IMG/VR virus record: IMGVR_UViG_3300028591_000003
Location: 1 to 64,000 of that record
Length of the DNA: 64,000 nucleotides
Source of the DNA: a virus
Taxonomy: Duplodnaviria; Caudoviricetes
Strand: one strand, 5' to 3'
Shown here: one piece after another, positions 1 to 64,000 of the stretch
Numbering within the stretch: the stretch's first letter is position 1
Layout of the letters: each line of letters starts with the position of its first letter
The notes under the pieces: model-generated
What the model was told of the DNA's origin: nothing
Databases searched by the model: none
The model's input: only the letters and a program-made list of their open reading frames with translations
Made by a program: the position numbers and the translations under genes

Positions 1-165
1 TATATGGAATCGGAATATATGGAATATACATTCTATTATTTTTATATAAGTCCTCAATTAACTGAACAGCTTCCTCTTCAGTTATATGTTCTTTTTTATA
101 TTGATTTAATATAATATAAAGACTATTATAAACTGACGATTTGTTATTTAATTCAATATTATCCA
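1..165 (-). CDS. hypothetical protein, partial (runs off window edge)
   Basis: ATG at 165, open frame MDNIELINKSS...IPYIPIPY to position 1. Confidence 0.6.
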
Positions 166-168
166 TAA

Positions 169-1329
169 TTAAATTCCTAATTGATATTTAGCAATTTCGA
201 ATTCTTTATTATCTCCTAAATGTTTTCCTAAATCATCGGAAATTTTAATACATTTCCTCCATTCTTGATTTTTATTTATTCTACACTTAGATAGTTTCAT
301 AACTATATTTGCTGGTTTAAATCCTGTATCGTTTGTCAGATTAGTTCCAATCCCTGCTGATACGCGTATACGACCAGTAAAATAATTACAAATATCCAAA
401 TACCTATTAAAATCCAAGGCATTGGAAAATACAATAGTTTTTGTAGTTGGGTCGATACCCAATTCTTTATATCGTTTAATAACTTCATTTCCTATTTTGT
501 ATTCGTCACCAGAATCCTGACGGACTCCATCAAATAATTTAGCAAATTTTAAAGACATATTCTTTAATCCTACTTCAGATGTATAAGTATCCATTAAGAA
601 TATCCCAAGATTACCATCGTAAGTACGAACCCAATCTCTCATTCCGAGGTAATTAGCTTCTTGATAACCCCAACAAGCACCATGAAACATAATCCACTCA
701 TGTGGAAAAGTTCCTATAGGAGTCATATTATATTTCATAGCAAAATATACATTTGAGGTCCCTACACAATTAGTCGGACATTTTTCTTTTAATCTTTGAA
801 TAATAAGATTATGTAAGTTACTAGAAGCTCTACGTCTTGTTCCAAATTCTGAAAATTTTAATCCATGCTCATTAGCTAGATTGATTTTAACATCAAGTCT
901 ATCAATAGCTTCTGAAATATTAATCATTCCTTGTTGTTTAATTAATAATTCAGAAACAATTGCAAGAATAGGAACTTCATATAAAGTTACTTTATAAAGA
1001 TAATCTGTTACTTCAATATGAAGATGTTTCTCATTATCTAACCAACATAAAATTTTTTCCCAATCAAATCGAAAATCACTCAACCATTCCCAATAAACTT
1101 CAGGAATATAAGGAATATGTTCAACACACCAAATTTCTTCTCCTACTAGCAATCTCAATCTTACTAATTTAGCAAATTCCATCTTAAGAGTTTCCAAAAA
1201 CTCATCATCAAATACTGTATTATTTCTATCACAGAAACTAAAAGTTCCTTGAGCTTCTGGATACAACTTCATATAAGCATACGAAGTTGAAAATTTGTAT
1301 AAATCTGTGTCTAAAATTGATAAAGTCAT
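169..1329 (-). CDS. pncB: nicotinate phosphoribosyltransferase
   Basis: LDTDLYK, EFGTRRR, GTSNV, GTFPHEW, RQDSGD, GIGTNL, KISDD motifs of NAPRTase. Confidence 0.93.
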   Translation of the reverse strand: MTLSILDTDLYKFSTSYAYMKLYPEAQGTFSFCDRNNTVFDDEFLETLKMEFAKLVRLRLLVGEEIWCVEHIPYIPEVYWEWLSDFRFDWEKILCWLDNEKHLHIEVTDYLYKVTLYEVPILAIVSELLIKQQGMINISEAIDRLDVKINLANEHGLKFSEFGTRRRASSNLHNLIIQRLKEKCPTNCVGTSNVYFAMKYNMTPIGTFPHEWIMFHGACWGYQEANYLGMRDWVRTYDGNLGIFLMDTYTSEVGLKNMSLKFAKLFDGVRQDSGDEYKIGNEVIKRYKELGIDPTTKTIVFSNALDFNRYLDICNYFTGRIRVSAGIGTNLTNDTGFKPANIVMKLSKCRINKNQEWRKCIKISDDLGKHLGDNKEFEIAKYQLGI

Positions 1330-1634
1330 GCTTCAAATACTAATTTAAAAGGAATAAATAAATCATAATTATCATCATCTTCAAAATGATTAATACTATC
1401 AATGTATCTTCCATCCATTTTGTGTCTTATAAATATAAATTCACTTCCAATCCATTGTGCAATACCCGTACTTCTGGATTGTCCGATATACCATCCTCCG
1501 AGAATTAAATCTTTTTTAGCAATAGCACCACATTCTAAATATTTTCTAACAAGTAGTTTATATTCTGTTAAAGATTTGTATCTAGGAAATTCTGGAATAT
1601 CATCTATTTTTTCAAATTTCTTTAATTCTACCAT
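1326..1634 (-). CDS. hypothetical protein
   Basis: 102 aa ORF with 4-nt overlap onto pncB start. Confidence 0.7.
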   Translation of the reverse strand: MVELKKFEKIDDIPEFPRYKSLTEYKLLVRKYLECGAIAKKDLILGGWYIGQSRSTGIAQWIGSEFIFIRHKMDGRYIDSINHFEDDDNYDLFIPFKLVFEA

Positions 1635-1654
1635 AGTTCTGCTATTTTTTAGCC

Positions 1655-2170
1655 TTAATTGGATTCTTTCTTAATCTTTTCTTTAATGATTTTGTCATGA
1701 TTAAAAGCCCATTTATAGTTATCTATTTCTTTAAAAGGAATCCATTGAATGCAACTGACTTCTCCATTTTCAGAGTTTTTAGAAGTTAAAGAAATATTTT
1801 CAATACAAGTAGGAATTTCATACTCATATCTAAATGTTACATTCTGACGTTTATCACCATAAGGGTCATCATTAATAAAAAACAATTGAAGATATTGAGG
1901 AGAAATTTTAACTCCAGTTTCTTCAAACACTTCTCTAGCAGCACCTTCTGCTATAGTTTCGTTATAATCTAAATAACCACAAGGCATACACCAACAACCT
2001 CTAAATTCAGGGTCTGGAGTCTCTGGACCTCTTACATTTGCAAGTATACATAAATCTCCACTTTTATTATAGCCTTTAACAAGAGTTAGAGTTGCAATAT
2101 TTCTTGCAACCCACTCTATTTTTCCTGTTTCTAGATTTTTTATCGGATGATTTTTCATATTAATCAACAA
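1655..2170 (-). CDS. Nudix hydrolase (ADP-ribose pyrophosphatase-like)
   Basis: Nudix box GYLDYNETIAEGAAREVFEETGV; C-terminal WAFNH. Confidence 0.9.
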   Translation of the reverse strand: MLINMKNHPIKNLETGKIEWVARNIATLTLVKGYNKSGDLCILANVRGPETPDPEFRGCWCMPCGYLDYNETIAEGAAREVFEETGVKISPQYLQLFFINDDPYGDKRQNVTFRYEYEIPTCIENISLTSKNSENGEVSCIQWIPFKEIDNYKWAFNHDKIIKEKIKKESN

Positions 2171-2326
2171 ATATTATTCCAATTGCTCTATTATTCTCAA
2201 CTCCTGTAACAGGTTGAATAGAATCAATTTCATAAGAATAAGGAGTATCATTCACAACAACTTCTGGATCATCTTCTCCAGATATTCTTTTCCAATATTC
2301 TAATTCTTTAATTAAATCTGAATATT

Positions 2327-2905
2327 TCATACTATTTTTTCTAAATTATTTTCTTTAATAAAATCACTAAATGTTTTTCCTCCGTCAATAGATACAATTC
2401 CTGGACAAAATACTTTAGGAAAAATATCTTCTTTAATCATATTTTCTATTGTACATTTAACACAATAATCACCAGCAATACCACATACAACAAAATCAGT
2501 ATTAGCATTAGCTGTAGCGATTGAATCGAAATAATACCGTTGACCAAGTTCATCAGTTACAAAATCGATATCACTAAATGCTCCATATTCTTCTACTTCT
2601 TCCAAAGTTCCTTTTTGACTAACTTCATAATCAATATTAAATGACTGAACATATTTTAAAAGTTTTGGTTCAATACAAGCTCCAGGAGTATATTGTACAC
2701 AATGAGAAGGCCAAAGTCCACCGTATTTTTTAAAACTTGTATGGTTATGAGGGTGCCAATCTACAGTAAAAATAATTTTAGCAATTTCTTTACGATGATT
2801 TTTAATGAACTTTTTAATTTCCTCTACTGCATCTTTAGCTCCTTTTACTGACATTGTTCCAGTAATAAAATCGTTTTGGCAATCTACAATAATTAATGTA
2901 ATCAT
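2327..2905 (-). CDS. pncA: nicotinamidase (isochorismatase family)
   Basis: VDCQNDF, DWHP, WPSHCVQ, GIAGDYCV catalytic motifs. Confidence 0.9.
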   Translation of the reverse strand: MITLIIVDCQNDFITGTMSVKGAKDAVEEIKKFIKNHRKEIAKIIFTVDWHPHNHTSFKKYGGLWPSHCVQYTPGACIEPKLLKYVQSFNIDYEVSQKGTLEEVEEYGAFSDIDFVTDELGQRYYFDSIATANANTDFVVCGIAGDYCVKCTIENMIKEDIFPKVFCPGIVSIDGGKTFSDFIKENNLEKIV

Positions 2906-3090
2906 TTGTTTAATTAATTAAATTTTATAATAGTTTACAATTAATCTATATAATTCATATGTAGTATATACTCCTGTATAGAGAATAATTAATTTCCAGA
3001 AAGAATTTTCACAAACGGGGTATAGTCTTGAAACTCCTATTACTTCTAATGTTACCATAATAGGAAGTACAACAAATTCAAAAAATATTT

Positions 3091-3567
3091 TCATACAATA
3101 TTAGATTTAACTACTTCCGAAATCATTTTTCCATCAGCAGTCGGATAAATTTCTTTAATTTCTTTAATAACTTTACCCATTTCTTTTTGAGTAAAACCAT
3201 TAGGATAAGCAGTTACTACAGCTTCTTGAATTTTATTACGAGAAATTTCTGGAGGAAGAAGTTCTTTAAGATATTTTATTTGTTCTCGTTCTAAATCAGC
3301 TAAATCCTTACGACTATTAGCATCGTAAATAGAAGCAGATTCATCTCGTTGTTTAATTAAACGTCTAATAATCTCAATATCTAATTCATAAAGTTCTACA
3401 TTAGAAATCCAACTATCTAATCCTGTTACACAAACAAATTTACCATTAGATTTTGGATTTTTAGATGTTTGATTTTTTAGTAATTCTACCTTAACAGCTC
3501 TAAAAGCTTCTTTAGCTGCTCCATTTTTATTAAGAGTAGCTTCTTTAATTAATCTGTCAATGTCCAT
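3091..3567 (-). CDS. GatB/YqeY domain protein
   Basis: KQRDESASIY...RKDLADLE...LP and KEMGKVI...ADGKMISEVVK pattern typical of YqeY. Confidence 0.85.
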   Translation of the reverse strand: MDIDRLIKEATLNKNGAAKEAFRAVKVELLKNQTSKNPKSNGKFVCVTGLDSWISNVELYELDIEIIRRLIKQRDESASIYDANSRKDLADLEREQIKYLKELLPPEISRNKIQEAVVTAYPNGFTQKEMGKVIKEIKEIYPTADGKMISEVVKSNIV

Positions 3568-4144
3568 AATTTACAAAATCAATTAATAATATATCTTTAT
3601 CTGTTCCTTTTTTTATAATTTGTCTATTGTTAATAAAAGCATATAACCAAGGCCACCAATCGTCTATAAGTTTTGGAGAACATACAGAAGAATATTTTTC
3701 TTCACAAGAAGGATTATATGAAAAATTATAATCTATATTCCAATTATATAAATTTCTTCCGCACCAAAACTTAATGTTCGGAAATAATTTTTCTAAAGCT
3801 GAACAAAATAATTTAAATAATTCAATATTATTTTCATTATATTCTTTTTTGTTTCGAACTTCTAATAATATCCTTATACTTACATCTTTCTTGGTATTAA
3901 GCCAGAAAATATCTTTTAATAACTTTGCTAGAGTTATATTATATTCAACTATACCGTGAGCAACTATTGGTAATTTATAATCATTAAATCTAACTCTTAA
4001 ATCAAAACATCGAACATTATAAACTTCATATTGAGTTTTAATATCTGCTTTTTGACATTTTGCAGTAAATCTGATTACTTTCATCCACCACTTTGTAGGA
4101 GTTAAATAACTCCAACTATTATGACTACCAAGAATCCACATCAC
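3557..4144 (-). CDS. PI-PLC X-domain (PLC-like phosphodiesterase) protein
   Basis: GSHNS, VRCFDLRV, VAHG motifs. Confidence 0.7.
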   Translation of the reverse strand: MMWILGSHNSWSYLTPTKWWMKVIRFTAKCQKADIKTQYEVYNVRCFDLRVRFNDYKLPIVAHGIVEYNITLAKLLKDIFWLNTKKDVSIRILLEVRNKKEYNENNIELFKLFCSALEKLFPNIKFWCGRNLYNWNIDYNFSYNPSCEEKYSSVCSPKLIDDWWPWLYAFINNRQIIKKGTDKDILLIDFVNYGH

Positions 4145-4442
4145 TTATATCAATTATTTCTCCTGTTTTTAATATATGAATTTTAACTCCCCAAGCTATT
4201 CCTGCACAAGGATAAAATTCATACGAAATAGTTCCTTTTTCTTGATAAAGTTTTTGAGAATCTTTATATTCCTTATCAGATAAAGTAAATGTTCTTATTT
4301 TACTTTCCCAAGGAGTTAAACAATATTTAGAAGTATCAATTAATTTCCATCTAGTAAATTTATGCTTTAAAGCTCTCCAAAATAAATTCCATTTTGTAGC
4401 TTTTGCCAATTTATCATTTTTATAAATCCAAGTTTTCTTCAT
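4125..4442 (-). CDS. hypothetical protein
   Basis: ORF; likely start MKKTWIY overlapping the upstream stop. Confidence 0.65.
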   Translation of the reverse strand: MKKTWIYKNDKLAKATKWNLFWRALKHKFTRWKLIDTSKYCLTPWESKIRTFTLSDKEYKDSQKLYQEKGTISYEFYPCAGIAWGVKIHILKTGEIIDISDVDSW

Positions 4443-4696
4443 ATTACACAACAGAAATCGTCTATATACCAACAATCTTGGGAATATTCATTTACTAATT
4501 CAGATGGGAGAATTATCTGTTCTCTAACAAAATCTTCTAATAATTCTTTATTATCGTAATCTTCAAAATCTTCAGGAACTTCTATATCTACTGTGGTACT
4601 AAGACATTGTGAAATATTAACAGGAATCATTTTAAATTTTCTATTCCAAGGAGCTATTTTTTCCTCAGATTGCATTAAAGTTGGAGTATTATCCAT
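4439..4696 (-). CDS. hypothetical acidic protein
   Basis: tiled ORF in operon. Confidence 0.7.
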   Translation of the reverse strand: MDNTPTLMQSEEKIAPWNRKFKMIPVNISQCLSTTVDIEVPEDFEDYDNKELLEDFVREQIILPSELVNEYSQDCWYIDDFCCVI

Positions 4697-5099
4697 ATTT
4701 TTTAATATTTTCTATAAGATGTTCTTTTACAGCTTTAGTAAATCCTGGAATGTAACAAGGATTAATTTCTTTCAATTCTCCTGATTCTGTAGATTCATAT
4801 ACTTCATAATCAGAATAACTATCAAAAGCATATTCATTTCCAGGATAAAAATAGTTTTCAATAGCCCAATTTAAAAGACTATCTGGAATAAGATTTAATA
4901 ACTCTAAATCTGATAACTTTTCAAATTCTTCATCAGAAATATTTTGACTTGCTTCATCTGCACCAAAAGCTTCCCTTAAATCATCAATATCTATATCTAC
5001 TGAATTTACTAACTCTTCAAAGGATAAATTAACATTAGAATTTAATTCTCCTCCTTTGTAACTGAAAACATTAAATAAATGATACAATTTATTCATCAT
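4689..5099 (-). CDS. hypothetical acidic protein
   Basis: tiled ORF. Confidence 0.7.
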   Translation of the reverse strand: MMNKLYHLFNVFSYKGGELNSNVNLSFEELVNSVDIDIDDLREAFGADEASQNISDEEFEKLSDLELLNLIPDSLLNWAIENYFYPGNEYAFDSYSDYEVYESTESGELKEINPCYIPGFTKAVKEHLIENIKKYG

Positions 5100-5415
5100 C
5101 GTGATTTACTCTTAAATTAATTTCACTAGAACATAACAAACTTCCACAAATATCTATATATTTATTATTTGGAGTTATCATAGCATACAAAAAATCATCA
5201 TCTTCCAATTCATTAGTAAAATTGTCCCAATTCATATAAGGACTTTCTCTCCATCCTCTTTCTTCAGCACATTTAATTATAAATGATAAAGATATAGCAG
5301 AATCAAGATCAATTTCATCTATTTCTCCATTTTCAATATCGGTAAGAACATTCATTATTCCTGTCTTAAGATATTGAACACCTTGTTCTATATCAGTTTT
5401 AATAAATTTATTCAT
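5089..5415 (-). CDS. hypothetical acidic protein
   Basis: tiled ORF. Confidence 0.7.
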   Translation of the reverse strand: MNKFIKTDIEQGVQYLKTGIMNVLTDIENGEIDEIDLDSAISLSFIIKCAEERGWRESPYMNWDNFTNELEDDDFLYAMITPNNKYIDICGSLLCSSEINLRVNHDDE

Positions 5416-5671
5416 GATAAATTACTTCTAAATCACCATCCTCATCCTTATAAGGACGAATTTCAATTATTCCTCCGTCGGAAATAAATTCTTCATAATC
5501 TTCATCTTCATCAGCAAATTCATAATACATTTCATTAAGAGCTTCATCTACTGATTCAAGAAATTTCGGATCTTCCCGAAGTTCATCTATAGACTTATTG
5601 GAAATAGCTAAATATTCTCCTCCCCAACGTTGAAAAATTAACTCTCCTATAATTATAAAATATTTATTCAT
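5408..5671 (-). CDS. hypothetical acidic protein
   Basis: tiled ORF. Confidence 0.7.
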   Translation of the reverse strand: MNKYFIIIGELIFQRWGGEYLAISNKSIDELREDPKFLESVDEALNEMYYEFADEDEDYEEFISDGGIIEIRPYKDEDGDLEVIYHE

Positions 5672-6227
5672 TATTGATTGATTTTATATAATCATTTATT
5701 TTTAAAGAAAATAATTCATTATCAGCTAATCCACAAGACTTAAATTCAGGACAGAATCCACGATATAAACATTGAGGTACACAGGCATTAGCTAATTCTG
5801 GTTCTATTTCTCTAAGTTTATGTATTACTTCATTCCAAATTCTTCTTGTTTCTGATTCAGCCCTATTACATAACCTTACTTTACTAATATTAATTATTTC
5901 TTGAGCATTAAGAAATAATCTCATATTAACAGGGTCAATTTTCTTTTGTTCTTCTCTTGGAACTTGTTTTCCATCAATGTCTGGGCGCGAGGTACTTACA
6001 AAAGGTTGTGCATGAATATGTCTAACAAGATGTACTGATACATAGTTAGGAATATCATAAAAATCTATATTAAACATTAAACATCTTAGAGGAGAATGCT
6101 CAGCTTTAATTATTTTCTTTTTGAATTCAACGGAAGGTTCCTTATCTAAAAGCTCTTTTCTTTGAGTGAATCTTGCTGCATTTAATACATCAGTCCAAGA
6201 TGTTACTCTAGTTATTTCAATTTTCAT
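5664..6227 (-). CDS. thyX: FAD-dependent thymidylate synthase-like protein (divergent)
   Basis: AARF, EHSPLR, VHLVRH..STSR, RLC..A..ETR, C-terminal VPQCLYRGFCPE. Confidence 0.75.
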   Translation of the reverse strand: MKIEITRVTSWTDVLNAARFTQRKELLDKEPSVEFKKKIIKAEHSPLRCLMFNIDFYDIPNYVSVHLVRHIHAQPFVSTSRPDIDGKQVPREEQKKIDPVNMRLFLNAQEIINISKVRLCNRAESETRRIWNEVIHKLREIEPELANACVPQCLYRGFCPEFKSCGLADNELFSLKINDYIKSINNE

Positions 6228-6393
6228 ATATTTCTATATCAACAATTTCTCTATCATAAATATCTCCACTAGGAGTATCATCAAAATCTTCTAATTCAAA
6301 TTTTTGTAAGGCTTCTTCTTCAGAGTCTGCGGTTATATAATAACTAGTATGTTGTTTTAAAATCTCTGTAGTATAAATTTCATATTTGGGCAT
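6217..6393 (-). CDS. small acidic protein (58 aa, below ORF-track cutoff)
   Basis: MPKYEIYTTE...ITADSEEEALQKF fills the gap with overlaps at both ends. Confidence 0.6.
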   Translation of the reverse strand: MPKYEIYTTEILKQHTSYYITADSEEEALQKFELEDFDDTPSGDIYDREIVDIEIYEN

Positions 6394-6736
6394 TTTCTTT
6401 TTCTATTTTTAACTGACGTAATCTTTCTTCACAATCATGAATAATTTTTTCATAATCTGATTCTCTAGGTTCTCCTTCTTTACTTCTAAGGATTCTCTTA
6501 ATAACGTCATGGTCCCAACTAGTTAAATTTGGATAATCTAACCATATACTCCAAGGTTGAATTAAATGTTTAGAATAATCACTATTTCCAATATTAAAAG
6601 AACGCACATCTTTTTCTGAATGGTCATGTATTATTCCTAAATACTTTAATTCTTTATAAAGATTCCAATCTATTTTTACTTGAGGATTAACTATAGGTTC
6701 AGACTCTTGAATTATAGTATCAGTTAAATCACTCAT
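6380..6736 (-). CDS. DUF3310-like phage protein
   Basis: NIGNSDYSKHLIQPWSIW...KRILR...DYEKIIH. Confidence 0.5.
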   Translation of the reverse strand: MSDLTDTIIQESEPIVNPQVKIDWNLYKELKYLGIIHDHSEKDVRSFNIGNSDYSKHLIQPWSIWLDYPNLTSWDHDVIKRILRSKEGEPRESDYEKIIHDCEERLRQLKIEKENAQI

Positions 6737-7004
6737 TGTCTTTAGTCATTTTAATCATACACATTCCTACAAATCCAACAATTTGTTCTCTTTGTCCTTT
6801 TGTAAGATAAGATTTTTTATCTTGAATTAAATCATATTCATCTAAAAACGCTTTAGCTAAATTATATTCTCCTTTGTGAAGTTGTCTAATTCTATCTTTA
6901 GCAGAATTTCTCATCATAGGAAGATTTTCATCAATAATCTTCAAAAGTTTTTCTTCACTCATTTCCGGAGTTTTGTATAAAAGTTCTTTAATTTTCATAA
7001 ACAA
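6729..7004 (-). CDS. hypothetical protein
   Basis: tiled ORF. Confidence 0.65.
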   Translation of the reverse strand: MFMKIKELLYKTPEMSEEKLLKIIDENLPMMRNSAKDRIRQLHKGEYNLAKAFLDEYDLIQDKKSYLTKGQREQIVGFVGMCMIKMTKDNE

Positions 7005-7120
7005 TACATTATAATTTATATATTCTTATAATACAATTACCTTGTACTTCATTTAATGCTTTATATAAATCGTCATACAAATCAGGAAATAGTTCTGGAT
7101 ATTTCTCAATCCTTCTTACT

Positions 7121-7495
7121 TCAATCAACATTTTCCATTACTAAAGCAGTTACTACATCAAGATTTATCATAACTTGTTTATAAACATCTATTTTTTCAC
7201 ATTCGCTTAAATACTTTTTCCAATGTTCTTTCCAAGCTTTTATATCATCCTCTCCTTTTTTATCATATCTTTCGCTAGGGGAGGATATATAAGGCCAAGG
7301 ACTTAATATTATTTCATATTCACATCTTGCCCACCATTGGTACTGTGACTCATTTTTTATAAACTCTTTAAATTCCTCAAATGTTTTTGGTTTATCTTTC
7401 TTTTTATTATAACAAGAAACTAAATATGGAATTATATTATAAGATTCAAATTCTTTACTATTTATATTATAAGTAATTACGTTAAATTTTTTCAT
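7121..7495 (-). CDS. hypothetical phage protein
   Basis: ORF coupled to the polymerase stop; WWARCEYEI motif. Confidence 0.7.
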   Translation of the reverse strand: MKKFNVITYNINSKEFESYNIIPYLVSCYNKKKDKPKTFEEFKEFIKNESQYQWWARCEYEIILSPWPYISSPSERYDKKGEDDIKAWKEHWKKYLSECEKIDVYKQVMINLDVVTALVMENVD

Positions 7496-9420
7496 ACAAA
7501 TAAATCTAATTCTTTATATATTAATGGATTTTTTAATTTATTAGCTTCAGTTATATAAAATTGATAATCTAAGTTATAATCATCCCAATTATCTAAATGA
7601 TAAGCTTTATTAAATACTATTACAGAATATCCAACATTTACTCCAGTTATTCGTCCATCTTCAAATCTTTTTAAGAGTATTCCAGAGTCTTTACCTTTAC
7701 AAACTAAATATCTAGTCATTCTACCAAGTTTTTCATCTGTTATTTTTCCATCTACTAGATGTCTAAAAAAAGCATTACTTGATGAATTAGTTTTTAATTG
7801 CATACAGAAGTTAAATATATCTCTATCTTTTATAATAGTTTCTTCAATAGGTATTCCGTATACAAAATAATTTTTAACAGCTAATGGAACAATTCTCATA
7901 GAAGGATCTTTATGATATTCCTTATCTACCTCAAAGTCACCCTTTAATTTAATATGTTCATTCTCTTTAGTAGAATCTTCATATACAGCGATATAATTAT
8001 TGACATCTCTAATGCACATTTTACTATAGAAAGCTTCTTCAATAACAAGAGAAGTTTCTTTAGTAAGCTGATTATTAACTTGTCTTATAAGTTCTAGTTT
8101 ATGTTTAGGTATTCTAATAGTTATTCCATCAGTATTTGTTTGTAGAACAACAAGTTCTGGTACCATCTCAACCATTCTTTCAACCCACATGCTTATAAAT
8201 AATTGTCCTGCAATAGTAGTTTTAAAAGTATACATTGGGTCATATAAGAAGGATTTTTCCTCATTTGATTTACCATAACATCCATTTAATACAAGTTTAT
8301 ATCCTTCTATAAGAACATTGTCACGTTCATTTTTAGGTTTATGTTTTTCATTAATTCTAATTTTAATAAATTTAGAATATAACTCCATAAACTCTGGACC
8401 AAGCTGTTCTGGATAAAGTTTTAATGAATCAGCTATACTAGGATATAGCGATGAAACATCTAAATCTAATATCATCCAATAATCATCAGATTCATAAACA
8501 CCTGGTTCTATACAAGAGTGGGTTCCACCTAATCCAAAGTCAAATTTAGTTCCATGATAAATAACACTAAATTGGAATTCTCCTTTTTCTCCTTTAATAG
8601 AAGTTTGTTTAATTTGATTTAAGAATTTTCCAAATTCTTTAGTCTTAATATTAGCCCAAAACGGAATACAATCTTTAAGATTAATAATACTTCTAGAAGT
8701 TCCGCCAGATTTTTTAAGATAATAAGGATTCTGATGTGTTTCACGAGCATATAACTGTAACATAAGTTCTTCTCCCATAGGAACATCACCCATATTTGTT
8801 ACATTTACATGAAACTTTTTATTTAAATCGTTTCTAAGTTGAAGTTTATTCTTTCCTTTATACAAAGAATAATCTGTTCTACCCAAAGTAACAAGAAGAA
8901 ACTTATATGTAGCTATTACATCATTTTTATTATACTCAAGTATAAGTTCTTCATCTCCTTCTTGACACCAATGAGTATGATGAATAGGCATTTCTTCCAC
9001 ATTCTCCATTCTCATTTGTATTTCTAATCCTTTGAGATTTTGAGTTCTAGCTTTATTATTATAATGCCAAATTTTATATAAATCTATTTGTGGAATAAGA
9101 GGTTTCTTTACTTCTGTAAATAATTCTTCTATTAAATATTGAGATTTTGCATATAAAGCTTGGGCTAATTCTTGTCCATAGGAATATTCATATTCTCCTT
9201 TCCAGTGTCTAAGAAAATGATGTAATAATGGATAGTCGTAAGCAAGATTATTAAATCCGCATTGTACGAATTTCTCTTTTATTAGATGTTCATATAATAT
9301 TTTGGCATCACATCTCCACTTACAAATTACATATTGATACCAAGTATCAATTTTAGAACGATAACCTGTATAAGTAAATAAATTGGATAATGACTCTAGA
9401 TCATATACTTCCAATATCAT
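7492..9420 (-). CDS. DNA polymerase, family B
   Basis: exonuclease YDLE and GFNN..YD; polymerase DVSSLYPS, KLVLNGCYGK, NTDGI. Confidence 0.93.
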   Translation of the reverse strand: MILEVYDLESLSNLFTYTGYRSKIDTWYQYVICKWRCDAKILYEHLIKEKFVQCGFNNLAYDYPLLHHFLRHWKGEYEYSYGQELAQALYAKSQYLIEELFTEVKKPLIPQIDLYKIWHYNNKARTQNLKGLEIQMRMENVEEMPIHHTHWCQEGDEELILEYNKNDVIATYKFLLVTLGRTDYSLYKGKNKLQLRNDLNKKFHVNVTNMGDVPMGEELMLQLYARETHQNPYYLKKSGGTSRSIINLKDCIPFWANIKTKEFGKFLNQIKQTSIKGEKGEFQFSVIYHGTKFDFGLGGTHSCIEPGVYESDDYWMILDLDVSSLYPSIADSLKLYPEQLGPEFMELYSKFIKIRINEKHKPKNERDNVLIEGYKLVLNGCYGKSNEEKSFLYDPMYTFKTTIAGQLFISMWVERMVEMVPELVVLQTNTDGITIRIPKHKLELIRQVNNQLTKETSLVIEEAFYSKMCIRDVNNYIAVYEDSTKENEHIKLKGDFEVDKEYHKDPSMRIVPLAVKNYFVYGIPIEETIIKDRDIFNFCMQLKTNSSSNAFFRHLVDGKITDEKLGRMTRYLVCKGKDSGILLKRFEDGRITGVNVGYSVIVFNKAYHLDNWDDYNLDYQFYITEANKLKNPLIYKELDLFV

Positions 9421-9769
9421 CCTTTAAATATGATTTATCACGAACTATAAGAATCTTTGCAGGCCATATTTCTCCAACTGCTCCTTTATTACATCCAAAT
9501 CCTACATATTTAATATCTGGAAAATAATTAAATAAATAAGGAGCTACTAAAGTAGTACAGTTAGGACATTCATAATCTCCAATATAAAGCGTTACATGAG
9601 ATCCTGGCCAATAATATCCACGAATTGCGAAGAGCCATGAATATCCATATTTCTTTGAAAGAAAAGCATGCATATCATTTTTATCCATATTAGAAGGAGT
9701 AGCAATATGTAAATCTTCTCCTTCTAACCAAATAGGTATTCTTTTTTCTAAAAATTCTTTTTCAGTCAT
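9401..9769 (-). CDS. hypothetical protein
   Basis: tiled ORF. Confidence 0.7.
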   Translation of the reverse strand: MTEKEFLEKRIPIWLEGEDLHIATPSNMDKNDMHAFLSKKYGYSWLFAIRGYYWPGSHVTLYIGDYECPNCTTLVAPYLFNYFPDIKYVGFGCNKGAVGEIWPAKILIVRDKSYLKDDIGSI

Positions 9770-9960
9770 TTTTGTATATTAATTATATTTCCATTATAAT
9801 GAATTATATAATAATCATCTGTTTCAGTAATAAATTTAGATAAATTATTTTTAATTTCATTTATCCAGTGTTTATCTAAAGGAGATAGTGTAATACTATT
9901 TCCAATTGGTTTTATACACATAGTATTCCAACTAATTAAGAAATTTTTAAATTCATTCAT
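9766..9960 (-). CDS. hypothetical protein
   Basis: tiled ORF. Confidence 0.6.
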   Translation of the reverse strand: MNEFKNFLISWNTMCIKPIGNSITLSPLDKHWINEIKNNLSKFITETDDYYIIHYNGNIINIQK

Positions 9961-10294
9961 TTAATCTTTTATTTAAATATTCAATAAATTTATTTTCTCT
10001 AGGCCAAGCAACTTTTCCTCTCCAAGTATGTCCCCAGGAATCTATATAATTAATTTGAATTTTTATTTCTTTATTAGTAAAAGTATCTTTATATTTTTGC
10101 AATAATTCTTCTGCTGTTAAATTAGAATTTAGATATTTATCTAATCCAATAAAATATGTATTAAATATTTCATTCAATGTACATTTTGGTTTAGATATTT
10201 TCTTTCCATCTGGAAATAATATTCCTATTTGCCAAATTGGTTGAGTTTTAACTGGAATTACAGCTCCTCTGGAAGTCCCTTTAGTTTTTGCCAT
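9953..10294 (-). CDS. hypothetical protein
   Basis: tiled ORF. Confidence 0.65.
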   Translation of the reverse strand: MAKTKGTSRGAVIPVKTQPIWQIGILFPDGKKISKPKCTLNEIFNTYFIGLDKYLNSNLTAEELLQKYKDTFTNKEIKIQINYIDSWGHTWRGKVAWPRENKFIEYLNKRLNE

Positions 10295-10515
10295 TCTAAC
10301 ATAAATTCACCATAGGTTGTATCCCAAAAATATTTTCCTAAACATTCAGCAGTAGAAAGTCCATTTAGTTCTGGAAATTCCATATTAGTACTAATATAAT
10401 CATGGATTTCATTATTTAGTTCTTCAATAGTAGAGCAATGAATAAAATCTTTGGGATTTAGTTCCATATCTTCTTCTTTTCTAAGAAGCCAATTTGTTTC
10501 AACTCTAAATTTCAT
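10258..10515 (-). CDS. hypothetical protein
   Basis: tiled ORF. Confidence 0.65.
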   Translation of the reverse strand: MKFRVETNWLLRKEEDMELNPKDFIHCSTIEELNNEIHDYISTNMEFPELNGLSTAECLGKYFWDTTYGEFMLEWQKLKGLPEEL

Positions 10516-10665
10516 TTAATTGATCTTTAATTACATAAATACTTACAATAGGTTCATCTGATTGATATATTATTTCATCTGGAAATTTATATTTAAGTTT
10601 TTCTAAATCTGTTGATATACTATCAATTAAATATCCACAATCATTTTTAGCAATAGTAAAATATA

Positions 10666-10986
10666 TCATTCTTTTGAAGTTAAATACTCATACATAAAAT
10701 TAGAAAAAGCATTGGCAAATTCTTCTGATGTTTCATTATTATAATAATAATTAAAACAATGTCCTAATTCATGCAAGTATGTTTTTAAATATTCATCTTC
10801 AGGAATATTTGTTAATTCTCCATCTATTATTGCCTTTTTAGCTAATCTTATTCTATGTAATAATCCACAAAAATCTCCTAATGCATCAATATCATTTTCA
10901 CAATCTACTATATTTACGTTATAAGTAGATCCAGATATAACAAATCTTTTTGGAATTACAATAGAGTTTTCAATACTTTTCCACAT
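10666..10986 (-). CDS. small zinc metallopeptidase-like protein
   Basis: TYLHELGHC (HExxH) plus downstream EEFAN; true start may be GTA/ATT-proximal near 10959. Confidence 0.6.
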   Translation of the reverse strand: MWKSIENSIVIPKRFVISGSTYNVNIVDCENDIDALGDFCGLLHRIRLAKKAIIDGELTNIPEDEYLKTYLHELGHCFNYYYNNETSEEFANAFSNFMYEYLTSKE

Positions 10987-11798
10987 CTTTTTTCCAATTT
11001 TTTAATAGCACCTTTTCTAATTTGTCGGATTCTTTCATCACCTAAATTCATTTCTTTAGCAATATCTTTAATAGGTCGTTCATATTGTCCGTCTAGTCCA
11101 TAATATTCACTTATTACTTTATATTCTCTAGGATTTAAACACTTTAAAGCGTTTGAAATAGTTTCTTTAGTAAAAGCATCAGTAAATGGAACAATTTCTT
11201 CAGAAAGAGTATCTTCGACAGTAGTATGTCCATCATCTGTTAAAGGAGTATCAATTGACTGACAATAAGACTTATCCATTATTATAGATTTATATTGCTT
11301 TTGAGAAATATTAGCTATTTTAATAAGTTCTTCTTCTGTCGGTTCTCGATTATTTTCATTTATGAATTTTTCATAAGCTTTTTTAACCTTAGTAATATTA
11401 CTAATAAAAGTAATAGGATAACGAATTGTTCTTCCAGTATTATAAATTTCTCTTAAAATTTCTCTTCTAATATACCAAACAGCAAAACTAAGAAATTTAT
11501 ATCCTCTATCTGGATCATAATTATCAACAGCTAAACATAATCCATAAAGTCCACTTTGAAGAAGATCTATTAATGGAACTCCTTGTCCAACATACTTTTT
11601 AGCACAAGTAATTACAAACTTTAAATTGGAAGTAATTAACTTATCTCTTGAGTTTTTATTTCCAGATAAGGCTTCTCTTGCTAGTTGAATTTGTTCATCT
11701 CCCGAATACATTTTATATTTGTCAATATCCTTAAAGAAATCTTTTAAAATATTACTATTTTCATTAAGAATGTTTTTAGTTATCGTTATCTCTTTCAC
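10956..11798 (-). CDS. RNA polymerase sigma-70 family factor (RpoD/RpoS-like, regions 2-4)
   Basis: SNLKFVITCAKKY, DLLQSG, YDPDRGYKFLSFAVWYIR, SIDTPL, ERIRQIR. Confidence 0.92.
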   Translation of the reverse strand: MKEITITKNILNENSNILKDFFKDIDKYKMYSGDEQIQLAREALSGNKNSRDKLITSNLKFVITCAKKYVGQGVPLIDLLQSGLYGLCLAVDNYDPDRGYKFLSFAVWYIRREILREIYNTGRTIRYPITFISNITKVKKAYEKFINENNREPTEEELIKIANISQKQYKSIIMDKSYCQSIDTPLTDDGHTTVEDTLSEEIVPFTDAFTKETISNALKCLNPREYKVISEYYGLDGQYERPIKDIAKEMNLGDERIRQIRKGAIKKLEKRCGKVLKTLL

Positions 11799-12069
11799 TT
11801 ATCCATATATTATTAATAGAAAAAATTTTAACTATCTTATATTTTCCATTTTCAAATGTATCTCCTACTGATAACATTGGACCTCCTGATGGATCTATAG
11901 CTTCAATATTATATGGATAATTACCTATAGTTCTCATATATTGTAAGCAATATTTATGTTTTGAATCTATTGATAATTTCCACACATAAATATTTTCATC
12001 AGCACATTTCCCAGTATTTTCTAGCCACAAATTTGCACCATCACGATTGTAAAGTTTTATTTTTTTCAT
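11776..12069 (-). CDS. hypothetical protein
   Basis: ORF with IDPSGGPMLSVG motif. Confidence 0.7.
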   Translation of the reverse strand: MKKIKLYNRDGANLWLENTGKCADENIYVWKLSIDSKHKYCLQYMRTIGNYPYNIEAIDPSGGPMLSVGDTFENGKYKIVKIFSINNIWISERDNDN

Positions 12070-12073
12070 TTGA

Positions 12074-12592
12074 TTATATTTGATTAGTATTCTTTAAATA
12101 TTTCCATATTTGATATTTAGTAAGACCTTCTTTATACATACATTCTTGACGAGATTTATATTCCCTTCCTTCATAAATACAAGGTCTAGCTTTTTTACCC
12201 CTTCCACTTACTTTATAATCCTCAGCAGTAAATCTATCATTATTATATTTTTCTTTAGCTTCAATAGCACTGTTAATAACTTTAATAGATTCTAATTTTC
12301 TTTCTTTTACGGAACTATATGATATAGATTTTATTTCATGATGATTTTCCTTAATAAAATTAATAAGTTTAATCCAATCTTTATTTTTTAAATTTTCAAA
12401 CTTACTACAATAAATTCCTAATCCATTATCACCATTTTCATCCCAATCAAGTAATTGTTTAAGATTTTCTCTTATTCTAACATCATCAGAAGTATCTTCT
12501 TCATCATTATAAATATGACGAGCGTAAGCATTAATTAACTTACGCTCATCTATTTCTCTAAGAAGATCAGTATTAACTACTAATTGAATCAT
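12074..12592 (-). CDS. hypothetical protein, possible C-terminal NUMOD1-like DNA-binding motif
   Basis: RPCIYEGREYKSRQEC...GLTKYQI. Confidence 0.55.
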   Translation of the reverse strand: MIQLVVNTDLLREIDERKLINAYARHIYNDEEDTSDDVRIRENLKQLLDWDENGDNGLGIYCSKFENLKNKDWIKLINFIKENHHEIKSISYSSVKERKLESIKVINSAIEAKEKYNNDRFTAEDYKVSGRGKKARPCIYEGREYKSRQECMYKEGLTKYQIWKYLKNTNQI

Positions 12593-12903
12593 TTTCTTTC
12601 ATCATAAATAATTTCATATTCATCTGGATTATCTACTTCTAAATCCATTTCTTCTGCAGAAAAATCACAATCACCTTTCCAGTCTTCATAAGCTTGATCC
12701 CATGCTTCATCTCTTTCTTCTTCAGATTCATATTCTTCATCGTCCAAATGTAAAAGATAGCTATAACTATCCCAGAGATACTCAGTTATTTCGTCATAAG
12801 GAAATTCCTCAGCATCTAAAGGATTTTCTTCAGAATATGCACAATAATATGTATCAGTTCCACATATTGGGGCCGATGCCGTTATTAACCATGTTTTAAT
12901 CAT
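12589..12903 (-). CDS. hypothetical highly acidic protein
   Basis: tiled ORF, D/E-rich. Confidence 0.7.
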   Translation of the reverse strand: MIKTWLITASAPICGTDTYYCAYSEENPLDAEEFPYDEITEYLWDSYSYLLHLDDEEYESEEERDEAWDQAYEDWKGDCDFSAEEMDLEVDNPDEYEIIYDERK

Positions 12904-13249
12904 AATGTTCCTTAATTTTATTTAAAACAAATGTAAGAGCCCTATCTTCATTATATTCTCTCGTATCTAATTTTTCATCAGATACAGTAAATGCAAAACA
13001 ATTTAAATCATCATCTTCATAACGATGAAATAAAGTTTCAGGAATAAATTGATTAAGTATCCAATCTTCTAAGTCTTCCTTATTATTTAAAATTTCTGGA
13101 GTTTCATCAATAAAGTACCATAAATCATCTTCGTAGCACCATTTCCATAGCTCTTCTAGAAACTCATTTTCATTTAAGAAATTAAGAGAAGAGTCAATTA
13201 CTTTACTACTATCAATTATAACAAAATTATATTTAGTCATAAACATCAA
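12896..13249 (-). CDS. hypothetical acidic protein
   Basis: tiled ORF. Confidence 0.65.
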   Translation of the reverse strand: MMFMTKYNFVIIDSSKVIDSSLNFLNENEFLEELWKWCYEDDLWYFIDETPEILNNKEDLEDWILNQFIPETLFHRYEDDDLNCFAFTVSDEKLDTREYNEDRALTFVLNKIKEHYD

Positions 13250-13281
13250 CGATTTTTCTATTCAATGTTTCTAGAATACCC

Positions 13282-14577
13282 TTATACTTCATATTCTTCA
13301 TCAGTCTCTTCTTCAGGCATATCTTCCTCAATTCGTATATTAGATACACTAGGTTGAAGAGGAATATTATCATCAGACATATAAAAATACTTTACAGTAG
13401 CATAATGATTTAAACATTCAGAATTAAAATTTTCTATATACCAATCTTTTTGACTTCTATCACCGTGAGGTTTAGCTTTGAATGGTTTTCCTTCTTTAGT
13501 TTCACATACAAAAACCATATCTTCATTTCCACGAAGACCTAATTCATATCCAGTAATTAAGAATTCTCCAGATTTATAAACTTTTATTTTAATCATATCA
13601 TTGGTCCTACCATTAGGACGATATACTTTATCAGGATCACGTATTACAAGACCTTCCCAACCTTCTGATACATATTGATTATGAAGTTTCATCATATTAT
13701 CCCATCCAGATACTTCTACTTGAGGAACAAATTGAATTCTAAGTTCTTCACTTTTAAATTCCTTTTCTGGATTAAAATCTAGATTTAATTGGTCTTTAAT
13801 ATCTTGCATTAAAGCCCATCGTTCATCAAAAGTAGAATTAATATCAACAATATCATACCAGTAGAATTGAAGAATTTCATAATCAATTGCAGTTTTTTGA
13901 GTTCTAGCAATTCCACTAAGTTGTTGTAATGTATATCCGTGATGATAACATTCTCCATCAAGAATAAGTCCTGGATTATCTCCTATCATTTCTCGAAGAG
14001 TTTTATTACTAAGAATTTCATACATAGCAGCATCATAATTCATAGCTCCTCTAGATTGAGTATGAAGTTGTCCATCTTTGCCCATATATATAGAGGCTCT
14101 TAATCCATCAATTTTTCTACTAGCCAACCATATTTTATCATATATTTTAGGATTAGTTACTTTATCAGCTTGTTTAGCAAGCATTGGTTTAGGTACTCCA
14201 TTTTGACTAGTAATTATTCCTCCTAAAACTTTATTTAATTCTTCTTCTGAATATTCATCAGGATCTTTTTCAATTTCTCTATAACCTTTATCAAGTTTTT
14301 CTTTAACTAAATGTTTAGCTTCAAGCATAACTTGTTCCCAAAGATTACGAGTAGCTTTACCTCTTTCTACTATTTTATCAGGTTGAGAAGTACGTTTGCC
14401 TCCTAATTGACCAGATATTCTATGAATTATAAAATATCTAGTTTGTGGATCTTTTGGATTTATTAATTCATAATTAACGATAGCTATTCTAATCTTTCCT
14501 TTAGTATCTCTACTTATCAGATACCAAAATTTTTCATTAGGAATTTTTTCTTCTTGTTGATTAGAAAATAAATCCAT
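13282..14577 (-). CDS. ATP-dependent DNA ligase
   Basis: PMLA, KIDGLR (KxDG), LDGE, EGLVIR, MIKIK motifs. Confidence 0.93.
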   Translation of the reverse strand: MDLFSNQQEEKIPNEKFWYLISRDTKGKIRIAIVNYELINPKDPQTRYFIIHRISGQLGGKRTSQPDKIVERGKATRNLWEQVMLEAKHLVKEKLDKGYREIEKDPDEYSEEELNKVLGGIITSQNGVPKPMLAKQADKVTNPKIYDKIWLASRKIDGLRASIYMGKDGQLHTQSRGAMNYDAAMYEILSNKTLREMIGDNPGLILDGECYHHGYTLQQLSGIARTQKTAIDYEILQFYWYDIVDINSTFDERWALMQDIKDQLNLDFNPEKEFKSEELRIQFVPQVEVSGWDNMMKLHNQYVSEGWEGLVIRDPDKVYRPNGRTNDMIKIKVYKSGEFLITGYELGLRGNEDMVFVCETKEGKPFKAKPHGDRSQKDWYIENFNSECLNHYATVKYFYMSDDNIPLQPSVSNIRIEEDMPEEETDEEYEV

Positions 14578-14933
14578 TATAGTAAATAAACATCTTTATT
14601 TTTATTCATGTAGTTCCATAGTTGTTCTATAGTTTCTACAGGTATTTTATTATCTTCTTTAAATTCATCAAAGAAATCTAATTGTGAATTTTTTTCATAT
14701 ATTACTTTATCTACATCCTCGAATAACCACCAATTTATCAAATCACATCCTTCTTCAGTAAAATGACTTTTAAGAAATATATCTAACATACCTCCTACTG
14801 ATTCAACCCAATCAGATTCGAATAAATTAGAACTATATTTCTTACCCATTAATGCTTCTTCGATTCTTTCGAATGCTTTATCGAATCTTTGATATTGTTC
14901 TATATATTCAATAAATAATTTTTTATCAATCAT
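14577..14933 (-). CDS. hypothetical protein
   Basis: tiled ORF, INWWLFE. Confidence 0.7.
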   Translation of the reverse strand: MIDKKLFIEYIEQYQRFDKAFERIEEALMGKKYSSNLFESDWVESVGGMLDIFLKSHFTEEGCDLINWWLFEDVDKVIYEKNSQLDFFDEFKEDNKIPVETIEQLWNYMNKNKDVYLL

Positions 14934-15427
14934 TATTTAAAGTTTTTATCATCACGAATAAGACCTCCATCTGCTCCTCTATTAGATTCAGAAAGTTCAT
15001 CAACTTCTTTCCATTCTGGATCAATTACTTCCTCAAAATAAACTTGCCCAATTCTATCTCCCACTTTATAAGGAGCCATTTCATTTTCCATTTCAAGAAG
15101 ATTTAATTCTCTATCGCCTTCTGGAAATAATTGTTCAAAAGGAGTCCGAAGTTTATAAATTACTAACCATTCTCCTCTATAATTAGAATCTATACAAGCA
15201 GGAGAATTAGGTATATAAGCATCTGTTTTAGTATTCCCACTTCTTGGACATATTCTAGCTTTGTAATTTGGATCAAATTCAGTAGCAAATCCTAATCCGT
15301 ATTCAAACCTATCATATTTAGGATTATATTTACAACTTACAGCAACTACATCTTGACAACCATCTCCAGGTTTTCCAAACTTTGGAATCTGTGCATCGGG
15401 ATTAAGTTTTTTAATTTTTACAATCAT
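14933..15427 (-). CDS. dut: dUTPase (trimeric)
   Basis: PRSG, IDSNYRGE, GDRIGQ, SNRGADGG. Confidence 0.9.
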   Translation of the reverse strand: MIVKIKKLNPDAQIPKFGKPGDGCQDVVAVSCKYNPKYDRFEYGLGFATEFDPNYKARICPRSGNTKTDAYIPNSPACIDSNYRGEWLVIYKLRTPFEQLFPEGDRELNLLEMENEMAPYKVGDRIGQVYFEEVIDPEWKEVDELSESNRGADGGLIRDDKNFK

Positions 15428-15680
15428 TATTTAGATAATTAATTAATTGTTGAATAGCGTTTGACTCTTCCGAATAAAACACTTTAATTATCTTTTCTTC
15501 TTCTTGAATAACTACAAATGGATTTAATCTAGCACCCCAATTAGATTTAATTTGATATGCTTCTTTTCTTCCATTTTTAGTATTAAAATCTATATATTGT
15601 ACGAAAATAGGGAACTTAGAATCAACTAATTCTAAAAGTTCCCTATCTTTTTTATTATCATAAATTACTATTGCTTCCAT
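15411..15680 (-). CDS. thioredoxin-fold-like small protein lacking CxxC
   Basis: WGARLNPFVVI cis-Pro-like segment; position near RNR. Confidence 0.45.
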   Translation of the reverse strand: MEAIVIYDNKKDRELLELVDSKFPIFVQYIDFNTKNGRKEAYQIKSNWGARLNPFVVIQEEEKIIKVFYSEESNAIQQLINYLNNDCKN

Positions 15681-15874
15681 CTAGGCATTTCTCTCCAAAA
15701 AAGTGGATATACTTCACAATTCCATCGATATTGTATCCATTTTCCGTTCTCATATTTTCCTTCAGCTTCTCCTCCTTCTAAAGTATAAAGAATTATACTT
15801 CTCGGATTATCTGGAATATATTCATTTCCGTACCAATCATCACTTGATTTATATTTAACACTCATTAATTTCAT
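15668..15874 (-). CDS. hypothetical protein (DUF551-like)
   Basis: ends FWREMP; stop TAG followed directly by TAA. Confidence 0.55.
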   Translation of the reverse strand: MKLMSVKYKSSDDWYGNEYIPDNPRSIILYTLEGGEAEGKYENGKWIQYRWNCEVYPLFWREMPRWKQ

Positions 15875-16655
15875 GTGTTAATGTATCAATTATAAATCCT
15901 TTTCTACAATCTAAACAAGCCCATTTATCAGTAATAATTGGAGATTTAACTTGCGTATGTCCAAATATCTGATATATTCCATCTTCTCCTTTAGGAATAA
16001 TTTTAGTTGTGGATTTTATTAAATCAACGTGTTCTCTTATATCGGCCCATTCACAAGAACCATAAAAAGAATCTCCATATCTATAATGAGATATATTAGA
16101 AATAGCTCTAATGTAATGAGTATTAAAATCTTTTAATTGTGTATCTTTCAATACTCTCGCGGTTTCAAAAACTAAAGAGTCTTTTTCAAGTTCGGCTCCT
16201 TCATCATATTTCATATATGAATATAGAAAGTTTTCAGCCCATCCTTCTGAAATACCTGCATGACTAAATATCACATTATTTTCAATCCAAACCAAGTTAA
16301 AAAGATTTAAATTTTCTAAAAAGAAATTATGATATTTTTCATAATTTTTATAATCAGTTCTTGAAGCAGCACTAAATTCAGACCATATGTAAGAATCTGT
16401 ATGATTTCCAGTTAAAAGAATATATTTTTCAGGATTATTATTTTTTAAAGATACAATATCTTCTAACATTTTAAGAAGATTTTCTAAGTCATCAAAATTA
16501 TTGCATTCCATTAATTCTGGATTTGTACTAATTTCTTCTTGGTAAGGGTCAAGATAATCACCTAAAAATATTACTTTGTCAACTCTGGATTCATTATTAA
16601 TAGCATTTCTCCAAAATTTACGACCATGAACATCAGGTATACATAATATTTTCAT
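15855..16655 (-). CDS. calcineurin-like metallophosphoesterase
   Basis: PDVHG, LGDYLD, GNH, SHAG, FGHT. Confidence 0.9.
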   Translation of the reverse strand: MKILCIPDVHGRKFWRNAINNESRVDKVIFLGDYLDPYQEEISTNPELMECNNFDDLENLLKMLEDIVSLKNNNPEKYILLTGNHTDSYIWSEFSAASRTDYKNYEKYHNFFLENLNLFNLVWIENNVIFSHAGISEGWAENFLYSYMKYDEGAELEKDSLVFETARVLKDTQLKDFNTHYIRAISNISHYRYGDSFYGSCEWADIREHVDLIKSTTKIIPKGEDGIYQIFGHTQVKSPIITDKWACLDCRKGFIIDTLTHEINEC

Positions 16656-16906
16656 TTCTCAATTCCACATCTTTTCTTAAAATCATTAATTAAAAAATCT
16701 ATATCTTTTTCATCTGAAATACTCCATCCATCAGTCATAATATGTATAAACTTACCACCCCCTCCATCTCTGGTAGATAATGTAATAGTTTGACCATCAC
16801 CATCTCTATCTTCAGTACAGTCAGGTTCTTGATAATATTTCATAGATATTTCATCTAAAAGTATTTGTTCGTCTTCTGGAAAGCCATCAGTTATTATTTC
16901 TATCAT
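16652..16906 (-). CDS. hypothetical protein
   Basis: tiled ORF. Confidence 0.7.
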   Translation of the reverse strand: MIEIITDGFPEDEQILLDEISMKYYQEPDCTEDRDGDGQTITLSTRDGGGGKFIHIMTDGWSISDEKDIDFLINDFKKRCGIEK

Positions 16907-16921
16907 ATTTAAATATTTATT

Positions 16922-19159
16922 TTAAGAACATTTAGAATAACCACAGTAAATACACTCATCACATCCACCAATATGGGTGAGTCCTTTTTTACCACACTCA
17001 GGACATTTTTCATATTCTGTAGTAGTTTCTTCTGTTTCTTCAATCTCCGTTCTAGGTAAATTAATTATACTCTGTATTTCTTCATTCATATCTTTAAGAG
17101 CATTACCTATTGCAACAGGACAACAACTTCCAATAGATGTATCTTTCTTTACAGCATGTCGAACTGCATAAGATGGACATACTCCACAAGAATTAAGTTG
17201 ATCTATAATATTTTCAATAGATATTCCACCTCTTGCAGATAAACTTACCATACGTGAAAGTCCAATCATGAAGTTATTACATCCACCTTTTGAACCTTTA
17301 CTAAGATATATTTCACGTAGTTCACCAGTATCAGGATCCCAAAATGATTCACAATGTAATGTACCACATCCTGTAACGAGAGTCCTTTTCAATCCAATAC
17401 AATCATCGTCAGCCTTGATAATTTCTCCTCTTTTTAAAGAATTATCATTAACAATTATATTATTCTCTGATTTTTCTTCTTTCGGTTTTTCTGTAAGAAT
17501 ACCTATTCTTTTACAGTTATTTCTAAAAATAGTTACTCCTTTTAGTCCTTGTTTCCAAGCCTCTATATAAAGATTTTTAACATCTTCAATAGTTGCCTCT
17601 TCTGGAAGATTTACAGTAGAACTAATTGCTGTATCACAATACTGTTGTAAAGCAGCTTGCATTCTAATTCTATCCTTCCAATTTAAGTTTTGAGAAGTCA
17701 CAAAATAATCAGGAAGTTTGACATTATTAGTAAACTTTTTATATTCTTCTACTACAGGTAGATCTACTTGATAGTAAGAAGATTCTCCTCCATTTAAAGA
17801 TTCTGTTTTTCTAGTATAAGAAAGCATAAAGAAAGGTTCACAACCAGTACTTATATTAAGCATTGTACCAATTGATCCAGTAGGTGCAATACTAAGGAGT
17901 GAACAATTTCTTAAATGATTTATATTTTTAAATTGTTTGATTTCTTCTTCAGTGAAAGTGTTTTTAATAATTGTAGAATCCCAAACACAAGGTTTGTATT
18001 TAGGATAATCTCCTCTTTCTAATGCTAATGCAACACTAGCTTCAACAGATTTCCTAAATAAAAATTTCATTAAGGTTTTGGAAAATCCCACAGCATCATC
18101 ACTTCCATATTTATAACCAAGTTTAACTAAACAATCTGCAAGACCCATAATACCTATTCCAATATTACGGTAATTTCTTGCAACTTCAGCCTGTTCAGGT
18201 AAAGCATGATTTTTTAGATTCTTTTCAAGAACATCATCCATCGCTTTAACAATAAATGGAATATCTTGTCCTAATTCATCATAATCAAATTTAGCATTTG
18301 AAGTAAAAGGATATTTAACATATTCTGATACGTTAATTGATGATAAATTACAGGCTCCGTGCTTTGGAAGAGGTTGTTCGCCACAGGGATTGGTTGTTTC
18401 AATAACATATTCATTATCGAACTCTAACATATTGTAATTTCTAAGTCTATTAGTATACAATATTCCAGGTTCTGCATAATCCCAAGCTTGTTGACAAATA
18501 GTTTCAAATAATTTAGTAGGATTTATAGAATATTTAAATGTTCCTACTTCATAGTCAAATTCACATTCCAAATTTTCACATTTATCTTCAACGGCTTGCA
18601 TAAATATATCATCAATTTCTAATGATAAATTAGCTTTATTAATTCTATTTAAATCCGATTTAATAGTAATAAATTTTTCAGCCTCTGGATGCCATATATT
18701 AATAGACATCATTAAAGCTCCTTTACGAGAACCTCCTTGAGAGATACTTTCAGTAACTTTATTAAAAATTTCCATAAAAGGAACAATTCCATCAGACTCA
18801 AATTGACCTCCAATTTTTGCTCCTTTAGGTCTAATTTTAGATAAAGATAATCCTTGACCTCCTTGTACTTTGAAAGTTTTAGCAATATCAGTTGCAGTTT
18901 GCATAATATCATCTAATGAATCTTCTACGAATCCATGAGAATAACAATTACTAAAACTTCCTTTTTTATTGGTATTAATATTAGAAAGAGTACGTCCTCC
19001 AAATAAAAATTTCTTATCTTTAATAAGACGTTCTATTACAGGATTTCCACTACTGACTCTTTTAAACCATTCATCTAATGTTTCATTATTCCATCTATAC
19101 TTATTATTCCAAATATCAATAGATAATTGGTTTCCATTTAACCATTCTTGTATTTCCAT
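16922..19159 (-). CDS. nrdJ: class II (adenosylcobalamin-dependent) ribonucleotide reductase with C-terminal TSCPD-like and Zn-ribbon domains
   Basis: FSNCY, TNPCGEQPL, CNLSSIN, IAPTGS, GLKGVTIFR, C-terminal CPEC...GGCDEC..CGYSKC. Confidence 0.92.
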   Translation of the reverse strand: MEIQEWLNGNQLSIDIWNNKYRWNNETLDEWFKRVSSGNPVIERLIKDKKFLFGGRTLSNINTNKKGSFSNCYSHGFVEDSLDDIMQTATDIAKTFKVQGGQGLSLSKIRPKGAKIGGQFESDGIVPFMEIFNKVTESISQGGSRKGALMMSINIWHPEAEKFITIKSDLNRINKANLSLEIDDIFMQAVEDKCENLECEFDYEVGTFKYSINPTKLFETICQQAWDYAEPGILYTNRLRNYNMLEFDNEYVIETTNPCGEQPLPKHGACNLSSINVSEYVKYPFTSNAKFDYDELGQDIPFIVKAMDDVLEKNLKNHALPEQAEVARNYRNIGIGIMGLADCLVKLGYKYGSDDAVGFSKTLMKFLFRKSVEASVALALERGDYPKYKPCVWDSTIIKNTFTEEEIKQFKNINHLRNCSLLSIAPTGSIGTMLNISTGCEPFFMLSYTRKTESLNGGESSYYQVDLPVVEEYKKFTNNVKLPDYFVTSQNLNWKDRIRMQAALQQYCDTAISSTVNLPEEATIEDVKNLYIEAWKQGLKGVTIFRNNCKRIGILTEKPKEEKSENNIIVNDNSLKRGEIIKADDDCIGLKRTLVTGCGTLHCESFWDPDTGELREIYLSKGSKGGCNNFMIGLSRMVSLSARGGISIENIIDQLNSCGVCPSYAVRHAVKKDTSIGSCCPVAIGNALKDMNEEIQSIINLPRTEIEETEETTTEYEKCPECGKKGLTHIGGCDECIYCGYSKCS

Positions 19160-19221
19160 AAAAATAATAAAGGTTTAATAAATAATTTAATTATCTCACT
19201 ATTTTTAATAGCTGTGAATAT

Positions 19222-19252
19222 TAAATATATCTATTAAACCTTTTATATCAAA
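19222..19252 (-). promoter_or_regulatory. putative promoter TTTG-N19-TATATTTA upstream of RNR
   Basis: resembles the Bacteroidota -33 TTTG / -7 TAnnTTTG layout; same motif recurs in other intergenic sites. Confidence 0.6.
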
Positions 19253-19259
19253 ATATTAA

Positions 19260-20114
19260 TTATAAGTCCAAATTGTACTTTTCAGAGAATTTCTCTAAAA
19301 TATTATACATATCATCTGGAAGTCTATCTAATCCTTCATCAGCAATATCTATAGGAATTCCCCAATATGCTGCTGCAATAGAGCCTGCTATTGCTGCTTG
19401 AGTATCAGCATCTCCTCTTAACCACACAGCATTTCTAATAGTTTCTTCGTATGAATTACTATTTAAAAAACAACAAATAGCTTCAGGAACACTTCCTTGA
19501 CAAGTTGAATCAAATCTATAACCAGATTTAATTATTTCTTCTGGAGTTCTGTTGATATTATAATCAAAGTGACAGAATTTTTCTTTAAATGTTTGACAAT
19601 ACAATTCTAAGGAATTTTTTTCATTAACATTTGAAATTCCTCTAAGAAAATACCAAATGCTCCAAGCAACTGTTTTAGCTCCTTTAATTCCTTCTGGATG
19701 ATTGTGACTTACAGAAGCAGATTGTTCTGCCATAATTAAAGTAGTTTCTTCAGTTTTAAAAGCACATCCAACTGGAGATATTCTCATAGCTGAACCATTA
19801 CCAAAACTATCATATGGTTGAGGATTATCTGAATCAATCCATTTTCCAAATAAATGACCGTATCCAGAATTACGATATTTTCTTCCCCATTTTTGCATAA
19901 TCTTAACAAGATTATTTGTATTAAGTGGGAGAGTTAGCAGCCATTCGGCTACAGCAATAGTCATTACAGAATCGTCAGAAAACCTAGAATCTTCTGTCCA
20001 AAGTTTAAAATCTTTATTAATTTGTAATCCTCTTTTGCAATACCATTCATAAGGAACTCCTATCATATCACCACAGATAGCTCCTAACACTGGATTTTTT
20101 ATTAATTCTTTCAT
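19260..20114 (-). CDS. ADP-ribosylglycohydrolase (ARH/DraG family)
   Basis: GAICGDMIG, FSDDS, GNGSAMR, SHNHPEG, GDADT.AAIAGS. Confidence 0.92.
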   Translation of the reverse strand: MKELIKNPVLGAICGDMIGVPYEWYCKRGLQINKDFKLWTEDSRFSDDSVMTIAVAEWLLTLPLNTNNLVKIMQKWGRKYRNSGYGHLFGKWIDSDNPQPYDSFGNGSAMRISPVGCAFKTEETTLIMAEQSASVSHNHPEGIKGAKTVAWSIWYFLRGISNVNEKNSLELYCQTFKEKFCHFDYNINRTPEEIIKSGYRFDSTCQGSVPEAICCFLNSNSYEETIRNAVWLRGDADTQAAIAGSIAAAYWGIPIDIADEGLDRLPDDMYNILEKFSEKYNLDL

Positions 20115-20338
20115 ACTATAAATTTGTTATTTTTCATTTTGTTCCAAGTAATTTCGGATTCTTCATTAAATGGATCGATAGTAAGAATATCTTCTCTATC
20201 TCCATCAGTTAAAACATTTTTCTCATATTGAATTATATCACAATTAACAAGAAGTTGTCCAAATCTTAAATCTGGATATTTTTCTACTAATTCAAATAGT
20301 TTATTAAGAATTTTTCTATTATATTCTTGTCTTGTCAT
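20111..20338 (-). CDS. hypothetical phage protein
   Basis: YPDLRFGQLL motif. Confidence 0.7.
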   Translation of the reverse strand: MTRQEYNRKILNKLFELVEKYPDLRFGQLLVNCDIIQYEKNVLTDGDREDILTIDPFNEESEITWNKMKNNKFIV

Positions 20339-21126
20339 ATAGATAATATATTTTTAAGTAACAAAGTCTTTTCAAATATATTAAAAGGATCTTTTTTCAT
20401 TCCATCAGTTAATACTTGAGTAAAAGCATTATATACTTGATACATACTTATATTTCCACTATCAATGCCAGCATAATATTCACTATCATCTTTAGCAAAT
20501 AATAACTTATATGCATCAATTGGAGTAGAAACTGCTAACTTAGCCTTCCCATAATGATTATCAAAACTATAATTAATACAATTTCTTACCCACCTACCTA
20601 AAGATTCATTAACATTTTGAGTACTACAATCAAATTCAGATTCAATAAGTTTTTTCATCCATGTTGCAGTATCATCAGTTTGTTCAATGATTTTATCTAA
20701 AGGTTTATAATCAATAGGAGAATTAGATTCTAAATCCTGACAAGCAAGCAATTGAGGACTAAACACACACAAATTAGTACAACTCATTCTTTCTTGTCCT
20801 TTGAAAAATTTAACTACAGGTTTTCGAACATCGATCCCATAAACCATTCCTAATACTGCTTTATGTGGATCATTATTAAACTTATATTCATCTGGAAGTA
20901 TAGCTTCAATGAGAACTCTATTATAAGTTATATCTTCAGTATTAATATCTCCAGATTCTGTATAAGTTATTTGTTTTGGAAGTTGAATTTGAATCCTAAA
21001 TTCAGAAGTTAATTTTTGTACTCTTTTTAAAAATGGATCAACATACGCAGCAGTTGGAAAATAATCATTATTTTTAATCCTAGTAGCCTTTCCAGCTAAA
21101 AGTTCAGTTAATTTAATTTCAGCCAT
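20335..21126 (-). CDS. DUF932-like phage protein
   Basis: RMSCTNLCVF and SMYQVYNAFTQ segments. Confidence 0.5.
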   Translation of the reverse strand: MAEIKLTELLAGKATRIKNNDYFPTAAYVDPFLKRVQKLTSEFRIQIQLPKQITYTESGDINTEDITYNRVLIEAILPDEYKFNNDPHKAVLGMVYGIDVRKPVVKFFKGQERMSCTNLCVFSPQLLACQDLESNSPIDYKPLDKIIEQTDDTATWMKKLIESEFDCSTQNVNESLGRWVRNCINYSFDNHYGKAKLAVSTPIDAYKLLFAKDDSEYYAGIDSGNISMYQVYNAFTQVLTDGMKKDPFNIFEKTLLLKNILSI

Positions 21127-21128
21127 AT

Positions 21129-21476
21129 TTAATCGTCTTCGTTATCTAAGTCATTAATTGTGGTTGGTTTAATTTCCTCTTCTTTAAAGAAATTATTAAA
21201 ATTCTCAATTGCTATTTCATTTTGATAATTAGCACACTCTATTTGTAACAATTTCCATTTTAATATATCTTCTTCAGTTATTTCTAATTCATGTGTTTTT
21301 CCAGAATGATTTGTTCTTAAAACCAATACTTCCTTACCACAGTTATGTCCTTGAATAAACACTATAATTTTATTTTCATATCTTACGCTGATACAGTTAT
21401 ATCCATTCTCTATTTCGAATTTCTTTTTCATAGCTTTTCTAACAAAAGCTATAACATCATTCATTGTAATCATCAT
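21129..21476 (-). CDS. hypothetical protein
   Basis: tiled ORF. Confidence 0.65.
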   Translation of the reverse strand: MMITMNDVIAFVRKAMKKKFEIENGYNCISVRYENKIIVFIQGHNCGKEVLVLRTNHSGKTHELEITEEDILKWKLLQIECANYQNEIAIENFNNFFKEEEIKPTTINDLDNEDD

Positions 21477-22185
21477 ATTTAGAATCGTCTATTTCTATAG
21501 TTTGTTTTCTATAAGTTTTCCAATTATCTATTACAGTTTGTTTATCAGAATTAGGACTAGCTCCTAAATAAATTGTAGTCTTAAATGAATTTACATCCCT
21601 ATTCCAATTAAAGAAGTTTCCTGCCATATCAAGAAAGTTAAAGAATTTATTTTTTATTAATTGGGATATATCTTCATCATCAATTATTTTATAAATTTCT
21701 TTTTCTAAATTATCAGGATGATCAAAATCTTTATGTCCTGTATGATAATTTCCATGTTCATCTGTATAAGCATTAACGTATTTGTCTATAATAGGATTAT
21801 CACAATAGTCTTTAAGAATCTTTATTATATCTAATAAATTTTGTCGATCATCCATTTTATAGGCATATACATAAGACTCTACAATTTCATCGAATATTTT
21901 TCTTGGAAGATAATAAAATTCATATGGAGCAGGACCTATACATTCATATTTATTTTTTCCTTCCCAATTTTTAATAGGAAAAGTTGAATATTCTTTTAAT
22001 TCCGATTCAGTTAAAGGTTCTTCTTTATAAAGATGAATAAATCTTTCCCAAGCTTTATACTTATTAGAATAAATTTTATTCTCTTTTACAAATTCCTTCC
22101 AAGATATACTAGGTTGAGCTAAGGAATATAATTCTTTCATACATTCATTAGCAGCTCTAGTGAGAACATCACTCCTTGTCAACAT
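21457..22185 (-). CDS. hypothetical protein
   Basis: 242 aa tiled ORF. Confidence 0.75.
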   Translation of the reverse strand: MLTRSDVLTRAANECMKELYSLAQPSISWKEFVKENKIYSNKYKAWERFIHLYKEEPLTESELKEYSTFPIKNWEGKNKYECIGPAPYEFYYLPRKIFDEIVESYVYAYKMDDRQNLLDIIKILKDYCDNPIIDKYVNAYTDEHGNYHTGHKDFDHPDNLEKEIYKIIDDEDISQLIKNKFFNFLDMAGNFFNWNRDVNSFKTTIYLGASPNSDKQTVIDNWKTYRKQTIEIDDSKYDDYNE

Positions 22186-22642
22186 ATTCTAATATATATT
22201 TCAATTTGTCTATATTATTTAAATTATACACCTTATCAGATATTAATTCCTGAAGTTTTTTACATTCGTTAAGTGTAGCTTCTTCTTTTTCAGAATCTTC
22301 TAATTCTTTTAGATATTCTTCATATTTATCAATAGTCCAATTAGAAAAGAATTCTTTAATTTCTTTAAGGTCTTTTGAGGATTCTACGTCATAAAGATTG
22401 ATTGTTCTATTTTCAAAATTACAATCATCCAAATAAACACTTTTCCATTTAGAACTAATTATATAGTTTATTAAATCAAACGCTAAATCAGTTTTATCTT
22501 GTAAACATTCATTAAAATTAACTTCATCATAATTAATTTTAAACTCAGGAAGAGATTCTATAACTTCATTAAATTCTTCCTCTGATATAATTCCGAGTGC
22601 TTCTAAATATTCTTTATACATAATTATCAGATATTTTTCCAA
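22169..22642 (-). CDS. hypothetical acidic protein
   Basis: tiled ORF. Confidence 0.7.
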   Translation of the reverse strand: MEKYLIIMYKEYLEALGIISEEEFNEVIESLPEFKINYDEVNFNECLQDKTDLAFDLINYIISSKWKSVYLDDCNFENRTINLYDVESSKDLKEIKEFFSNWTIDKYEEYLKELEDSEKEEATLNECKKLQELISDKVYNLNNIDKLKYILEYVDKE

Positions 22643-24128
22643 ACATTATATTATCTCCTTGAATCATCGAATAATTAATACTCCAAGGGGTATTTCCAAA
22701 ATTAGCAGCAATATAATTAGAGGTTGCATACATACTACCTACTGAAATATAATCAAATTGCTTTCCAGAAGTATATGCATATTGATGTAAATCTCCTTTA
22801 ACTACATAAATTTTGTTATTATCTTTATTAAGTTTCTTTTCAGCTATATAATTAGCGAAATAAAGTTCAGTTTGTGGATTTAAAGTAAGAGGAAATTGTT
22901 TAGACTGAGAATAATTATCTTTACCATGTGTGTAGATAAATTTATGTGTTCCTATAGTAAAAACATCAATAGGATAATCACTTATATAAGTATTCCAGCC
23001 TTTTCCTTGTAATCTATAAGATAAAGCAAGATTAAGTGCCCATCCAAAATCTCCACTATGATTTGATTCTCCTATACTAAAATAAGAATAATCATTAGCT
23101 TTAGTTAAAGTTTTAAGGTTTTCAAAGAAATAATTCATACAATCCAAATAAAGATGACTCATTTCCTTATCGGTCATATTATTTGGAAGTAAATGTCCTC
23201 CTCTAGTAGTTTCTTTATTATATTGATCAACAGAATCTCCTAAATCAACAACAACTAAATGTTTAAGTTCTTTTCCACTAAATGTACTAAGTATTAAGTC
23301 TAATCTCCTCTTTATTTCTTTCTTATCATAATTAGGAAGTTGATAAAATCCAAATTTCTCATTATATGCACCAATATGTAAATCAGATAACCATATAATT
23401 GCAGACTTTTCTGAAGTTTTTATAGTTAAAAGTGGTACTTCATTTTTAAAATTAGGATCATATTTAAGTAAATCGTCAAATAACTTAGAAGATTTAGAGA
23501 GTTTTTGATTTTCCTGAGCTAATTTGTTAATAAGTTTATTAGCTTCATCTAATTGATCTTTCTCAATTCTTCTAAGAACATTATTCTCTTTATTTTGATT
23601 ATGAAGATTAATTAATTCTTCTTCCGTCTTTTCTTCAATAACATGAGGAGCAAATTCGGAATTAGCTTTATAAATATTAAAAGCTTTAAGTATTCTTTTA
23701 AATTCTATAAAGGTATATTGAGGAAATTCTCTAGAAACTATTTTCTGTGTTAAATTCGCTCCGTATATAGTATAAAGACGATAGATAGTTTCCATCTCTT
23801 TTCTATCCAATTTTCCAATTAAAGTTGGAGCATCTCTTCTAAAAATTTCAAATGTATAATATTGAATTAATCCTTCTTCATCACGTTCTATATTAGTAAT
23901 AGCTTTATCATCAGTTTCTACCGATTCTAATTTATTAGTTCCTTTTTTTACTCTATTATATTCGTCTAGAAATTCCTTAATTAAATCAGTAGATAAGTTA
24001 TCAGCATTAACTATATTTTGTTTTTGATTATACCAATAATTTATTTTTCTTTTGCTATCTTTTAAGGTAGATAATTCCTTTAATTCTTTTATTAGTTCTT
24101 GTACTTTCTTCTCACTTATTTTATTCAT
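22614..24128 (-). CDS. metallophosphoesterase/nuclease with helical N-terminal region
   Basis: SDLHIG, LGDSVD, GESNH, THG, GDLH. Confidence 0.8.
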   Translation of the reverse strand: MNKISEKKVQELIKELKELSTLKDSKRKINYWYNQKQNIVNADNLSTDLIKEFLDEYNRVKKGTNKLESVETDDKAITNIERDEEGLIQYYTFEIFRRDAPTLIGKLDRKEMETIYRLYTIYGANLTQKIVSREFPQYTFIEFKRILKAFNIYKANSEFAPHVIEEKTEEELINLHNQNKENNVLRRIEKDQLDEANKLINKLAQENQKLSKSSKLFDDLLKYDPNFKNEVPLLTIKTSEKSAIIWLSDLHIGAYNEKFGFYQLPNYDKKEIKRRLDLILSTFSGKELKHLVVVDLGDSVDQYNKETTRGGHLLPNNMTDKEMSHLYLDCMNYFFENLKTLTKANDYSYFSIGESNHSGDFGWALNLALSYRLQGKGWNTYISDYPIDVFTIGTHKFIYTHGKDNYSQSKQFPLTLNPQTELYFANYIAEKKLNKDNNKIYVVKGDLHQYAYTSGKQFDYISVGSMYATSNYIAANFGNTPWSINYSMIQGDNIMFGKISDNYV

Positions 24129-24155
24129 TTTTCAATGGTTTAACAATAGGGGATA

Positions 24156-24189
24156 AAAAAAGTCCAAGTAGTAAAAACTACTTGGACTT
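24156..24189 (-). terminator. intrinsic terminator
   Basis: AAGTCCAAGTAG/CTACTTGGACTT 12-bp hairpin followed by a T run. Confidence 0.85.
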
Positions 24190-24215
24190 ACATATTAGAA
24201 TTTTAAAAAATCTGA

Positions 24216-24752
24216 TTAATCAACTACAGGATAACCAAACACAAGCAATTTGCAAGGTTGCGAACCCTTAGAAGGAGTATATTTAACAGTAGCATAAAGA
24301 GAATTCTTCTCCTTAGCAACCCATTCAATATTAATAGTTAAAGATTCCTTGTAATCAGTAACAAACTCCTTAGCCTTAGCTTCTGCTTCTTTAGAAGTTT
24401 TTGCACGAGCAACCTCGTTGCCAGTCTTATCACGAACAATGTAAAACTTCTCAGGACTGTGAGTACGTGCATCATATTTAGGCTTTTCAACCTTATAAGG
24501 ACGCTCACGAGAATCTGCTACAGCAGACTGAAGAACAATATATGCACCATCATTAGGCATAGTAAACTTCTTTTTCTTCAAATAATCCTTCATCCATTCT
24601 TTAACATTGTCTTCGTTAGTTGCATTTTCTTTAGCCCATTTCTTATAAGCCTGAGTAGCATCAACACGAAGATTAAGACCAGATTCCTTCATAGCAGCAT
24701 CTTTGGTTACACCAATTGTTTCAAATTTCTTAAATACAGTCATTTGTTCCAT
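24216..24752 (-). CDS. hypothetical basic protein, probably highly expressed
   Basis: own promoter and terminator; distinct codon usage (CGT, AAG, GCT). Confidence 0.8.
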   Translation of the reverse strand: MEQMTVFKKFETIGVTKDAAMKESGLNLRVDATQAYKKWAKENATNEDNVKEWMKDYLKKKKFTMPNDGAYIVLQSAVADSRERPYKVEKPKYDARTHSPEKFYIVRDKTGNEVARAKTSKEAEAKAKEFVTDYKESLTINIEWVAKEKNSLYATVKYTPSKGSQPCKLLVFGYPVVD

Positions 24753-24866
24753 AAAATTTATAAATTTTAAAAATCATAATTACATCGAGACTTCGTCTCA
24801 CATACAAAAATTATCTATTTTTCTGGAACTATCTACTTATACATTTTTTCTTTGTCAAATGTAATT

Positions 24867-24896
24867 CTAATATATCATCTAGATATTTCGACCAAA
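24867..24896 (-). promoter_or_regulatory. putative promoter TTTG-N18-TATATTAG
   Basis: intergenic; shares the motif seen at four other sites. Confidence 0.55.
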
Positions 24897-24931
24897 ATAA
24901 AATTAGTCAAAATATATTTTTTTAACAAATT

Positions 24932-25273
24932 TTAAAAAGGAAGATAACTTTTCAAAATTGAAATTACTTCCTTAATTATATCTTGTCCTTTTAAACCAAA
25001 AGTTGGATAATCAACACAATTATAACTAAAATCTTCACAAACAATAGCCAAACCTTTTATAAATTCATCAGGTAATCCAAGGTTTTTACTAAGTTTAGTT
25101 ATTATTTCATAATAAGTAGTGTCTGGATTTTTTAATTTAGATTTATAAGTAATATAACTTATTAAACTAATTAAAATAAATCTTTCTTCAATGGAACTAC
25201 GATTATGTCCAGAATTAATATATCCTAAACTATAATTTTGTTTATAAAAATTTCTTAATTCATTGAAATTCAT
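24932..25273 (-). CDS. hypothetical protein
   Basis: tiled ORF. Confidence 0.7.
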   Translation of the reverse strand: MNFNELRNFYKQNYSLGYINSGHNRSSIEERFILISLISYITYKSKLKNPDTTYYEIITKLSKNLGLPDEFIKGLAIVCEDFSYNCVDYPTFGLKGQDIIKEVISILKSYLPF

Positions 25274-26294
25274 ATCCTTTTACAATATTAAGATATGCTA
25301 CTGTTTTTAAAAGATATTTAAATTCTTCAAATCCAGATTTAAATAATTTTAAACTCATTGGATATACAAGAGTATTATAATCTGGAATAGTTGATACTAC
25401 TAAGAAATTACCCTTAACAGTAGGATTTTCTAGATTAAAGAATTTATTTGCACATAATTTTAATAGATAAGAATACATACCCAATTCTCTTTGATAAGAA
25501 AAGAATGAAGGATCGAATTCTTTTGCTAATCTAGAAGTAGTTTTTAAATCATTAACCGTAATAATATTTTCTTCTTTATTAATAGTAAAATTATCAAGTT
25601 TAGATTTTAGTTTATATACTTTAGATTCATATCCAGGTATTTCTAATTCTACATCTAATAAAATAGTTTGCTCATTCACAGAATACGGATTTTCTGTTAT
25701 ACCCTCTGGATGTAATAACTTGTTAAAACTAGAATCTTTTTCTATTGATTCTAAGCAACATTTTAACAAATTATAGGATTTTTCATTGGTATATATACGC
25801 TTTTTATCACCTTCTTTTAAAGGATTATTTTGTTCGTATATAAATCTATCTCTCCAAAATTGACTACTTTTTTCCCTAAATTCTTTTATTCTAGAATTAG
25901 TAAGTTTATCTTTATAATATCCGATTTTATAAGAAGCAGCTTTTATTTCATCATCAGTTGGAGTAGTTCCATCTGAATGATATAACTCTAAAGCCATTAA
26001 ACCTGCTTTTGCTGTTGGAGTGTAAACTCCTTCAATAAAATCAAAATTCTCTGGCTGAAGTACTCTCATATGAAGCCAACTACCGAATTCAAATGAAGGA
26101 TTATATTCTTGAACTTTAAATCCTTCAAAAAATGCTTTAGCTCCATCTTTTTTTAATTTACCTAATCTAGAATTACTTATATAATCAGAATATTTTTTAC
26201 TAAAATATACTTCATCACTAATATTTTCTAATTTTAATGTATCAATTAATGGAGTTATTTTAATTTGTTTTATTAATTTATTATCAATATTCAT
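25260..26294 (-). CDS. PD-(D/E)XK exonuclease (RecE/DUF3799-like)
   Basis: ISNSRL, FGSWLH, KSKLD, NDLKTT, YQRELGMY. Confidence 0.8.
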   Translation of the reverse strand: MNIDNKLIKQIKITPLIDTLKLENISDEVYFSKKYSDYISNSRLGKLKKDGAKAFFEGFKVQEYNPSFEFGSWLHMRVLQPENFDFIEGVYTPTAKAGLMALELYHSDGTTPTDDEIKAASYKIGYYKDKLTNSRIKEFREKSSQFWRDRFIYEQNNPLKEGDKKRIYTNEKSYNLLKCCLESIEKDSSFNKLLHPEGITENPYSVNEQTILLDVELEIPGYESKVYKLKSKLDNFTINKEENIITVNDLKTTSRLAKEFDPSFFSYQRELGMYSYLLKLCANKFFNLENPTVKGNFLVVSTIPDYNTLVYPMSLKLFKSGFEEFKYLLKTVAYLNIVKGYEFQ

Positions 26295-26832
26295 TAAAAT
26301 AGAGATTAAAATCTTTAAATATATTCATCTCTTTAGCTAACCAGAATGTATCGGTTATTTCATCTTCATTTAAAGAATATATTCTCAAGATTGGTCCTAA
26401 ATGTTCATTAATTTTATTGTTATAAAGTAAACAAGGAATTCCTTTTCTATTTAAATCTAAGAAATTCTTTATTGAATCCTCTATATGAACATCACATCTT
26501 CCTTTTAAAGTTTTAGCTTTACTTAATTTATATCCAGGAACTTGAAATAATGGTGCTTCAGGAAATCCTTTATCCCTAAGATATTGTTTAGACCATCTTT
26601 TAGGATTTACTCTTGCACTACAATACATTCTTGGAGTAAACTCTACTTTATTAAGTACTGGAAGATTTAACCAAAAATCTCTTTCGTGAATAAGAATATT
26701 AGCTACGTTTCTTGTTATAGCCCAATCATAATTAGGCCATTTTTTAAATCTTTTAAGATAGGCTGACTCAAAATCAGCTAATACCCCATCGACATCTAAT
26801 GAAATCCTAAGATGTTCCCTTAACTTAATCAT
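26284..26832 (-). CDS. HAD-family 5'(3')-deoxyribonucleotidase-like protein
   Basis: LDVDGVLADF and HIEDS. Confidence 0.8.
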   Translation of the reverse strand: MIKLREHLRISLDVDGVLADFESAYLKRFKKWPNYDWAITRNVANILIHERDFWLNLPVLNKVEFTPRMYCSARVNPKRWSKQYLRDKGFPEAPLFQVPGYKLSKAKTLKGRCDVHIEDSIKNFLDLNRKGIPCLLYNNKINEHLGPILRIYSLNEDEITDTFWLAKEMNIFKDFNLYFNEY

Positions 26833-27056
26833 ATTTCTTCATATATTTCTAAATCAGATAATGCTATATTCTTTTCTTCATTAAGAAACTCTCTGAAATC
26901 TTCCCAATCATCATATTTTAGAATATCGTCATTATCTAGTTCGGTTGCATATTTATTGATTATTTTTTCTACAGCATCATTATAAGACTTAGCCATTATT
27001 GTTCTAATAGTAGGCCAATAATCAGTGGTACATTCTGCCCACAAATATTTATTCAT
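26829..27056 (-). CDS. small acidic protein
   Basis: MNKY...AKSYNDA family. Confidence 0.65.
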   Translation of the reverse strand: MNKYLWAECTTDYWPTIRTIMAKSYNDAVEKIINKYATELDNDDILKYDDWEDFREFLNEEKNIALSDLEIYEEI

Positions 27057-27243
27057 ATGTTCTAATATTTGTAATTTCTTCTAAAGATATTCCTAGACTC
27101 TCACAAACATCTTCGATACTTAAAATTTTATCTTCAATTATTCCTTCCATTGCTTTAAGCAAAGCTTTTAATTTATCATCAGCATAAACTATAGTAACAG
27201 GAATAACATTATCAGTTACATCTTGCAATAAATATTTATTCAT
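27049..27243 (-). CDS. small acidic protein
   Basis: MNKY...YADDKLKA family. Confidence 0.65.
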   Translation of the reverse strand: MNKYLLQDVTDNVIPVTIVYADDKLKALLKAMEGIIEDKILSIEDVCESLGISLEEITNIRTYE

Positions 27244-27694
27244 TTAATTTTAATTTTAAATAATCGTATAATAAACTTAGAGGAGCAATAAAAATAGTGC
27301 CAGGAGATTGTCCTCCATCTTTATCTTGTTTTTTCCATATTACTGTAAATGGTTTATCTTTTAAAGGACATTCTTCTTCTATTTTAAAATAAGAAGGAGT
27401 AGTTTGAGTTGCTTTACATTGTATATAGATTGGAAGATTTCCATCTAAGTCATCTATGTCTACTTTGGAATTATCCAACATTTTACTATTTGAACGACTA
27501 CTTACAGTATTATAACCTAGTTCATTCAATTTATGAATAATATCTAGCTCAAGTTGTGAACCTTTTTGCTTAGATCTCTTAGCAGTATAATGTTTCTTAG
27601 TTTTTGGATCTACCCATTCTACTTTTATTCCATCTTTCGGAACACTATTTTTATTTGCTCTTATTTTAAGTGTTTGAACACTCATTTGAGTCAT
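27236..27694 (-). CDS. Holliday junction resolvase-like PD-(D/E)XK nuclease
   Basis: SKQKGSQLELDI, KVDI, YIQCK. Confidence 0.75.
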   Translation of the reverse strand: MTQMSVQTLKIRANKNSVPKDGIKVEWVDPKTKKHYTAKRSKQKGSQLELDIIHKLNELGYNTVSSRSNSKMLDNSKVDIDDLDGNLPIYIQCKATQTTPSYFKIEEECPLKDKPFTVIWKKQDKDGGQSPGTIFIAPLSLLYDYLKLKLNE

Positions 27695-27780
27695 TTCACT
27701 AGCTTTTTCAATAGTATCATAGATAAAACTATTTCCACCTTTATCAGTGATTTTAACTCCTGTATTTAAAGTCTACTTCA

Positions 27781-28089
27781 TTAATCAACAATATAATTAT
27801 AAAGTGCACACATAACCATATCTAAATCTTCTATAGTCATTTCAATTCCTATAGTATCATCTTCACATTTAATTTGAAACATTCCGTAATAGTCAGGACA
27901 CGGATCAGTTCGCTCAGGAGAATATTCTGTATGAGTATCTATCCAATTAATATAGAGTTTTTTATTACTTTTAGCATTAATTTCATCTAAATCTTTAAGT
28001 AATGCTTTTAATAACAGTTTCTTTTTTATTGGAAGATCATCTACATTATCATATGTTACATTCATTTTATTATTTGTACTAAACTCCAA
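27781..28089 (-). CDS. hypothetical protein
   Basis: tiled ORF. Confidence 0.65.
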   Translation of the reverse strand: MEFSTNNKMNVTYDNVDDLPIKKKLLLKALLKDLDEINAKSNKKLYINWIDTHTEYSPERTDPCPDYYGMFQIKCEDDTIGIEMTIEDLDMVMCALYNYIVD

Positions 28090-28274
28090 AGAATATTTCT
28101 TTCAACACACTCTCCAGATTTTAATTCATCCTCTATGATTGAATTATCTAAATTAAAACAATCTAATTTATAACCACTCCAAGTTGGAGGAAATGAAGGT
28201 AAATTCTCCATTAATCGAGGTTTGCTTGCATAAACAAAACATCCTCTCCAATCTTTAGCTACGTAAACTTTCAT
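28062..28274 (-). CDS. hypothetical protein
   Basis: tiled ORF. Confidence 0.6.
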   Translation of the reverse strand: MKVYVAKDWRGCFVYASKPRLMENLPSFPPTWSGYKLDCFNLDNSIIEDELKSGECVERNILWSLVQIIK

Positions 28275-28275
28275 T

Positions 28276-28473
28276 TTATTGAATTAAAATAAAAGCACCT
28301 CCAGGAATTTCAGGATAACAATCTCCTAAATCTGCAGAATCTTTTAAATCATTATACATACTAGTTAAAACAGGAGCTTCTAAGTTTCCATTTTCATTCC
28401 ATAAATATAGATTTAAATTTCCTTCTTTCTCCAAATGAGATTCAAGTTCCTCAATTAATTCTGAAATTTTCAT
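28276..28473 (-). CDS. hypothetical protein
   Basis: MKISELIEELE-type small phage protein. Confidence 0.65.
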   Translation of the reverse strand: MKISELIEELESHLEKEGNLNLYLWNENGNLEAPVLTSMYNDLKDSADLGDCYPEIPGGAFILIQ

Positions 28474-28476
28474 AAC

Positions 28477-29475
28477 TTATTTAAATTTATAATTAGACAT
28501 AAATTCATTAATATAATCTTTCATATTTTCTACTCCAACTAATTTTATAGAATCAGTAAAATCTTTAGAAAGATACCAAGGCATATAAAAATAATTTAGT
28601 TCTGGATGTTGTTTACGAATTAACCATATATTATGTAATCCAGTTTTATCATTATCATAAATTACTAATATATGTTTAAAGCGTTGTTTAAATTCCTCTA
28701 ATTGCTTATCATTTATAAAAAGAGTTTCTGAATTAGGTGCTACAGCAGGAATATTAAACTCGTACATGGCCATAATATCCTTCATACTTTTTGATATAAC
28801 TAATAAATCTCCAGTTTTTGGAAGTTGTTTATATCCTTGAAGCAATTTTTTATTAGTATTATTTAAAAATCTAAATTCTGTACGCATCGGAAAATAAATC
28901 TTCCATTTCTCTTCAGAATTTTTATCTTTTCCAAAATAATAACCATAGATGGGACATTGTAAAGAAGAAGTAAATTTTAATTCTCCATTTAAAAAAACAT
29001 GTTGCAAAGAAAAAACATGATATTTTTTAAGAGTTTTTCTTGAAATTCCAAAAGACTTCCACCATTTTAATTCATTTTCGGTATAATCTTTAATTTGAAC
29101 TTGTATTTTAGAAGATTCCGATTCTTTTAGTTCAGCAACTTTTTTAATTTGTGAGATTTTTGGATGATCTCCTTCTATTAATCCAAAATCCTTAGCTATA
29201 ATATCTAATGCTTGATAATAATTACAATTAAATAATCTCATTACTGCACTGAAACAATTGATATGTTCGTTTGTAGCAAAGTCGTGTAAGTAAAGGACTC
29301 CAGATTTTGATTTATAAAAAGCTACTGTAACATGATTATCACTACGAAATGGACTCAGCATTAATTTTTTATTATTAATGTTGAGTCCAGTGTAATATTC
29401 CATTATTGTCTCTTGATTTATTTTAGAAAGAATAAAGTCCTGAGTAATTTTAGGTTTAAATACAACAAATTCCAT
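28477..29475 (-). CDS. DNA primase (DnaG/TOPRIM)
   Basis: SPFRSD N-terminal domain, ISKSMKD, PNSE, YDNDKTG, KDFTD. Confidence 0.88.
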   Translation of the reverse strand: MEFVVFKPKITQDFILSKINQETIMEYYTGLNINNKKLMLSPFRSDNHVTVAFYKSKSGVLYLHDFATNEHINCFSAVMRLFNCNYYQALDIIAKDFGLIEGDHPKISQIKKVAELKESESSKIQVQIKDYTENELKWWKSFGISRKTLKKYHVFSLQHVFLNGELKFTSSLQCPIYGYYFGKDKNSEEKWKIYFPMRTEFRFLNNTNKKLLQGYKQLPKTGDLLVISKSMKDIMAMYEFNIPAVAPNSETLFINDKQLEEFKQRFKHILVIYDNDKTGLHNIWLIRKQHPELNYFYMPWYLSKDFTDSIKLVGVENMKDYINEFMSNYKFK

Positions 29476-29479
29476 TTTC

Positions 29480-29510
29480 TAAATATATCAAGAGAAATAT
29501 ATTATTCAAA
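29480..29510 (-). promoter_or_regulatory. putative promoter TTTG-N19-TATATTTA, 4 nt before the primase ATG
   Basis: exact match to the RNR and intron-endonuclease promoter motif. Confidence 0.6.
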
Positions 29511-29511
29511 A

Positions 29512-30207
29512 TTAAAGATCGATGTTGTTAAGGTCTATATCTCCTTCGTTGTTTTCTTCTGAAGTATTATCAACCTCACTCATATTAGTAGGCTTTGCAT
29601 TTTGATAAGCTTTCTGTTGAGTAAGCTCAAAATTAGTAAAGAACAAGTTTTCTCCAATAAAATTAACAGGGAAAACTTCATTATTCTTATTTAATCCACA
29701 AGCAGCAGGGAGTGTTGAATAAATTGTTCCATTATTTTTTCTTCCTACCAATTTTAAATCTGTCTCAACATTATTTTTCCCAGTAAGTGCTTTAATAATC
29801 AAATCAACAAACTGGTCAATAGTTTTAATTTTAGAAGCATTAGCCTTAATCTTTTCCTCTCCAGCAGGATTAAGAGCATGAACAATTTGCATTAAAGTAA
29901 ATTGAAAATTCTCAAATCTAGAAGGACGATTATATTCATGACCTTCATTATTCTTAAAAGTAGGACGTTCCATATCCTGTTCAGAACTAGGAATAAATAA
30001 GTTAGTACTGAAGGTTCCCTTGTCATCACCAACTCCTGTAAATTCTAATGTTATCACAGGATATATAGCGTTAGGATCTTTTGAACCTTTAATTTCAGTT
30101 TTTTCAATTTTAGTAAGATTTACTTTATAAATTCCATAAGGATGAAGATGAGCACCTGCATTTGAGGTAAAATTTTGTTCAGACAAAGAATTAAAATTAA
30201 AATTCAT
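29512..30207 (-). CDS. single-stranded DNA-binding protein (putative)
   Basis: beta-rich N-terminus (GIYKV), acidic C-terminal tail, position in replication module. Confidence 0.6.
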   Translation of the reverse strand: MNFNFNSLSEQNFTSNAGAHLHPYGIYKVNLTKIEKTEIKGSKDPNAIYPVITLEFTGVGDDKGTFSTNLFIPSSEQDMERPTFKNNEGHEYNRPSRFENFQFTLMQIVHALNPAGEEKIKANASKIKTIDQFVDLIIKALTGKNNVETDLKLVGRKNNGTIYSTLPAACGLNKNNEVFPVNFIGENLFFTNFELTQQKAYQNAKPTNMSEVDNTSEENNEGDIDLNNIDL

Positions 30208-30280
30208 AATATTTTTACATTTAACATTGAATCGAATTGTATATCTACTAATGTAAAAATATCTACTATTATATTATAAA

Positions 30281-30844
30281 TTAATCTAAATTAAAATCAA
30301 AATCATCAGAATTAACATCTCCATCTTCAATAACATCTTCATTATCGAATTCTTCTGGATTAGATATTTCCTCTGGAACATCGATTATATCATCTTCTTT
30401 TTCAGTATTTCCTTTAAGTTTAAAATAACCTTCTTTTCCTTCATAAGGAATTACTTCAAAAGTATCACCGTATTCTGCAAGATTGTCATGTCGTGAACCT
30501 CTACAACTTACTGTAAATGTCTTAGTAAGTCTATTTCCAGCTTTTTCATCTACACATAATACTGGAGTTGTATTCCTTCCTTTCTTTTCAAACTTAATAT
30601 CAATTTTCATTTCTGGCTCAAAACCAGTAAGTTCTATTGCCTTAGTATTAAACTGATATTTTCCTTCAAGAAGATGAATCATAGGAATTGGTTCATCATC
30701 TGTTTTAGCTTTACGAGTTCTAGTTGTAGTAGCTTTCTTAGTTGCTTCTTTAAAATCTCCAAAAGTTGCTTCCTTTGTAAAAAGTTCTCCTGTCTCAGTA
30801 TCAACAAGAGTTAAAACGATTTTAGATGATTGAATTTCTAACAT
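30281..30844 (-). CDS. hypothetical protein with acidic tail
   Basis: 187 aa ORF in replication operon. Confidence 0.75.
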   Translation of the reverse strand: MLEIQSSKIVLTLVDTETGELFTKEATFGDFKEATKKATTTRTRKAKTDDEPIPMIHLLEGKYQFNTKAIELTGFEPEMKIDIKFEKKGRNTTPVLCVDEKAGNRLTKTFTVSCRGSRHDNLAEYGDTFEVIPYEGKEGYFKLKGNTEKEDDIIDVPEEISNPEEFDNEDVIEDGDVNSDDFDFNLD

Positions 30845-31557
30845 TATTCTCCTTCATTATATTCTTTAATTACTTCAAGTATCTGATTTAAATCATTGTC
30901 TATTTCCAAATCTTCAAACATATCCATAGGAGTTTTAGCAAGACATTTACCATCATTATTGGTAATTAACTTATATTGCATCTTACCATCATCTCCTTCT
31001 TCTACTTTAGTACAGAAAATATAAGTAAACAATCCTTCAAGAGTTACTTTCTCAGCAAGAAGTTTTCCTACTGTTTTAATAACATATTTTGGATCTATAT
31101 CAGTACCAACATTTTCTGAATGAGTTAAGAAACACATTGTACAATCTTCTCTCATCTGTTCTGAATATCTAAGAATTTCCATAAGATGCTGTGCAAGTTC
31201 AGAAAATTTAGTATATCCAACTTCAGTTGCTCTATCAACAAATTCATACGATAGTATATACTGCATGTCGTCTAGAACAACAGTTTTAATATGAGGCATT
31301 AGTTTATTAATAATTTTCAATATTTTTAGGATAGCTTCCCAATTAGAACTAATATAATAGTTACCTGTAATAGATTTAGTTTTTCCTTTTTCGTCTTTTT
31401 CAATTACTAAGGGAACATATTTCTTTCTCCAAGCTTTAAAAGGCAAAGGTTTTCCCGTGGTACTAATAATAAAAGTAGTTTTGGGATCCATATTTCTTAA
31501 ACTAGTACTTTTCCCAGTACCTGATTCTCCATAAATACATAGAGTTTCACAAGCCAT
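30844..31557 (-). CDS. AAA_24/Sak4-like P-loop ATPase
   Basis: GESGTGKS Walker A, VVLDD Walker B, AKTP. Confidence 0.85.
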   Translation of the reverse strand: MACETLCIYGESGTGKSTSLRNMDPKTTFIISTTGKPLPFKAWRKKYVPLVIEKDEKGKTKSITGNYYISSNWEAILKILKIINKLMPHIKTVVLDDMQYILSYEFVDRATEVGYTKFSELAQHLMEILRYSEQMREDCTMCFLTHSENVGTDIDPKYVIKTVGKLLAEKVTLEGLFTYIFCTKVEEGDDGKMQYKLITNNDGKCLAKTPMDMFEDLEIDNDLNQILEVIKEYNEGE

Positions 31558-31561
31558 ATAT

Positions 31562-32653
31562 TTAAATAATTAATTTAAATTGTTGTTTTTGAGTATTATC
31601 TTCTTTTATTTCTTCATCTTCATCATTTTTTAATAAATAATCTGGTGTTGTATATTTATCATAGTCATAAATTTCGTTAGGATAGGGAATTTCTCCAAAC
31701 ATATTTATATTTCCATAGAAAGAACAAGCAAATTCTTTATCTACTTCTCCATATCTATGTTTTAGGGTTGTAATAGTTCTAAAATTTCCACCTAATTTCT
31801 TTATGTCATATCCTTTATAAGTATTAAGCCTATCCTTATTTGGATTATATGCAGCAATTACAATATCACAATCTTGTGAGGGGTTTGCACTATCTTTTAG
31901 ATCTCCTAGAACAAAGTTTGTCATACCTTGTTGTCTACGATCCATTGAACCTTGAGTTCTATTAGTCTGTTGTAATGCTACAATATAAGGTCCATAATTA
32001 CGAACTGTTTTAAGATAATTAGAAGCTAAATCTATTTCTTCTTTAATGGAATGTCCATTAGCTTGATAAAGTAGAGATACATGATCTATGCCTATAACAT
32101 AAATCATTTCTGGATCATTCCATATAAAAACTTTTCTATTTTCAGATTCTTCAAAATGTCCATATTTTTCTAAATCTTCTAATATTCTTTTATAAAGACC
32201 TCCAGCACTTACGTTCTTATCATAAATAGTCCAAACTTTTTCTACTTTTTCATACCAATTTAAAGCTTCTTGAACATATTCATAATTTTTTCCAGAAAGA
32301 ATATATCCCTTTTTACTAGAGAATATTTCATCAGAAGAGAGTTGTATATGATAAGTATCGAATATATACATTGATAACATTCTTCCTACAACTTGTTCAG
32401 CTGACATATCCATAGAAAAGAAATATCCTCTATATCTTCCATCTTCTAAATGATTTTTTAAAGGAGAATAGACATAAGAGTATAAATATAGAGCAGTTTT
32501 ACCTCCTCCTGGATTAGATGTCAAAACAAGATATCTACTGTGAACAATACCGCCAGTAACTAAATCTAATTTGTCTAATCCAGTAGTAAAACCTTGATTT
32601 TTTCCTTCGATTCCTAACTGAATTTGATTTTTTACAGATTCAGTTATTGTCAT
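31562..32653 (-). CDS. DnaB-like replicative helicase
   Basis: TGLDKLD, NPGGGKT, FSMDM, IDH, QQTNR, LKDS, KHRYG. Confidence 0.88.
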   Translation of the reverse strand: MTITESVKNQIQLGIEGKNQGFTTGLDKLDLVTGGIVHSRYLVLTSNPGGGKTALYLYSYVYSPLKNHLEDGRYRGYFFSMDMSAEQVVGRMLSMYIFDTYHIQLSSDEIFSSKKGYILSGKNYEYVQEALNWYEKVEKVWTIYDKNVSAGGLYKRILEDLEKYGHFEESENRKVFIWNDPEMIYVIGIDHVSLLYQANGHSIKEEIDLASNYLKTVRNYGPYIVALQQTNRTQGSMDRRQQGMTNFVLGDLKDSANPSQDCDIVIAAYNPNKDRLNTYKGYDIKKLGGNFRTITTLKHRYGEVDKEFACSFYGNINMFGEIPYPNEIYDYDKYTTPDYLLKNDEDEEIKEDNTQKQQFKLII

Positions 32654-32827
32654 AATATAAATTAATAATTATCATTAACTTTTAATAAATATTCCCAGCC
32701 CATTTCACAGTTATAATTTCCTAGGTCAAAAATAAACCCATTTCTAAAATAGTTATTTTCAGAATCTATTACTACTATGTAACCATCTCCACACTCTAAT
32801 TTCCAGTCTGTTAATTTATTAATTAAT

Positions 32828-33061
32828 TCAGTTATCGTCATCTGGTTTTACTAATTCATATTCATATCCAGTTTCATTACACCAATCTTCTGCTGATTCA
32901 TTAGTATCAAAGTACATAATAATGTCTCCTTGACATACTCTTTCAATTAAATCTTCAGTTAATAGATTATCATAAAATCCACTTTCTGACTTTTTATCCT
33001 CATATCCAGTTACATCATAGCCGTAAGCATGGTCACCTAATGTTAAATAAACTCTAATCAT
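32828..33061 (-). CDS. hypothetical acidic protein
   Basis: tiled ORF. Confidence 0.65.
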   Translation of the reverse strand: MIRVYLTLGDHAYGYDVTGYEDKKSESGFYDNLLTEDLIERVCQGDIIMYFDTNESAEDWCNETGYEYELVKPDDDN

Positions 33062-33204
33062 AATTCTTCAACTAAATCAATATGAGCTATATTCCAATGT
33101 TCATCTTGAATATTTTGAGCAGCTTCTTGTTCAGAATTAGCATAGCACCATTCTTTGTCATAATCACCACTTTTAGTAGTAAACCTTACTAAATACTTTT
33201 TCAT
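33058..33204 (-). CDS. small protein (48 aa), paralog 1
   Basis: MKKYLVRFTTKSG...YANSEQEA; ATGA overlaps at both ends. Confidence 0.7.
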   Translation of the reverse strand: MKKYLVRFTTKSGDYDKEWCYANSEQEAAQNIQDEHWNIAHIDLVEEL

Positions 33205-33347
33205 ATTTCTAATATTGAATTAATAGTATCCAAATTAAATCTTTGCTGATATGCTTTATATTCAGCTTCTTCTTTAGAAAAAGCATTTATTCGCATAGAA
33301 TCCCTACTTCCAGAATTGGTAGTGAATCTCACTAAATACTTTTTCAT
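33201..33347 (-). CDS. small protein (48 aa), paralog 2
   Basis: MKKYLVRFTTNSG...NAFSKEEA; ATGA overlaps. Confidence 0.7.
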   Translation of the reverse strand: MKKYLVRFTTNSGSRDSMRINAFSKEEAEYKAYQQRFNLDTINSILEI

Positions 33348-33598
33348 GCAATAATAATTCCATTTAATTTTGATTCATCCAAAAGATAATCATTAAAAAA
33401 TCTACTCCCAGGATATACTTTTGCATATCCGCTAACATCGGGATCAACACAAAATAGGCATTCATTTTCTGGATAATTACCTATAGCATTAATAGTTTCG
33501 TAATAATCATCAGCAGTATTCTCTATGAATACTAAACGTTCTCCAAAACCTTTTTCTTTTATAGTTTGAAGGACTTTAATTAACTCATTAACTGTCAT
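33344..33598 (-). CDS. hypothetical protein
   Basis: MTVNELIKVL-type small phage protein. Confidence 0.65.
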   Translation of the reverse strand: MTVNELIKVLQTIKEKGFGERLVFIENTADDYYETINAIGNYPENECLFCVDPDVSGYAKVYPGSRFFNDYLLDESKLNGIIIA

Positions 33599-33783
33599 AT
33601 TAATTTAAAATTGAAGGGGTGAATCTTACTATATATTTTTTCATAAAAATCTTTTTTATTAATAATTAGCCATCCAGTATTTACTTGAATAGTAAGATAA
33701 TTGCCATCAACTGATATTATAGGGGATTTATATTTTAAAGTTTTAAAGGCTTCCTCTATAGCTTTTAAACTAATAGTTTTCAT
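33595..33783 (-). CDS. hypothetical protein
   Basis: tiled ORF. Confidence 0.6.
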   Translation of the reverse strand: MKTISLKAIEEAFKTLKYKSPIISVDGNYLTIQVNTGWLIINKKDFYEKIYSKIHPFNFKLI

Positions 33784-34370
33784 ATCATTTTAATAGCTTC
33801 AGTATTAACATTAATACCATTTCCTTCTTTCATTGCTTTAATTGCAATCCAACTATTATCAACTATAAAGGAATCTAGAGTTGTAAAATTATATCCATTA
33901 TCAATTCCCCATTTAATAAGTTCTATTACTTCCTGATGAACTTCTGGTGAATTGTGAATATATTTAGCATATTTAGCAAAAGCATCTTCTAAAGAATCGA
34001 ACTTACGAGACACTCTTTTTAAATTATAGATTTGTCCGTTTACTATGGTAGATTGTGGATAAGTGTTAAATAACTCTTCTCCCATTTCAAAAGAGGATCT
34101 GAAATATTGTTTCTGAAAATTCTGATTAAAAGGAATATTTTCAACTATCAGTTGTTGTCCTTCTTTTGGAAGTTTCCAAGACTTTAAAATTATTCCTTTC
34201 TCTTGAAGTTTGACGAGAATGTCTCTCAATTTTAATATTTGACTTAATCTTTGCAACCATTCGTATTCTCCGTCTTCTTTAGCCAACAGAATTAATTTTA
34301 CTGTAAATAACTCTGTTGGAGTTAAATTATATTTTTCTAATAAACTTAGTTCGTTTTCTAATGTAAACAC
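33780..34370 (-). CDS. hypothetical protein, possibly winged-helix replication accessory
   Basis: 196 aa; LVKLQEKGII wHTH-like segment; lies between the two helicases. Confidence 0.55.
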   Translation of the reverse strand: MFTLENELSLLEKYNLTPTELFTVKLILLAKEDGEYEWLQRLSQILKLRDILVKLQEKGIILKSWKLPKEGQQLIVENIPFNQNFQKQYFRSSFEMGEELFNTYPQSTIVNGQIYNLKRVSRKFDSLEDAFAKYAKYIHNSPEVHQEVIELIKWGIDNGYNFTTLDSFIVDNSWIAIKAMKEGNGINVNTEAIKMI

Positions 34371-34401
34371 AGCATAAATTATTCATTTAGCTGCTAAAAG
34401 G

Positions 34402-34590
34402 TTAATCCAGTTTCCCGGTTTTATCAAGTGCATATGGACTTAAAAACTCTTTTCCGAGTTCTAAATATCTATTATTTATTTTCTCCACATTATAATTTGT
34501 ACTAAGAAATTCATTATATTCTATATCATTATTATAAGAATAAAAAATTTCTTGTAACAATATTAATTCTAACATTTTTTCTGGAATCAT
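34402..34590 (-). CDS. hypothetical protein
   Basis: short ORF. Confidence 0.5.
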   Translation of the reverse strand: MIPEKMLELILLQEIFYSYNNDIEYNEFLSTNYNVEKINNRYLELGKEFLSPYALDKTGKLD

Positions 34591-34594
34591 AATA

Positions 34595-35764
34595 TTAAAA
34601 TCTAAATAACAATTGTCCTAATTTAGGTTTATATAAATCTGGCAATTCACCTTTTAATACTTTATCCAATCCTTTTTCATCAATAGTAATATAATTCTTA
34701 TCTTTCTTATGATTATTAACGACCCATTTTTCTTCTACTGTATCTTTAATAATAATATAAAAAACTTCTGCAATCTTATCACCTTCTTTTCTGACTGTAC
34801 GACCTCTTCTTTGTCTAGCTTTAGTTTCAGAACTATCAGTACCAAGTATTATAGCTACAGAAAGACCTGGAATATCAATTCCTTCATCTGCTTTTTTTAC
34901 GGTATTTAAAACTCCAGAAGATTGTACAGAAAAATCTTCAAGCATTGTAGCACTTCTTTTTTTAGATACTCTTCCTGTATATACGTCTCCTATTCCTATA
35001 GCTTCTGCCATATTTACATTATTAGAAAAAGTGATAATTTTTTTATCGGATCGAGCATTTATTATTTTTTTAGCTATCTCTATTTTTTTCGGATGATTAT
35101 TTATAAAAGCTTTTCTAAGTTGCATTGTTTGCATAAATCTTATAGAATGATAATTTATTGATTTTAAAATATCTTTCTTTTTTTGTTCATCATCCCCTTT
35201 ATATAACATATCTCTATATGCTAATTTATTTTTCCATCCAACTGTTGGTTTAACCATAGACATAGCTAAATTAAAGTCAAATTGAAAAAATTCATAATGT
35301 TCTATCCATTCTTTATTTAATGCTTTATATTCTTTGATGTTATCAACATCAATTAATACAATATATTCTTTATAATCAGATACCCAACCATTTACTAAAC
35401 ATTCAGCAAACGGAATATTATCAACAATTGGACAATATTTTTGCATTATTATATGTTTTCCATCAAGTCTTTCGAATGTTGCGGTAAGTCCAAGTATTAA
35501 TTTATATTTAACACAAGTAAATATTTTACTAAAATCATCAGAATTAACTCTGTGAACTTCGTCTATTACTAAAAAATCACAAGTCCAGTCATATTTAATA
35601 ACTGTATTTATTACTTGTATTTCTACATTAAAAGAAAATCCTTCTAGGTCAATTATATTTTGCCATTGATTCTTAAGTGCTGTTGTAGGAACGACAACAA
35701 GAACTCTAAAATGTGGATATTTTTTTAGTAGCCCTCGTATAGACATTACTCCCATATTTGTCTT
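34595..35764 (-). CDS. superfamily 2 DExH helicase, exon 2
   Basis: begins AAG ACA (KT of Walker A); VVPT, DEVH, LTAT, EGIDIP, QRRGR. Confidence 0.9.
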   Translation of the reverse strand, partial: KTNMGVMSIRGLLKKYPHFRVLVVVPTTALKNQWQNIIDLEGFSFNVEIQVINTVIKYDWTCDFLVIDEVHRVNSDDFSKIFTCVKYKLILGLTATFERLDGKHIIMQKYCPIVDNIPFAECLVNGWVSDYKEYIVLIDVDNIKEYKALNKEWIEHYEFFQFDFNLAMSMVKPTVGWKNKLAYRDMLYKGDDEQKKKDILKSINYHSIRFMQTMQLRKAFINNHPKKIEIAKKIINARSDKKIITFSNNVNMAEAIGIGDVYTGRVSKKRSATMLEDFSVQSSGVLNTVKKADEGIDIPGLSVAIILGTDSSETKARQRRGRTVRKEGDKIAEVFYIIIKDTVEEKWVVNNHKKDKNYITIDEKGLDKVLKGELPDLYKPKLGQLLFRF

Positions 35765-35935
35765 CAGTTTTGTTATCCTATAAGCTTTTTATCTTATAGT
35801 TCTATAATTTCTTATTCATTATAGCTCAGCGTACATTTTCATCTACAGCATTATCTGTTTAGATGCAGGGCACTCTTGGATTTATTATATTTATTCAAAA
35901 TCTACGCGTTACACTACTAATTAACCTTTCGCAAT

Positions 35936-36850
35936 TTAATTAGTTAGCTCGGTATTGGCATCACAGCTTTCACCGATATTGTCCTGTAATAATTCTTGTG
36001 ATTTCTCAACAAGAACGGCTGTGTTTATTTTAATTGGAATATATTCATTAGAATAATAAAATTTATATCCAGTCTTCTTAACTATATATGGATTTTCCAA
36101 AGTAGCATCAGAATGTTTACTTAATGTACTCTGTGTTGATCCACAAATTTTAGCACAATCTGGAAGTGTTCTAAAATAAAACAATTCTCCCTTTGGAGAT
36201 TCAGAAATAATATATTTTCCTATTGTACTTGTAGCAGTTAAAACTTTTTCATTTATATGATTTACTAAATCATTTAAATATACAAATTTAGTTTCACTTA
36301 TACAATACCTTTTTTTATATAATTTATTTTCAGAATAACTTCCATTTTTATCACTTAAAAATTTTAAAGCTGCTTTATGATAAGGAAACTCTCCAACAAG
36401 TGTTTTTGTAATAACATCATAAATATATGTAGTCTTCCAATTATGTTGTTGTTTATAAGTTTCTATTTCTCCAGATTTATATTTTTCTTTTAAAGTATTA
36501 CTAATTTTATTTTTAGTTTCATCAGAAACATTATGTCCAAAATTAGCTACTACATTTAAAGTTAAATTATACTCTGGTTTTAAAGTATCTATATAATATT
36601 GTTCTCTTGAAAACCTATTTTCAGGATTACAATATTCCAAAATACAATAAATAAAAGCATCTTCTCCATATTTATTCCAAGAAGATTGAAAATGAGCATT
36701 ATGTGACTTATTATTTTTTAAGTTATGATAATGCTCATGTATTCTATTATAAATATCTACTGATGATCCTACATATCTTTTTCCAGATTCTATGTTAAAA
36801 AACATATAAACTCCAGATTTTCCCTTTAAATTAAATTCAATTTTATTCAT
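35936..36850 (-). CDS. intron-encoded GIY-YIG homing endonuclease
   Basis: SGVY..RYVGSS..RIHEH..REQYYID..YN; NUMOD3-like SDETKNKIS. Confidence 0.92.
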   Translation of the reverse strand: MNKIEFNLKGKSGVYMFFNIESGKRYVGSSVDIYNRIHEHYHNLKNNKSHNAHFQSSWNKYGEDAFIYCILEYCNPENRFSREQYYIDTLKPEYNLTLNVVANFGHNVSDETKNKISNTLKEKYKSGEIETYKQQHNWKTTYIYDVITKTLVGEFPYHKAALKFLSDKNGSYSENKLYKKRYCISETKFVYLNDLVNHINEKVLTATSTIGKYIISESPKGELFYFRTLPDCAKICGSTQSTLSKHSDATLENPYIVKKTGYKFYYSNEYIPIKINTAVLVEKSQELLQDNIGESCDANTELTN

Positions 36851-36874
36851 ATACTTATTAATTTTTTATTTTAA

Positions 36875-36905
36875 TAAATATATCATTAAATTTAATTTAG
36901 GCAAA
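36875..36905 (-). promoter_or_regulatory. putative intron-internal promoter TTTG-N19-TATATTTA for the endonuclease
   Basis: same motif and spacing as at 19222 and 29480. Confidence 0.6.
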
Positions 36906-36951
36906 ATTAAAAATATAACAGGATATTTATTCCAGTTAAAATTTATTAACA

Positions 36952-37041
36952 ACCAAATCCTGTAGCAGCTTCTATACTTCCTCTACCTTTAGCCTTGATC
37001 CAGTTCCTTACAGCTTCTTGTTGTCGTTCTGTTCTAGTCAT
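36952..37041 (-). CDS. superfamily 2 helicase, exon 1 (30 aa)
   Basis: MTRTERQQEAVRNWIKAKGRGSIEAATGFG: Q-motif plus first half of Walker A. Confidence 0.9.
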
Positions 37042-37043
37042 AG

Positions 37044-37937
37044 TTAATCATTTAACTTAATGTTTTTGCTTTTTGCAACAAGTTCTATCTGTTTTTGGAG
37101 ACGTTTCCAACTAAAAATGTGTCCATCGATTTCTCTAGATAATCTTAAAAGAACTTTATTTCTAAGAGTAACAAGTTGTTCAGTAGTCATATCAGAATAT
37201 TTCTGTTTTTTGGCTAAAGTTAGCATAGCTCTCATTTCATGATAAGACAAACCTTTTTCACTTAATCTCAGTACAAGTTCAGCAGGAAGATGAAGTTTTT
37301 CTTTAGCAGCTTTAAGTTTTTCTACATTAGAATTAGCACTTCCAAATTCATTTTCTTCTGATTTAGTAAACCAAATTCCCATTTTTGTGATAAATGTCAT
37401 AGTTAGATGTTGTTTTGAGAAAACACCTAAATTATCAATACATCCATCAAGAACATCTGCGATATTAATACTTTGAAATTCAGCTGGAAATTCACCTCCA
37501 TTCAAATGGGAAACAGAAATTTTATTCCAATCTAGAGTAATGTTTTGTTCAGCAGCTTCCTTTTCACTATTAGAAATAAATTCTCTAATAGCAATCATCA
37601 TTTTAAATCTAGGAGTAGGAATATAATTCTCACGTCTCATATAACTATTCTCTAAATATCTCAAGAATAATTCAACATTACATTTATTAATTTGTGAAGT
37701 AACTTCCTCTAGAACATTATAACGACCAAGATGCTTTGGATCATTATTTCTAAGCATTTTTTCACAATGTTGCCAACATTCTTTCAGTCTTTCTGGACTC
37801 ATTTCAGAAATTTTTTCAGAATCTTGAACATATTTTTTTCCATTCTTTTTCTTTTCACCTTTCCAAATAAATGTGGAAAAATCATTTTTCCTAGTGTCTA
37901 GAGCTTTCTGTAAAGCATCTCCTAAAATATTATTCAT
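37044..37937 (-). CDS. hypothetical phage protein
   Basis: 297 aa ORF. Confidence 0.8.
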   Translation of the reverse strand: MNNILGDALQKALDTRKNDFSTFIWKGEKKKNGKKYVQDSEKISEMSPERLKECWQHCEKMLRNNDPKHLGRYNVLEEVTSQINKCNVELFLRYLENSYMRRENYIPTPRFKMMIAIREFISNSEKEAAEQNITLDWNKISVSHLNGGEFPAEFQSINIADVLDGCIDNLGVFSKQHLTMTFITKMGIWFTKSEENEFGSANSNVEKLKAAKEKLHLPAELVLRLSEKGLSYHEMRAMLTLAKKQKYSDMTTEQLVTLRNKVLLRLSREIDGHIFSWKRLQKQIELVAKSKNIKLND

Positions 37938-37947
37938 TTACAACTTA

Positions 37948-38268
37948 TCATATTACAATATTTTTATTTGAATTATCTTGTTCCTTAACAAATCTTTTAA
38001 ATATTAAATTTGAAAAGTTATATTTTACAATAGAATCAGTTCTTCTATCGTAATAAGTATCTACACCAGCTTCTACAACATCATACATTAAAAATCCAGT
38101 TTCTCCTAATTCAGGAATTCTAGATTCCCAATTAGGAAAAACTGTAACCATTATATATGAATGTCCAAAAGGTGGACTATTTTCTAAATTTTTAAAAACT
38201 AGAATATGATAATCAAGTATATCATGTTCTATTGCTACAACTTTACATTTTACAATATTTGTTGTCAA
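37948..38268 (-). CDS. hypothetical beta-rich protein
   Basis: likely TTG start overlapping the upstream TGA. Confidence 0.65.
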   Translation of the reverse strand: MTTNIVKCKVVAIEHDILDYHILVFKNLENSPPFGHSYIMVTVFPNWESRIPELGETGFLMYDVVEAGVDTYYDRRTDSIVKYNFSNLIFKRFVKEQDNSNKNIVI

Positions 38269-38567
38269 AATTTCAATTGCTTTATCGAAATGGAATCTAC
38301 CTCTGTAGGAATAGCATACCATCTCATCATATCATTAATATGATCTTGATATAATGTTTCAACATCTACTCCTGTTATTTCGGATTCTTTTGAAATTTGA
38401 CTATAGGAAGGAATTCCATATTTACCTTCATATTTATAATAGTACGAAGCAGCAGAATTTTTAGCAAGTTCATCAGCTTCTTGATCAGATTTGCACCATT
38501 TAGTAAAATGATATTTACATCCTAAAGTTTTTCCAATAGTTCCAAAATAAATATTATATTGTGTCAT
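38265..38567 (-). CDS. hypothetical protein
   Basis: tiled ORF. Confidence 0.7.
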   Translation of the reverse strand: MTQYNIYFGTIGKTLGCKYHFTKWCKSDQEADELAKNSAASYYYKYEGKYGIPSYSQISKESEITGVDVETLYQDHINDMMRWYAIPTEVDSISIKQLKF

Positions 38568-38926
38568 AATAATAAACCTAAAATAAATAAAAGAATTCCT
38601 CCTACAGAAGATCCTATTAAAGTCTTCTTTTTAGAGGATTTTAATTTTTTAATTGTTTTTTCATCATCAGTAACTTTTTTCTTATATAAAGAAATCTCTT
38701 CTCTTTGTATAGAATCAGATTTCATATAAAGATCATTTAATTCAGTTAATGATGAAATTTGTTGTTTCAATAGAGGATTTTCAATACTTAATTTCTCATG
38801 TTCAATAAAAATTAATGCTGTCTCTTTTGCTGCGATGCTGTCTAATGTAATCTGTGATAAAACTACTGTCGGCATCACTAGATTGATTAATAATAACATT
38901 AATCCTTTCTCGATAATGTTTTTCAT
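38564..38926 (-). CDS. exported coiled-coil protein with C-terminal TM helix (spanin-like candidate)
   Basis: N-terminal signal-like segment, coiled coil, hydrophobic C-terminus; overlaps the next gene. Confidence 0.5.
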   Translation of the reverse strand: MKNIIEKGLMLLLINLVMPTVVLSQITLDSIAAKETALIFIEHEKLSIENPLLKQQISSLTELNDLYMKSDSIQREEISLYKKKVTDDEKTIKKLKSSKKKTLIGSSVGGILLFILGLLL

Positions 38927-39149
38927 TAGTAATTATTTTAACATGAGTTGAATCAATTACAATTCTAAGACTATCTTTTATATTAGAAATAGAATCTATT
39001 TTAAATTCAAGTTGTTCTAATTTATCTAATATTATATCATCCTTAGTTTTAATATTTGGAGTATGAAATACAACCCATAAATATAAACTAATTATTCCTA
39101 TAATAGATAGAATAATAACAATGTAAGTTTTTTTATTCACCTGTATCAA
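38802..39149 (-). CDS. N-terminally anchored coiled-coil membrane protein (spanin-like candidate)
   Basis: TM YIVIILSIIGIISLYLWVVF followed by a helical region. Confidence 0.5.
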   Translation of the reverse strand: MIQVNKKTYIVIILSIIGIISLYLWVVFHTPNIKTKDDIILDKLEQLEFKIDSISNIKDSLRIVIDSTHVKIITNEKHYRERINVIINQSSDADSSFITDYIRQHRSKRDSINFY

Positions 39150-39441
39150 ATTTTTCAGGGAGAGATTCTCTACATAATCTAACTATTTCTTCATAACTTT
39201 TTTGTAAAGTTTTAAGATATGTCATTAATGAAATATTCTCTTCCTCATATTTTTTAGCAACCCTTTTTTTAGCAATTTTGGTTAAACAATGAGAAAGAGT
39301 AAGTCCATACAATGTATCTCCTGGTTCTATTTCATAATTACCAGTATCCCTTTTCTTAACTCTTTTCATGAAAGTCAAATCATAGAAATCACTACATGAG
39401 CCAGAGGGTTTTATTATAAAATCTTTCTCTATTATTTCCAT
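39133..39441 (-). CDS. hypothetical protein
   Basis: tiled ORF. Confidence 0.7.
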   Translation of the reverse strand: MEIIEKDFIIKPSGSCSDFYDLTFMKRVKKRDTGNYEIEPGDTLYGLTLSHCLTKIAKKRVAKKYEEENISLMTYLKTLQKSYEEIVRLCRESLPEKFDTGE

Positions 39442-39560
39442 TATTTCTTTTCACTTCCAGGTTTCATATGAAGGTGGCCAGACTCTTTATTTTTTCCACC
39501 TCTTGCCGTCCAATCTTTAATTCTGGCATCCAAATACATTAGTCTTTTTTTATACTTCAT
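39441..39560 (-). CDS. small basic protein (39 aa)
   Basis: MKYKKRLMYLDARIKDW...KPGSEKK exactly fills the gap. Confidence 0.6.
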   Translation of the reverse strand: MKYKKRLMYLDARIKDWTARGGKNKESGHLHMKPGSEKK

Positions 39561-40017
39561 CGCTTACAATCCCTAATTTTTCTTCAAGATCATTCAAATA
39601 GTTTGGATTATAAATTCTTAGATTATTCAAATCCATTCTAATATTACTATCAATTTTATCAATGTCTACATCTAGTAAATCGAGTAATTTACTATACTCA
39701 TTCCAAATTCTCACCAAGAAATTATGCTTCTTAATATTAGCGTTTAACTTAGCTTTCATAAAAGCAATGTTATTACCAATTTCTTCATCGAAAGCATCTC
39801 CTAAGCAAGGCTGTGAAATACCTGTACCAATAATCAAAGAACCATGACATTTACCATAGTCTTTATCAATAGAATTAATAATATCAACAGAGTTATTATG
39901 GACTTTATCCATAGACTCAATTACTCTATTCATAATCTTGTAGACATCTTCTACACAAACCTTGGTAATCTTGTTACCTTCCCGAGTTGTTTCAATCGGA
40001 ATTCTTACATTAGTCAT
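39550..40017 (-). CDS. hypothetical protein
   Basis: GDAFDEEIGNNIAFMKA motif common in phage proteins. Confidence 0.7.
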   Translation of the reverse strand: MTNVRIPIETTREGNKITKVCVEDVYKIMNRVIESMDKVHNNSVDIINSIDKDYGKCHGSLIIGTGISQPCLGDAFDEEIGNNIAFMKAKLNANIKKHNFLVRIWNEYSKLLDLLDVDIDKIDSNIRMDLNNLRIYNPNYLNDLEEKLGIVSDEV

Positions 40018-40300
40018 AATATAAAATTATTTTAAAATTATTATTTAAGCTGTTTGAGCTTAATTGTTCCTGCAAATAAAAAATATTATACTTTCTGCAA
40101 TAAAATTCAACAATTTTCGGCATTGCTTTTTGAATTAATTGCGGATTTTGTACTATTAAATATATTAATTTATCTGAATTTTCAAAGTTATTTTCTGTTA
40201 AATAATCAGAATATAATGGAAGTAATTGTTTTTCAAATGATATAGGAGTCCCTCTAATCATTGCATTAAAAATAGATATACATTCTTCCTTAGTTACCAT
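40010..40300 (-). CDS. hypothetical protein
   Basis: tiled ORF. Confidence 0.65.
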   Translation of the reverse strand: MVTKEECISIFNAMIRGTPISFEKQLLPLYSDYLTENNFENSDKLIYLIVQNPQLIQKAMPKIVEFYCRKYNIFYLQEQLSSNSLNNNFKIILYYD

Positions 40301-40454
40301 TTGTATATTTTCTTATCAGATTTAATAAGTTTAATAATATCATTTAGTTTAGAGTTTACTTCTTTCCAAATTTCGTTTCCAGGATAAGTAATTTCTACAA
40401 ATTCTGCTCTTTTCTTTAAAGACTCTAACTCCTTAAGAAGTTCATTACCTGTTA

Positions 40455-40838
40455 TCATAATAACTCTAATCTTTTTAAATAATCAATTTCACTTTCATCA
40501 GTTACGGTATATATTTGATACTGAAGTAATCTTTCTGCTACATTTTTCATATAATTATATTCTTCATAATAATGAGGCTGAGACATCCACCACTCTTTAG
40601 GAATCCAATCTAAAAATTGTTTAAATCGTACAGCAAATGTATAACTACTAACTAGACGATTATCTATAATCGGATTAGCTAATTTCCAATGATGCAATTG
40701 CTCATTTAAAATAATATCACGTTCTTTGTTGATATAAACACTTATACCATTTTTTGTTATTTGTCTAACGTAAGCAATTCTATCAGGATCGTGAATTGAT
40801 ACTAAAACATATCCAGATTTTATATCTTCTTTTTTCAT
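40455..40838 (-). CDS. hypothetical protein
   Basis: tiled ORF. Confidence 0.65.
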   Translation of the reverse strand: MKKEDIKSGYVLVSIHDPDRIAYVRQITKNGISVYINKERDIILNEQLHHWKLANPIIDNRLVSSYTFAVRFKQFLDWIPKEWWMSQPHYYEEYNYMKNVAERLLQYQIYTVTDESEIDYLKRLELL

Positions 40839-41269
40839 AATATCATTTTAGATTCATTACTACAAAGTTTATCTACATAATTATTCCATTTTACATCATC
40901 ATTATCACCTTTTTGGTGTCCATCTACATGACGATAAGTAATTGGATTTTTAACAAGAGATTGAGTAGTTACTAAAATATTTTTAATTTTAGCAATTAAT
41001 TCAGTATTCTTTTTAGGATTCCACTTTTCATTAAATATACATCCTAAGGCATATTCAGAATCAGATACTATTTCTAAAGAATCAATAGGTTTTTTAATAG
41101 ATTTCAAAGCATAACCAATAGCAGTTAACTCCATTATGTTATTAGTTACATTTTTAAATCCTTTAGAAAATTCAAATACTTTTTCTCCATTCTTTATCCA
41201 TACTATTCCGATTCCTCCATTACTATTGGCTCTACAAGAACCATCAGTATAAATTATCCAGTTATTCAT
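40835..41269 (-). CDS. rnhA: ribonuclease HI
   Basis: YTDGSC, TNNIMEL, SDSEY, HVDGH, WNNYVDKL. Confidence 0.92.
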   Translation of the reverse strand: MNNWIIYTDGSCRANSNGGIGIVWIKNGEKVFEFSKGFKNVTNNIMELTAIGYALKSIKKPIDSLEIVSDSEYALGCIFNEKWNPKKNTELIAKIKNILVTTQSLVKNPITYRHVDGHQKGDNDDVKWNNYVDKLCSNESKMIL

Positions 41270-41438
41270 CCCATTGCATCATTTAAATCACCAATATCAC
41301 CACCTAACCCCATATTATCTGGTTCCCAATCTTCTGGGATTGCCCATTCGTTTTTCTCTGAATCAAATAAACAATCATCAGGATAACCTGGATTATTCAT
41401 ATAGTCCTGAATTTCAGGCCAACCTACTTTAATGTATC

Positions 41439-41834
41439 TCATAATAAATGTCTATAATAATACTCTCTCCAATTATCAATTCCATTTTTACTTACATAAT
41501 CAGCAAGTTTTTGAAATTTATATTTATAATTATTATACTTACTATGTCCTTTAATCCATTTTAAATTATATTCTCTATATCCTTTATTAATAGCTGTTCT
41601 ATTATCACAATAAACAATAATATTTTCAGTATTATAATGTCTTTTTACATATTTAATTGCCCATATAATAGCAGCTCTTTCATAATAATTTATAGACATT
41701 TGTATTTCTTTACATTGTCGTTCTTTATAAATAACATCTGTTATATGATAATTTACTACAATTACAGCAGCTCTAGTATGAAAATTTTTCAAAGGTAATA
41801 AAGAAACATCAGTATAAATATAAAAAGTTCTCAT
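41439..41834 (-). CDS. second, divergent RNase H-like protein
   Basis: YTDVS, INYYERAA, YCDN, WIKGHS, LADYVS. Confidence 0.7.
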   Translation of the reverse strand: MRTFYIYTDVSLLPLKNFHTRAAVIVVNYHITDVIYKERQCKEIQMSINYYERAAIIWAIKYVKRHYNTENIIVYCDNRTAINKGYREYNLKWIKGHSKYNNYKYKFQKLADYVSKNGIDNWREYYYRHLL

Positions 41835-42313
41835 TTTACTAAAAATTCATCTGACCATGTACTTTGTTTAGTTTTATAATTCTCCCAAGGCCAACTTTCT
41901 TTAGCTTTTTCTATATTGGGTTCATCACATCCATATGACGTATTGTTATAATAGTATAGATACCAAAGAACTTGTTCCCAATATTCATCTTCTCTATGTT
42001 CTTGATGTGGAAATAAAGTCCAATACCATATAAAATTCCATTTAAATAAATGAATCCATATATAAGGTGCTCTTTCAAATCTAGGACTATCATATTTGTC
42101 TTTCCATCCAACATCATTAAAGATTATATGAATTAAAGCTGGGTTAGAACACCATAGAACAGGGCTAGGAATTATATTTTTACTAAATTTAAATTTACAT
42201 TGTAATGGTTTAAAAACATTTTTGACTTTATTTAAAGTCTTTTTTGGATTTCTAATATCTATATAAAGATATTTTCTCCAATCTAAATAAAACCAATCTT
42301 TTCTTACATACAT
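41831..42313 (-). CDS. hypothetical Trp-rich protein
   Basis: ORF; start placed at ATG below the terminator hairpin. Confidence 0.6.
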   Translation of the reverse strand: MYVRKDWFYLDWRKYLYIDIRNPKKTLNKVKNVFKPLQCKFKFSKNIIPSPVLWCSNPALIHIIFNDVGWKDKYDSPRFERAPYIWIHLFKWNFIWYWTLFPHQEHREDEYWEQVLWYLYYYNNTSYGCDEPNIEKAKESWPWENYKTKQSTWSDEFLVK

Positions 42314-42316
42314 ACG

Positions 42317-42343
42317 AAAAAAGGCGATCACTCTGGATCGCCT
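42317..42343 (-). terminator. intrinsic terminator
   Basis: AGGCGATC/GATCGCCT hairpin followed by TTTTT. Confidence 0.75.
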
Positions 42344-42679
42344 ATAATATTTATATATTCACGTTTCTTATCTTTTTTATAACTATTGTACCATAATATA
42401 ATATGATACTTATCTCTATAATCTTTATAAATATCCAAATAAGGACTATAAATTATAAATAATGCTAATAATATTAAAAGAAATATAATCATATTATATA
42501 ATATAAATCGTTTCGATTACTTATTCCATAATTTCCTTCTAGTTCAGATTGTGACATCACATAGTTATCTTTAACAAACTACAATTCGTTTAAGGCATAA
42601 TTCCATTTGAGATAACCATCCCATTTCGGAACAATCCCTACTTTACCTTTTCTACAAAGTTTTTTTATTTCGTTATATG

Positions 42680-43168
42680 TCATACTCTATTTTTAAGTTT
42701 TTGAATATACATAGGATCTTCTGCATATCCTATTTTTAATAAATATTCGTAATAATCTCCGCCTTTATATCGATTACTAAATAATTTTTTATAATCTGAT
42801 ATACATTCTTTCCACGTATTATATTCTTTATATTTATTACCTTTTCGTATTCCAAATAAATTGTTCTTATTACGACAAAGTTTACTTGTATAATTTCCAG
42901 TTTCAAGTTTACTTTGTGCAAGAACAATTTTAGAATGAGGAATGTTTTGCCTTTTTAATTCGGCTAAAACATTTCCTTCATTTAAAGGTACTATTGTTTG
43001 ATGAACATAAAGTGTATCTCTACTAACAATAGTATCCCTTTTAACATCAATACTAATTACTCGATCAGTTGGGAGAGAATCAGGAGTATATCTTTCTATT
43101 CCAACTCCAATAAAGATTCCAATAAAGAGTAAACAGAATTCTTTCCAATAATTTTTTCTCATAATCAT
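42680..43168 (-). CDS. GH73 glucosaminidase-family peptidoglycan hydrolase with N-terminal TM/signal
   Basis: VLAQSKLETG, NNLFGIR, GYAEDPMYIQKL. Confidence 0.85.
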   Translation of the reverse strand: MIMRKNYWKEFCLLFIGIFIGVGIERYTPDSLPTDRVISIDVKRDTIVSRDTLYVHQTIVPLNEGNVLAELKRQNIPHSKIVLAQSKLETGNYTSKLCRNKNNLFGIRKGNKYKEYNTWKECISDYKKLFSNRYKGGDYYEYLLKIGYAEDPMYIQKLKNRV

Positions 43169-43189
43169 CTAATTTTAATTAAAAAATCT

Positions 43190-43297
43190 TTAAATAAATG
43201 GGTTAATTCCATAATTAATTGCAGGGCCATACATACGATTAAATCCTTCAATGTAAGCATGACCAATTTTCTTAAATAAATTTTTTACTTTTTTCAT
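43190..43297 (-). CDS. small amphipathic peptide (35 aa)
   Basis: MKKVKNLFKKIGHAYIEGFNRMYGPAINYGINPFI, downstream of a promoter motif. Confidence 0.6.
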   Translation of the reverse strand: MKKVKNLFKKIGHAYIEGFNRMYGPAINYGINPFI

Positions 43298-43346
43298 AAT
43301 TTACTACAAATTTAAAGTTTATAATATTAATTATCTAAATATAATA

Positions 43347-43376
43347 CTAATATACTCATTTTTAAAAAATATCAAA
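43347..43376 (-). promoter_or_regulatory. putative promoter TTTG-N18-TATATTAG
   Basis: same motif as 24867. Confidence 0.55.
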
Positions 43377-43458
43377 TGACTTGACACTTGATCTTAATCA
43401 AGAAATGAATTTACAAACTTTTAAGATATGTAGTAATAATATTTTTAAGCTTTAGTTT

Positions 43459-43549
43459 TGGGGTGTACTGTGAAATTCGAATTCACGTGTCTATATTTCA
43501 AGAATCGGGGCCACAACCCGACGGGATCGACCACTACCCAAAGTACACC
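43459..43549 (-). tRNA. tRNA-His(GUG) with G-1, encoded CCA and long variable region
   Basis: cloverleaf; anticodon stem TCGGG/CCCGA, loop TTGTGGC. Confidence 0.85.
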
Positions 43550-43561
43550 ATATAAATATTG

Positions 43562-43632
43562 CGGGGATAGGGGGAATCGAACCCTCTCCTAAAAGTTAAC
43601 AGCTTCTTGCTCGACCTTCGAGCTATATCCCC
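43562..43632 (-). tRNA. tRNA-Asn(GUU)
   Basis: cloverleaf, loop CTGTTAA. Confidence 0.9.
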
Positions 43633-43789
43633 ATATACCTTTTTATTCTTTCCGTATAAAAAGGCTTTTTCAATAAGTTTATTTTTACTAATGTAAGGTT
43701 AAAACACTTATAAACACCTGTCTTGTTACATTTGTAAGACTATCAGTTTGGCAATTTATTTATGTCTCAGCCATTTCGACAGGAAATAG

Positions 43790-43867
43790 AGCGGTATACG
43801 GGAATCAAACCCGTGCATGCCTTCGGAGTGGAGGTCCGATATGCGCCTTCAGCTACACCAATACCGC
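43790..43867 (-). tRNA. tRNA-Gly(UCC), atypical (C33, T-loop TTTGATT)
   Basis: GCGGTAT acceptor, U73, stem TCGGA/TCCGA. Confidence 0.8.
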
Positions 43868-43875
43868 ATAATAAG

Positions 43876-43959
43876 TAGGACAGGTAGGATTCGAACCTAC
43901 AACGTATCAATGTATATGCTCCTAAGGCATACGCGGTTCACCAATTTCGCCACTGTCCC
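43876..43959 (-). tRNA. tRNA-Leu(UAG)
   Basis: loop CTTAGGA, long variable arm, A73. Confidence 0.9.
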
Positions 43960-43965
43960 ATGAAT

Positions 43966-44101
43966 AATAGTCTAAATTTCCTTTCCTCACTTAAAACCCT
44001 TCTCGCGAGCATAAACGTCTTATTTTAAGAATATTGAAAGTTCTATACCATAATGGAACAAACCCCGAAGCTTCTTTATGCAAGTTTGTATTTAGACTAT
44101 T
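43966..44101 (-). ncRNA. candidate structured RNA
   Basis: 12-bp terminal helix AATAGTCTAAAT/ATTTAGACTATT plus internal pairings. Confidence 0.55.
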
Positions 44102-44104
44102 TTG

Positions 44105-44192
44105 CGGTGAGTGTAAGATTTGAACTTACGATACATTTTTGATGTACGGATTCTTAGCAGGAATCTGGTTTAAACCACTCACCCAACTCACC
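44105..44192 (-). tRNA. tRNA-Ser(GCU)
   Basis: loop CTGCTAA, long variable arm, G73. Confidence 0.9.
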
Positions 44193-44198
44193 AATATG

Positions 44199-44285
44199 AG
44201 GAAGCAAAGAGATTCGAACTCTTGAAACGTGTTACCGTTCTTTTGTTTTCAGGACAAACGCTTTCGACCACTCAGCCATACTTCC
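44199..44285 (-). tRNA. tRNA-Ser(UGA), C33
   Basis: stem TTTGT/ACAAA, loop CCTGAAA, long variable arm. Confidence 0.85.
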
Positions 44286-44292
44286 TTATTAA

Positions 44293-44399
44293 ATTATAAT
44301 AACTTCCACCATTTTTATAACTCCCACTATACCAGCCTTTTTTCAGGTTTCCGAGTATCCATTATAGGATTTTGTATTTCTACAACCAGTTATTATAAT
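44293..44399 (-). ncRNA. candidate structured RNA
   Basis: 12-bp terminal helix ATTATAATAACT/AGTTATTATAAT; TTGTA-GAAA-TACAA hairpin. Confidence 0.55.
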
Positions 44400-44401
44400 A
44401 G

Positions 44402-44475
44402 TTCCAGTAGAAAAATTCGAATTTTCGATCTCAGCATTATGAGTGCTGCGCTTTAGACCGCTAAGCTATACTGGA
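44402..44475 (-). tRNA. tRNA-Met(CAU) (Ile2 not excluded)
   Basis: stem CAGCA/TGCTG, loop CTCATAA. Confidence 0.85.
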
Positions 44476-44480
44476 ATTTA

Positions 44481-44602
44481 AAAACCTAATTCTTCACTAC
44501 ACCTTTCGGAAGTAGATAAACTAACTGACCCGTCTTACAGAATATATGCTTAAATTGCCGGCATACATATATTAAGAATCGTTGCTCTCAGTATTAGGTT
44601 TT
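44481..44602 (-). ncRNA. candidate structured RNA
   Basis: 10-bp terminal helix AAAACCTAAT/ATTAGGTTTT; nested ACTGA/TCAGT, AATATATG/CATATATT and a GAAA-capped hairpin. Confidence 0.55.
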
Positions 44603-44610
44603 ATATTTAG

Positions 44611-44684
44611 TACTCCATGAGAGATTCTAACTCTCGACCCTATCGTTCGTAGCGATATGCTCTAATACACTAAGCTAATGGAGC
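44611..44684 (-). tRNA. tRNA-Arg(ACG), U19-A56 elbow variant
   Basis: stem TATCG/CGATA, loop CTACGAA. Confidence 0.85.
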
Positions 44685-44685
44685 A

Positions 44686-45003
44686 TTAGTAATTAAATAA
44701 TTGTTCTGGATCTTTAAAATCTTTAAATAGATATGGAGAAACATAATATTTTCCTATCTTATAATCAGCATATTTTACAGTTTTCTTTTGTAAATATACT
44801 TTAGTGTTTCTATCTGTTTCTGGATATAACCACCAGTAATATATATCTAAGTCGTCTGTTGGCTGATTATTAAATAAAGAATACAACTTTGGAATTATAT
44901 GATGTTCCTCAAATTCTACATAATCTCCTCTTCCACCATGAACTATTCTATTATATCCATTAGCAAAGAGTGTTCCATTTTTTAAATATATATTCTGTTT
45001 CAT
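44686..45003 (-). CDS. hypothetical protein within tRNA cluster
   Basis: start MKQNIYLK placed just below tRNA-Trp; RIVHGGRGDYVEF. Confidence 0.7.
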   Translation of the reverse strand: MKQNIYLKNGTLFANGYNRIVHGGRGDYVEFEEHHIIPKLYSLFNNQPTDDLDIYYWWLYPETDRNTKVYLQKKTVKYADYKIGKYYVSPYLFKDFKDPEQLFNY

Positions 45004-45005
45004 AG

Positions 45006-45079
45006 CACTCCGGGTACGAATCGAACATACGCTTTCTTGATTTGGAGTCAAGCCACACTTCCAATTATGCTACCGAAGC
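45006..45079 (-). tRNA. tRNA-Trp(CCA)
   Basis: loop CTCCAAA, G73. Confidence 0.88.
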
Positions 45080-45173
45080 TTTTATAGAATTATAAAAAGT
45101 CAAGCGCATTACATACATTCATGTGGCAACTATTAAAAAACTAATTCTATGTCCGTTAGGAAATTTTTGCATG

Positions 45174-45248
45174 TTGGGCAATCTAGAGTCGAACTAGAAT
45201 CTCTTGATTTTCAGTCAAGCGCGAACTGACCACCTGCGCTATTGCCCA
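45174..45248 (-). tRNA. tRNA-Phe(GAA)
   Basis: loop CTGAAAA. Confidence 0.9.
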
Positions 45249-45255
45249 AAATTAC

Positions 45256-45442
45256 GTAGATGTATCCAGACCATCTACTTACCCTTTACCTTAGTTTTAC
45301 ATTATAGTTTCCAAAACTTAGCGACGGCGGTTTTCTTACCTACAAAAAGCTCATTACATTCAGTTGCGCAACCTATCACTTCTTGAGTCTAAGTGAGAAT
45401 TGACATAACAGCATTAATGTCTCGTTACCAGACAGATTTGGA
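45256..45442 (-). ncRNA. candidate multi-hairpin RNA (~190 nt)
   Basis: GACAT/ATGTC, TCACTT/AAGTGA, AGTTTT/AAAACT, GTAGATG/CATCTAC; no credible ORF. Confidence 0.45.
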
Positions 45443-45446
45443 TTAG

Positions 45447-45528
45447 TGGGTCCTGAGAGACTCGAACTCCCCATGCACGATGCAGCTGATTTACAGTCAG
45501 CCCCGATGCCATCTCCGGTCACGAACCC
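45447..45528 (-). tRNA. tRNA-Tyr(GUA)
   Basis: loop CTGTAAA, variable arm TGCA-TCG-TGCA. Confidence 0.88.
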
Positions 45529-45530
45529 AT

Positions 45531-45905
45531 ACTAGATTGTTAAGTACAATCTAGAAAACCAAAAATCTGCAGCCTCTTCACCTGCTGATTAGTAATCATA
45601 GAATAAGATTAACAGCGCTCCTATGGAGTTACCCAATGGTCTGTCACCTACTAACTTCACATCTTACTAACATTATAAAGGTACATTGTTAGAAGGTTCA
45701 GGGTTTCTGATTCTTATTCTTATACCTACTATAAACCCTTTTTCAGTAACACGACAAATCGTATTTCTTGGCTTCCTCGAACCTCTTAAAGTTAATACTG
45801 AACTACAGACAATCCTCTGTCGTACAGGATAGTGGACTTACGATTACCCTAGATGGACAAAGCATCTAGCCTTACGTCTTATATACATTTGCAACTATAT
45901 ATAAG
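45531..45905 (-). ncRNA. candidate large structured RNA (~375 nt)
   Basis: ORF-free; many local and long-range complementary segments (see finding). Confidence 0.6.
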
Positions 45906-45912
45906 CCAAATG

Positions 45913-45985
45913 ATCCTCCTGCCGGGTATGATCCGACGACATCCACATTACAAGGGTGGTGTTCTACCAACTGAACTAAGGAGGA
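45913..45985 (-). tRNA. tRNA-Thr(UGU), T-loop A54/U58 variant
   Basis: acceptor TCCTCCT/AGGAGGA, loop CTTGTAA. Confidence 0.82.
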
Positions 45986-45987
45986 AT

Positions 45988-46010
45988 AAAAGGAGCTAAC
46001 TCGTAGCTCC
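45988..46010 (-). terminator. terminator-like hairpin after the lipoprotein gene
   Basis: GGAGCTA/TAGCTCC followed by TTTT. Confidence 0.55.
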
Positions 46011-46041
46011 AATAATTAAATTTATATTTTATGATTTCGGA

Positions 46042-46641
46042 TTAAGGCCATTCACCGAGTGGCATTTTAAATCCTAAACTATCTGGAAAAGCGGGATTAG
46101 AATTCTTAGCTTCTCCAGTTACAGCATCGACCCAAATTTGTTCATGAATATTACCAAAAATCCATTGTGTATTAACTGCTATAGGTCCAATAGGATTTCT
46201 TAAAGTAACATGTCTTGAATGAGGTTTAGGGAAATTGACTGCCATCATTTTATCCCAAGCTTCTGCATATTTAAGCTTAATTACTTCATCATTTAGTGAA
46301 TAATTTTCAATCCAAAAACCTTGAATAGAATCATGTACAACTGTGCCATCTTTAAAGTGTTGAAATTTATGTACCCATACATCAGCACCATTGCCTTCCT
46401 CAACAACACTTTGTAAAATATTTATAACCATTTCTGGACTACTTGTTGCACTATCCGAATCCATAAATTCTGGAAGAAGAATTTCTGTTTCGTACCAACG
46501 ATAATTATCTTTATAGTTTGCATACATAGTTTGTCTGTCTAAGGCAATCGAATGTTCTACATCTATAATGCCTTCTTTCGTACAAGACACAAAAGACATT
46601 ACTAAACCAATTAAAAGTGTTAAAATAAAACTCTTTTTCAT
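46042..46641 (-). CDS. lipoprotein (PepSY-like C-terminal motif)
   Basis: signal peptide II ending FVS-C; QIWVDAVTGE. Confidence 0.75.
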   Translation of the reverse strand: MKKSFILTLLIGLVMSFVSCTKEGIIDVEHSIALDRQTMYANYKDNYRWYETEILLPEFMDSDSATSSPEMVINILQSVVEEGNGADVWVHKFQHFKDGTVVHDSIQGFWIENYSLNDEVIKLKYAEAWDKMMAVNFPKPHSRHVTLRNPIGPIAVNTQWIFGNIHEQIWVDAVTGEAKNSNPAFPDSLGFKMPLGEWP

Positions 46642-46678
46642 TTTACATTAATTAAGTTAAAAGAACTATCTACTGATA

Positions 46679-47419
46679 TTATTTTAAATTTTTTATTTCT
46701 TCTTTTGTTGTAGGAAGTCCCTAAGCTTTACACCATTTTCGTATAGCATTATCAGTAACTCCATACATTCTTCCAATTTCACAAAAAGATCGAGTCTAGA
46801 TCAATCGTAGTAATTCTTCTCGTTCCGGTCTTTCAACTTTTTGTAAACTTTTATGGTAACATTCTAAACATCTAGCTCCTTTAGTTGGAATTTCCTTTCC
46901 GCAATCAGGACAATAATAATGTTTAGTTTCTTTTTTCTAAGATTCTATTTTTTCTTTATATTTTATATAAGAATCTTTAAGTTTTTGCGTGTGTTTAAAA
47001 ACATTTGTAATTAAATAATCTTCTGCTTTGCTATAGTTTTGTTGTCCATTTGCAGGAGGTTCTAATCTTAATGTTTTAGAAGTTTTACATTCTTCAACAG
47101 GAACCACATAAACCTTTCCTTTAAAATAAGTAGCAAAATAATCTATTTCTTTATTAGAATAAGTATATCTAATAGTTTCTTTAGTATTAGTAGTTTGACA
47201 AGTAGTACTAAAACTAAATGCATCTTCTTTTATTTTGCCGTGGTCATTAACATAATTAGAACATTTGCATTGGATTCTATAAAGATGTTCTCCATCATCT
47301 GCTATAAAATCATACTTTGCTCCATTTCCATATGGAATTGAACATTCAAAACCTAGCTAAATAAAAGATGTAATACACCGTAACTCATTTGAGTTACCCA
47401 ACATTTGTGTATAATCCAT
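46679..47419 (-). CDS. free-standing PD-(D/E)XK homing endonuclease with Zn ribbon and HTH, 246 aa, TAG read through
   Basis: GNSNEL..SIPYGNGAKYDFIAD..RIQCK, IDYFATY, CPDCG..CLEC, EIGRMYGVTDNAIRKWC; four in-frame TAG (47357, 46937, 46796, 46721). Confidence 0.88.
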
Positions 47420-47460
47420 AAATTAAATAAATTAAATAATTATTATAACTATCTACTAAG

Positions 47461-47533
47461 TCGGGAAGCCAGAATTCGAATCCAGTCCGCAATCTCCCAA
47501 AGATTTCATGCTACCATTAAACACCACATCCCG
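47461..47533 (-). tRNA. tRNA-Pro(UGG)
   Basis: CGGGA acceptor, loop TTTGGGA. Confidence 0.85.
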
Positions 47534-47582
47534 ATAAGTAAACTATTTTCACAAACAATTTACTTTGGATTATACATAATTT

Positions 47583-47708
47583 TAAGAATCAAATAGGGAA
47601 TCGAACCCTATACTAAATATAACTTATAATCTTAAAGTAGCTACCCAATAAGAAGTTATATTCTACAGATTTTTCCTCCTGCTTTACCCTTTTCGCCATT
47701 GATTCTTA
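47583..47708 (-). ncRNA. tRNA-like RNA with degenerate anticodon arm and ~55-nt extra arm
   Basis: acceptor-like TAAGAATCAA/TTGATTCTTA, D-arm-like TGGCGAAAAGGGTAAAGC, T-arm TAGGG-TTCGATT-CCCTA. Confidence 0.7.
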
Positions 47709-47711
47709 ATA

Positions 47712-47820
47712 AATAATCCTCTCAACGTATTCCACGAGCAGTTTAATGGTCTATAGATGCCATAGTTGAGCACTCTTTATAGTGTATTCTCTACACAACT
47801 GCTAAGTGTTTAGGATTATT
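47712..47820 (-). ncRNA. candidate pseudoknotted RNA
   Basis: terminal AATAATCCT/AGGATTATT; AGCAGTT/AACTGCT; crossing CTCAAC/GTTGAG. Confidence 0.6.
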
Positions 47821-47824
47821 ATAG

Positions 47825-47897
47825 ACTCGGAGGTAGGAATCAAACCTACACAAACTGTTTTTGCAGAACAGTGACTTAATCATTCATCCACTCCGAG
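47825..47897 (-). tRNA. tRNA-Cys(GCA), A19-U56 elbow variant
   Basis: loop CTGCAAA, U73. Confidence 0.85.
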
Positions 47898-47903
47898 TAA
47901 TAA

Positions 47904-48002
47904 AAATAAATAATTCCTTCCATCGTGTATAGCTTTCCTATACCTTACTTGGGCATTGAAACTGTTTAGCCGGCTTTCCCCGTTGACCAGAATTATTTAT
48001 TT
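47904..48002 (-). ncRNA. candidate structured RNA
   Basis: 13-bp terminal helix; two hairpins carrying GGAAAGC. Confidence 0.55.
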
Positions 48003-48010
48003 ATTTTTAT

Positions 48011-48132
48011 AAATCACAACAAGTACGTACTTACATTTATCTACCCTCAGGGAGAATTTACCTCTTGCGTTGTCCAGCAACTGCCTTCAAGCACCCAGAA
48101 AACTATACTCTTGATAATGTTTGTTGTGATTT
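48011..48132 (-). ncRNA. candidate structured RNA
   Basis: 12-bp terminal helix AAATCACAACAA/TTGTTGTGATTT plus internal hairpins. Confidence 0.55.
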
Positions 48133-48135
48133 TAG

Positions 48136-48208
48136 TGGGCCCACCGGGGTATGATCCCAGAATACCTGATTATGAGTCAGGCGTTTTAACCACTTGAACT
48201 ACAGGCCC
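48136..48208 (-). tRNA. tRNA(CAU), probably Ile2; T-loop A54/U58 variant
   Basis: GGGCCTG acceptor typical of Ile tRNAs, loop CTCATAA. Confidence 0.82.
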
Positions 48209-48308
48209 TGTTGAGGCATTATTCTTTTTATCTATAATATGTATTTATATTATGTACACTATACAAATAAATATTAATAGGAAGTGTGTAGCCTCCAAAA
48301 CACTTCTG

Positions 48309-48382
48309 TTCTGACACCTGGACTTGAACCAGGGATCTCTTGATTATCAGTCAAGTGCACTAACCTACTATGCTATGTCAGA
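48309..48382 (-). tRNA. tRNA-Ile(GAU)
   Basis: loop CTGATAA. Confidence 0.9.
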
Positions 48383-48386
48383 ATTT

Positions 48387-57805: not shown

Positions 57806-58185
57806 ATCAAATTTTTAAGACAATACTTTATTGCAGATTCACATGCTTGCTCATAAGTTTGGTGATCTTTCGATTTAATATTGTCGTAATAATTATCTCC
57901 TTGCCATAATGATGCTATATAACTTGAATATTTTTTATTAATATAATTATAGGCACGTGGCTCAATAATAATACAAATATTATGCACTTCTCTCAACCAG
58001 CGCATAGCCATTTGAAGAGTTGGCATAGAATACCACATATCATGTACATTCCAATTTCTGAAATCTCCTATATTATAGGTTATATCATCATCTATCTTTT
58101 GATAGTAATAGCGCACACTTACATCAAATCCTTTCTCTTTCAACAGTTTTGAAGTTTCAAAACTTACGTATGCTTCTTCTATCAT
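57802..58185 (-). CDS. paralog family C
   Basis: shared with 55243. Confidence 0.75.
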   Translation of the reverse strand: MIEEAYVSFETSKLLKEKGFDVSVRYYYQKIDDDITYNIGDFRNWNVHDMWYSMPTLQMAMRWLREVHNICIIIEPRAYNYINKKYSSYIASLWQGDNYYDNIKSKDHQTYEQACESAIKYCLKNLI

Positions 58186-58241
58186 ACTACTATTTGTTTA
58201 AATTGTACATTTCTTCTGGTGCTTCATTTGCTTTCATAACT

Positions 58242-60317
58242 TTAATCTTTTAGTTTCTTTAATTGTTCATAGAGCGACACTAATGTGGCTTTATACCCTC
58301 CATAATCAAAGTTAGTAACATAACGTAAAGCATTCATTTGTTCTTCACTCGGCTTCCACATTGTTGTGCAATTTGTTTTACAACCAATTCTGTCTTTTAG
58401 GGACTTAAGCCAATAGTAAGCATATTCATTACCGCACTGTTCACATGATTTAATTACCATCTTTAGCATATTTTCATCCTCTTCGGTCCACTCAACTTTA
58501 GGCTGTACTCTGTCCTTTAGGGATTTGAGCCAAGTAATTGTGTCCTGCAATGTTAAATACCCATAATACTGAGTTCCATATTCTTCTAAGAAATGACATA
58601 AATTATTTATTCTGTTATTATCCTCTTCATCCATAATATTCTTCAACTCTTTCTTATCGGCATCCCACTCACAACCCGCTTCTTTCATTTTAGCAAAGAG
58701 AGTATCACGCTGTTTTTTGGCAGCAGGACATATCTTATTTCTTGTAGTTAATAATGTATCGTCCACTTCTTTACTGTGGAAATTATTTGTTTGCCCGTTA
58801 TACCAACAGTATAAAGAGATGCGACCTTGCACTGAATATGATTTAAATAGTAAAATTTCTTCGTTGCAAGCAAGTACATCGCCATCCTTTGCATCTTGGA
58901 TAGTCCAAAGATGATAAGAACACATATGACCTTGCCCATTATCAAACTGATAAGGTATTTTTACTTCCTCATTGCTTGGAGTAACTGCTATATAACAATT
59001 TAATTCATCATTTAATGAAATTATTTTAAATACATTATTTGCCCCAACAATCCAATCACCTTCATGAAACTTTGATTCAACCTTATCAACAGGTTTTCCA
59101 ATAAGTTCCCATCTAGCAGAATTTTCAAAACTACAAATAAACAAATCATCTGACCAATAACCAAAACAATCAATTCTAGTGATAGTCAGTGATCCTTCAT
59201 TGGCAGTCTTTATTTCATCACCAATTTGGAATTTTAATTTTCTTAGTACCTTCTTTTCAAAATCAAAGGTATATCCCGCATCTATCATCGCATTTTTAAA
59301 AGTATTGTACTGTTCTTTGGTGGCTGGATGTGGGTTTATTGTATCAAGGGCATAATAGTTTCCGATTTTAAACTTATTACCCTCCAACAAACAAGACACA
59401 TCAATTTTTCCTGTACTTTTATTAACATAACTCACAATACCAACTACAAGCCTTCCGTGGTCACCAAATTCAAGTACATCTCCAGCCTTTGCATCGACAA
59501 TATTCCATTCGTGTGCATCGTTCAATGAACTTGCATCAAACACATGCTCGTTACCATTAGTATCAATAAGTGTAACATTAAACCCATCTATTTTGGATAT
59601 AAGATATACACATTTCCCTGTTGCTACAATCCACTGCCCGACTTTAAAATGAAAGTTTGGTTCAACCTTATCAACAGGCTTGTGCTCAACAATCTCATTT
59701 TGGAATACAGAATTACCATCCTTATCCTCATACATTGGGTTATCTGTTCCGTCTTCAACAATATTGGCAATGGTAAAACTTACTAATCTTCCGAATGAAT
59801 CGTAATATATAGTATCGCCAACTTTATATCTTGCAAACGACTTCTGCTCATCTTGCTTTTCAGAACTAATATAAGGATTTTTATCTGACCATTCGGCACC
59901 TTTAATAAACCATTCCTCTTGCTCTATGATACCTGTAGCGGACATTGCTGCCTTTTCTATCTCTAATTTTCTCGATTGATTAGTAGGTTTTTCCATAAAT
60001 TTATCATTATATATTTTACCATCAACTTTACTTACATACCAATCCTTTGCTTTGAAATCAACGACAGCAGGCTTCTGCTCACTTTGCTTTTCAAGCCAAG
60101 CAAGAATCTTTTTAGGTTCGAGACCTGCAAATGTCTGTAGATGAAAATTATTAAAATAATCAATAAGGCCTTCTTTTATCTTTTCATCATCACTCTCTTT
60201 GAGTTCGGGGAAGATTCTTTCTAAAGTTGCTTTAAGATGCCTATCCTCATCTTTATATGCAACAACTGCTATTTTAATAGCCTCATCATAGGCTTTTACT
60301 TTTTCTTCTTGTGTCAT
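58242..60317 (-). CDS. large modular repeat protein, family E
   Basis: repeated F(K/H)xGDW..W.I.DAK.GDVL..PA units; WLKSLKDR and WKPSEEQ modules. Confidence 0.8.
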   Translation of the reverse strand: MTQEEKVKAYDEAIKIAVVAYKDEDRHLKATLERIFPELKESDDEKIKEGLIDYFNNFHLQTFAGLEPKKILAWLEKQSEQKPAVVDFKAKDWYVSKVDGKIYNDKFMEKPTNQSRKLEIEKAAMSATGIIEQEEWFIKGAEWSDKNPYISSEKQDEQKSFARYKVGDTIYYDSFGRLVSFTIANIVEDGTDNPMYEDKDGNSVFQNEIVEHKPVDKVEPNFHFKVGQWIVATGKCVYLISKIDGFNVTLIDTNGNEHVFDASSLNDAHEWNIVDAKAGDVLEFGDHGRLVVGIVSYVNKSTGKIDVSCLLEGNKFKIGNYYALDTINPHPATKEQYNTFKNAMIDAGYTFDFEKKVLRKLKFQIGDEIKTANEGSLTITRIDCFGYWSDDLFICSFENSARWELIGKPVDKVESKFHEGDWIVGANNVFKIISLNDELNCYIAVTPSNEEVKIPYQFDNGQGHMCSYHLWTIQDAKDGDVLACNEEILLFKSYSVQGRISLYCWYNGQTNNFHSKEVDDTLLTTRNKICPAAKKQRDTLFAKMKEAGCEWDADKKELKNIMDEEDNNRINNLCHFLEEYGTQYYGYLTLQDTITWLKSLKDRVQPKVEWTEEDENMLKMVIKSCEQCGNEYAYYWLKSLKDRIGCKTNCTTMWKPSEEQMNALRYVTNFDYGGYKATLVSLYEQLKKLKD

Positions 60318-60321
60318 AATC

Positions 60322-60705
60322 TTACTTGTTTACTTTAATATGTCCATGTTCTATTAGCCAGCATATCATTTCAAAGACTGCGTCAATATAGGTTTTATCT
60401 TCTACACGTTTGTTGCCTGTTACTATTCCGTTATGAACAAAAGTTATATCAATTCTAACATAGTTATATTTTTTGTAAGTTTGAATATGATCAGGCATCA
60501 ACTCTAAAAGGACTGTGAGAGACCATGCCGGCACATATCCTTTGGGGATTTCTCCCCTCATATCCAGAAATGGTCTTATCTGAGGAACGCATTGATTCTC
60601 TCCGTTGTAGAAATAACCCCACATCATATCAGCTGTACTTGGGTCAAGTCCAAGACTAAGCAGTTTCTCTGACTGTTCTATTGAGGTACATATTTTATTG
60701 TTCAT
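60322..60705 (-). CDS. paralog family A (divergent)
   Basis: TSIEQSEKL..TADM..PAWSL. Confidence 0.7.
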   Translation of the reverse strand: MNNKICTSIEQSEKLLSLGLDPSTADMMWGYFYNGENQCVPQIRPFLDMRGEIPKGYVPAWSLTVLLELMPDHIQTYKKYNYVRIDITFVHNGIVTGNKRVEDKTYIDAVFEMICWLIEHGHIKVNK

Positions 60706-60851
60706 AATTCTATAACATTTACAACAGTACAATTTTCATACTTTCTTTCAAAATCGCTTATAGCTTTAGTTTTAGAAGTACTATTAACATAGTGATGTAT
60801 AAACTTCCGTGTAGATTCATCAAATGCAACTACAAAAAAATGTTCCATAAT

Positions 60852-61412
60852 TTAAAGTTGTTTAAGTTGTTCATACAAAGTTTCAAGGGCGTTTGGATAA
60901 CTTGTAAAATGTCCTTGATCTATTACTTCTTTGACTGATTTTAATTGTTCCTCAGTTGGTTTCCACCTTTGCTTTGGCTGTGGCTGCACTCTATCTTTGA
61001 GAGATTTGAGCCAAGACTTTAACTTTTCCGCGTATTCTTTTCTAAAAACATTTATTTTGGTAAGTGTTTTGAGTTCGCCAGATAGGGCATAAAAGTTATC
61101 TATGACCTCAATACAAGCTGCTAAATATTCTTTATCCTCTTCACTCCAATTAGGCTTCTGTGCATTTTCATACTTATTGTCTTTATGTATAACAAATACT
61201 TCCTTGATGCAACCTTTCGGAATAGTCGTAATATTAGAATACTGTTCTGGATCATTACCATAATTTTGTGCTATAGCAAGAAACTCATCAGTATCCTTGA
61301 CAACTACACCAAAAGAATTAATATATATCGGTTCTACCTCAATGTCCTCTGCAACAGTCCAATTCATATTTGAATTACAACTGTCTATCCATAAAACCTT
61401 TACTATCTTCAT
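60852..61412 (-). CDS. fusion of an unrelated beta domain to family E C-terminal modules
   Basis: N-term KIVKVLWIDS..TIPKGCI; C-term WSEED..WLKSLKDRVQP..WKPTEEQ..LYEQLK. Confidence 0.75.
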   Translation of the reverse strand: MKIVKVLWIDSCNSNMNWTVAEDIEVEPIYINSFGVVVKDTDEFLAIAQNYGNDPEQYSNITTIPKGCIKEVFVIHKDNKYENAQKPNWSEEDKEYLAACIEVIDNFYALSGELKTLTKINVFRKEYAEKLKSWLKSLKDRVQPQPKQRWKPTEEQLKSVKEVIDQGHFTSYPNALETLYEQLKQL

Positions 61413-61425
61413 ATCTTTCTATTTT

Positions 61426-61611
61426 TTAATTGGTCATTGAAAAATCCTCTACTTTTCGCATTACATCTCTTAGTTTGACATTGTACAGTCTTTGAGACTC
61501 TTCAATGCGTTTATCTATTTCTTCAACCTGCTCTCTGCTAAATACAGAATTAAAATCTTTTTCTTCAGGAAATAGTTTTTCTGTTAATTTGTAATATTTT
61601 CGTTTTTTCAT
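61426..61611 (-). CDS. hypothetical protein
   Basis: short ORF. Confidence 0.55.
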   Translation of the reverse strand: MKKRKYYKLTEKLFPEEKDFNSVFSREQVEEIDKRIEESQRLYNVKLRDVMRKVEDFSMTN

Positions 61612-61614
61612 AAT

Positions 61615-61717
61615 TGTGGAGCGTGTCAGAGTCGAACTGACTTGGAATCACCCATTACCAACACTTGTACTCGGTTCCCGATTTAAACAATCGTTACTGA
61701 TTGTATACTTACGCCCC
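61615..61717 (-). ncRNA. tRNA/tmRNA-like small RNA with Ala identity pair
   Basis: GGGGCGT/ACGCTCC acceptor with G3:U70 and A73; T-arm GTCAG-TTCGACT-CTGAC; no canonical D or anticodon arm. Confidence 0.72.
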
Positions 61718-61842
61718 GTTTGTACCTGTCGATAGAAATACACATACGTGCAATATGTAAATCATATTCTGCAGGTACTTTGCACGATTTAAATCACTGA
61801 CCTTTTATTTCACACTCTCTCGCATGAATCTTTGTGATCACT

Positions 61843-62043
61843 CTATACCTTTTGAGTATAGTTTCGGGAACAAAGTTTGTTGGTTGTCAACACCACATCT
61901 TCCGACTTGGTTACATAACAATAACCTTTCAAACGTCTCTTTGGTACTTTTGCAAGGTATATTCTAAAACACAAGCACCTTTTCCCAAAGTCTATTACAC
62001 AACTATTAACAAAGTTGTATGTAAATCCGTATAGTCTTGTCAT
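61843..62043 (-). CDS. hypothetical protein (TAG stop)
   Basis: short ORF in operon position. Confidence 0.45.
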   Translation of the reverse strand: MTRLYGFTYNFVNSCVIDFGKRCLCFRIYLAKVPKRRLKGYCYVTKSEDVVLTTNKLCSRNYTQKV

Positions 62044-62052
62044 GCTTTATTG

Positions 62053-62349
62053 TTATTTCTTTTTAAGTTCGTTATATTTATTAAGTAAGGCTTCCTTACA
62101 TTTACTCAACCAATATTCTCTTTCTTCTTCTGTATCAAAAGAACCTTTATATTCGTCGTCTACTCTTTCGTTGAAAACTTTGTCACAAACTCGTATGTCA
62201 TTATCTGTAAGTTTTCCTTTTGGAAGATAATCGCAAGTCAAATGTCCCCAACGAAGCCTAATATATCCTATAATGTGAGAACCCTTATACGCCCAATATT
62301 GTTCTGGGCAACATCCGCACGTTTGTTCTAATATAATAGTATTTGCCAT
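62053..62349 (-). CDS. hypothetical phage protein
   Basis: TCGCCPEQY..GYIRLRWG. Confidence 0.72.
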   Translation of the reverse strand: MANTIILEQTCGCCPEQYWAYKGSHIIGYIRLRWGHLTCDYLPKGKLTDNDIRVCDKVFNERVDDEYKGSFDTEEEREYWLSKCKEALLNKYNELKKK

Positions 62350-62351
62350 AG

Positions 62352-62990
62352 TTATTTCTTTAAATTAGTGCATCCATTTTCGCAAGCAAGCACATCACCC
62401 TCTTTTGCGTCTTTAATAGACCAAAGATGATGTAGTCTATCGTATTCTTCTAAATTAACAGATTCTCCATCAACCACATAATAACTATTATATTCATCAA
62501 AATGAACTTCAGAAATTCGTCTTGCCTTTTTGTCTAAATTAGATACAGCCCAGTCTCCTTCATGAAACTTCGGTTCAACCTCATTAGCAGGTTTAGTTCT
62601 TCTCGGCTTAGCAACTCTCTCTAGTTGTGAAAGATTAACAAGTATTCCAGCCTCATTGCGAGTTACTTTATCGCCAACTTGAATTTTGGAAAGGAAATTG
62701 GCATGCTCACCTTGTTTTTCAAGCCAAGCAATCCATTTTTGCATTTTACCTACAAGAACCTTTGCATCATGAGATATTATTTCTTCACTTCTAATATTCT
62801 CTATAGTTTCCTTAAAATGACTTATTAGTTCTTTCCTTATCTTATCGTCCTCGGACTCTTTGAGCTCGGGAAAGACACTTTCTAAATCATCAGCATATAA
62901 CTGATTATCTCTTTGTTTATAACCTTTATAAAAATCCTTTGCTCTTTCAATAGCCTCGTCATATCTTTTAGCTTTTTGCTCTGTTGTCAT
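62352..62990 (-). CDS. family E modular protein, C-terminally truncated relative to 58242
   Basis: KAKRYDEAI, FPELKESED, AWLEKQ, KFHEGDW, HLWSIKDAKEGDVLAC. Confidence 0.75.
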   Translation of the reverse strand: MTTEQKAKRYDEAIERAKDFYKGYKQRDNQLYADDLESVFPELKESEDDKIRKELISHFKETIENIRSEEIISHDAKVLVGKMQKWIAWLEKQGEHANFLSKIQVGDKVTRNEAGILVNLSQLERVAKPRRTKPANEVEPKFHEGDWAVSNLDKKARRISEVHFDEYNSYYVVDGESVNLEEYDRLHHLWSIKDAKEGDVLACENGCTNLKK

Positions 62991-62992
62991 AA

Positions 62993-63319
62993 TTATTCAA
63001 AATTAATTAAATCCTTCTCATATGCCCATCTAAATTCTCTATTAACATTAAACCCCAGATGTGCAGACCATTGTTCAGGTGTATAGGTATGTGCTTCCCC
63101 TTCTATATGTCCGTAAGCAGAACTAACAATAAAATCAGTAATACCATTTAGATTGTACTTAGGAACGACATTTTCACTATTCCAAACAGTGTTAGGGTTT
63201 AACTTCCTTTTAGCAGCAGCAATAGTAACCCAATCAGATGCAGACATATAAGGAAAATCTATTGCTCTGCTCTCAATACTTTCAAGACCTTGTATTATTT
63301 CTTTTTGTGTCATAATCAC
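62993..63319 (-). CDS. hypothetical protein
   Basis: tiled ORF. Confidence 0.7.
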   Translation of the reverse strand: MIMTQKEIIQGLESIESRAIDFPYMSASDWVTIAAAKRKLNPNTVWNSENVVPKYNLNGITDFIVSSAYGHIEGEAHTYTPEQWSAHLGFNVNREFRWAYEKDLINFE

Positions 63320-63702
63320 AACAAATTTAATTCATGTAACTTTAATATCATTTCGTAGCAAGCATCAACGGGATTTTTGGAATAAGGAATTAATACAATA
63401 TCTTTATATTCGATGTAATAATAATATCCATTATATCCATCCTCCGCTTTAATTTTTTCAACCTTAAGAGGAATACCATTTATTTCTGGTAAAAAATCAA
63501 GTAATGCTGCAAGTGACCAACAAGGAATAAAAATGTAACAACATTCAGGTTCTTCAAATCCATCCTTAACAAATGGAAAATTACTAACTTTGCTACCATC
63601 TTTTTTTAAGAACATATATTCCATATCAGCACTCTCAATTGGCAATATCTCTGCCAACTTCTTTGACTGCTCTAAGTCTGTATAAGATTTAATTGTTGAC
63701 AT
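63316..63702 (-). CDS. paralog family A
   Basis: KSYTDLEQSK, CWSLAALL. Confidence 0.75.
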   Translation of the reverse strand: MSTIKSYTDLEQSKKLAEILPIESADMEYMFLKKDGSKVSNFPFVKDGFEEPECCYIFIPCWSLAALLDFLPEINGIPLKVEKIKAEDGYNGYYYYIEYKDIVLIPYSKNPVDACYEMILKLHELNLL

Positions 63703-64000
63703 AATTACTTATTTTAATTACTAATTCAATATCATAATTATCACTGACTAACATTTCGGCATTACGTTCAAGACATCGACATTGTATTTTAAATATTTCT
63801 ATTTTTTCTTCTCTTGTTAAATTAATTATTGCCATAGTCAATCGTATTTTTTATCTGAACAATATTTGCCTCTACATCTATCTTGACAAAAATGCCAATG
63901 CTTACAGAACTCTGAACATATATGGTCCATACCTGCATCACTTGAACATAATATATTGATATTATTAATACTTACAATAGTTATGCAGGGTCTTATATAT

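Follow-up and report, generated by a model that had tools for sequence, protein, structure and literature searches.

A phage tRNA array with an ORF-free spacer

The window, the whole stretch of DNA analyzed here, covers the first 64 kb of an IMG/VR phage record of 176,443 bp, which has direct terminal repeats and a G+C content of 29%. The DNA and RNA runs containing the stretch came from gut or rumen samples of sheep and cattle. Long ORFs cover 59% of the window under code 11 versus 86% when TAG is read as a residue, and a suppressor tRNA with a CUA anticodon lies outside the window at genome positions 84701 to 84777 (plus strand). Together, these two observations indicate that the phage recodes TAG. 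ARAGORN called 15 tRNA genes on the minus strand between 43.4 and 48.4 kb. The first-pass annotation had placed an ORF-free element on the minus strand of this array, between tRNA-Thr and tRNA-Tyr. This was confirmed, with 45529 to 45911 as the true limits of the spacer. The features at the locus are as follows.

46682-47422, minus: 247-codon frame with four in-frame TAG codons, a PD-(D/E)XK endonuclease (Pfam PF11645, E value of 5e-23)
45992-46010, minus: terminator-like GC hairpin and T run, between a 199-aa ORF and tRNA-Thr; kept in the relatives L002 and L085
45912-45985, minus: tRNA-Thr (UGU), called by ARAGORN (Rfam, 53 bits); its 3′ end is the 5′ boundary of the element
45529-45911, minus: element A, the whole ORF-free spacer RNA of 383 nt, as seen in full-length homologues
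45447-45528, minus: tRNA-Tyr (GUA) (Rfam RF00005, 32.8 bits); its 5′ end is the 3′ boundary of the element
45249-45446, minus: element B, a second conserved ORF-free element, between tRNA-Tyr and tRNA-Phe

The tRNA-Tyr gene at 45447 to 45528 was missed by ARAGORN. It has a long variable arm and a mismatch in the acceptor stem, and its anticodon stem is compensated in the relative L009. Element A holds no ORF longer than 77 codons in any frame, whether under code 11, with TAG as Q, or with TGA as W. Since a terminator-like hairpin lies upstream (45992 to 46010), the tRNA-Thr/element A unit may need read-through or an unrecognized promoter of its own. A sigma-70 promoter scan of the tRNA array gave no enrichment, and no promoter was identified for the array.

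Element B is about 90% conserved in L002 (6034-6226) and recognizable in L003 (3254-3410). It is preceded by a bona fide tmRNA in L003 and by element A and tRNA-Tyr in the window. No Rfam family matched element B. Of the 48 pairs in its consensus fold, 4 show double changes. Two relatives with the same tRNA neighborhood carry a tmRNA, which is standard in L003 (2850-3217) and permuted in L008 (2923-3269); ARAGORN found none in the whole genome of this phage. The other tRNA spacers of the array (window positions 43640 to 48535) are mostly ORF free as well, at 90 to 320 nt, and gave zero matches to the covariance model R1 described below. The PD-(D/E)XK endonuclease encoded in the array is probably a homing endonuclease.

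Covariation in full-length homologues of element A

With the neighboring 199-aa ORF as bait, a close relative (L002) was found that carries a full-length copy of element A after its own tRNA-Thr. Four full-length homologues were compared (the window, L002, L085, and L020), along with L178, which is cut by a contig end. The full-length homologues have three 5′ hairpins and two 3′ hairpins in common. One 5′ hairpin loop has a distant partner, which is listed with them.

45878-45905, minus: hairpin H1, 8 pairs, 6 of them with changes on both sides, 100% paired
45849-45869, minus: hairpin H2, both-side changes in 5 of 7 pairs
45812-45830, minus: hairpin H3, covarying, with a conserved loop (GUACGACAG)
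45751-45757, minus: UUGUCGU, partner of the H3 loop (45817-45823), 7 pairs, 100% paired
45569-45585, minus: hairpin H4 (GCAG/CUGC) with a purine-rich loop, both-side changes in 3 of 4 pairs, 100% paired
45532-45555, minus: terminal hairpin H5, just before tRNA-Tyr, weakly conserved

In the four full-length homologues, 90% of cells were paired, compared with 41 to 45% when partners were slid, and 27 pairs had double changes. Covariation in three relatives confirms three hairpins proposed from the window alone (CTTATATA/TATATAAG, CTAGATG/CATCTAG, and ATCCT/AGGAT), in which 100, 93, and 95% of the cells, respectively, are paired. The four full-length homologues barely differ in the 12-nt H1 loop, UAGUUGCAAAUG (its last base is A in L020). 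The comparison also added a second pseudoknot, in which the H3 loop ACGACAG pairs with UUGUCGU just 5′ of the core; the end pair of this helix is G-C, G-U, or A-U, depending on the relative. In L009 (5952-6160, minus strand of a 7-kb contig), an ORF reaches right up to the core and the 5′ hairpin domain is absent. L009 nevertheless keeps the UGUCGUG box, the partner of this domain in other members.

About half of the long-range pairings proposed at first pass failed the comparative test. A helix (TCTGTAGTT/GGCTGCAGA) thought to close a 260-nt domain has 3 of 7 pairs broken in relatives and zero compensated. Its 3′ strand instead lies in the local hairpin GCAG/CTGC, where three pairs show double changes. 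The pairing AGGTTC/GAACCT clashes with the covarying stem of an insert in the core (Pi, below). CTAACA was assigned the wrong TGTTAG, since the partner that covaries is the distal GTTAG (45646-45655) and not the proximal one; here a C-G pair is replaced by a compensated U-A pair in L009 and L178. The candidate pairing TTCAGTA/TACTGAA is conserved, with one C-G to U-G change among relatives. AGGGTTT/AAACCCT, which crosses AGAATAAGA/TCTTATTCT, is supported by covariation and proved to be the heart of the element. The overall proposal of a structured, pseudoknotted ncRNA was thus upheld.

The folding energy of the element had a z score of −1.74, and 5 of 100 shuffles folded equally well. Because this thermodynamic signal is weak by itself, the case for structure rests on covariation. 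Comparative analysis showed that element A is conserved, ORF free, and single copy per genome and that it folds with two pseudoknots. The 383-nt form, with its extra 5′ and 3′ hairpins around a core, is an elaboration seen in one rumen phage lineage.

The conserved core and pseudoknot helix P3

Patterns were derived from the conserved blocks, and only the middle of element A proved to be widely common to other phages. This core (45600-45749, minus strand) is the part of the window's element that belongs to a widespread phage RNA family. Members occur in two gene forms, unpermuted and permuted, and the window carries the permuted form. The parts of its core are listed from 5′ to 3′ of the RNA.

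45745-45749, minus: 5′ strand of P0 and start of the family core; covaries family-wide, weakly within the window's sub-lineage
45727-45744, minus: module 1, GAAAAAGGGUUUAUAGUA, near-invariant in about 90 phage loci
45733-45739, minus: 5′ strand of helix P3, inside module 1
45712-45720, minus: P2 strand AGAAUAAGA, partner of 45600-45608
45698-45709, minus: module 2, CAGAAACCCUGA, from the family comparison
45700-45706, minus: 3′ strand of helix P3, inside module 2
45646-45697, minus: optional insert hairpin Pi, whose stem (45688-45697 with 45646-45655) is indicated by covariation
45637-45644, minus: module 3, ACAGACCA, equivalent to AAGACCC of the unpermuted form
45624-45635, minus: capped hairpin UGGG-UAAC-UCCA, standing where the unpermuted form has P1, its open terminal stem
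45609-45623, minus: module 4, UAGGAGCGCUGUUAA, equivalent to UAGUGAAGCUGUAG of the unpermuted form
45600-45608, minus: P2 strand UCUUAUUCU and end of the family core, from a cognate-pairing test

The family core spans roughly 105 to 160 nt and holds about 40 near-invariant nucleotides. Four near-invariant modules follow one another in an unchanging cyclic order (GAAAAAGGGUUUnUAGUA, CAGAAACCCUGA, A(A/C)AGACC, and GCUGU(U/A)A), and all four are found in the window. The insert Pi, between modules 2 and 3, is 52 nt long in the window and 9 to 115 nt among members; relatives lacking it show up as skips of 42 to 50 nt in RNA contigs. The stem of the capped hairpin varies among members (GAG/CUC, AGA/UCU, GCA/UGC, or GGAA/UUCC). 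The CUG of module 4 can pair with the CAG of module 2, and in RaK2 the corresponding residues are CUC and GAG.

Helix P3 forms between AGGGUUU of module 1 and AAACCCU of module 2 and crosses both P0 and P2, which makes the core a pseudoknot. P3 is almost invariant and was 98.8% paired in the alignment of the unpermuted form. Five members switch its end pair from U-A to C-G. RaK2 and phi14:2 have a compensated P3 of the GGGUUA/UAACCC type, and other members have GGGUUC/GGAACCC.

The remaining helices were evaluated separately in the two gene forms. For the unpermuted form, 24 members were aligned with MAFFT, with no structure imposed. Here 89% of cells were paired, compared with 38 to 58% with partners slid, and both-side changes occurred in 96 cells, compared with 16 to 38. 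None of 500 shuffles reached even one of the observed measures. For the permuted form, 22 nonredundant members were used, among which the two P2 strands have wholly different sequences. Cognate P2 strands formed on average 6.95 contiguous pairs versus 4.27 for noncognate strands (permutation P ≤ 0.0002).

A K-turn reading of the P1 junction was dropped, as it is not kept in the permuted form. Apparent short matches to 23S rRNA near A2058 (GAAAGACCC), and to the loop E and helix II strands of 5S rRNA, were seen by eye, and we take all of them to be common small motifs or chance.

The core belongs to a large phage RNA family

A pattern of modules 1 and 2 matched 93 IMG/VR stretches, nearly all of which carried additional features of the motif that the pattern did not ask for. 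A stricter pattern matched at least 119 metagenome stretches; their contigs come from a wide range of studies, the human gut included. In prokaryote genomes (596 Gb), the additional features were present in 7 of 115 pattern matches, all 7 in MAG contigs. Patterns demanding the permuted 3′ module mostly returned random matches to GC-rich coding sequence.

The covariance model R1, built from the unpermuted form only, found copies in four cultured phages from four unrelated groups, at 26 to 57 bits. These are Klebsiella jumbo phage RaK2 (57 bits), the crAss-like Cellulophaga phage phi14:2 (43.6 bits), Vibrio phage qdvp001, and the herellevirus Bacillus phage Eldridge. The RaK2, qdvp001, and Eldridge copies lie in unannotated gaps. 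The phi14:2 copy (L224, 1456-1579; record positions 4195-4318) overlaps gp013, a 36-codon "hypothetical protein" on the opposite strand that is probably a spurious gene call. BLAST extended two of the four copies to close kin. R1 also matched the window, at 38 bits (E value of 2e-5), although no permuted member went into the model.

Carriers include crAss-like, SPO1-like, and jumbo phages as well as large uncultured rumen phages, from rumen, gut, lake, and sea samples; their hosts include Bacteroidota, Bacillota, and Pseudomonadota. Each of six genomes of 166 to 183 kb has a single significant copy, and about 90 loci gave one match per locus. All three marks of the family are present in the window: the four modules, helix P3 crossing P0 and P2, and one copy only, encoded on the same strand as the tRNAs and within their array. 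On this comparative evidence, the core is a member of a large phage-specific RNA family that is absent from Rfam.

One fold in two circularly permuted gene forms

The unpermuted form is carried by roughly half of the members. At its 5′ end it has the 5′ strand of P1, module 4 (UAGUGAAGCUGUAG or a variant), the 5′ strands of P2 and P0, and module 1 (GAAAAAGGGUUUnUAGUA). The 3′ strands of P0 and P2 follow, then module 2 (CAGAAACCCUGA), module 3 (AAGACCCGAA), and the 3′ strand of P1. The permuted form, as in the window, starts with P0 and module 1, has a capped P1 followed by module 4, and ends with a P2 strand that lies upstream in the unpermuted form. Thus, P1 is open in the unpermuted form and capped by a loop in the permuted form, whereas P2/P0 is continuous in the unpermuted form and open in the permuted form. 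With an identical cyclic order of the four modules and the opening swapped between P1 and P2/P0, the two gene forms are circular permutations of a single fold. Neither the family nor its circular permutation had been recognized in the first reading of the sequence.

Natural circular permutation is a hallmark of the hammerhead and twister ribozymes. The family could be a small self-cleaving or otherwise catalytic RNA whose invariant junction is an active site held by the helices and whose cleavage helps to cut the array transcript. The anatomy fits: variable, covarying helices surround a junction of about 40 near-invariant nucleotides with a pseudoknot. The RNA has no protein partner, is borne by phages, and lies next to tRNAs, and its gene forms are circularly permuted. 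HDV-like theta ribozymes are a precedent for phage ribozymes at tRNA ends (PMC10879173). This fitting anatomy, with a permutation typical of ribozymes, makes a ribozyme the strongest rival to the reading we prefer, that of an RNA acting in trans. We nevertheless judge a ribozyme to be quite improbable. The Rfam ribozyme models gave no match, even at an E value of ≤10, and inspection by eye did not reveal the hammerhead core (CUGANGA). More of the RNA is conserved than in known small self-cleaving RNAs, and no cleavage site could be named. Moreover, contig breaks in the RNA libraries fall where relatives diverge and not at a fixed junction.

Comparison with known RNA classes

Element A matched no family in Rfam 15, either at the gathering score or at an E value of ≤10. 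Searches ran from the full window and the 5.3-kb array down to the element by itself, together with one unpermuted member; the output otherwise consisted only of tRNAs and noise. The models searched included GOLLD, ROOL, RNase P, tmRNA, group I introns, and small ribozymes. In particular, the models that the first-pass annotation had singled out for checking (GOLLD, ROOL, RNase P, tmRNA, and group I) were all without a match, even at an E value of ≤10. BLAST of element A and 12 kb around it found nothing in 50,697 phage records. Neither Rfam 15 nor the literature searched yielded a description of a phage tRNA array pseudoknot RNA of this kind. The suggestion of a large ncRNA of a possibly new class thus stands in part: the RNA belongs to no Rfam family, but the conserved unit is not GOLLD sized.

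The models might have missed a known RNA that has diverged, such as what is left of a tmRNA, a minimal RNase P-like RNA, a fragment of a group I intron, or a piece of GOLLD or ROOL. In favor of this, tmRNA genes occur in the L003 and L008 neighborhood and are missing from this genome, and element B follows a tmRNA in L003 where it follows element A and tRNA-Tyr here. The H1 loop resembles the resume site of a tmRNA, and modules 1 and 2, by eye, loosely recall the strands of RNase P helix P4 with purine-rich joiners. However, nothing was reported by ARAGORN or by any Rfam model for tmRNA, RNase P, introns, GOLLD, or ROOL, there is no tRNA-like domain, and the element interrupts no gene. We consider such an origin very unlikely.

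The individual candidates were also examined one by one and rejected. tmRNA, prompted by the tmRNAs in relatives, was discarded for want of a tRNA-like domain; the adjacent T arm belongs to the complete tRNA-Tyr. Nor is there a plausible tag, as the frame from GCA in the H1 loop has 6 codons (4 to 7 in relatives) and no hydrophobic or Ala-Ala end. For RNase P RNA, the bulged U and the CR-I/CR-V signatures are absent and no Rfam RNase P model matched. A group I intron is contradicted by the position of the element between two complete tRNAs, and RF00028 gave no match. GOLLD and ROOL had no covariance model match at the gathering score or at an E value of ≤10. Homology to T4 rnaC and rnaD was rejected, since R1 found nothing in the T4 tRNA locus (L107) at an E value of ≤0.1 and the four modules are absent there.

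Some of these RNAs are nevertheless instructive as analogs. T4 species 1 (rnaC, 139 nt) and species 2 (rnaD, 119 nt) lie on the tRNA strand inside a tRNA cluster and abut a tRNA, as the element does here, and are small stable RNAs presumably freed by tRNA processing. They have no sequence or structural homology to the family, and to our knowledge they are neither pseudoknotted nor permuted. GOLLD and ROOL are likewise structured phage or prophage RNAs, often beside tRNA genes (PMC12286853), but are about 580 and 800 nt long, respectively, compared with roughly 105 to 160 nt for the core described here. ROOL was first seen in rumen samples, as were the window's relatives.

Theta ribozymes are small pseudoknotted RNAs at tRNA ends in TAG-recoding gut phages (PMC10879173), and the phage studied here recodes TAG. 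They measure about 50 to 60 nt, contain a nested double pseudoknot, and begin no more than 5 nt from the 3′ end of a tRNA (PMC10879173). Going by that description, the core appears to differ in topology and in position, as it begins about 160 nt downstream of tRNA-Thr. The 30 nt that directly follow this tRNA form a plain hairpin, H1, and no HDV-type model in Rfam matched. tmRNA resembles the family in being rich in pseudoknots, in its occurrence in phage tRNA arrays, and in having both a standard and a permuted gene form. The enzymes that process tRNAs also excise tmRNA (PMC11915505). The family differs in that it lacks a tRNA-like domain and a credible tag frame and is matched by none of the tmRNA models.

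Genomic context and RNA contigs

The orientation of the element always follows the tRNA strand. Around the unpermuted form, a same-strand tRNA starts 23 to 29 nt after module 2 in 18 of 30 cases, that is, 4 to 9 nt after P1, and a tRNA ends 48 to 55 nt before module 1 in 12 of 30. On either side, the tRNA is thus a few nucleotides beyond P1. The tRNA downstream varies among members and represents a dozen isotypes or more. Permuted members have looser tRNA flanking, and some come after an ORF, at the head of the array (L009 and L012). The member in L042 lies just 5′ of a permuted tmRNA called by ARAGORN, and those in L083 and L152 are beside tmRNA-like ends that were read by eye only.

Such tight coupling to tRNA genes raises the alternative of a cis-acting part of the array transcript, a leader or spacer that guides or times processing, protects the transcript, or mediates antitermination. 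This would account for the invariable tRNA strand, for the few nucleotides that separate the element from tRNA ends, for the permuted members that often sit between an ORF and the first tRNA (L012 and L009), and for those just 5′ of tmRNA pieces (L042 and, by eye, probably L083 and L152). It is less easily reconciled with one copy per genome in arrays of 15 to 24 tRNAs or with the dozen or more isotypes downstream. In addition, the permutation shifts the ends relative to the neighbors but leaves the core unchanged, and closure by P1 would make the unpermuted form a self-contained molecule. The single copy and this self-contained P1 form weaken the cis-acting reading, which we regard as unlikely.

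No protein family accompanies the element. An all-against-all BLAST of 2,286 ORFs from 94 loci found none in more than 22 of the 94 neighborhoods, and the sole recurrent annotated neighbors were homing endonucleases. Conservation might be at the level of DNA, as a homing endonuclease target or a scar of recombination or of a mobile element, with incidental pairings. Apart from these recurrent neighbors, the PD-(D/E)XK nuclease gene is about 770 bp away, across the 199-aa ORF and tRNA-Thr, and the family is scattered among unrelated phages. Dozens of compensatory changes, however, preserve four helices even as their sequences diverge completely, the orientation is tied to the tRNA strand, and RNA libraries are enriched over the element. 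A purely DNA-level origin is hardly credible in view of these observations.

In rumen and gut metatranscriptome contigs from four runs, the summed depth was 700 to 9000 over 45594 to 45735, compared with 0 to 560 over the adjacent ORF and 0 to 110 over the flanking tRNA genes; this depth counts assembled contigs only, sums relatives, and cannot rank genes strictly. It stayed above 800 out to 45877 in three runs and was 140 to 190 in X22. Two of the four runs contain near-identical contigs and look like one data set. The contig pile-up on the element is only a hint of expression or abundance.

A predicted trans-acting RNA released by tRNA-processing enzymes

We favor, with moderate confidence, the reading that element A is a gene for a stable, structured ncRNA that is released by tRNA enzymes and acts in trans. 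The RNA would be transcribed together with the tRNA array and excised by host tRNA-processing nucleases. RNase P would cut at the 5′ end of the downstream tRNA-Tyr, and 3′-end enzymes acting at tRNA-Thr would make the other cut. Since the tRNA flanking of permuted members is looser, their ends may be made in another way. Judging from its anatomy and context, the released RNA would then act in trans. P0, P1, and P2 would be a scaffold whose sequences are free to drift, and the four near-invariant modules with the invariant P3 would form a compact junction. This junction would probably be read by a universally conserved bacterial component, most likely in the tRNA or translation apparatus. The extra 5′ and 3′ hairpins of the 383-nt form would be lineage-specific ornaments around the core.

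Since the hosts of the carriers span at least three bacterial phyla and the RNA has no phage protein as a constant companion, its partner is probably a universal component of the host. Conservation across phages of different bacterial phyla likewise suggests a conserved target.

The natural permutation is a built-in structural control, and it explains why a single covariance model would miss half of the family. With copies in the culturable phages RaK2, phi14:2, Eldridge, and qdvp001, the question of function is directly testable. Phage tRNA arrays are now read as weapons in a contest over host translation, and they also house other RNAs (T4 species 1 and 2, GOLLD, and ROOL). It is possible, though we put it forward only tentatively, that the family constitutes a new class of functional RNA in many tailed-phage lineages, either a new small ribozyme or a high-affinity ligand or mimic for a universal part of the bacterial tRNA and translation machinery. 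If so, its fold would be robust enough to accommodate two permutations and insertions as large as those of the 383-nt form.

Follow-up and report, generated by a model that had tools for sequence, protein, structure and literature searches.

The G3:U70 base pair is the determinant for alanyl-tRNA synthetase (AlaRS); its presence in an acceptor helix suffices for charging, and an acceptor stem stacked on a T-arm is a chargeable minihelix. In bacteriophages, the closest described RNA is the tmRNA of mycobacteriophage DS6A (tmRNA Website 11587), which consists of the tRNA-like domain only and has no coding part, and a molecule similar to it inhibits tmRNA, perhaps via titration of SmpB (PMC4131195, PMC11915505). 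In the literature, DS6A appears to be the one phage with an RNA of this kind. [quoted passage not shown] Here, we analysed the window, i.e. positions 1-64,000 (64,000 nt) of the virus record IMGVR_UViG_3300028591_000003, together with the remainder of this record, which is a complete phage of 176,443 bp with terminal repeats. We describe a 103-nt tRNA-like element on the minus strand (61615-61717) that keeps an acceptor stem and T-arm with alanine identity and lacks an anticodon. Its structure and identity elements show that it is a genuine tRNA mimic, and it is probably a non-decoding tRNA- or tmRNA-like mimic belonging to a type seen repeatedly in phages.

Up to the discriminator A73 (61617), the element is 101 nt long. 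The acceptor 5' strand GGGGCGU (61711-61717) pairs at all seven positions with the 3' strand ACGCUCC (61618-61624) with pair probabilities of 0.9-1.0, yielding G1:C72, G2:C71, G3:U70, G4:C69 and C5:G68 among the 7 bp; A73 and then CA follow, and CCA is not encoded. Flush with the acceptor 3' strand, a T-arm (61625-61641; pair probability 0.98) is formed by the 5-bp stem GUCAG/CUGAC and the 7-nt loop UUCGACU, which fits the consensus UUCRANY. Acceptor (~1.0) and T-stem (0.98) are also stable when the element is folded with 150 nt of flanking sequence on each side. As read from the sequence, the alanine identity set (G3:U70, A73 and the G1, G2 and G4 pairs) is complete, and it is common to the tRNA-Ala of this phage and the tmRNAs of its relatives. 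An earlier reading made from the letters alone (hereafter, the sequence-only reading) had described the acceptor pairing with G3:U70 and A73 and the adjoining perfect T-arm, and had noted that the D-arm and anticodon arm are missing and that the locus lies outside the tRNA cluster. All of these points are borne out: the 69 nt between the acceptor 5' strand and the T-arm hold neither a D-arm nor an anticodon arm, and the tRNA clusters lie at 43.4-48.4 kb and 65.3-68.2 kb.

Two other arms occupy this interior. At the D-arm position, the hairpin ACAAUC/AGUAAC/GAUUGU (61687-61704) lacks GG and does not constitute a D-arm, and no GG in the element is placed for docking on the T-loop. At the position of the anticodon arm, or of helix P2 in tmRNA, an irregular arm (61644-61679) pairs element positions 39-45 with 66-74 at a probability of 0.5-0.7, and a 7-nt anticodon loop is absent from this region. 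The same region can alternatively form the hairpins UCGG/CCGA and UUGG/CCAA with probabilities of 0.2 and 0.06. Thus, the two hairpins named in the sequence-only reading are both present in the sequence, but only ACAAUC/GAUUGU prevails in the thermodynamic ensemble (~0.87), whereas UCGG/CCGA (~0.2) competes with the more probable irregular arm. A crossing second helix proposed for the leader region is not part of the minimum free energy (MFE) fold, which has a leader hairpin GUACCUG...CAGGUAC (61722-61787, minus strand) ending 4 nt 5' of G1, within the lineage-specific patch described below. The 3' trailer of the element starts with AC, as it does after most tRNA genes of the phage. Because two non-tRNA arms replace the D-arm and anticodon arm, the element cannot decode.

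Chance does not account for this architecture. The MFE of the element is -30.2 kcal/mol (z = -2.5 versus shuffles). A T-arm with at least three G-C pairs flush with a 7-bp acceptor with at least five G-C pairs was found in 0 of 150 Markov-random genomes of the same size versus three times in the real genome, and the element is the only alanine-type locus among these three. Under loose criteria, an alanine-type match is expected 0.05 times per random genome.

The sequence-only reading had proposed ARAGORN and the Rfam models for tmRNA and Y RNA as checks, and the element is called by none of them. ARAGORN, with or without its intron option, calls no tRNA or tmRNA at this position, and the element is not among the total of 24 tRNAs, with no tmRNA, that it reports for the 176,443-bp genome. 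At gathering thresholds, Rfam has no match for the element; in E-value mode, tRNA-Sec leads the tRNA clan with 14.4 bits (E = 7), RF00005 is not reported, and RF00023 (tmRNA), RF02544 (mt-tmRNA) and RF02553 (YrlA) give no match at E <= 10. By these models, the element is neither a tRNA nor a tmRNA nor a YrlA RNA.

The phage has tRNAs with ~500-nt introns as well as other tRNAs with inserts of 28-54 nt, and the 3' ends of tRNA and tmRNA genes commonly serve as attachment sites (PMC4131195); the element might accordingly be read as a decoding tRNA with an unconventional intron, or as the attachment-site remnant of a host tRNA-Ala or tmRNA gene. We consider this very improbable. None of 1896 single deletions of 8-55 nt turned the element into a tRNA call at the default or a relaxed threshold, while the same scan gave 839 and 574 calls for two insert-bearing tRNAs (E1 and E3) of the same phage that served as controls. 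Decay of a tRNA-Ala, which the sequence-only reading had itself raised together with an attachment-site remnant, is not what is seen either: the acceptor of the phage's tRNA-Ala(UGC) differs in sequence, the two sequences are unrelated, and the element is not a decayed copy of this gene. Among 185,579 species-representative genomes, no tRNA or tmRNA contains its exact 21-nt 3' end, the sole match of this 21-mer being within a coding region and taken as chance. That no host tRNA or tmRNA has this 3' end argues against a recent attachment-site remnant, as far as exact identity is concerned, and an attachment site would not need both acceptor strands, which are present here.

With respect to tmRNA, the ends of the element had been likened in the sequence-only reading to the tRNA-like domain. 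This likeness holds for the alanine acceptor, the T-arm and the missing anticodon, but it is generic only: RF00023 is silent, and, by eye, there is no D-loop analogue of the GG-UUCGAC type after the acceptor 5' strand. A P2-like arm leading into the T-arm is predicted at a probability of only 0.5-0.7. The same reading saw no room for a tag open reading frame, and we find none: the region 62060-61612 has no tag-like reading frame or resume codon with an alanine-ending tag. Moreover, the phage has no SmpB gene. We also considered whether the apparent 440-nt gap around the element might be a tmRNA that has diverged or been permuted. The gap shares two short blastn words with the tmRNA of relatives, but nhmmer returned nothing and there is no tag frame, and we rejected this candidate.

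Full tmRNAs are present in two long relatives of 175-182 kb, at L172:11309-11938 (plus strand; 630 nt, with internal blocks missing from the other copy) and at about L173:12039-12500 (plus strand). In both, the tmRNA sits between tRNA-Asp and tRNA-Val and has a G3:U70 acceptor and a GGAUUAGAC D-loop analogue; from the usual resume position, a stretch ends in alanine codons before the stop, and RF00023 scores the relatives' tmRNA at 35.8 bits (E = 3e-12). The corresponding place in the phage studied here contains only 240 unrelated nt, and no tmRNA homologue was found anywhere in its genome. The complementary pattern of a tmRNA in the relatives and a mimic in this phage spans three genomes and is a lead, not evidence; this pairing of presence and absence suggests that the clade manipulates trans-translation.

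Similar RNAs are present in other viral contigs. A pattern search of IMG/VR (GGGGC...GCUCCA plus a T-loop spaced too far away for a normal tRNA) gave more than 118 stretches, from which 80 loci were fetched. A perfect 7-bp acceptor, together with a T-stem in which 4 or 5 of the 5 pairs form, is found in 31 of the 80. ARAGORN calls five of these; the other 26, although structurally perfect alanine-acceptor RNAs, are uncalled, i.e. standard annotators miss the whole class. Uncalled RNAs of 82-116 nt with a perfect alanine-type acceptor and T-arm occur in many unrelated contigs, at the loci L054, L059, L061, L064, L065, L088, L099, L101, L107, L108, L114, L119, L123, L164, L168, L169 and others. 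Three RNAs of 82-89 nt from unrelated contigs, found in addition to the 31, share the exact acceptor of the element. RF00023 scores 4 of 8 tested loci as tmRNA, and three of these exceed the gathering score although they measure just 89-111 nt; domain-only forms of this length reach 50-67 bits. The GG-UUCGAC-type motif is seen in L061, L099, L108 and L123. Some candidates, such as L062 (44.8 bits as tRNA), are insert-bearing tRNAs, and others match nothing. Because RF00023 also misses the likely domain-only RNAs L059, L065 and L107, its failure on the element is not decisive. An 8-mer common to the element and L108 was judged to be chance. Viral contigs contain dozens of uncalled alanine-acceptor mini-RNAs, some of which score as tmRNA without the message part, as in DS6A.

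The genome itself recodes TAG and has an unusual set of RNA genes upstream of the element on the same strand. Early genes are on the minus strand and use the standard code, while late genes (80-176 kb) are on the plus strand and are open only if TAG is a sense codon: ORFs of at least 80 aa total 175 kb with TAG as sense versus 100 kb. A suppressor tRNA(CUA) lies at the start of the late block (84701-84777, plus strand). At 65.2-71.7 kb (L002:1200-7700, minus strand), there is an array of 96-136-nt tRNA scaffolds and short payloads that have a helix module in common. In this module, the helix AGAUACUU/AAGUAUCU covaries with AGUUACUU/AAGUAACU and is followed by ACAA; the module either brackets the payload or forms a hairpin inside the D-loop or anticodon loop, and some members turn into ordinary tRNAs when the insert is removed. 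Relatives have the same kind of array at L170:12300-18000 and L171:12300-18100. In one of these, a 133-nt scaffold RNA (L171:14564-14696, plus strand) has an alanine-type acceptor, GGGGGAU/GUCCUCC, with G3:U70 and A73. Its D-arm is normal, its anticodon region contains a module-like motif, and the intron option of ARAGORN reads the anticodon as UUA. In the phage studied here, the same option reports a tRNA-Arg(UCU) and a tRNA-Leu(UAA) with ~500-nt introns in the anticodon loop at 66519-67094 and 68303-68884 (both minus strand; L002:2519-3094 and 4303-4884). These may be group I introns; the Rfam searches performed here gave no intron match.

Next to this array, a 619-aa protein with a Ro60-like fold is encoded at 71662-73521 (L002:7662-9521, minus strand), with the gene end ~10 kb upstream of the element. 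When its structural model is compared with the PDB by Foldseek, the top nine matches are without exception Ro60/TROVE proteins, aligned from end to end (E 2e-5 to 1e-3), at TM-scores of only 0.22-0.31; Pfam TROVE has no match in the protein. Its viral family is large, with over 1,262 homologues in metagenomes, some of which are annotated as DUF2828 or DUF7788. Directly after the gene, a YrlA-like RNA is predicted at 71472-71590 (L002:7472-7590, minus strand), where RF02553 scores 39 bits, below the gathering score. Together, the protein and the YrlA match look like a divergent phage pair of Ro60 and Y RNA. This raises the question of whether the element is a Y-RNA-like partner of the Ro60-fold protein and a further member of the 65-72 kb scaffold array. 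In the array RNAs, UACAA comes after a shared helix, and three bare UACAA motifs cluster in a 60-nt stretch at the element or immediately ahead of it, an arrangement with a frequency of ~4e-4 in shuffles. We nevertheless hold such a partnership to be quite improbable. On its own, UACAA shows hardly any enrichment in the array (2.6 versus 1.9 per kb), the TM-scores of the Ro60 fold match are low, the array module AG(A/U)UACUUACAA is absent from the element even at two mismatches, the YrlA model gives no match, and the topology of the element is not permuted. Homology of the interior to the scaffold RNAs of the clade, including the alanine-type one at L171:14564-14696, was rejected as well, as the alignment scores against every one of them are at shuffle level (z < 1.4).

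The genes around the element are all co-directional, and the region is a recombination-prone field of shuffled modules. The element is part of a lineage-specific patch of ~330 nt (61557-61885, minus strand), together with the leader and a new 5' end for the gene that follows. In the apparent 440-nt gap around the element, the first 200 nt are a truncated member of a conserved ~77-aa family: DNA identity to two genes of this family is high from the ATG to ~61885 and gone beyond, and the resulting 66-aa ORF (61843-62043, minus strand), which has 23 homologues, diverges in the alignment past residue ~52, its 3' third having been replaced by the patch. Downstream, a 61-aa ORF (61426-61611, minus strand) has its ATG 3 nt past the element; its conserved C-terminal module starts at residue 19, and only the last 43 residues are common to its homologues, none of which has the element upstream. 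The element is also absent at the homologues of the upstream 98-aa gene. In eight relatives with 71-90% DNA identity in that gene, similarity stops at 62049-62062, where one contig ends. In a strain variant (ENA ERZ1667847), an identical 98-aa protein is directly followed by a 127-aa gene, which equals in length the ATG-start ORF found here at 60705-60322. If these two are the same gene, the variant lacks ~1.3 kb (about 60706-62049), i.e. the gap, the element and the genes for the 61-aa and 186-aa proteins.

Homologues of the element's interior were not found in any of the collections searched; the sequence-only reading had suggested a homologue search in Bacteroidota phages. A distant blastn search with 61400-62100 against 50,697 phage records gave no homologue, nor did exact 21-mers from the 5' half in JGI metagenome contigs or from the 3' half in IMG/VR, in searches whose output leaves out near-identical records. 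When the element was turned into a covariance model and run over this phage, over 13 viral records and over 105 loci including the two 175-182-kb relatives and 13 metagenome loci, the model matched acceptors and T-arms only and revealed no interior homologue. The only copies seen are 100% identical. Two contigs identical to the window, L032:1-1692 (JGI 3300024345) and L033:1-1248 (Logan SRR7634034), both end at 61672, past element position 46; this shared end may be a variant junction in the element, or one low-coverage sample assembled twice. As none of the relatives that were retrieved carries the element, there is no sign of covariation or of purifying selection on the fold. Because the patch truncates a conserved gene and a near-identical strain apparently lacks the whole block, the element may be recent and dispensable.

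These observations bear on the possibility that the element is an evolutionary by-product, i.e. a rearranged piece of a clade tRNA scaffold caught in a recent recombination patch and maybe transcribed and processed, without a selected function. The patch interrupts the conserved 77-aa gene at codon ~52 and supplies a new 5' end to the gene that follows, the eight relatives lose similarity at 62049-62062, the strain with the identical 98-aa protein is apparently without the block, the region is a field of shuffled modules, and the clade is rich in tRNA-like donors; in addition, a D-stem-like GUAU/GUAC and the motif UUGGUAAU of the element recall the scaffolds of the clade. We regard such an origin without function as only slightly less probable than our preferred reading given below. 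Against it, acceptor and T-arm retain all 12 of their 12 stem pairs and the T-loop still fits the consensus, whereas nothing in the interior is recognisable, and neutral decay would not spare exactly the half of a tRNA that matters for charging and processing. Moreover, the alanine set is complete, and the similarity of the interior to every scaffold RNA is at chance (z < 1.4).

The position of the element between co-directional genes, 3 nt before the ATG of the 61-aa gene, would also fit a processing signal that acts in cis. In this model, the tRNA shape would recruit RNase P and the 3' tRNA nuclease to a polycistronic early transcript, freeing the upstream leader and yielding a near-leaderless mRNA of the 61-aa gene. 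A 7-bp acceptor with a T-arm is the RNase P determinant, and the YrlA of M. smegmatis is cut by RNase P and obtains CCA (PMC4201824); the start context of the 61-aa gene, ACAAUUAUGAAAAA, resembles other gene starts of the phage. By contrast, a complete alanine identity set is not required for processing, and genes homologous to the downstream ORF manage without the element. A role in cis seems unlikely to us.

Based on these data, our preferred reading, to which we give a probability of roughly 0.35, is that the element is an alanine-type, non-decoding mimic that is processed like a tRNA, is probably charged and competes for factors that bind the top half of tRNA and tmRNA. We infer its processing, charging and role as a decoy along the following lines. 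The element would be transcribed together with the co-directional early genes; RNase P would cut at G1, the 3' tRNA-processing nuclease would cut past A73, and a host enzyme would add CCA. Alanyl-tRNA synthetase could then charge the element, because G3:U70 in an acceptor helix suffices for this enzyme. Once charged, the element would act in trans as a competitor or decoy for SmpB, EF-Tu, AlaRS or defence toxins that target the acceptor end, in analogy to the tmRNA of DS6A with its tRNA-like domain only. An alanylatable decoy had been put forward in the sequence-only reading. The alanine identity set, the T-arm and the published DS6A precedent for a decoy (PMC4131195, PMC11915505) speak for it, while a match to RF00023 and relatives carrying the element are missing on its side.

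If the element is indeed alanine-charged and non-decoding, it would be a phage tool against ribosome rescue (SmpB-tmRNA), against EF-Tu or against AlaRS, or a sponge for toxins that attack acceptor ends. The setting sharpens this question, as TAG is recoded in the late genes and close relatives have a full tmRNA with a tag frame while this phage does not. One could go further and speculate that the element belongs to a distinct and widespread class of phage alanine-charged, non-decoding RNAs that is not derived from tmRNA, that it replaces here the full tmRNA of the relatives, and that it blocks host trans-translation or an acceptor-end-targeting defence during pauses at reassigned TAG codons; in this full form, we think that the proposal is probably not correct. 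Because it has no relatives and lies in a recent recombination patch, the element is a weak exemplar of the class.

A comparison with the known systems places the element as follows. With YrlA (RF02553; PMC4201824), it has the tRNA mimicry, the T-arm and an acceptor-like stem in common. However, YrlA is circularly permuted with a loop-closed acceptor, has its two ends in a Ro-binding stem, keeps the D-arm and adjoins the Ro60 gene, whereas the element has open acceptor ends, no D-arm and no match to the model, and lies ~10 kb from the Ro60-fold gene. Bacterial tRNA-Ala has the first five acceptor pairs, G3:U70 and A73 in common with the element, which is without the D-arm and anticodon arm and scores below 15 bits with the tRNA model. 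The tmRNAs of jakobid mitochondria and some plastids (RF02544; PMC11915505) likewise consist of the tRNA-like part only and have alanine identity; unlike the element, which has no RF02544 match, they are organellar, ~65-77 nt long and traceable to an ancestral tmRNA. The element has no sequence homology to the full tmRNAs of the phage's own relatives. It differs from DS6A-type forms in having no RF00023 match and no GG-UUCGAC-type analogue, in its extra hairpin at the D position and in that CCA is not encoded. At the same time, the element and the tmRNA of DS6A have the same overall design: both are phage-encoded RNAs of ~100 nt or less with G3:U70, A73 and a T-arm, and both do without an anticodon and a tag frame.
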